Below, one piece after another: positions 1 through 63,834 of a stretch of 63,834 nt of DNA. The stretch's first letter is position 1, and each line of letters starts with the position of its first letter. Source of the DNA: Octopus bimaculoides (taxonomy: Eukaryota); the NCBI RefSeq assembly GCF_001194135.2, contig NC_068997.1, positions 19,213,447-19,277,280 on the forward strand, read 5' to 3'. Both the position numbers and the translations under genes were made by a program. The notes beneath the pieces were generated by a model. It was given only the letters and a program-made list of their open reading frames with translations. It was not told the DNA's origin and did not search any database.

Positions 1-50
1 ATGTGGTTATTTAACATAATGGATAATCCAGTGTTGCTTTTAATTAACAG

Positions 51-308
51 TTCCTCTATGGAGATTAACGGTAACAACAACAACAATACCAACAATGGCA
101 GCAACAATAACAACACCAACAGTAGCAATAACAACAACAATAACAACAACAGTTCTGAAAAAACCGAAAGTAAGAGCCCACCACACAACACTGAGTCTAA
201 AGTGCAGAATCTGTTTCGACTGTTAGTGCCACTGATGAAAAGTGATCACTCGGACATGAGGGACATTGTGGTCAGTGCACTGGGACACACTAACCCAGCA
301 GTTTTTAA
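51..308 (+). CDS. fry: fry exon 1 in window (poly-Asn tract ... DMRDIVVSALGHTNPAVF)
   Basis: Acceptor aacag at 46-50 and donor GTAAGA at 309. The ATG at position 1 is intronic. Confidence 0.9.
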
Positions 309-342
309 GTAAGAATTCATTATCATTAATATCATTATTATT

Positions 343-558
343 AAGGCAGCAAGCTGGCAGAATCATTAGCACACTGGGCAAAATGCTTAGCAACATTTAG
401 CCCGTCTTTGCATTCTGAGTTCAAATTCCACCAAGGTCAATGTTGCCTTTTATCCTTTCGGAGTCAAGAAATTAAGTACCAGTGAAACACTGGGGTCGAT
501 GTAATTGACAAGTCCCCTCCCACCAAAATTCAGGTCTTGTGCCTGTAATAGGAAGAAT
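343..558 (+). mobile_element. SINE family A (about 215 bp; AAGGCGGCGAGCTGGCAGAATCGTTAGC...GAGTTCAAATTCC...GGCCTTGTGCC, (ATT)n tail)
   Basis: Recurs roughly 20 or more times on both strands, e.g. ~19445, 27330, 31640(-), 33520(-), 36250(-), 36500(-), 37695, 38960, 41300, 50150, 50575, 54035, 55460, 55810, 57100, 59455, 59690, 63013, 63360. Has Pol III A/B-box-like motifs. Boundaries approximate. Confidence 0.85.
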
Positions 559-1368
559 TATTATTATTATTATCATTATTATTATTATTATTATTATGAT
601 CATCATGTGAGAGCACATGGCCTAGTGGTTAGGGGGGTTGCACTCATGATCTAGCGATCGTGATTTCAATTCTTAGACCAGATGGTGTGTTGTATTCTTG
701 AGCAAAATATTTCATCTCATGCTGCTCTGCGATCACTTTGACACCTGACATGTGATGCACAGTGCACCTGTTCAGACAATGTCAATTTGATGGAGGAAGT
801 GAACTAATATGCAGCACGAAAATTTAATCACTATAAACAAATCATTTGTGCAGATCGTTCAGCAAAAGCTGGATGCTCATATGTTGTCTTCTACTGGGGA
901 AGTCCATTATCATTATCATTATCATTATTGATCACCATCATCTCCATCATCATCATTTAATGTCTGTTGTCCATTTTGTCATTCGTTAGATGGTTTGACA
1001 GAATCCAGTGAGCCAAAAGGCTGCATCATGCATCATATATATATGATTTGGTATGGCTGTTTGGATGCTGACAATTTGGCATAGCTGACGGGTCATTCAA
1101 CCAGTTTTAATGACAGTACATTTTGGTACTGGAGACAAAAACATACACACACAATTATGTGTGCAAAAATATATACATACAGATAGAGAGAGAGAGAGAG
1201 AGAGATTACACATACCTTCAAACATAACTATATACTTACAAAAACAGAGACTGAGGGAGGAAGAGAATGAGGTAAACATTAAAATGTCAAATGTCAAATC
1301 AGCCAGTGTTGAATCTGTAATGCCAAATAGGTAGCGTCAAAACAGCTGTGCCAAAACATCTCATATTC

Positions 1369-1404
<36 letters not shown>

Positions 1405-1462
1405 NNNNNNNNNNNNNNNNNNNNNNNNNNNNNNNNNNNNNNNNNNNNNNNNNNNNNNNNNN

Positions 1463-1608
1463 CTTATGGAGGAGCTGCAGCCATTTATCAAAGAGTCCAA
1501 TGACAAAAAAGCTGACAAAGTGAAACAAAAGAGGAAGCGAGACCTTCTCCGTTCCCAATTGGCTCGAATCTTTGAACTGCTAGCAACAAACAAAGCTTTT
1601 TCAAAACC
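1463..1608 (+). CDS. fry: fry exon 2 (LMEELQPFIKE...RDLLRSQLARIFELLATNKAFSK); 5' end hidden in N-gap
   Basis: Open frame matching Furry, donor GTAAAT at 1609; the acceptor lies within the Ns. Confidence 0.92.
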
Positions 1609-1684
1609 GTAAATACAATTTTATTTGTTTGTTTTTATTTTACTATATTTCTTAGCTGTTATCTTAACTATTTTATTATCATAT

Positions 1685-2140
1685 TTCTTTTACTTTTGCT
1701 TCAACTAATTTTGAAAATAATGAAGAATTTTGTAAAATAACTTATTAAGTTTGTGTTTGGAATGTAACATGAAATTTTGAAAGAAGGTTTTAATTTAGAT
1801 CACTTTAGACATTTTGTTACCATTTCTCTTGAAATACATTACTTTTTGCTTTAACTAATTTTGAAAAATAATGTAGAATTTAGTAAAATGAATTTCTTAT
1901 TATTAAGCTGGTGTTTGGAATGTAACTTGAAATTTTGAAAGAAGGTTTTAATTTAGATCACTTTAGACATTTTGTTACCATTTCTCTTGAAATACATTAA
2001 TTTTTGCTTCAATTAATTTTGGAAATTTATGAAGAATTTAATGCTATATCTTACTTATGATTAAGCTGGTGTTTGGTGTTTTGAACATTAACTTGAAAGT
2101 AACATGAAATTTTAATGAAAGGTTTTAATTTAGATCACTC
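1685..2140 (-). repeat. About 155-bp tandem triplication of a reverse MITE-E fragment
   Basis: GAAGGTTTTAATTTAGATCACT-like motif recurs at ~1783, ~1942 and ~2118. Confidence 0.8.
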
Positions 2141-2143
2141 TAA

Positions 2144-2363
2144 TCCTTTTGATACCAACCCACCAGAGACTGTTCCTGGTTCTATGATACAAGATTCTTG
2201 TTTTAATGTGATTTAAATTAAAACTTACTATTAAAATTTCATGTTAATCTATTATTCCAAACACCAACTTGATAATGTTTGAGTTATCTTACTTAACTAC
2301 TATTAAAGCTATTTGTAAAAGAAAAAAAAACTGAATTTCAACAGAAATTTAGTAATAAAAGGG
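2144..2363 (+). mobile_element. TTAA-flanked MITE family E ((C)CCTTTT...AAAAGGG)
   Basis: Short TIR CCTTTTG(A/T)TAC vs GTAATAAAAGGG, flanked by CTAA/TTAA; second copy at 17428-17656. Confidence 0.7.
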
Positions 2364-2951
2364 TTAAAACATGAAGTTTGTATCATAGAACCAAGGGTGG
2401 TCTCTGACAGGTTGGTGTCAAAATGGTTAATTATTCTGGAATATAATCTCTTTGAAATGTTTTCAAACTGTGTATATTGAGATTGCATTGTGGTAGTTGT
2501 AGCAGTAGTTGTGTCATTGAGGAACTCTGTTCAGACATATGGACAGGGTATTCTAGCTATGACCATCACATCATATATTTTCAGACAATGTATTTAGGAA
2601 TACATTCACCAGTGTGTGGTTCCTTTACTGAAGATAGTAAAGTATGTGGTTCCTTTATTGAAGATAGTAAAGTGTGTGGATTAAGAGATATATGGCTGCT
2701 ATCACTGGCAACTGCTTGTGTGTGTGTAGTGTGATTGTCTTGTGAGTTACCTGGTAACCTCACTGGTGCCAGTGCCATGTAAAAAACACCTGGTTCACTG
2801 TAAAGTGGTCGGCATTCTACAGCTGGAAAGTATGCCAAAACATTCCACCACTATAAAAGACGCCAAATCAGACTTTGGAGTTTGGCGCAGTCCTCAGGCT
2901 CACTGCTTGTTGAGCTATCCATCCTATACCAGCATAGAAAACAGACATTAA

Positions 2952-2983
<32 letters not shown>

Positions 2984-2984
2984 T

Positions 2985-3350
2985 ACAAGTGCACTCAGAG
3001 AGTGCAAATCTCTGTCAAGGCAACCCCAACATCCTCTCAATGATTAACCAGAGATGATTTTTAAAATGAGAATATCTGAAATAAACTTGACTGCTCTCAC
3101 AAACGAGAATACTAAAAATGAACTCAACTGCTCTCAAAAATTAAGTAAAAAAAAACAGGAAAAATAATCCAGAATTCTTGTCCGTTACTGGATTGATCCC
3201 AAAATCGAATCCGTTCATGCCAGTCATGAGGCCAAGCATCCCTGAAAGTTTCATCCGAATCCATCCAGCTGTTCTTGAGATTTCTTGTTCACAGACAAAC
3301 AAACATGACTGAAAACAATATCTCCGCCTTCGCTAAGGCGGAAGTAATAA
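2985..3350 (+). mobile_element. Non-autonomous element ending in a perfect 8-bp hairpin (Helentron/HINE-like?)
   Basis: Starts ACAAGTGCACTCAGAGAG; ends TCCGCCTT-CGCT-AAGGCGGA-AGTAATAA; embedded in microsatellites. Confidence 0.4.
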
Positions 3351-3905
3351 CAATGATAATGATGACGATGATGATGATGATATGGATGACTGGATGGATA
3401 GATAAATTGATAGATATTCCAGCTATAACAAATCTCACTATCTGGCAGTATCTTGGATAGTAATAACAAATCTCTTTAGCCCAGTGTGTTGAAATTTCAA
3501 TTTCTTTAATAACCCTCTTATCAGAGTATCACTTACACAAACATGTGTATTTTTAGTTTTAGCTAAATGACCATAGATAAGATTTTTATAACATGACTGA
3601 CACAGCAGGAGAATTTTTTTTCTCTAATTCCCAACACGTCACCTTAAAACCCTGCAGTGTGTCACTTTTGGCACTCGTGCCATAAGTTCACCTTGATAGA
3701 TCTAAGACTATTCTATTAATATGTCCTTTTCTTATTTAAGACAATACATTGTAGTTTAAAGTGGATTTGCTTGCTGGTTTAAACAGGTCAAACAACTATG
3801 TTTAGAGACTTTTGTAAAAATAGTTATTTGCATTAATGACTTGTTGGCAGCTATGGAATTCTCAACCATACAAACATAGAAAAACAGACAAAAAAATGAT
3901 GATAT

Positions 3906-3938
<33 letters not shown>

Positions 3939-4199
3939 TTTTAATGTCCATTTTTCATGCTGGCATTGGTTGGACAGTTTGAATAGGAGCTGGCCAGCCG
4001 AAAAGCTTTCCAGACTTCAATTGTATGTTTTGGCATGGATTCTACAGCTGTATGCCCTTCCTAACACCAGCCACTTTACAGAGTGTACCAGGTGCTTTGA
4101 AGTGCTACCAGCATGGGTGCTTTTACATGATTATATAATACATATGATATTTAGGATTTCATGTTAAAGTCTGACTCATTCTGAAGAAAATTATTATTA

Positions 4200-4558
4200 T
4201 TCAAAATCAAAATCAAATTCGATGACTGGCTTCCATGCTAGTGGAGCACTAAGAGCACCATCCCAGCATGATCATTGCCAGAGCAGCTGACTGACTTCCG
4301 TGCCAGTGGCACATAAAAGCACCATTTAAGCATGATCGTTACCAGCGTCACCTTACTGAGACTTGTGCCAGTAGCGCATGAAAAAATATTCGAGTTAGGA
4401 CGTTGCCAGTGCCGCTGGACTGGCTCCTGTGCAGGCGGCACATAAAAAACACCATTTTGAGCATGGCCGTTGCTAGTACTGCCAGACTGGCCCTCGTGCT
4501 GGTGGCACGTAAAAGCACCCACTATGCTCTCAGAGTGGTTGGCTTTAGGAAGGGCATC
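4200..4558 (+). mobile_element. Repeat family D (shares the RTE 3'UTR/tail)
   Basis: Same CGTGCCACC/GCCAGT sub-repeats and GGCGTTAGGAAGGGCATCCAGC segment as 44042-44448. Further copies at 21405-21650(-), 26132-26465(-), ~14845-15000, ~29570-29755(-), ~33230-33390, ~7050-7320, ~19200-19400, ~60785-60960(-). Confidence 0.8.
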
Positions 4559-4935
4559 NNNNNNNNNNNNNNNNNNNNNNNNNNNNNNNNNNNNNNNNNN
4601 NNNNNNNNNNNNNNNNNNNNNNNNNNNNNNNNNNNNNNNNNNNNNNNNNNNNNNNNNNNNNNNNNNNNNNNNNNNNNNNNNNNNNNNNNNNNNNNNNNNN
4701 NNNNNNNNNNNNNNNNNNNNNNNNNNNNNNNNNNNNNNNNNNNNNNNATTATTATTATTATATGAAGAGCACAATGCAATTGCAATAGATATTTTATTGG
4801 TTGAACGATATTTCGACAGCAAACCTGTCTTTGTCAAGTTCAAAATAAAAAGTGATAAAAATTTTAAATTATACTTTAGATTTAAATTTCTATCATTTTG
4901 AATTTTCATCACTTTGTGAAGAGTTCCTTTTAAAA

Positions 4936-4968
<33 letters not shown>

Positions 4969-5064
4969 CAGCAGCAACAGCAGCAGCAGTAGTAGTAGGA
5001 GTAGATCCAGTCTTTTATTCTAGTATTGTTTATTTAATTCTTATGGTTTTGGTTTAAATTGTAG

Positions 5065-5237
5065 AACTCCCGGTGGCATTGATACTGACAACAACAGTCT
5101 GAGTTCAACATTCTTGGACTATATTGAAGGCACCCGACTCTATCTTGAAGGGGAAAATGAGAAAGATTTGCCGAATCTTAAAGAAATTCGCTTACATTTC
5201 AGTGGATTCATACAGCAGTTGATATGGAACACACCTT
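5065..5237 (+). CDS. fry: fry exon 3 (TPGGIDTDNNSLSSTFLDYIEGTRLYLEGENEKDLPNLKEIRLHFSGFIQQLIWNTP)
   Basis: gtag acceptor, GTAAGT donor, phase 2 to 1. Confidence 0.92.
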
Positions 5238-6153
5238 GTAAGTTTTGTTCAATATCTTTTATTTGATGAACTATGACTTCTAAAGATATTACTAATGACC
5301 AAATTGATTATGTTAATGATATTTCCTGTGACAGATACAGATTTCTGTGATAAGATTTGAGGTAACAGCTTGAGGAAACCTAACTGGAATTCATAATAGA
5401 TTCTATCTGAAGCCATATTTAACTGGTAAGAGCTAAATTTAACTGGTGAAGATGATGATTGATCCAAGGACAGAATGGACTAGGGAAAGAATGAGAGAGA
5501 AGATACAGCCCTGGCAATGATCACACTATGTTTGAACTGGTTTCAGTACAGACTTATAGGGTAGGTGATAAATGATGACATGCAAAAGATCAACACTTCA
5601 CCAATGTGTTCCCAAAGAAAATCTGCCACGTCCTCTGACCTAAAAAAGTGTCAAATAATGAACTATATAGTAAAACTGTCTGCAGTAATGTAGTCCTTGA
5701 AATAAGATGCTAGTGGTTTAGGATACCCCAGGGTAGCATTAAGATGGACAATTCTTCAAAAACAAAAGCTTCAATGGTCAAAGACTCAAAGAAGTTTTGT
5801 TGTAAAACAGTTGAAGATAAGAGAAATGAATTTACATAGAGAATTGCTAAAGGCCTGTCTAAATGGTTTTGAATCATTGAAGCCTTATTTCTCTGTTGGA
5901 GAAAAAAAGGATTAAATAAAATAAATACATATTCATACTGTTTTAATAACTATATATAGCTATATATATCTTCTGGATAAGCAGATACAAACCTGTATAT
6001 GCTGTAATGATTGTTATCTGTAAATTTTCATAAGCATTATCAAGATCTTTGGTATATTACTGATTTATATTTTAAGCACTCTGTAGTATATTAATTATTT
6101 AGATTTAAAAAGAACTTATTGATTGCTCCATGATTTTTCACTTCTTTTGTTCA

Positions 6154-6259
<106 letters not shown>

Positions 6260-6337
6260 CATTTTATCTTTCATTTATTAAATTATTTCTCTCTTTCATG
6301 CATTTAATTCTTTTTATATATATGTTTCTTTTTCTAG

Positions 6338-6446
6338 TAAACTCCCGTGAAAAACTTCTCTCAAAGACTGTGAAAGAAAGTTTGTTTAATTTATTAGGCA
6401 ACTGGGCTGGACAATTAAACCCAAACAATTCCACATCAGAAACCAA
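6338..6446 (+). CDS. fry: fry exon 4 (NSREKLLSKTVKESLFNLLGNWAGQLNPNNSTSET)
   Basis: tttctag acceptor, GTGAGT donor, phase 1 to 2. Confidence 0.9.
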
Positions 6447-6725
6447 GTGAGTTTCATAACTTTCTGATTTTTTTTTATCCTTTTGTTACCATATTTCTGT
6501 TGAAGTACTCTGCTTTAGTTTTGTCATAGGTGTAGGCGTGGCTGTGTGGTAAGAAGCTTGCTTCCCAATCACATGGTTCTGTTAAGTGGTACATTCCTAC
6601 ATATGGGGAGAAAGGCGTGGGATAGATATATAAAATGAGCAGTTTAATAAAGTCAAAAAATAAAGTGAAAAATACTTAGAAATACTGGTATTTTTATTTT
6701 ATTTATTTTTTTCCTCTCACTGTAG

Positions 6726-6885
6726 ATCCTCAAAGAAAGATCCTCTAACAGATCTTGAGATAGCTGCTGTTGGTGCCATGTGTGCAATCCTCTGCTGTGG
6801 TCCAGTTTTTGATGTGTCTGGTCTCAATGAAGAGGGTTATATTTATAATTTGCTAAACACATTTCTCACCTGTAAAAATGACCAG
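6726..6885 (+). CDS. fry: fry exon 5 (SSKKDPLTDLEIAAVGAMCAILCCGPVFDVSGLNEEGYIYNLLNTFLTCKNDQ)
   Basis: tgtag acceptor, GTAAAA donor, CCGPVFD motif. Confidence 0.94.
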
Positions 6886-7704
6886 GTAAAATCAAATTTT
6901 TTAAATATCCTTAATGTCATTCTTATTATCTTTAAATCTCTGTTATGATTATCTTTTTTAATCATTATATAAATTACTCCTTTTCTTTATATCCCACTTT
7001 AATCTCTATCATCAACAATGACAAGAACAACGATAAAATTTGAGAGAAAATCCCCAAGGATCCCCACTGCACAGACCATGCTTCCACTCCCTCTTCCAAC
7101 TGAGAGGTTTTTGTCTTGTGGGCGCCAGTGCCATGTAAAGAACACTGTGCTGGTGCCACATAAAAATCACTGGTGATGATGCCACATTAAAAGCACTGGT
7201 AATGGTGTCACATAAAAAGCACCCAGTACACTCTGTAAAGCGGTTGGTGTTAGGAAGGGCATCCAGCTGTAGAAACCATGTCAAAATGGACTACAGAACC
7301 CTATGCAGCCCTTGGCCTTGCCAGCTCTTGTCCTTGTACCTAAATTAGAAATTATCATTATGATTATTATTATTGTTTTACTTCTCAGAATGTTTTGTGA
7401 GAGCAGACAACAGTCTGCTGCCATAGGTCTCACAGGGTCTCTTTCTGCGCTTTATAAGCTTTGATACTTGGTTGTTAATTATGGTGGGAGACATTCAACA
7501 TCCAAGTATCAATCTCAAAATCTTAGCTGTCCCCAGCAGAGCACTTTTTTTGGAACTTGCTCTGCTCTCATGTCAATTCCAATTTCTGACATATTTCTTG
7601 AATTTGGTTGTCAGTGCTCCATTTCTCTGACATATTCCTCAAAATTATTTTTAATATTATTATTATTATTATTATTATCATTATTATTAACATTATTATT
7701 ACAG

Positions 7705-7859
7705 GTTTATAACATTGCCATAGAAACGGTGACTCTTTTGCTGGAGTTCAATTATGATGGACAGAATGTTTTAGACTGGGTGATCGATTGTTGCTACACT
7801 GGCATCACATCTGTTGCAGATGGCTGCCTCAGTGCACTGTTAGCTGTCTTTAAAACCAG
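7705..7859 (+). CDS. fry: fry exon 6 (VYNIAIETVTLLLEFNYDGQNVLDWVIDCCYTG...)
   Basis: acag acceptor, GTACCT donor, phase 0 to 2. Confidence 0.93.
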
Positions 7860-8004
7860 GTACCTATGTCTTCATCTTCCACTCAAACTATCAACCCATT
7901 TCTAATGTGCCATGAGAAAAGAAAAGAAAAAGAAAAATTGCTTTCTGATTAAAAAAAAATCAAATGAAAATATGTGTACTTGTTGCACCTTGGGCAAGTG
8001 TCTT

Positions 8005-8311
8005 CAGGGCCAAATTAAAACTCATGCAGGCCCTAAGCACTTGAAAGATTTTGGTGTAATTCAAANNNNNNNNNNTACTTCCACTTTATTTATATTTGAA
8101 AAATATAAATAAAGTGTAAAGTCTTTGATCAGACCCTCACTTTGACACCATGAAAACTTTGAAATTATATTTCCAACCATATAAATCACATTGAATATTA
8201 TTTCAGCAAGTTTAAAGTGATTTCTTTTGTACTGTAAACCATTTACAATTTCTGTGGTGCTGCCACTTCCTTGATGCCCTAACAAAGTGCTTAATAGTTA
8301 ATTCAGCACTG
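8005..8311. mobile_element. Possible hAT-like MITE nested in a family C SINE
   Basis: Imperfect 14-bp TIRs CAGGGCCAAATTAA / TTAATTCAGCACTG; SINE sequence resumes on both sides; no clear 8-bp TSD. Confidence 0.35.
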
Positions 8312-8560
8312 TCTAGGTCAACTAAAGCCTTGTGAGTGGATTTGGTAAATGAAAACTGAAAGGAACCTGCTGCACATGTGTGTGTCTATACACATACACA
8401 CACACTATGAACCCAGTACCTCATAGTTGTGAAGCAAGCATCTTAACCACACAGCTATGTCTGCACCTTATATATATGTGTGTGTGTATGAGGGCAGATT
8501 TGGCTGAAGCAATAATCAACAGCAATTTTCATCTATAAAATGTTCATTTATCTTTCACAG

Positions 8561-8844
8561 GGAATATCCATGTGATCATGTATCAATGCTAAATCTCGCA
8601 GTAATGCATGTAGGCTGTCCACGCATAAAAACACATGAGACTGCATTAGAACTTCTGCAATTGTTAGACACGCGCTTCTTCCAGGATGCGCCAGTCTTTG
8701 TCGAGAGTTCCGATGATGCCGTACAACAGCTGAAACCCCCACTCAATGATATTAAACTCGCTGTGTCTTATTCCCACTCTCAGTCAGTACTAACAGAACA
8801 ACTGTCAAAACTCCACCCAGATCTAACTATGCCGATGTTTTCGG
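8561..8844 (+). CDS. fry: fry exon 7 (EYPCDHVSMLNL...LHPDLTMPMFS)
   Basis: tttcacag acceptor, GTAAGT donor, phase 2 to 1. Confidence 0.94.
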
Positions 8845-9323
8845 GTAAGTAGGTTTATTTATTTTGTCAGGGGCAGGAATTTTGTGGAAATCTTCTATAA
8901 TTTTTTAACTCTTAACATTCAGGAGGGTCATGACTGGAAAGCCTTTCGTTGTACATTTCTGTTCAATCAGAAGTGATCTGAGGCTAAATAATTGTAACAG
9001 CTGTAACAAAACAGCATTTTAACTTCATCTTTGACTGTTTAGCATTTAAGCTGGCTATATCCAGCCCAGTTTTATGTTGAAACCAGCCAGATCTGACTTC
9101 TCACACCTATCCTACAATGTCATTCTGAAAATAAACAATCACATCATCAAAATCTCAAAGTTACAAGATGCATGATTAATCGATTAATTCAAAACAAATT
9201 GAATGAATAAGCAGGATATTTGAAAGAGTAATCTGAATGCTAAAGCTTTATTGACCATTATGTCCCTTCCATATAATTATTTTTTTCTATTTTTCAATTT
9301 TTTAAAACCATTTCTTCTTTTAG

Positions 9324-9580
9324 AGATTAGTCACCGGTTCCAAACAGCAAAACCTGCACTTCGTCAAGTTTTGCTGCAATGTCTGCTGCCCTGGCTGTAC
9401 AATATGGAGCTTATTGATTCCAGTGCACCAGCTGCTGCAGCATCCCCAACTTCTGCCATGAAGACTGCTCCGGATACCTTCAGTGTGACCACATCTAAGA
9501 CTCACTTGAAGGATGAAGGATGGGGGTCTGCGCAAGCAACAGAAATGGTTCTCAATAACCTCTTTTACATCACTGTCAAG
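9324..9580 (+). CDS. fry: fry exon 8 (ISHRFQTAK...[12 protein letters not shown]...[21 protein letters not shown])
   Basis: ttttag acceptor, GTAATG donor. Confidence 0.95.
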
Positions 9581-9636
9581 GTAATGATCTCTTCTTGTGT
9601 ATGCGTGTTTGTATTTGTATATGTCTCCCTGTCTGT

Positions 9637-10022
9637 GGAGGCGCAATGGCCCAGTGGTTAGGGCAGCGGACTCGCGGTCGTGGGATTGCGGTTTCGATTC
9701 CCAGACCGGGCGTTGTGAGTGTTTATTGAGCGAAAACACCTAAAGCTCCACGAGGCTCTGGCAGGGGGTGGTGGCGAACCCTGCTGTACTCTTTCACCAC
9801 AACTTTCTCTCACTCTTACTTCCTGTTTCTGTTGTACCTGTATTTCAAAGGGCTAGCCTTGTCACACTGTGTTACGCTGAATATCCCCGAGAACTACGTT
9901 AAGGGTACACGTGTCTGTGGAGTGCTCAGCCACTTGCACATTAATTTCACAAGCAGGCTGATCCGTTGATCGGATTAACTGGAACCCTTGTCGTCGTAAG
10001 CGATGGAGTGCCAACAACAACA
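9637..10022 (+). mobile_element. Full-length tRNA-derived SINE family B with 16-bp TSD
   Basis: tRNA-like head GGAGGCGCAATGGCCCAGTGGTTAGG...GGTTTCGATTCCC, (CAA)n tail, TSD ATGTCTCCCTGTCTGT at 9621-9636 and 10023-10038. A 5' fragment also lies at ~30436-30565. Confidence 0.9.
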
Positions 10023-10717
10023 ATGTCTCCCTGTCTGTATATTTATGTTCATTCGTCTCTTGTGAGTCTCTCTAGGTTGAGCCAACCACTAGTTCTTCGC
10101 ACCGAAACATCACTACAGACATGTTGTACTCTTTCATCCCAACTTTCTCTCGCTCTTTCTTCCTATTTCTTGAGTAACGCTGCAATGGACTGTTGTCCCG
10201 TCCAGCTGGGGTGGGGAGCACATATGCCATAGAAACTGGGAAACCGGGCTCATGAGCCTGGCTAGGCTTTAAAAGGGCACAAGAAATGACTGTGTAGTAA
10301 GAAGTTTGTTTCCCAACTATATGCATCTAGATGCAGACCCACAATATGGTGCCTTGGGCAAATGTCTTCTGCTATAAATTCAGGCTAACCAAAGCCTTGT
10401 GAATGGATTTGGTAAAGAGAAACTGAAAGAAGTCCATCGTGTATGTATCTGTGTGTATGTATGTCAGTATGTGTGAATGTGTATATTTTCTTGTTTTGAC
10501 ATTGTTTGATTGTCACTGATATACAAACAGTGGCATTCATTTCTAATATTCTGCAAGAACATGTCTGGGTATGGGGGAAATATTATCTTGCTTGGAAACA
10601 AGTAAAGGTTGGTGACAGGAAAGGCACCCAGGCACAGAAAATTTACTCCATCCAACCCATGCAAGCATAGAAAGGTGGATGTTACAATTATTTTATATCT
10701 ATCTATTTATCTATCTG

Positions 10718-10762
<45 letters not shown>

Positions 10763-10828
10763 AGACACACACACACACACATACACACAAATATACACAC
10801 ATAAAATCTTTTTTTTAATTTTTTTCAG

Positions 10829-10963
10829 TTTGGTGATGAACATCCTCATGAAATAGAAAACTTGTGGTCAGCATTAGTACAGTCTTGGCCCCACAATCTC
10901 AGGGTCACTATGAGATATCTAGCTGTCATGTCTAACCTTGCTCCTGTGACTCTTCTGCCTTAT
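10829..10963 (+). CDS. fry: fry exon 9 (FGDEHPHEIENLWSALVQSWPHNLRVTMRYL...LLPY)
   Basis: tttttcag acceptor, GTATGT donor, 135 nt, phase 0-0. Confidence 0.94.
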
Positions 10964-11339
10964 GTATGTATCACTCATCTGATCCTTTTATCATCCCCAT
11001 TTCAGTTTTTATTCTACATTTATCATTTCTCCCGTGTTCAGTATTTTCTTGTCAGTTACACTGGTCTAAAGCAATGGTTCTCAACTATTTTTTACCTAGG
11101 GACCCCTTTGATTTTTGTTTTATTCTGTTGGACCCTCATAGCCATGTTTAAAGAATCCTAATATATAGGGTGAAGCAGAGAGGATGGACGATTTTGAAAT
11201 GGCTATTATTATTATTATTATTATTATTAATAATAATAATAATAACAATAGATATATTTTTTCTCATTACTTGACTTTCGCTTGTTCATCTCTTTCTGTA
11301 TATGCCTACTTGAGATCGTTGGACTTCTGCTACACTGAG

Positions 11340-11398
<59 letters not shown>

Positions 11399-11734
11399 GT
11401 TTACACTGAAAGCAGCCTTCAACTTTTACTATCGAAAGGTTTTTTTGTTTTTTTTTACACAGTATTTGCCTGCTATTATTTATAATTTTCTTTATCTGCT
11501 TCGAGATCCACTGTTCCAAAAAAGAATTTGTGTGTGTGTAAAACAACATTTTTTACCCTTTGCTTTTGAGTGGTGTTGAATACATTTTTATTTTCATTTT
11601 CATCCCCAATTAATTTAAAAGTATATATATGCTTTGTTCTTTCCTAGATTTTCTGTCACCAACTTTGCAAAAAGATAAAAAATAATTTTTGAAGTGTAAT
11701 TGAATATATGCGATTTCTGTCTTTGAAATTGTAG

Positions 11735-11809
11735 GCAAAACGTGTGATGAGCTACATGGCTAGGGCAATTCCAGAAGCAGTTATTGATGAACTTATGATA
11801 GAACTTCAG
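11735..11809 (+). CDS. fry: fry exon 10 (AKRVMSYMARAIPEAVIDELMIELQ)
   Basis: gtag acceptor, GTAAAT donor, 75 nt. Confidence 0.92.
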
Positions 11810-11994
11810 GTAAATAACCACACCTTTCTACTTTATCTGCCTAAGTCAGCAAGAAAACTTGCATGTGGTCACTTTTACTCAAATGAAATAGTTGCTAAAT
11901 CTCTCTCAAATGATACTTTATTCTCTTAACAAAAATAGGACACATTTGACAATGAAGACTGATATTTAAAAGAGAGGATAAACACTTAACCAGA

Positions 11995-12130
11995 GAGAGA
12001 TACCTCCATAATAACCTCAGAGAGGAGCACAGGAAATCTTTGTATCAAGGAAGCTATATTGATCCACTACCTCAACCCCAAAATCAACAGTTGATCAGAG
12101 ATGGGCCAGTGGCTCCTATGAATACATCAT
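11995..12130 (+). mobile_element. Possible Penelope-like GIY-YIG C-terminal relic
   Basis: DTSIITSERSTGNLCIKEAILIHYLNPKIN resembles the KEAxxI...PxxN end of GIY-YIG endonucleases. Confidence 0.35.
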
Positions 12131-37913: not shown

Positions 37914-38004
37914 GTGATATTTAGTCAATCAAGTGATATTCCACAACAACAAAACAGTTTGGCATCGAGTCAAGAAAACTCTACAGCCTCTGTCAATTCC
38001 TCAA
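37914..38004 (+). CDS. fry: fry exon 29 (VIFSQSSDIPQQQNSLASSQENSTASVNSS)
   Basis: ttccag acceptor, GTATGT donor. Confidence 0.9.
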
Positions 38005-38163
38005 GTATGTAATCTTTCATTTTTTCACCTTTTGCTTGTTTCACTTATTAGACTCTGGCCATACTGGGGCACCACCTTGAAGGGTTTAGTTCAACATGTT
38101 GATCTCAGTTTTTATTTTTTTTATATAAGTCTTATCTATACTATAAAAGGCAGATTTTCTCTC

Positions 38164-38194
<31 letters not shown>

Positions 38195-38300
38195 TTAAAA
38201 TTCATACTGCATCACCTGCTGTACCACCATGTTATTATTATTTTTGAGCGTTTCAAATAGGTTTCAGTAATACAATTTGACATATGTTTTTACATTTCAG

Positions 38301-38392
38301 ATGATATATTCCTTGGTGACCCTAATGGTAAAGAGTTGATGTTAACATTTAAAGGATTCGATTTCCTTGATAATGAACTTGAAGAAGTTGAG
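38301..38392 (+). CDS. fry: fry exon 30 (DIFLGDPNGKELMLTFKGFDFLDNELEEVE)
   Basis: tttcag acceptor, GTGAGT donor, FDFLDxELE motif. Confidence 0.94.
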
Positions 38393-39673
38393 GTGAGTCA
38401 AGATTTTTCTAATTAAAACAATAGTACTTTATTATTTGTTTTTTCAGCTGAGATTGTTACTTGAAAGTCAGAACGGTAGAGCACCTAATTAATTATTTTG
38501 TTGTAATGGTCCTTTATGTGGTGAGTTCAAATCTCATGGATGTTAACATTGCTTTTTATTCTTTCAGGGTCAATGAAAATAAATACTAGTCGTGTCCCGA
38601 GAGTGGGGATATAATCAACCGTACTCTCACTCAAAGTTTGTAACATTGTCTCTATATCAGAAACCACCACCATCATCATCATCACCACCATCATTATTAG
38701 TATTTTTGTTATTAATGTATAGTAGGGCAGTGGTTTGGCAAAAATGTCAGAGCTTTAGGAAAAAATGCTTTGCAATATTTCTTCTGACTTTTTATGTTCT
38801 GAGTTCAAATCCTACTGATTCCAACTTCCATTTCATTGGGGTTGATAAAATAAAACCTCAGTCAAATGCTGGGGTTGATGTCATTAACTAACCCCAATAC
38901 CCAACATTTCCAGCTTTGTGCCTAAATTAGAAGGTTCATCATCATTATTATCATAATATGATGAGCTGAGAGAATTGTCAGCATCCTAGACAAAATGCTT
39001 TGTAGCATTTCATCTGTCTTTACATTCTGAGTTCAAATTCCACTGGGGTCGACTTTGCATTTCATACTTTCGGGTTGAATGAAATAAGTATCAGCTGCAC
39101 ACTGGTTTGATGTTATTGACTAACCCCTCCTACCAAAATTTCAGGCAATGTGCCTATAGTAGTTTAGTGTGTCAGGTGTGTAGAAAAAGTTGAAGACTGT
39201 TTTACCATAACAGATAAAAGATATCTGATGATGAGTGAAGAAGAAAACAATCCAAAGGTAGAGTAAACGGAAGTATAGGTGGAGGGAAACAACTTTCATC
39301 TAAAAACCACAAAGTTGACAATTGGGGAAAATGATAATCTTATTAACAACACCTCACTCCTTTCAGACATTTTAGAATATTTAAGTAGTTTCAAAATTTA
39401 CCTTGTTACAATATTCTACACATTTTGATTCCCTCCCACCAAGTAGAGACATATAGTAGATCTCTGCGATTATTTGATAAGTCTCTTAATTTTCATTTGA
39501 GTTAACAACCAATTCTTTGAAGTCCTTTTAAATATCTGTACTGAACTATCAGCCGCACCTGATGTACTTTAGGATTTTTCATACAGTCATTTTCATTTTT
39601 GTTACCCACTTCTTTTTTTATTTTATATATTTTTATTTAACATTTTGATTTTTGATTTTATGTATTATATATA

Positions 39674-39718
<45 letters not shown>

Positions 39719-40739
39719 TTTAGAGAAAAAAACCACAATTCCTGAATTCATCCATGAAAATTCACAGTCACATATAGAAAAATTTAATAAGTAAATACAC
39801 TANNNNNNNNNNNNNNNNNNNNNNNNNNNNNNNNNNNNNNNNNNNNNNNNNNNNNNNNNNNNNNNNNNNNNNNNNNNNNNNNNNNNNNNNNNNNNNNNNN
39901 NNNNNNNNNNNNNNNNNNNNNNNNNNNNNNNNNNNNNNNNNNNNNNNNNNNNNNNNNNNNNNNNNNNNNNNNNNNNNNNNNNNNNNNNNNNNNNNNNNNN
40001 NNNNNNNNNNNNNNNNNNNNNNNNNNNNNNNNNNNNNNNNNNNNNNNNNNNNNNNNNNNNNNNNNNNNNNNNNNNNNNNNNNNNNNNNNNNNNNNNNNNN
40101 NNNNNNNNNNNNNNNNNNNNNNNNNNNNNNNNNNNNNNNNNNNNNNNNNNNNNNNNNNNNNNNNNNNNNNNNNNNNNNNNNNNNNNNNNNNNNNNNNNNN
40201 NNNNNNNNNNNNNNNNNNNNNNNNNNNNNNNNNNNNNNNNNNNNNNNNNNNNNNNNNNNNNNNNNNNNNNNNNNNNNNNNNNNNNNNNNNNNNNNNNNNN
40301 NNNNNNNNNNNNNNNNNNNNNNNNNNNNNNNNNNNNNNNNNNNNNNNNNNNNNNNNNNNNNNNNNNNNNNNNNNNNNNNNNNNNNNNNNNNNNNNNNNNN
40401 NNNNNNNNNNNNNNNNNNNNNNNNNNNNNNNNNNNNNNNNNNNNNNNNNNNNNNNNNNNNNNNNNNNNNNNNNNNNNNNNNNNNNNNNNNNNNNNNNNNN
40501 NNNNNNNNNNNNNNNNNNNNNNNNNNNNNNNNNNNNNNNNNNNNNNNNNNNNNNNNNNNNNNNNNNNNNNNNNNNNNNNNNNNNNNNNNNNNNNNNNNNN
40601 NNNNNNNNNNNNNNNNNNNNNNNNNNNNNNNNNNNNNNNNNNNNNNNNNNNNNNNNNNNNNNNNNNNNNNNNNNNNNNNNNNNNNNNNNNNNNNNNNNNN
40701 NNNNNNNNNNNNNNNNNNNNNNNNNNNNNNNNNNNNNNN

Positions 40740-40774
<35 letters not shown>

Positions 40775-42360
40775 TGTGTGTGTGTATGTATAACACCAAC
40801 CTCTTTTTCGTTCATATTTTTCATAATCCCAGTTTGATCTTCTGCTTCTTTTTGTAACACAACCCTTAAAATAGTTCATTCACAAGCCAACAATGGAACG
40901 TAGTCACTTCACTGTGATCAGACCCGCAGCAATAGCAGATAAACTTGCCTACTTTTTTTTTTTTAAATTGAAAGAACACACTGTGTCATTTAGTCCTAAA
41001 CACACTGCTTCTTGGAAAGAAAAAAATGTCTGATGGTTACAGGTGAAACCCGTGAGTCATGTTTTCTCAGATTGAGCTGATCTAGAATTAAACAACTGAC
41101 AGTTTGTTAAAAATACAATCTTTTCACCTGTATTAATATTGACACTTAAATTATTTCACAAGCTGGAAGTTGAATTACATCAGTGGGGGAAAGAGTGGAA
41201 GGATCAATATATAGGTGCAGATATGGCTGTGTGGTTAAGAAGCTCATTTTGCAATCATGTGGTTTCAGGTTCCGTCTCACTGTGTGGCAATTTGGGCAAG
41301 AAATGTTAGCACGCCGGGTGAAACGCTTAGCAGTATTTCATCTGTCTTTACGTTCTGAGTTCAAATTCCACTGAGGTCGACTTTGCCTTTCATCCTTTCG
41401 GGGTCAATAAATTAAGTACCAGTTGCATACTGGTGTCATTCTAATCGACTGGCTCCTCCGCCAAAATTTCAGGCCTTGTGCCTAGAGTAGAAAAGAATAT
41501 TAGAGCAGTTATCTTTCAGTAACTTCCACATTATCCAGAGACCCATTATTGGTTTAAAACCTTCAACTGTGTCACCTTTAATTTGGTCTTTCCAATGCAA
41601 AACAATCATACTTTGGGTCATCCTCTTTTTTACTCTTCAAAAGTTCTTTACTGCACAGGATATCATTTAATTATTTAATTATTATCACAGAGCAGGAAAA
41701 TCCTTATATTTCTCAACCATGATGGCTTTATTAGCAACATTCTCTTAGAGAAAGTCCTCCTTGCTATTTGGTGCCTCGTCTTGTATCCAGTATCATACTG
41801 CACACACAAGGTAAATCTCTGACGAAGCAACCCTAATTCCCACACACTGTATTCCTTCTCCAAGTCATCATATTCACATACAGTCTAGGTTTGGTTGACG
41901 TAAAACCAACAGAGCCATAATTTCTGACAGTAACCTTTCTATTACTCTGAAATAAAGCATCCCAGACTTAACTTCCATACTTGCCTAACCCTTCGGTCTC
42001 TCTCTGTGGTCACTAAACCAGCTATTTCTAGCAGGTTTAGCAACCAAATAGATGGTCTCATGTGGGATCATGAGCATCAATGTGTTGCTATATATATGTT
42101 ACTGTCATAAAAACTGTATCATTCATTTCCAATATACTGTGAAAAAGCATCTGGCTATGAGGAAATATAATCTTGCTTGGAAATAGGTGAGGGTTAGCAA
42201 CAGGAAAGGCACCCTTGAATGAAGGGGAAAGTGGATGTGAAAATGAGGATAACAATGATATCCCAACTTCCATCATTATCAACATTTCAATGTTTGTCAC
42301 ACCTTGTTTGCATTGATGGATAGGTTTTATCCAGCACTACATCTTCCCCACCATCACAAT

Positions 42361-42835
42361 CCTTTTTATTTTCTTGTTGAGGCTCAGAATCCTTAGGCTG
42401 GTTTTCCACCACTTTGTGTTCCACATTTTCCTAGCTCACTCTCCTCCATAGGTTCCATCCATTTTCAGTGCCCCACACTGCTTTATACAGCTATCTTCCT
42501 CCATATGCTTTATATGCCTATAACAGCACAATCTTGTGTCTTGCATACCACATTTGATGCCTCTTATGTCTAGTTTTTTTTCCATTTCTCAGGTCTCTTG
42601 TGCTTTTCATTCATATACACTAACGTTACACATCTACTGGATTATACCAGTTTCATTTCCTTTAACTCTGAGCAAATTCTTGGCATTCAAGTCTCTTGTC
42701 TCACTCACCACCATACAATTTGTTCTTCACTCTGAGAGAAGAACCCTGTGTAATAAGCAGAGCTTGTTGCTCCCTGAACATTTCGCAAACACTTCTTACT
42801 CTGGTAAACTAAGCTTTCAGAATATTCATGTGCCT
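42361..42835 (-). mobile_element. Degenerate RTE LINE relic (RT C-terminal region)
   Basis: Minus-strand translation includes ...MCNVSVYE...IRGIKCGMQDTRLCCYRHIKHMEEDSCIKQCGALKMDGT..., with stops. Confidence 0.7.
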
Positions 42836-43629
42836 TTACTAATTAGGTCATTTTGGTAACAATAACATAAGCTATCAACTATTCAAGGGAGCCTTCTGAG
42901 CATTTCAAAGACTCTTTTTCATTGGTGGTTTTCATGCTTACTGAATTTATGCATCTGCAGCATATAAAGTCTATCACTTCTGTTCATCTGCTTATGACTT
43001 CACTACATCTCTTGTGTATCAATGGTTATACTGGGTACACTGTAAGGAATTTCTACCAACTTCTTTTCTGCATATTGAGCATGGTCATTTCATTGATGGT
43101 ACCAACATCATATCTTCTTTTTTATTCAGTAAAATTTTTGTTCATACTAAGTTTACTTAGAGGTATCTTCATTTTAAGTTTTGCTTCCCTTTCTGGAATT
43201 TTCTCACCAAATAGCTGACCAATTCTGTTATAAGAACTAAGTTATTAGCTTATTGGAGTTTTCACAGCTAGCTGCTCTTAAACTCCTTCATTATGGCCAG
43301 TTATAAATATCCAAGAAAAGAAAATTCATGCAAATAAATATATTTCTTCATTACTGGTTCCAGCTAATTAGGTTTGGTCGTGCTGAGGCAATTCAATTGA
43401 TTCTCTGTAATTCGTTTACTTTTCAAAATTAATGAATTTTGTGGATCTCTTGTACTGAAGTCAGCGAAGATTACTACCATACAACAAAATTTCTTTGGCT
43501 GTTTTGTCTTACATCATATATGTTATATTGAAAATAAAATAAACACCATTATCTTACTGGTTTCAATTATTGGGTGATGGCCATGCTGTACCTCCCATGA
43601 AATTCAAGAAAGATGATAATATTCATATA

Positions 43630-44790
43630 AAGTGTAACCTTTCTTGGACTCTTGTCCCTTATATTAGTCACATCTTGAACATTATACTTTTACAGTCCGA
43701 GAGCAGAAGATAACTATGATATATCTAATGAACAAATGGGACAGAGGAGCCCCTTAAACTCCTAAAGTACAAATGCAAATGTTGATAATGTTACACTTCT
43801 GCAATTAAAATAATGCATGTAATCAGCAGCTCTCCAAAAATATCATTGAGGAAATACGTCTTGCGTGAAAAAGTGCCACACCCTAACAGTTGAGGGAACC
43901 CGTGGAAGAGGTAGGCCCAGGAAGACCTGGGCTGAGGTGGTGGGGCAAGACCTTCGTACATTGGGCCTCACCGAGGCGATGACTACTGACCGAGACCTTT
44001 GGAAATGTGCTGTGCGTGAGAAGACCCGGCAAGCCAAGTAAGATCATTGCCAGTGCCCCTGGACTGGCTCTTGTGCGGGTGGCACATGAGATGCACCATT
44101 TTGAGCGTGGCCGTTGCCAGTACTGCCTGGCTGGCTCCCGTAGGATTTTCGAGTGAGATCGTTGCCAGTGCCCCTGGACTGGCTTNNNNNNNNNNNNGAC
44201 TGGCTTGTGCGGGTGGCACATAAAAGACACCATTTCGAGCATGGCCGTTTTCGTGCGGGTGACACGTAAAAGCACCCACTACACTCTCTGAGTGGTTGGC
44301 GTTAGGAAGGGCATCCAGCTGTAGAAACTCTGCCAAATTAGATTGGAGCCTGGTGTTGCCATCCGGTTTCACCAGTCCTCAGTCAAATCGTCCAACCCAT
44401 GCTAGCATGGAAAGCGGACGTTAAACGATGATGATGATGATGATGATGTAAGGCATGATATTGTTGCTAAAACAATATAACAACACCAACTGCAGAAAAG
44501 TCTGCTCTGGATGAATATAAACAACATTTCTGCTATTGAATACTTAGATATTATCACAGGGAATTGTCATCAAAACATCTACCAAGTACAAACATAGCAG
44601 GCCTGATATAGTCATTTGGAAAAGAAAAGAAAACTTACATATAGTCATAGAGGTAAACTGCCCTATAGATATGAGTGTCTTTTACAAAATCAGAAAGAAG
44701 AAGAGTTCTTATGGACAACTGCTTTGAAATCTATTGCTCTTTTATCGTGATTATAAATTCACATTCATTCAATAACCATTTGTGCATCCT
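43630..44790 (+). mobile_element. RLE-type (R4/Dong/CRE-like) non-LTR relic, interrupted by the RTE copy
   Basis: VREQKITMIYLMNK ... CYTSAIKIMHVISSSPK [insertion] RHDIVAKTI ... KHSRPDIVIWKRKENLHIVIEVNCPID...Y: CCHC knuckle plus PD-(D/E)xK endonuclease motifs. Confidence 0.7.
43850..44448 (+). mobile_element. 5'-truncated RTE-clade LINE: ORF C-terminus, 3'UTR and (GAT)n tail
   Basis: 43850-44041 translates as GNTSCVKKCHTLTVEGTRGRGRPRKTWAEVVGQDLRTLGLTEAMTTDRDLWKCAVREKTRQAK*. It is followed by an internally repetitive UTR ending in GGACGTTAAACGATGATGATG. Confidence 0.85.
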
Positions 44791-44840
44791 TTTACAAAGA
44801 ATTCTAATGAAAAAAAAAACAGGCAAATAATGAAGTCATA

Positions 44841-44902
<62 letters not shown>

Positions 44903-46527
44903 CATACATACATACATACAATAAACACATACATTCACATACATACAAGCCAATGAGTGGAATGACAATGTAAGGCAAGCTTCTGCATGGTCACACCACA
45001 AACTAGATATAACTGCCAAATCCCCTTAAAATTACTCTCTTTCATCTGAACAAAAAAACGTATGTTAGATAATGTTGTTTTGGTTTCATAATGCATAGGA
45101 AAAGACTGCATTGTCACAGCTGGATTGTTTTTCATCAAAGATCTATTCAATCAGGTTTACTCTGAAGTTTAACAGTAATGTACACATGTACATACATCTG
45201 AGTCAACATGGCAGGAGGAAAGACTTTTACATGAACCACTTGATCGACTAGAAATAGTAGTTAATTCCCTCTCAATCAAAACACTGTGTAGAAAAAAAAA
45301 AGAACACATTGAATGATGTATTCCTAGCTACAGCTAAGTAGATCATAGGTTTGCTCAAGTATTCACCTAGGATTAAATGATACAGATACATACAGACACT
45401 GTTGCACACACACAAATTCACACACACACACACACACACACGTATATATATTTATATAATTTAGAGAAAAACCACTATTAAATAATTCAATAAAGAATGT
45501 AATTCATACCCTCTAGAAAATAAATATATCATAAAAACCTTATTCAAAAACTCAATAAAATACATAAAAGAATAACTAATACATAGTATAAAATGACTAT
45601 GCACATTTCATGGCTATATTTTCAAATAGATAACTACTAAAACTAATTCAATTAATAATCAAATCTATTCAAAAATATAGTCACTCATCAGGTCTAAACT
45701 AATAAAATAATAATTAAAAAAATCAATGTACATATAACTTATACTAAATATCTAAAAAAAATACTTGTTTTAGCAATAAATAAATAATCAAAAAACATTT
45801 AACAATATTTCTTAAAATAAAAACACAACTTATCTGTGATGATGGCAGTCAACTCATGACCAAAGAAAACCATCATTGACCATTAAAAAACATTGTGAAA
45901 TCAGACAAAATTGATGGGGACTAATGAACCACAGCTCTTGATAGATATGCACATCCAAGAATACATATAATTTGCCCATGGGTAGTGTCATTTGTTTCAT
46001 TTCAGTGATAGCTATGTGTGTGTGTGTGTGTACACAATATTGACCATGTTCTTTTCCTTATGCTTTTTCATATAATAATTTTGATTAAAATTAACTGCAA
46101 CAGGAGACAAAAAAAAAAAGATAAACAAAGTTAACATTACTAAATAATTTAAATTTATTACTATATCAATTTGTTAATGTCTGTATATAAAAAATATATA
46201 TGTATATAATTTAGAAAAAAATTATTAATATAATACAAGATGAATTTATAAATACATAAACAATTTAATTAATGAATTATCATTTAATATTAAATATAAG
46301 TCTTATTTGATACGTAACATATTTTTTAAATTCTGTCTTACATTTATGCATATAGAGCCTAATATTATTTCATTATAATATAGTTTTCACATATATGTAT
46401 CAAAATGAAATTGATAAAGAAATTTGCATAACCAATTAATGATGTCAGGAAACTCCTGAAAGCTTTGTCTTTCTTGAAGTACATTCAATGTAAATCAGTC
46501 TAATACAATCCATTTCACCCCTGACAG

Positions 46528-46542
46528 AAGAAGCAAGATGAA
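46528..46542 (+). CDS. fry: Candidate 15-nt microexon (KKQDE)
   Basis: Branch-like CTAAT, then ccatttcacccctgacAG, 15 nt, GTAGGT; phase 0-0 like its host intron. No transcript evidence. Confidence 0.4.
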
Positions 46543-47148
46543 GTAGGTTAGCCTAGAAGTGAAATAGTGTCAGTTAGCTAGCTCCCCACCATTCTTCAGC
46601 ACTTGCATATATTCTCTGTGTGTGTATAAATATATTTACACTGAATCACTGCTTATACATTGAGGAAAAATTCCTGATAAAATTACTTTCTCATCACATT
46701 CAGCTAAATTAATTAATCTTATATTTGTTATGTAATAGTTATATAGTTGATGTTTTTATGTAAGTAATCAAAACAGCTGTAAAGCAAAACAAATGACACT
46801 TTTCAAATATGATTGAGATCTGTTTTCTATTCTTCATGTGTATATGGCCATTACCTGCATCTGTATGTACAGACCAGGGCAATATTGTTTTTTGGATGCA
46901 AGTCTCATCTCTCATATATACACACATATATACATGGCTGTCAGTTCAAATCCTACTGTGTAATGTGAAGTTCTCAGCAACCAGAGTTTGCTGCAAAATT
47001 AATTTAACTGAATACATATCTTCCAAAAAAAGGATGCCTTTGAGCCCAGCCAATGTTAGAAACAATTACTATTCATAGTAGTATGATCTATGTACATTTC
47101 ATTTTATTTTATTTTGTTTTGTTTTTTATTTACTGCTGCATTTCACAG

Positions 47149-47166
47149 GATTCCTATATCTTCAAG
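47149..47166 (+). CDS. fry: Candidate 18-nt microexon (DSYIFK)
   Basis: Long T-rich tract with TGCTGC, then tttcacAG, 18 nt, AAG/GTAAGG; phase 0-0. No transcript evidence. Confidence 0.6.
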
Positions 47167-48180
47167 GTAAGGTTTACTCCTACCTCACATCACCTGTGAT
47201 TTTTTTTGTTTTTGTTTTTTTTTGTTTTGTTTTATTCATTCTTTCAGAAGCTGAATAATAAAAACATACTTTGTTTCAGTATAAAAGGAATTAAAATGAC
47301 ATATAAATAATCATAATGAAATTACATACACAATAAAATTAAAGCAGAAAAGAAAAGGTTAATAGTTAGGTTAGACTTGACAGGGACATTTAATTTAGCT
47401 ATTTGATAAAAGGTTTCTAACAGGTCTCTAACAGCTGTTTCTAGAATATCCCAGCTACTGGAACATTGTGTCAAGTGAGGATTCCATAGGCCAAATATTC
47501 TCTCTCTGATGACAGTTTCAATAGCTTGGATATTCTAGAAAAAAACTATGTAGATCTTCTATTATGTAGCTAAATTGAATGTCCTTGTCAAGTCTTGTCA
47601 AATTGTTTGCCTTTTATTTTCTGCTTTAATGTGTACCTAAGAGCTCAAGAGGAAGCCACTTCTAGCTGCTTTCGAAAAGCAGTCACAAAATCATGTCTTC
47701 AACTGCAGTTCAAGCCGTAATTTTAATGGCATATCAATTTAAGCACTCAGAGCACATACTTATTAGTTTGAGCCACCCTGATAAAAACTCCTTGAATCTT
47801 TTAATAAAATGAATATGTAAGGAAGTAAAACTTGTGGTTGTAAACATTCTACATAAATTTACAAACTTAAAAGGACAAAACTGTACACATTGTAATATCC
47901 ATAGTATACATTTGTGAAAGATTTCTCAGGTTTTTCACAAATGTAATCATAACTATTCAGGCCTGTCACCTGACTTTGGTGCCTAGGGGTGCTTCAGAAT
48001 ATTCTGGATGGGTACTAATTTGTAATAATACTAAAACGGAGTTTCAAAATAAGTGTATCACTGTAAATCTGAGGGTGAACCATTGAATAGTGAGGGAGCA
48101 GTGTGCTGTCCAGAGTATCCCCTTAGTGATGGGCATGTAACTATTAGTAATTAGAATGCTATCAAACTCACATCCCACCA

Positions 48181-48224
<44 letters not shown>

Positions 48225-48544
48225 TTCTCTCTCTATCTATCTCATGAATGTACACAGTGGTAAAGACTGCAGTTGAAATTTTTTTTATACACATACATAC
48301 CCACATGACATTTGCAAACATCATAGTATTTTTATGAATTTAAGCAGCAAACATTTGATATTGAATGCCATACCAAACAAAATATTTGGCTGTATTTCAT
48401 CATTTGCTTTCACATTTCAAGTTCAAATTTAAACTGGTGTCAAACTTTACCATTCATTCATTGATAAAAATAGTTACCAGTCTAGGACTGAGGTCAATTT
48501 AATCAACTATTCCATCAAAATTCATATGCTTCTGCCTCAGTAAG

Positions 48545-48595
<51 letters not shown>

Positions 48596-49301
48596 CCACC
48601 ATCATAACATTTGCTAACTCACCAAGCATATCTTCATGTGACTCAAGCACACACACACATGGTTGTTTTTTCTTTATGTATGTATTTTATGTTGTGTTTA
48701 TGTTCACATATATATATATATTTTAACTGTAACTCTTGTCTTTTATGTGATATTTATATTGTGTAGTCTGTGTAATCCTGCAATTTTTATCACTTTATGT
48801 GAGCCTACCAACAAGGAAAAAATTGCCTTCCATCTTTTTGTGATGAAAATCTACATATACATATACACATGCGAAATAAGAACCAGTTCAATATTTTGTA
48901 TTTGATGGCAAAAAAAAAAAATTATATACTGGCTTATGAGGTGCACTCCGATTTCAACAATGATTCAAGAAAAAGAATTTTTAAAAGGTTAAAGGGTGTC
49001 TGACTTCACATTTAGAACCCTGAAAAGTTTTTTTTTTTTTTAGATCTGCATCTTATATACCATCAAATACAGTACAAGAATACTATTGAACCAGAAATAC
49101 ATGCCCACAACTGTCCTCTTATCCCTTGTCCTTTTTCCTTAATGGCATGTAAATTTTGGAGAAATTTTTTTGATTTTTTAGGTTATCTTCTCTTAGCAAG
49201 TGAAATTTGTCGAAAAATTAAGTATTAGTGAAGCACTGGGTCAATGTAAATAAATAGCCCACTCCCACAAAATTTCAGGTCTCGTGCCTTTAATAGAAAG
49301 G

Positions 49302-49334
<33 letters not shown>

Positions 49335-49440
49335 TAAGGTGGTGAGCTGGCAAAATTGTTAGCATGTCAGACGAAATGCTTAGTGACATTTCGTCTGTCT
49401 TTATGTTCTGAGTTCAAATTATTATTACGGTGAGAGATAA

Positions 49441-49666
49441 GGCGACGAGCTGCCAGAATCGTTAGCACACCGGGCAAAATGCTTAGCGGTATTTCGTCTG
49501 CCGCTACGTTCTGAGTTCAAATCCCGCTGAGGTCGACTTTGCCTTTCATCCTTTCGGGGTCGATAAATTAAGTACCAGTTACGCACTGGAGTCGATTACA
49601 TCGACTCCCCCTCCCCCTCCCCCCCCCAAAAAAAAATTTCAAGGCCTTGTGCCTAGACTAGAAATA
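49441..49666 (+). mobile_element. Young full-length family A SINE with target-site duplication
   Basis: Flanked by ATTATTACGGTGAGAGATAA (49421-49440) and ATTATTGCGGTGAGAGATAA (49667-49686). Confidence 0.88.
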
Positions 49667-50344
49667 ATTATTGCGGTGAGAGATAATGGTTGAAGGGGAA
49701 ATAAAAATGGCTTGCAATATGCAGTTATGTCCCCTGTGTATTCTGAATTTAAATCTTGCCGAAGGTTTATTTGCTTTTTATCTTTGTGAGGGTTTTATAA
49801 AATAAGTACTGCTTGCATACTATGATAGATTTAATCAACAATAAGCTCTCCACAAACTTGGAGCATCATATCTCAGAAAATATTTCAAATGTTTTGCCAC
49901 ATAAATCCTTTTAAACACTTCTTTTCGTTTTCAGTTGTTTATCCTTTGTTTTAAAGTTGAAATTGAAATTAAAAATCGTTATTATAATATTAGAGATTAT
50001 AAATATTAATTCAAGATAGAAAAGACCACCAGGTCTACTAACAAGACACAAATCAAGTATGTATCATTTGCTGTTAGTAGAATTGTTGTTCTTTCATAAT
50101 TCTGTCTCAAATTAATGTTTATCATGTCTGATATATAATTTATGCTACAAATGCTTGGCAGAATCGTTAGCATGCCAGGCGCGATGCTTAGTAGCATTTT
50201 GTCTGTCCTTACATTCTGAGTTTCAAGGTCGATGAAATAAATATAAGCTGAGTACTGGGGGGGGGGGTTTCGATGTAATCAACTAGTCACCTCCCCAAAA
50301 AATTTCAGGTCTTGTGCCTTTAGTAGAAAAGATTATTATAAACA

Positions 50345-50530
50345 TCACACAGTATACAATATCATGAGGTTGTTGACTGAAGATATTGTGTCAACCGGAG
50401 GTTTGTACTGGTCGTCAAGTCACAACAAGGACTCCACACAGACAGTACTTTACGCAATATGCGTGCAGTTCCAAATAATGCTGACTTTTGCAAAACATCT
50501 TATATTGTAGGGTATCTCTAAGGTTTTCAG
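50345..50530 (-). mobile_element. RLE-type (R4/Dong-like) LINE 3' end
   Basis: Minus strand KHLKTLEIPYNI / VLQKSALFGTARILRKVLSV, a C-terminal signature of this clade. Confidence 0.7.
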
Positions 50531-51055
50531 ATGTTTTTATCTATTATTATTATTATTAATATTAGTATTATTATTAAAGTGGTGAGCTTTCAGGATCATT
50601 TGCCCACTGGACAAAGTGCTTAGTGATTGTCTGTCTGTTTTTCCTTTTTGGGTTCAAATTCTGTTGAAGTTGACTTTGCCTTTCATTCATTCAGTGTTGA
50701 TAAAAGAAGTGGCAGTTCAGTTCTGAGGTATCAATGTAATCGACTTATCCACTCCCCTAAAATTTCAGGCCTTTTGCCAATAGTAGAAAAAACTATCATT
50801 ATTATTATCAACAGCAGTGAGCTGGCAGAATTGTTAGAGCATTGGCTCTTTAAGTTCTAAGTTCAAATCCCACCAAAATCAGCTTCAATAAATGCAAAGT
50901 ACTAGTCATGTACTGAGATTGATGTAATCAATTATATTATATATATTTCCTTTAAGATTACTAACCTTGTGCCAAAATTAGAAAGAATATCATTATTATT
51001 AAATAAAAATGTAATTATCGTATCTCACTTCTTTTTATATTTTCCTCTCTTTTAG

Positions 51056-51244
51056 CAAAAAGATGACTATTTCTCTTTGGGTGATCGTCGCTGTTCATTG
51101 AATCTCGATGCGACAGAATCTTCGTCAACATTGACATTTTTTGGCAGCGTACCTGATTTGAAACTGCTGGATAATTTCCCTGATGCCAAGAGTCTAACCC
51201 TGAAAGACAGTTCCAGTTTTCTGGAAGAGGTTTATTCAGATGAA
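51056..51244 (+). CDS. fry: fry exon 31 (QKDDYFSLGDRRCSLNLD...EEVYSDE)
   Basis: ttttag acceptor, GTAAGT donor, 189 nt; resembles the DNFNWGVRRRSL segment of vertebrate FRY (recalled). Confidence 0.9.
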
Positions 51245-51334
51245 GTAAGTAAGAAGAACTGAGCTTGGAATTTTGTTTTTGGTCAACTGGATTCAACAAA
51301 GAACATAAATGAATCTCAAATCTCATTTAGAGAT

Positions 51335-51370
<36 letters not shown>

Positions 51371-51885
51371 GTTAGACATACACACACACAAATACACTAC
51401 ACTTTATCTACATCTTGTCACTGTATTTTATATAGACAACACTGCTGTTTTTATGCTCATATACTAAACACATGTTTCCTCTCTAGCATAGTTATACAAT
51501 AAGAACTATTGTCTGCCACCTATGCTTCAAACCACGCAGTTCTGCAAAAGGACTGAATAGTCATCCGAGAGGTCATGGATGGAAAATCAGAAATGCCATT
51601 GCTACCAAGGAAGCACAATGTGATGGCAGTAATCTGTGAAGAGGGAACAACCACCATGTGTCTGTGTTTGTGTGTTAATTTAGTTATAAGTGTTCCTTAA
51701 GAAGCAAGTCATATCACCCTGTATGATGTCAGATGCCACGAAATGGCTAAGTACAAACACAGAGCTCATATATACATGTGTGTGTGTCTATACACACACA
51801 CACACACACAACACTTTATCCACATCTCATCTTTATTATATTTTATATAAACAATATATTTTCATACTTATATACTAAACATATC

Positions 51886-51933
<48 letters not shown>

Positions 51934-52084
51934 NNNNNNNNNNNNNNNNNNNNNNNNNNNNNNNNNNNNNNNNNNNNNNNNNNNNNNNNNNNNNNNNNNN
52001 NNNNNNNNNNNNNNNNNNNNNNNNNNNNNNNNNNNNNNNNNNNTGTCTGTCTGTCTAATCTGTCCGCCTGTTTTCTTCTCTGTC

Positions 52085-52115
<31 letters not shown>

Positions 52116-52749
52116 CTATCTATTTATCTATCTCTCTTTATCTTTTTTTACTTACAGAATTATTAAATGGCCATTGCTCTTCTCAAGAAATGTCTCTTTG
52201 AGTTTACTTGTATTAATTTTCTTCTCTTTTTTTTTTCCTTTATGATGTCCTTAGTTTTCTTCTTTGTTTTTCTCTTCTTATTTCTTCACAACCAAGGTCA
52301 ATCCACCCTGGGATTTTACCGAACAATGATGATGCTGATGATCCTAATTTTTCTTCTTCCACTTCTTCTTCTTCTTCTTAAACTAAATACTTTGAACATT
52401 TGGATATTCTGGTTTACTTGCTGTGAGTCTACATAGCACAATTCCTTTTGTTTTAGAATTCTGGTTACTATTACTCTTTAGGTCATATCACTCCCCATTT
52501 TTTCCATTGCTTTCTTTTTGTAGTTCTTCTCCACCAGCAATCAATATGTTAGTTAATTCTTATCTGGAGTATGTTACCTAAACCCCATCTGCAGCATGTT
52601 AGTTGTTAATCTTTATGTCTGTGCAATATTTAAGCCCCCCCCCCTACACACACACACACACACACACACTGCAATGTGTTGAGTAATTCCCCTCTGTTGT
52701 CTGTTAGTTAATTCTGAACTCATGTGTTAATTGATCTTTGTATCATTGT

Positions 52750-53530
52750 AAGAACTAATCTGTATCTTCTGTGTGTTAATTAATTCTCAAATCTAGTATA
52801 TTAGTTAATCCTTGTCTTCAGTATAATGAGTAACCCACGTCTGCCGTGTGTTAGTTAGTTATCCACTTGTGTGTTAGTTAACCCTTGTCTCAATGTAAGA
52901 GCTAATCCATGTCTGTTGTGTGTTAGTTAACCTTTGTCTTTAGTATAATAGTTAATCCACATCTGCTCTGTGTTAGTTAATCTTTGTCTCAATGTAAGAG
53001 TTAATCCATATCTTCTGTGTGTTAGTTAATCTTTGTCTCAATGTAAGAGTTAATCCATGTCTTCTGTGTGTTAGTTAATCTAGTATAATAGCTAACCCAC
53101 ATCTGTGTGTTGGTTAATCCTCAACTATGGTCTATTTCTGCTGTGTGTTAGTTAACCTTTATCTTTAGTATAATAGTTAATCTACATCTGCTGTATGTTA
53201 GTTAATCCTTGTCTCAATGTAAGAGTTAATCCATTTCTGCTGTATATTAATTAATCCTTGTCTCAATGTAAGAGCTAATCGATGTCTTCTGTGTGTTACT
53301 TAATCTTTGGTCTTTAGTATAAAAGTTAACCTACATCTGCTGTGTGTTAGTTAATCTTCAACTGCAGTGTATTTCTGCTGTGTATTACTCAACCTTTGTC
53401 TTTAGTAAAATAATTAATCCACATCTGCTATGTGTTAGTTAATCCTTGTCTCAATGTAAGAGTTAGTCCATGTCTGCTGTGTGTTGATCAATCCTAAACT
53501 GCGTTGCATTAGTTAATCCTTGTATTAATG
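52750..53530. repeat. Degenerate minisatellite, about 44-48 bp period (TGTGTTAGTTAATCCTTGTCTCAATGTAAGAGTTAATCCA...)
   Basis: The same motif recurs many times in tandem with divergence. Confidence 0.85.
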
Positions 53531-54550
53531 TGATAGATAGTTTGTTTTTTTTTGTTTCTGGCAAACTAGCACTTGTTTACTTATTCTTTTGTAATAATGT
53601 ACTGTTAATCCTAAACGTCATCTCCCTATTAAATCTACAGTACTGTTGGAAGTCAACATTTAGTGCTTGTATATCTGATATTTAATTCTGTGTATCACTA
53701 CAGATAATGAGCTAATGAGGCTGTTTTTAATTGTTCACCTGAGTTAGAACTTATGTAACTTGGCCAGTACTCAACCAAGTAATGATCCATTTAATTGGAT
53801 CTTTACTCAACAAAGTAATGACTCATTTAACTCGAGCATTGTTCATCTGAGTAATGGGTTATCTAACTGAAATATTGATTACCTGAGTATTTTCTCATAT
53901 AACTGTGTTATTACTTAGCTGAGTGTTGGTTCATTGAACTGACTCATCACTTGTTTGAGTGTAGCTCATTGCTAGTTTGAGTAACAGTTTATTTGACTAG
54001 GTTATTCAATTGAGTTAATATGAGTGGACCTTAAGGTGATGAGTTGGCAGAAATCGTTAGCAACATTTCATCCATCTTTGTGTTCTGAGTTCAAATTTGG
54101 CCAAGGTTGATTTTGTCTGTTATCCTTTCAAGGTCAATAAAATAAGTACCAGTTGAGCACTGGGGTCGATTTAATCAACTTACCCCTCCCCCAAAATTGC
54201 TGGCCTTGTGCCAGAATTTCAAATCAATATGAGTGGACCCTGGAAGTAGCATAGCTTGGGTATTGAATTTGACCACCCATTCTTTGACTATAACTTACTT
54301 TCAACATATGCTTACTCCTGCTCGACCCTCCCTGCCAAAAAAAAGTGCCACCATATGTAGTTTGTACACTATACACATATCCCTTGCAACACCACTGGGT
54401 CTTGGTATAGCTAAGTCAACTGCATTTTTTTTTTCCTTGTTAATCCAATTCAAAGAATATAATCCCATATGCAAAAGCAAGCCCTCACCTTAACCATCAT
54501 CTCACTTCTCAAACTGATCATTTTCATATTTGCATTTGTTTTCTCACCAG

Positions 54551-54672
54551 TCTCAAGCCTCTGGAGGTGATGAAGATGATGGTATGCCACAAGTCAACCA
54601 AAATGGATCTGCTTCATCTTACCAAAATCAGACTTTAACCAAAAGAAAAATTTTTCTTTTGAATTCTCCAAG
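54551..54672 (+). CDS. fry: fry exon 32 (SQASGGDEDDGMPQVNQNG...LLNSP)
   Basis: ctcaccag acceptor, GTTAGT donor. Supplies the phase 0 to 2 bridge to exon 33. Confidence 0.8.
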
Positions 54673-54857
54673 GTTAGTTGTTATTGCTTTGAACCATCAT
54701 CATCATCATTATTATGTTGTTGTTTAGCCCTTGTCAGTCCTGATAGAGTTTGACCTGTCAAAAATTTGTTTTACTCAAATTCTTCCGAAGTATTGGGATT
54801 GATATAATCACCTCCTCCTTCCACTCTGGAATTTCTGTCCTTGTACCGAAGTAAGAA

Positions 54858-54913
<56 letters not shown>

Positions 54914-54964
54914 CATCATTATTATTATTATTATCATTATTATTATCATTATTATCATTATTAC

Positions 54965-55015
<51 letters not shown>

Positions 55016-55029
55016 CATTATTGTTATTG

Positions 55030-55073
<44 letters not shown>

Positions 55074-55098
55074 ATTATTATTATTACTATTATTACTA

Positions 55099-55129
<31 letters not shown>

Positions 55130-55141
55130 TATTATTATTAC

Positions 55142-55181
<40 letters not shown>
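54858..55181. repeat. Long imperfect (TTA)n microsatellite, about 320 bp
   Basis: Direct reading; it generates the spurious poly-I/N/L ORFs. Confidence 0.97.
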
Positions 55182-55711
55182 GAGTGAGAGAGCAAGGCAT
55201 ACCATCAACATGGCACTGGGGTAAAATATACGAAACCCAGAATACCCATCATGACTACCCATCTGATAAGGGTACACCAGGCACAAGCATCACGACCATA
55301 TGTGCATAACATGATAACCTTATATCAAGATAAACAGCACATGACCTTACGGGGTCAATAACATAGCTTCCAATCAAGTACTGGGGGGGTCAATGTAATC
55401 GACTTCCCTGCCCCTCAAACTTACTGGCCCTGGGCTAATATAATAAACAATTACTATTAAGGTGACAAGCTGACAGAAATGTTAGCATGCCGGAGAAATT
55501 GCTTTGTGGCATTTCATCTGTCTTTGCATTCTGAGTTCAAATTCTGCTGAGGTCAACTTCACCTGTCAACCTTTTGGGGTTGATAAAATATGTACCAGTC
55601 AAGTTCTGGGATCAATGAAATCAACTAGCTCCTTTGCCCCAAAATTTCTGGTGTCCATTGTAGTAAGGATTATTATCATTACTGTTATTATTATTATTAT
55701 TGGTGTTGTTG

Positions 55712-55788
<77 letters not shown>

Positions 55789-56165
55789 GTTGTTGTTGTT
55801 GTCATTATTGGCAAGCTGGCAGCATTGTTAGCACACCAGGCAAAATTCTTAGCAGCATTTCTTCTGTCCTTACATTCTGAGTTCAAATTCCACTGAGGTT
55901 GACTTTGCCTTTCGTCCTTCCGGGGTCAATAAATTAAGTACCAGTGTANNNNNNNNNNNNNNNNNNNNNNNNNNNNNNNNNNNNNNNNNNNNNNNNNNNN
56001 NNNNNNNNNNNNNNNNNNNNNNNNNNNNNNNNNNNNNNNNNNNNNNNNNNNNNNNNNNNNNNNNNNNNNNNNNNNNNNNNNNNNNNNNNNNNNNNNNNNN
56101 NNNNNNNNNNNNNNNNNNNNNNNNNNNNNNNNNNNNNNNNNNNNNNNNNNNNNNNNNNNNNNNNN

Positions 56166-56221
<56 letters not shown>

Positions 56222-56490
56222 AACTACTAAGAGTTGGTGGGTAACAGAATCTTGGTAAAAGATACTTGCCCAGGATGCCACAAAGAAGAATTGAACCTAG
56301 GACCTCATGATTATAAAGGAAACTTCTTAACCAGTCAACTACGAAAGTGTGCTTATTCGTGCACATACGTGTGTGTATGTGTGTGTGTGTATGTAAAATC
56401 AGCAAACATCATCCTCATCATCACACTTGCATGTGTGCAATCATATTTTTCAAAGATTAATTCTATTCCATTATATTTCTTTTCTTTAAG

Positions 56491-56698
56491 CCCAGTCCCT
56501 GATGCTGAACCAACCCCAACACAACCTTCTGCTGTGCCGTCTTTCAGTCTCACCAACATTTCCAATTGTGCCTTCCATTTCAACATTCACAGTGAAGCTA
56601 TTGAGGATGCTTGGAAGACTCATGTATCCGATGTTCTCAACACTTCTTCATCAGAACATGTCATATACACTTGCCAAATTTTCCCACGTTTATATAAG
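56491..56698 (+). CDS. fry: fry exon 33 (PVPDAEPTP...EAIEDAWKTHVSDVL...IFPRLYK)
   Basis: In-frame acceptor is tttAAG; donor GTTCGT; EEAW-type Furry C-terminal motif. Confidence 0.9.
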
Positions 56699-57427
56699 GT
56701 TCGTGCTGCTTCTTTTCCATCTTGGTTTCAGTTTTGGCATCAGTTGAAAGGGGTTAACTGTTTAAATGATAATTATATATATATATATATNNNNNNNNNN
56801 NNNNNNNNNNNNNNNNNNNNNNNNNNNNNNNNNNNNNNNNNNNNNNNNNNNNNNNNNNNNNNNNNNNNNNNNNNNNNNNNNNNNNNNNNNNNNNNNNNNN
56901 NNNNNNNNNNNNNNNNNNNNNNNNNNNNNNNNNNNNNNNNNNNNNNNNNNATATGCAAAAAAGAAATGAAACTCACTACTTCTGACTTCTTAGTCTTAAT
57001 GTGTTACTACTGTTTGCAATGTTGAACTACAACTTGCCATGGTACCAATTTATGGCTTCATGAACTGGCCACTGAGAGCCAAGTGTTTTTTAGCTGCGGA
57101 CACAATGCGGTATTTCAACTGGCTTTACATTCTGAGTTCAAATTCTGCCAAAGTCGACTTCGCCTTTCATCCTTTCAGGGTCAATTAAATAAGTACCAAT
57201 TGCGTACTGGGGTTGATGTAATCGACTTAATCCCTTTGTCTGTCCTTGTTTGTTCCCTCTGTGTTTAGCCCCCTGTGGGCAATAAACAAATAAATATATA
57301 TGAACCCTCTGTAGCTTGACAACCTACTAAGTTGGCCTTCCAAACAGTATGCTTTCCATTTTTTCTTTTTTATAAATTTTGTTTGTGATCATTTCAGATT
57401 GATTGAACATTTTTTAATCTTTTATAG

Positions 57428-57518
57428 GATTTATATAAACAAGTTTTAACACTTAGCAAAGAAGTCTGTTATTATCTTCACAAGGCTGAATCGTTTAAAG
57501 AACTTGCTCAAGATTTTG
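57428..57518 (+). CDS. fry: fry exon 34 (DLYKQVLTLSKEVCYYLHKAESFKELAQDF); ends at a U12 donor
   Basis: ttatag acceptor; followed by ATATCCTTT. Confidence 0.88.
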
Positions 57519-57730
57519 ATATCCTTTGGAAATGTTACCATTTTTATTTATTTATTTTTTACCGAGTCGTAGGAGTAGCTGTGTGGTAAGTAGCTTGCTT
57601 ACCAACCACATGGTTCCATGTTCAGTTCCACTGCATGGCACCTTGGGCAAGTGTCTTCTACCATAGCCTCGGGCCAACCAAAGCCTTGTGAGTGGATTTG
57701 GTAGGCAGAAACTGAAAGAAGCCCGTCGTG

Positions 57731-57767
<37 letters not shown>

Positions 57768-59251
57768 TTGTGTGTATATGTTTGTGAGTCTGTGTTTATC
57801 CCCCCAACATCGCTTGACAACCGATGCTGGTGTGTTTACATCCCCGTAACTTAGCAGTTCGGCAAAAGAGACCGATAGAATAAGTACTAAGCTTACAAAG
57901 AATAAGTCCTGGGGTCGATTTGCTCGATTAAAGGCGGTGCTCCAGCATGGCCACAGTCAAATGACTGAAGCAAGTAAAAGAGAGATGAAAGAGAGCACTT
58001 TGCATATCTGTTGTTTTATTTTTTTTAAACAGTAAATTAGTCAGATGACAATGGACAGTATACATAATATTTATAGGTCCTCTCAACAACAGCTGGCATT
58101 AGAATAGTTGATGAACTACCTGGGTATCTGTAGAAAGGATCTAGTCCAAATGCTTGTTGCAGCAGAGCAAACTCCACTCAAAGCACTGCAACACCAATTA
58201 TTAGTGATGTTAAATCTACATGTGTGTCCTTCCTTTGCAAAACATTGTGCCTTTTTACACCTCTTTATGCCAAAATGGTAAAACTTAGCTGTTCAATAAA
58301 TAGAGATCATTAAAAATAATATAGACTGAAATAAGTAGTGGACTTGATACGATCAACTATAACCCTTGAAAGCTGTGCCCCAGCACGGCCATATTCTAAT
58401 GATTTAAAACCAGTTAATTCTTTAGCATTCATCTTAGTCTGGACCGGGCTGTGTTGTGTTCTTGAGCAAGACACTTTATTTCATGTTGCTCCAGTTCACT
58501 CAGTTGTAGAAATGAGTTGCGACGTCACTGGTGCCAAGCTGTATCAGCCTTTGCCTTTCCCTTGGATAACATCAGTGGTGTGGAGAGAGAGTGGGGGAGG
58601 CTGGTATGCATGGGTGACTGCCGGTCTTCCATAAACAACTTTGCCCAGACTTGTGCCTCGGAAGGTAACTTTCTAGGTGCAATCCAATGGTCATTCGTGA
58701 CCGAAGGGAGTCTTTACCCTTTTGTATTAATCATGCCATTATCTCTTAGCTTTAAGATTTCAATGATGTGATTGTTTATTTTTAGAATGATATTGTAGGG
58801 TAGGTGTGAAAGGCTGGATCTGGCTGGTTTGAACATTCAGCATATATAATACTTAGGCCAGATATGGCCAGTTTAAACACTAAAGGTTAAAAAATAAAAC
58901 TATACCTGTTGTTATAGAAATTGAAAAGAAAATATCACAGCCTTTTTATTGATCTATGAAAGACCTTCCTGTATTTCTCTTATATCCTTTTATGTTAAGG
59001 TCTCCTACATCTTTTGCTCCTTGCTAGATTGAGAAAGTAAGTAGTGAAGGAATTATTAGGGTTGATATGGCTGACTAAAACTATTGAAGGTGGTGGTGGT
59101 GGTGCCCCAGCATAGCTGCAGATGATTGAGTGGAACCTGTGAACCTGTTAAAGAACCAAAGAACAAAAAAGAATATTTTTAATCTTAGTTCCTGTAACAG
59201 TTTGGTTAACACAAATAAAACGATAAATATGTTCTTTAACTCCTTGTTCAC
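57519..59251 (+). other. U12-type (minor spliceosome) AT-AC intron
   Basis: 5' site ATATCCTTT, branch site TTCTTTAAC at 59232-59240, 3' end CAC at 59249-59251; restores the frame. Confidence 0.88.
57569..57985 (+). mobile_element. SINE family C with internal (TA/TG)n microsatellite
   Basis: GTAGGAGTGGCTGTGTGGTAAG-type head ... GGTGCTCCAGCATGGCC...AAGTAAAAGA tail. Other copies at 20372-20745(-), ~27540-27790, ~31900-32190, ~10290-10460, ~23735-23870. Confidence 0.85.
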
Positions 59252-59316
59252 AACAGATTATGCAGATGCTGTTCACAAAAATTGATTGTCCCTTTGTTTT
59301 CATGATGTCCAAGTCG
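59252..59316 (+). CDS. fry: fry exon 35 ((E)QIMQMLFTKIDCPFVFMMSKS)
   Basis: Starts after the AC acceptor; donor GTAAGT; matches the QMLxxxxxCPxxF pattern of Furry. Confidence 0.86.
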
Positions 59317-60059
59317 GTAAGTCAATAAAATTTGACAGTTTTCAAATTTTATTATTGTTATTCAAATAATGCCTAAGTCAACTTAACTTTTCATCTTTTG
59401 GGGTCAATTAGATATGGTACTAGTGAATATTATTGTTGTTGTTGTTGTTGTTGTTAAGACAGCAAGCTGGCAGAATCATTAGCACACCACTTGAAAAGCT
59501 TCCCAGTAATTCACTTGCCACTACATTTTGAGTTCAAATTCCACCAGGGTCAACTTTGCCTTTCATTCCTTTCAGGGTCAATAAATTAAGTACCAGTGAA
59601 ATACTGGTATTTATGTAATCAGCTATTTCCCTCCCTCAAAATGTCAGGACTTTTGCCTTTACTAAAAAGGATTATTATTATTATTATTAAAGCAGTGAGC
59701 TGGCAGAATAGTTAGCACACCAGGCAAAATGCATTTTGTCCATCTTTACATTCTGATTTCAAACTCTGTTGAGGTTGACTTGGCCTTTCATCCGTTTGGG
59801 GGTTGATAAATTAAGTACAAGTGAAATATTGGGGTCAGTGTAATTGACTAGCACCCTCCCCCAAATTTCAGACCTTGTTCCTATAGTAGAAAGGATTATT
59901 ATTACTATTCTGATGATGATGATGATAATGATAATGATGGTTCTAATGTCTGCTTTACCAAGCTTGCTTGCATGGGTCAGACAGAAATTTTTGAGGTTGA
60001 TTTTTCTGTTGCTGGGTGTCTGTCCTGTCATCAACTCTTGCTTGTTTCCAAGCAAGGTA

Positions 60060-60093
<34 letters not shown>

Positions 60094-60243
60094 GATCCAC
60101 CTTACTCACTTATGAAAATATAATATGTCTAATTATTGCTTAAACATAAGTGGCAATAAAATCATCATTGATGCCCCAATGATCTAATAATTTCTTTAGA
60201 AATTTTTGTATGATATTGAATTGAATTAAATTTTATTCTCTAG

Positions 60244-60342
60244 ACGTTAGACTCCAATGTTGTCAATAAGCACAAATTTTGCCTCCTGGAACTCCGAGAA
60301 TGCATGGATACTTTCAGGTTGAGGAGAGATCAAGCTAAAGAG
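60244..60342 (+). CDS. fry: fry exon 36 (TLDSNVVNKHKFCLLELRECMDTFRLRRDQAKE)
   Basis: ctctag acceptor, GTAAAG donor, 99 nt. Confidence 0.93.
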
Positions 60343-61574
60343 GTAAAGTGATGTTTAACAGTTAATTTTTTCCCTTCTTATATTCTTCTAATCGTAAACT
60401 ATGTTTATCATTGGTTTACCCAGTGATCTCAGGCAATTTCACTGCCATGTTAAGTAGTTGTTTTTATATCTGTTCTGGAACTTTATATTGTACATAAAAA
60501 ATAACCTTAGGAAAGGATCTGTGTTAAAACAAAAATCATTTAATAAAATACACAAATCATCAGAGACCAAACTACCATATTTTCCAGTATACAAATCTAA
60601 TTTTTCAAACCAAACTTTACAGCCAAAATCGGTAGTTCAGCTACATCAAAACCAGTTCAGGGGACCAAATGCAGCAGGATTTGGTAAAATAGTGGCAATG
60701 TCTGAATGTTTACATTACATATTTACACTAGATAGTACTTTCACTTGAGTACCAAGAAATATGATAATTAATATTTAGTGTGGATCATCATCATCATCAT
60801 TTAACGTCCGTTGTCCATACTGGCATGGGTTGGTTGGTTTCACCAGAGCTGCATCAAACTCCAGTCTGATTTGGTATGGTTTCTATGGCTGGATGTCCTT
60901 CCTAGCACCAACCACTTTACAGAGTGTGTTGGGTGCTTTTATGTGGCACTGCCACAAGTGCTTTTCACTACCAGAGAGGCTGGTCTTAGAACTTCAGCCC
61001 TGGAATACAAGTTTTCTTGAGTACAGCAAGATGCCAGTTAGAATTGCCACTGGATCACATGAGCTCCTCCACCTTTTAAATGTAATTATTAAAAATTAGG
61101 TTAATACTTCAAACACATGTAACCTTTTTAACTGGCCATGAATTTGCTATGTCATCACAAGTTTCTGGATTTGATCCTACTGCATGGAATTTTGAGCAAA
61201 TGTCATTTATCATAGACCTCAGGGAAAATTGGGGAGATGGAATCTGTGAGGAAATCTATTAGAGAGCCTGCTTGTTTTTGTATAAAAATCTTCACCCATT
61301 GTCTGATTTAATACTATAATGTGTCTCTGAGTGCTTTTAGTGGAGTCCACTGTATTACAAACATTCAGAGCAGGTTTTCAATCTGAGGACAACTCAATAC
61401 TTTGAAGTAACAATAACACAGAAAATGTAGCTACTTACTTCTTCGATTTCCTCTATTAGTCTTGGAGACTTTAAAAACATCACAGATACTGCCATTCCTC
61501 CTATGACTAAACCATTAAATAAATACAACCTAATCTCAAGACATTTAGATATTGAAATTGTGTTTTATTTTCAG

Positions 61575-61646
61575 AGCCTCAACATCATTATTTCATCTGA
61601 GAAACAGAATGGTTCAGATTTAAATTCAACTTTCCACAGCAGAGAG
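61575..61646 (+). CDS. fry: fry exon 37 (SLNIIISSEKQNGSDLNSTFHSRE)
   Basis: ttttcag acceptor, GTATGC donor, 72 nt. Confidence 0.82.
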
Positions 61647-62057
61647 GTATGCCATGTGTTTTGTTAGTATGTCTTTCTTTACATGTCTTTCACTCTATAT
61701 ATCTTTTATATCCTTGTGGATAAACAGCGGGGAAAGAATTTACACAATGCAATACAATCACTATTACACGAAACTCAATGCTCTCTATCAATGGCTCACA
61801 GTGACTGCCAATCACTCACAGTTCCTTGTTTTATAGCAATGGATCAGTCCATCTTTGGTCACTTGTGGGGGTGGTCGGAATCCTTCCACATCAATATCAT
61901 TCTGTGTGTTTTTCTATCAACATGTCACTCTTCCTGTCCAATGGTAATTTTTCTGTCTACATTTTTGTATGTAAGCCCATTTCTCTATACATTAGCTAGT
62001 CTCTCTCCACCCCTCTACACATCACCCAGTATGTCTACCCTACTCCACACAGCAGGC

Positions 62058-62095
<38 letters not shown>

Positions 62096-62764
62096 CTCTC
62101 CCCTCTCTCTCTCCCTCTCTCTCTCNNNNNNNNNNNNNNNNNNNNNNNNNNNNNNNNNNNNNNNTCTTACTCTCTCTCTCTCTCCCCTCTCACCTCTCTC
62201 TCTCTCTCTCTCCCCTCTCTCTCTCTCTCTCTTTCCCCCCCTCTCTATCTCTCTCTCTTCTACATTTGTCTGGCCACAATTAGTCTTGTTTCAACCAACA
62301 CAACAATTATGTCATTGACTTCTCCTTTATTGTGAACCCCTAAGTGAAGTCACATGGCTTAGTGGTCAGAGTATTCAGCTACAATCATTAGGTCATGAGT
62401 TCAATACCTGGTGGCACACCATGTCCTTGAACAAGACATTTTATTTCACATTGCTCCAGTCCACTCAGCTGGCAAAGATGAGTTGTACCTGTAGTTCTAA
62501 GGGCCAGCCTTATCACATTCTGTGTCATGCTGAATCTCCCTGAGAATTACTTTAAAGATACACCAGCTGTTCTATTGATCAGATCAACTGGAACCCCCAT
62601 CATTATAACTGGCAAAGTATCAGTAATTATTGTCTGCATATCAGTTTGTCATTTTGTCCATCTTTATATCAGATGTTCTTTTTTAAAATAGACTCAGGAC
62701 CAGAGATGGGACCTCAACCAATCTCAAATGCTTACCATTTACAATGCTATTCTTTCAATTTCAG

Positions 62765-62875
62765 AAATTAAACATGTGCCGCTGTCTCTACAAACTAATT
62801 TTTCAACTGATGTCGTTGTTTGAAAGTTACTCCAAAGTTCTGGACATTGTATATAATGTGGACATTCCCACCCAG
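62765..62875 (+). CDS. fry: fry exon 38 (KLNMCRCLYKLIFQLMSLFESYSKVLDIVYNVDIPTQ)
   Basis: tttcag acceptor, GTACAA donor, LYKLxFQL motif. Confidence 0.94.
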
Positions 62876-63293
62876 GTACAACAAATTGCATTTTTAATTT
62901 TTATCTTCTATAAAAATTTTTTTAAATACTTCACTCCTGAGGACAATAATGACGACGACGACGACGATGATGATGATGATGATGATAATTATTATTATTA
63001 CTTTTTTTTATTAAGGCAGCAAGCTGGCAGAATCGTTAGCACGCAAGGTGAAATGCTTAGTGGTATTTCATTAGTCTTCACGTTCCAATTCCTTCGAGCT
63101 GGCAGAATCGTTAACTCACCTGACGAAATGCTTAGCAGTATTTCGCCTGTCACTGAGTTCAAATTCCGCCGAGGTCGACTTTACTTTTCATCCTTACAGG
63201 GTCGATAAATTAAGTACCAGTTGAGTACTGGGGTCGATGTAATTGACTACCCACCTGCCCCAAATTTCAGGCCTTGTGCCTATAATAGAAAGG

Positions 63294-63335
<42 letters not shown>

Positions 63336-63834
63336 GTTATTATTATTGCTATTATTATTAAGGCGGCGAGCTAGCAGAAGCATTTGCACGTCAGGCAAGA
63401 TGCTTAGCAGCATTTCATCCATCTCTATGTTAGGAGTTTAAGATCTGCTGAGGTCAACTTTGCCTTTCATCCTTCCAGGGTCAATGAGATAAATTTTGCT
63501 GTTCATCCTTTCAAGCTCGATAAATTAAATACCAGTGAAAGACTGAGGTCAATGTAATCGACTTACTCCTCTCCACAAAATTTCAGGCCTTGTGCCTATA
63601 GTAGAAAAGCTTATTATTATTATTATTACTATTAAATTGAATAGACTACTGCTGCTCCAACACATCATCTCTGTATGTGTGTATAAGTACAAGTTATATT
63701 ATGCAATAGAAATTTCTGTAGGGTCAAAGGATCACCAAAACCCAAGCAGAGACCACAACAGGACAGTTTGCTTAGTATATAGAACTGATATGTAACAAGG
63801 TAAATGGAGAAAGAAACACACCCCTCCTCACTAC

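What the first reader, a model, noticed from the sequence alone, without database searches (positions are those of the whole stretch)
47100..47200. 18-nt frame-preserving microexon candidate with UGC motif (DSYIFK)
Seen: ...ttttatttacTGCTGCatttcacAG|GATTCCTATATCTTCAAG|GTAAGG, a strong acceptor and strong donor 18 nt apart, phase 0-0, in the longest intron (38393-51055). YCAY motifs lie just downstream. Established: SRRM3/4-type eMIC regulation of neural microexons relies on UGC close to the 3' splice site. Recalled, needs checking: vertebrate FRY/FRYL carry a tiny alternative exon at the equivalent junction after FDFLDxELE. Inference: a neural microexon of cephalopod Fry.
Basis: partly seen in the sequence, partly recalled or inferred. 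Interest (0 to 1): 0.75.

Follow-up and report, generated by a model that had tools for sequence, protein, structure and literature searches.

The report
Real alternative microexon in Furry gene
The 18-base stretch is a real, switch-like alternative microexon of the Furry gene, always seen spliced in together with a 27-base partner exon that the assembly does not show; this is an ordinary kind of feature, and its nerve-specificity is still unproven.

Summary
The sequence is as described: cacAG|GATTCCTATATCTTCAAG|GTAAGG at 47149-47166, phase 0-0, between exons 38301-38392 and 51056-51244 of a Furry (MOR2-PAG1) gene. It is the only acceptor/donor pair of that strength within 30 nt anywhere in the window, on either strand.

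RNA data settle its reality. In 4 of 9 assembled RNA runs the dominant transcript carries 45 extra bases at this junction: GGTTATGATAGCTACTCCTTTGATAAG (27 nt, GYDSYSFDK) followed by the candidate (DSYIFK). Five runs join 38392 directly to 51056. In three raw-read runs, 17, 20 and 19 reads cross into the inclusion form and no skip form is listed.

The 27-nt partner is absent from the window, probably hidden in an N gap. The two exons were seen only together.

Two close relatives keep the exon and both splice sites; the one exonic change is synonymous.

A UGCUGC at -15 to -10, an upstream-shifted U tract and a 65-nt AG-free zone fit the eMIC/SRRM code. Tissue labels are coded, so "neural" is untested. 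The YCAY claim is at background.

Vertebrate FRY/FRYL do carry 9- and 18-nt neural, eMIC-dependent microexons, but I could not test whether they sit at the same position.

Verdict: a new member of a known kind.

The parts
47149..47166 (+). 18-nt cassette microexon GATTCCTATATCTTCAAG (DSYIFK), phase 0-0
   Evidence: Sequence. Present in RNA contigs of X3, X4, X6 and X7 directly before 51056. Its first 4 nt follow the 27-nt exon in 56 raw reads. Skipped in X1, X2, X5, X8 and X9.
47147..47148 (+). 3' splice site AG (cacAG)
   Evidence: Unchanged in DNA contigs of related organisms B and C.
47134..47139 (+). UGCUGC at -15 to -10, candidate intronic enhancer of the SRRM/eMIC type
   Evidence: TGCTGC in this position range occurs at 5 of 3245 AGs on the + strand. 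Function is inferred from the published eMIC cis code (PMC8797185).
47096..47131 (+). U-rich tract ((AUUUU)n-like), a polypyrimidine tract shifted upstream of the UGC motif
   Evidence: tandem repeat 47096-47125. Only 14 of the 20 bases before the AG are pyrimidines (reasoning).
47082..47146 (+). 65-nt AG-exclusion zone upstream of the acceptor; branch-point-like UUUAC at 47129-47133
47167..47172 (+). 5' splice site AAG|GTAAGG, strong
   Evidence: Score 8.0 bits against 8.5 for the constitutive donor at 38393. 47167-47179 is unchanged in organisms B and C.
47185..47193 (+). Two YCAY tetramers (UCAC at 47185 and 47190)
   Evidence: Not above the window background, so probably not meaningful.
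38301..38392 (+). Upstream constitutive exon (...NDIFLGDPNGKELMLTFKGFDFLDNELEEVE), donor GAG|gtgagt
51056..51244 (+). Downstream constitutive exon (QKDDYFSLGDRRCSLNLD...VYSDE)
39803..40739 (.). 937-N assembly gap, the most likely hiding place of the 27-nt partner microexon GGTTATGATAGCTACTCCTTTGATAAG (GYDSYSFDK). The alternative is the 12-N gap at 44186-44197.
   Evidence: The 27-mer is in RNA but not in the window even with 6 edits or with G read as R. Gaps are listed. The location is an inference.

Best explanation
Window 47149-47166 is a genuine cassette microexon of the Furry gene.

Shown: it is used in a switch-like way and always together with a 27-nt microexon that lies upstream in the same long intron and is missing from this assembly. 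Including both adds 15 residues (GYDSYSFDK-DSYIFK) between ...FDFLDNELEEVE and QKDDYFSLGDRR..., in the region C-terminal to the MOR2-PAG1_C domain. This places two extra D-S-Y-x-F units next to the constitutive D-D-Y-F.

Inferred mechanism: the exon is too short for ordinary exon definition, and its proximal pyrimidine tract is interrupted. It is recognised only where an activator binds the UGCUGC at -15 to -10, most probably the neuron-restricted eMIC-containing isoform of Srrm234. That would help early U2-type complex assembly, while the strong GTAAGG donor recruits U1. Elsewhere both microexons are skipped and 38392 joins 51056.

Inferred consequence: the insert tunes a protein-protein contact or a phosphorylation site of Furry in the cells that include it.
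For: Reality and alternative use:
- Dominant contig includes 27+18 nt in X3 and X4 (depth 97, 128) and in X6 and X7.
- Dominant contig skips both in X1, X2, X5, X8 and X9.
- The X14 contig starts exactly at 51054, two bases before the exon, as an assembly would if two forms branch there.
- Raw reads X41-X43: 17, 20 and 19 reads continue from 38393 into GTTATGATAGCTACTCCTTTGATAAG+GATT with agreement 0.93-0.97, and no skip row is listed.

Uniqueness of the splice-site pair.

Cis code: UGCUGC, a 65-nt AG-free zone and an upstream-shifted U tract match the features reported for eMIC targets in fly and mammals (PMC8797185; PMC12871342).

Gene identity.

Purifying selection, weak evidence: organism B is identical over 47140-47179. 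Organism C has one change, 47160 C>T (ATC>ATT, Ile, synonymous). Intron differences begin at 47180.

Precedent: vertebrate Fry/Fryl carry neural, eMIC-dependent microexons of 9 and 18 nt.
Against: - No tissue label could be read, so neural restriction is not shown.
- In study P2 inclusion does not track transcript depth (inclusion at 73 and 19.6, skipping at 42.5 and 45.5).
- A single UGC near an acceptor is common (24% of AGs), and dependence on Srrm234 is untested.
- Conservation was seen only in two close relatives. In them the UGCUGC region could not be read, because T-rich repeat contigs swamp that part of the pile-up.
- The functional reading of the insert rests only on its repeated motif.
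- Fly fry alternative exons are classed as not eMIC-dependent.
Confidence: 0.6

Rival explanations
1. It is a real alternative microexon pair, but it is regulated by something other than the neural eMIC programme. Examples would be a muscle, gonad or developmental-stage switch driven by RBFOX, PTB, ELAV/TIA-type U-tract binders or general microexon factors such as PRP40. On this reading the UGCUGC is incidental.
For: - Half of the runs of unknown tissue include it.
- All three deep 2026 runs include it at high level, so inclusion is not rare.
- Inclusion does not follow transcript depth in study P2.
- Long U-rich tracts flank the exon on both sides (47096-47131 and 47200-47233).
- A single UGC is common by chance.
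- Fly fry alternative exons are not eMIC-dependent.
Against: - Tandem UGCUGC at -15 to -10 is rare (5 of 3245 AGs). Together with the long AG-free zone and the shifted pyrimidine tract it is the published eMIC signature.
- Vertebrate Fry/Fryl microexons are neural and eMIC-dependent.
- In study P1 the including runs have about 10-fold higher Furry depth. That would fit brain-enriched expression, but this is weak evidence.
Confidence: 0.3
2. The inclusion isoform is tolerated splicing variation with no function of its own. A strong donor and an adequate acceptor happen to lie 18 nt apart, and the frame is preserved by luck.
For: - The insert lies in a poorly conserved region that looks disordered. 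No homologue of the 109-residue segment was found in the protein database or the PDB.
- Conservation evidence covers close relatives only.
Against: - It is the dominant isoform in 4 of 9 contig runs and in all three raw-read runs.
- Inclusion is coordinated with a second in-frame microexon that encodes the same D-S-Y-x-F-(x)-K motif with different Ser codons (AGC vs TCC). That points to selection on the peptide.
- The only exonic substitution in a relative is synonymous.
- No comparable splice-site pair occurs elsewhere in 128 kb of two-strand sequence.
Confidence: 0.07
3. The candidate is not an exon, and the match is an assembly or paralogue artefact.
For: Logan contigs can be chimeric, and the 27-nt partner is not in the window.
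Against: - The same 45-nt insert with exact flanks appears in independent runs of three studies from 2015, 2020 and 2026, including unassembled reads.
- The 18 nt match the window exactly at a canonical AG/GT site.
- The missing partner is explained by N gaps in the intron.
Confidence: 0.02

Closest known systems
Vertebrate FRY/FRYL neural microexons: 18 nt (HsaEX0026454 in FRY, HsaEX0026468 in FRYL; zebrafish DreEX0033581, DreEX0033604, DreEX0033626; mouse Fryl MmuEX0019677) and 9 nt (mouse Fry MmuEX0019666, mouse Fryl MmuEX0019673, zebrafish fryl DreEX0033622)
   Same: Same gene family. All are frame-preserving microexons and cassette-type, and one class has the identical length of 18 nt. 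The vertebrate ones are annotated MIC_Neural and, in mouse, eMIC-dependent. FRY is among the neural microexons switched on during chick brain development (PMC12871342).
   Different: The position in the protein and the encoded peptide of the vertebrate exons could not be retrieved here, so orthology is untested. The octopus-type event is a pair (27 + 18 nt) used together. Its tissue pattern and regulator are unknown.
eMIC (Srrm234 / SRRM3 / SRRM4)-dependent neuronal microexon programme of bilaterians
   Same: Length 27 nt or less, a multiple of 3, switch-like use, UGC close to the 3' splice site, a long AG-exclusion zone and a long pyrimidine tract upstream of the UGC.
   Different: The tract here is U-rich rather than UCUC-rich. 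The 5' splice site is strong, as in mammals and unlike fly targets. Neural restriction and eMIC dependence are not shown.
Drosophila fry alternative exons DmeEX0008006 (30 nt) and DmeEX0008005 (144 nt)
   Same: Short alternative cassette exons in the protostome orthologue of the same gene.
   Different: They are classed as 'ASE', meaning not eMIC-dependent. Their position relative to the FDFLD junction is not known to me.

Membership tests
Microexon (alternative cassette exon of 3-27 nt) | Length 27 nt or less, bounded by functional AG and GT | tested here: met
   18 nt, cacAG|...|GTAAGG. Both junctions are used in RNA.
Microexon (alternative cassette exon of 3-27 nt) | Both inclusion and skipping isoforms exist | tested here: met
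   Inclusion in X3, X4, X6, X7 and X41-43. Skipping in X1, X2, X5, X8 and X9.
Microexon (alternative cassette exon of 3-27 nt) | Preserves the reading frame | tested here: met
   Phase 0-0, no stop codon.
Neural eMIC/SRRM-dependent microexon | Inclusion restricted to or strongly enriched in neural tissue | not testable with these tools
   Run, sample and organism names are coded, and no tissue marker outside the window can be laid.
Neural eMIC/SRRM-dependent microexon | UGC motif close to the 3' splice site, with a long AG-exclusion zone and an upstream pyrimidine tract | tested here: met
   UGCUGC at -15 to -10, AG-free zone of 65 nt, U tract at 47096-47131. The code is as described in PMC8797185.
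Neural eMIC/SRRM-dependent microexon | Inclusion depends on the eMIC domain of Srrm234/SRRM3/4 | not testable with these tools
   Needs knock-down, mis-expression or a minigene experiment.
Neural eMIC/SRRM-dependent microexon | Conservation of the exon and flanking intron across species | tested here: inconclusive
   Two close relatives keep the exon and both splice sites, with one synonymous change. Their intron divergence is only about 6-10%, the UGC region is unreadable, and no distant coleoid was available.
Furry / MOR2-PAG1 gene | MOR2-PAG1 middle and C-terminal domains encoded by the surrounding exons | tested here: met
   PF14228 at E 3.9e-16. PF14225 at 24.7 bits, against a cut-off of 25, on a partial exon. 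The C-domain exon is 80% identical to PF14225-annotated fragments from other animals.
Orthologue of the vertebrate FRY/FRYL 18-nt microexon | Lies in the homologous intron, with the same flanking exons | not testable with these tools
   No vertebrate or other animal proteome or genome can be reached. The PDB has no match. ENA contigs L002-L005 stop, or run into long introns, before the junction.
Orthologue of the vertebrate FRY/FRYL 18-nt microexon | Same length and phase | tested here: met
   18 nt in both. On its own this is weak, because many neural microexons are 18 nt.

The most novel reading that the evidence does not exclude
The octopus-type 18-nt exon, or the 27+18 pair, sits in the same intron as one of the vertebrate FRY/FRYL eMIC-dependent microexons and shares its neural regulation. 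That would make it one of the very few neuronal microexons retained from the bilaterian ancestor. The alternative is a clear case of a recurrent microexon 'hotspot' in Furry. In either case the pair would have arisen by tandem duplication of a D-S-Y-x-F-K unit. The 27-nt exon also contributes a Y-D-S-Y-S-F stretch that resembles the hydrophobic motif ([FY]-x-x-[FY]-[ST]-[FY]) of the NDR/LATS kinases that Furry scaffolds.
Probability: 0.15. Interest if true: 0.65.

Novelty: new member of a known kind. Interest (0 to 1): 0.38.

Why it matters
Neuronal microexon programmes are well mapped in vertebrates and flies but hardly at all in lophotrochozoans. Fly and mouse share only four eMIC exons at the same position (PMC8797185).

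A validated, switch-like microexon pair in Furry, with the eMIC cis signature, gives a concrete test case. Furry already carries eMIC-dependent microexons in vertebrates, so the question is whether such exons are inherited or re-invented in animals with independently evolved large brains.

It also flags an annotation problem. The partner exon is invisible in this assembly, so gene models built on it will miss 9 codons or mis-join the isoform.

In itself the feature is ordinary.

Tried and rejected
I switched to short stretches and read the 'loose ends'.
- Raw reads on 51010-51260 hid the upstream loose ends behind better-supported rows.
- The 27-nt exon was searched in the window exactly, with up to 7 edits, and allowing A-to-I editing (G read as R). 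It is absent. A 9-mer hit at 46006 behind a good acceptor was judged chance, because it runs into a (TG)n repeat with no usable donor.
- RNA runs of organism B (X19, X22) carried no Furry contig.
- A protein database search with the 109-residue junction peptide found no hits. The PDB gave none either.
- A degenerate microexon pattern found no match in metagenome contigs.
- Conserved-exon searches found only exon-sized fragments on ENA contigs. Loci L001-L005 were fetched, but none reaches the FDFLD junction.
- The supplements of two preprints are not held.
- YCAY/NOVA support was rejected as being at background.

Full report
**Observation.** The window reads ...ttttttatttacTGCTGCatttcacAG|GATTCCTATATCTTCAAG|GTAAGGtttactcc.... 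The candidate exon is 47149-47166, 18 nt, encoding DSYIFK.

RNA contigs fix the neighbouring exons at 38301-38392 (...NDIFLGDPNGKELMLTFKGFDFLDNELEEVE, donor GAG|gtgagt) and 51056-51244 (QKDDYFSLGDRRCSLNLD...VYSDE). Both boundaries facing the candidate are in phase 0, so the candidate is phase 0-0 as claimed.

I scanned with simple splice-site weight matrices of my own (not MaxEnt). At the candidate's own scores it is the only AG...(3-30 nt)...GT pair in the intron. It is also the only one in the whole window on the + strand, with none on the - strand. Relaxing both thresholds by 2 bits gives 2 on + and 0 on -. The pair is therefore well above chance.

The UGCUGC lies at 47134-47139, which is -15 to -10. 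One TGC in that zone is common (24% of all AGs), but the tandem form is rare (5 of 3245 AGs on the + strand). The previous AG is 65 nt upstream, and the long U tract lies upstream of the UGC rather than against the AG. The two YCAY tetramers downstream are at the background rate.

**Gene.** Concatenated window exons hit Pfam MOR2-PAG1_mid (E 3.9e-16) and the start of MOR2-PAG1_C. One C-domain exon is 80% identical to PF14225-annotated fragments from other animals. The gene is Furry. Organism names are coded, so I cannot confirm 'cephalopod', and nothing contradicts it.

**RNA evidence.** I therefore laid runs on each flanking exon and read the unaligned continuations.

- Contig runs that skip: X1, X2, X5, X8 and X9 join 38392 directly to 51056.
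- Contig runs that include: X3, X4, X6 and X7 carry 45 extra bases, GGTTATGATAGCTACTCCTTTGATAAG followed by GATTCCTATATCTTCAAG. The contig coordinates leave exactly 45 nt between the two flanking exons.
- Run X14: its contig starts exactly at 51054, two bases before the exon, as expected when two forms branch there.
- Raw reads from three 2026 runs (X41-X43): 17, 20 and 19 reads run from 38393 into the 27-mer plus GATT with agreement 0.93-0.97. Almost all reads reaching 38392 continue this way, and no skip row is listed.

The candidate is therefore a real exon, and it is alternative. In every case I could see it is used together with a 27-nt exon encoding GYDSYSFDK. I never saw 18 nt alone or 27 nt alone as the dominant form.

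**The hidden partner.** The 27-mer is not in the window, even allowing 6 edits or A-to-I editing. The intron holds N gaps at 39803-40739 and 44186-44197. The exon must lie between 38393 and 47148, most likely in the 937-N gap. This placement is an inference.

The two microexons encode the same unit: D-S-Y-S-F-D-K and D-S-Y-I-F-K. They use different serine codons (AGC and TCC). The constitutive exon that follows starts Q-K-D-D-Y-F. Inclusion thus extends an acidic-aromatic array from one unit to three.

**Conservation.** DNA contigs of two related organisms could be laid on 46960-47380. Intron divergence there is roughly 6-10%.

- Organism B is identical over 47140-47179.
- Organism C has a single change in that span, 47160 C>T. 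This converts ATC to ATT, both Ile.
- The first intron differences downstream are at 47180 and 47181.
- T-rich repeat contigs swamp 47095-47139, so the UGCUGC could not be read in these relatives.

This is consistent with constraint but statistically weak, and no distant coleoid could be examined.

**Mechanism.** Shown: a cassette pair with a binary outcome across runs. Inferred: the interrupted proximal pyrimidine tract, the UGCUGC at -15 to -10, the long AG-free zone and the strong donor reproduce the cis code reported for eMIC-dependent exons in fly and mammals (PMC8797185; PMC12871342).

In non-vertebrate bilaterians the eMIC activity is confined to neurons by processing of Srrm234 (abstract of PMC8797185). 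I therefore think neuronal, eMIC-driven inclusion is the most likely mechanism, at roughly 0.55-0.6.

Tissue labels are unavailable. In study P1 the including runs have about 10-fold higher Furry depth, but in study P2 there is no such relation. The main rival is regulation by another factor or in another tissue, at about 0.3.

**Comparison with known cases.** Supplementary tables list several Furry-family microexons.

- Zebrafish: 18-nt 'MIC_Neural' exons in frya, fryb and fryl, orthologous to HsaEX0026454 in FRY and HsaEX0026468 in FRYL. There is also a 9-nt exon in fryl (PMC12626424).
- Mouse: 'eMICdep' exons of 9 nt in Fry and of 9 and 18 nt in Fryl (PMC8797185).
- Fly: fry has 30-nt and 144-nt alternative exons classed as not eMIC-dependent.

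Whether one lies at the junction after FDFLDxELE could not be tested. No animal proteome or genome is reachable with these tools, and the fetched ENA contigs do not reach the junction.

Fly and mouse share only four eMIC exons at the same position, and fry is not among them. The prior for true orthology is therefore low.

**Verdict.** It is a new member of a known kind, of moderate-to-low interest unless step 4 of the next steps shows positional orthology.

Noticed in passing
between window 38393 and 47148 (probably N gap 39803-40739 or 44186-44197): A 27-nt microexon, GGTTATGATAGCTACTCCTTTGATAAG (GYDSYSFDK), is present in RNA of many runs but absent from the assembled window. Gene models built on this assembly will miss it.
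   Followed up: partly
window 52297 to about 52422: Run X4's dominant contig goes from 51244 into a further cassette exon (GTCAATCCACCCTGGGATTTTACCGAACAATGA...). Read in phase 0 it hits a TGA after 10 codons (VNPPWDFTEQ*). This is either a poison exon or a truncated Furry isoform lacking the C-terminal part. The other runs join 51244 to 54551.
   Followed up: partly
window 51172: T>C difference (GAT>GAC, Asp, synonymous). It is fixed in the X14 contig and in the X43 reads, and mixed in X41 and X42. It explains the 0.79 word share of several runs and is an ordinary polymorphism, not A-to-I editing.
   Followed up: yes
window 47096-47131 and 47200-47233: Long T-rich tracts flank the microexon on both sides. 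In genomic runs they attract thousands of contigs, so they belong to a very abundant low-complexity class. They could also be U-tract protein binding sites (ELAV/TIA/PTB type).
   Followed up: no
window, e.g. 27366-27467, 37698-37841, 49487-49690, 50627-50857, 55486-55893, 57000-57185, 63075-63554: A short interspersed repeat recurs in many introns. Its translation reads ...SNSAEVDFAFHPFRVDK(L/I)STS... It looks like a SINE-like family. Microsatellites such as (CA)n, (TC)n and (ATC)n are also very dense.
   Followed up: no
L004 12028-14517: In the Furry locus of an unidentified animal on an ENA contig, an 829-residue ORF with Exo_endo_phos and RVT_1 domains (a LINE-type retrotransposon) sits in the intron after the C-domain exons.
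   Followed up: no
27-nt exon peptide (not in window): Y-D-S-Y-S-F fits the loose consensus [FY]-x-x-[FY]-[ST]-[FY] of the AGC-kinase hydrophobic motif, as found in the NDR/LATS kinases that Furry scaffolds. This rests on my own recall of the motif and has not been tested.
   Followed up: no
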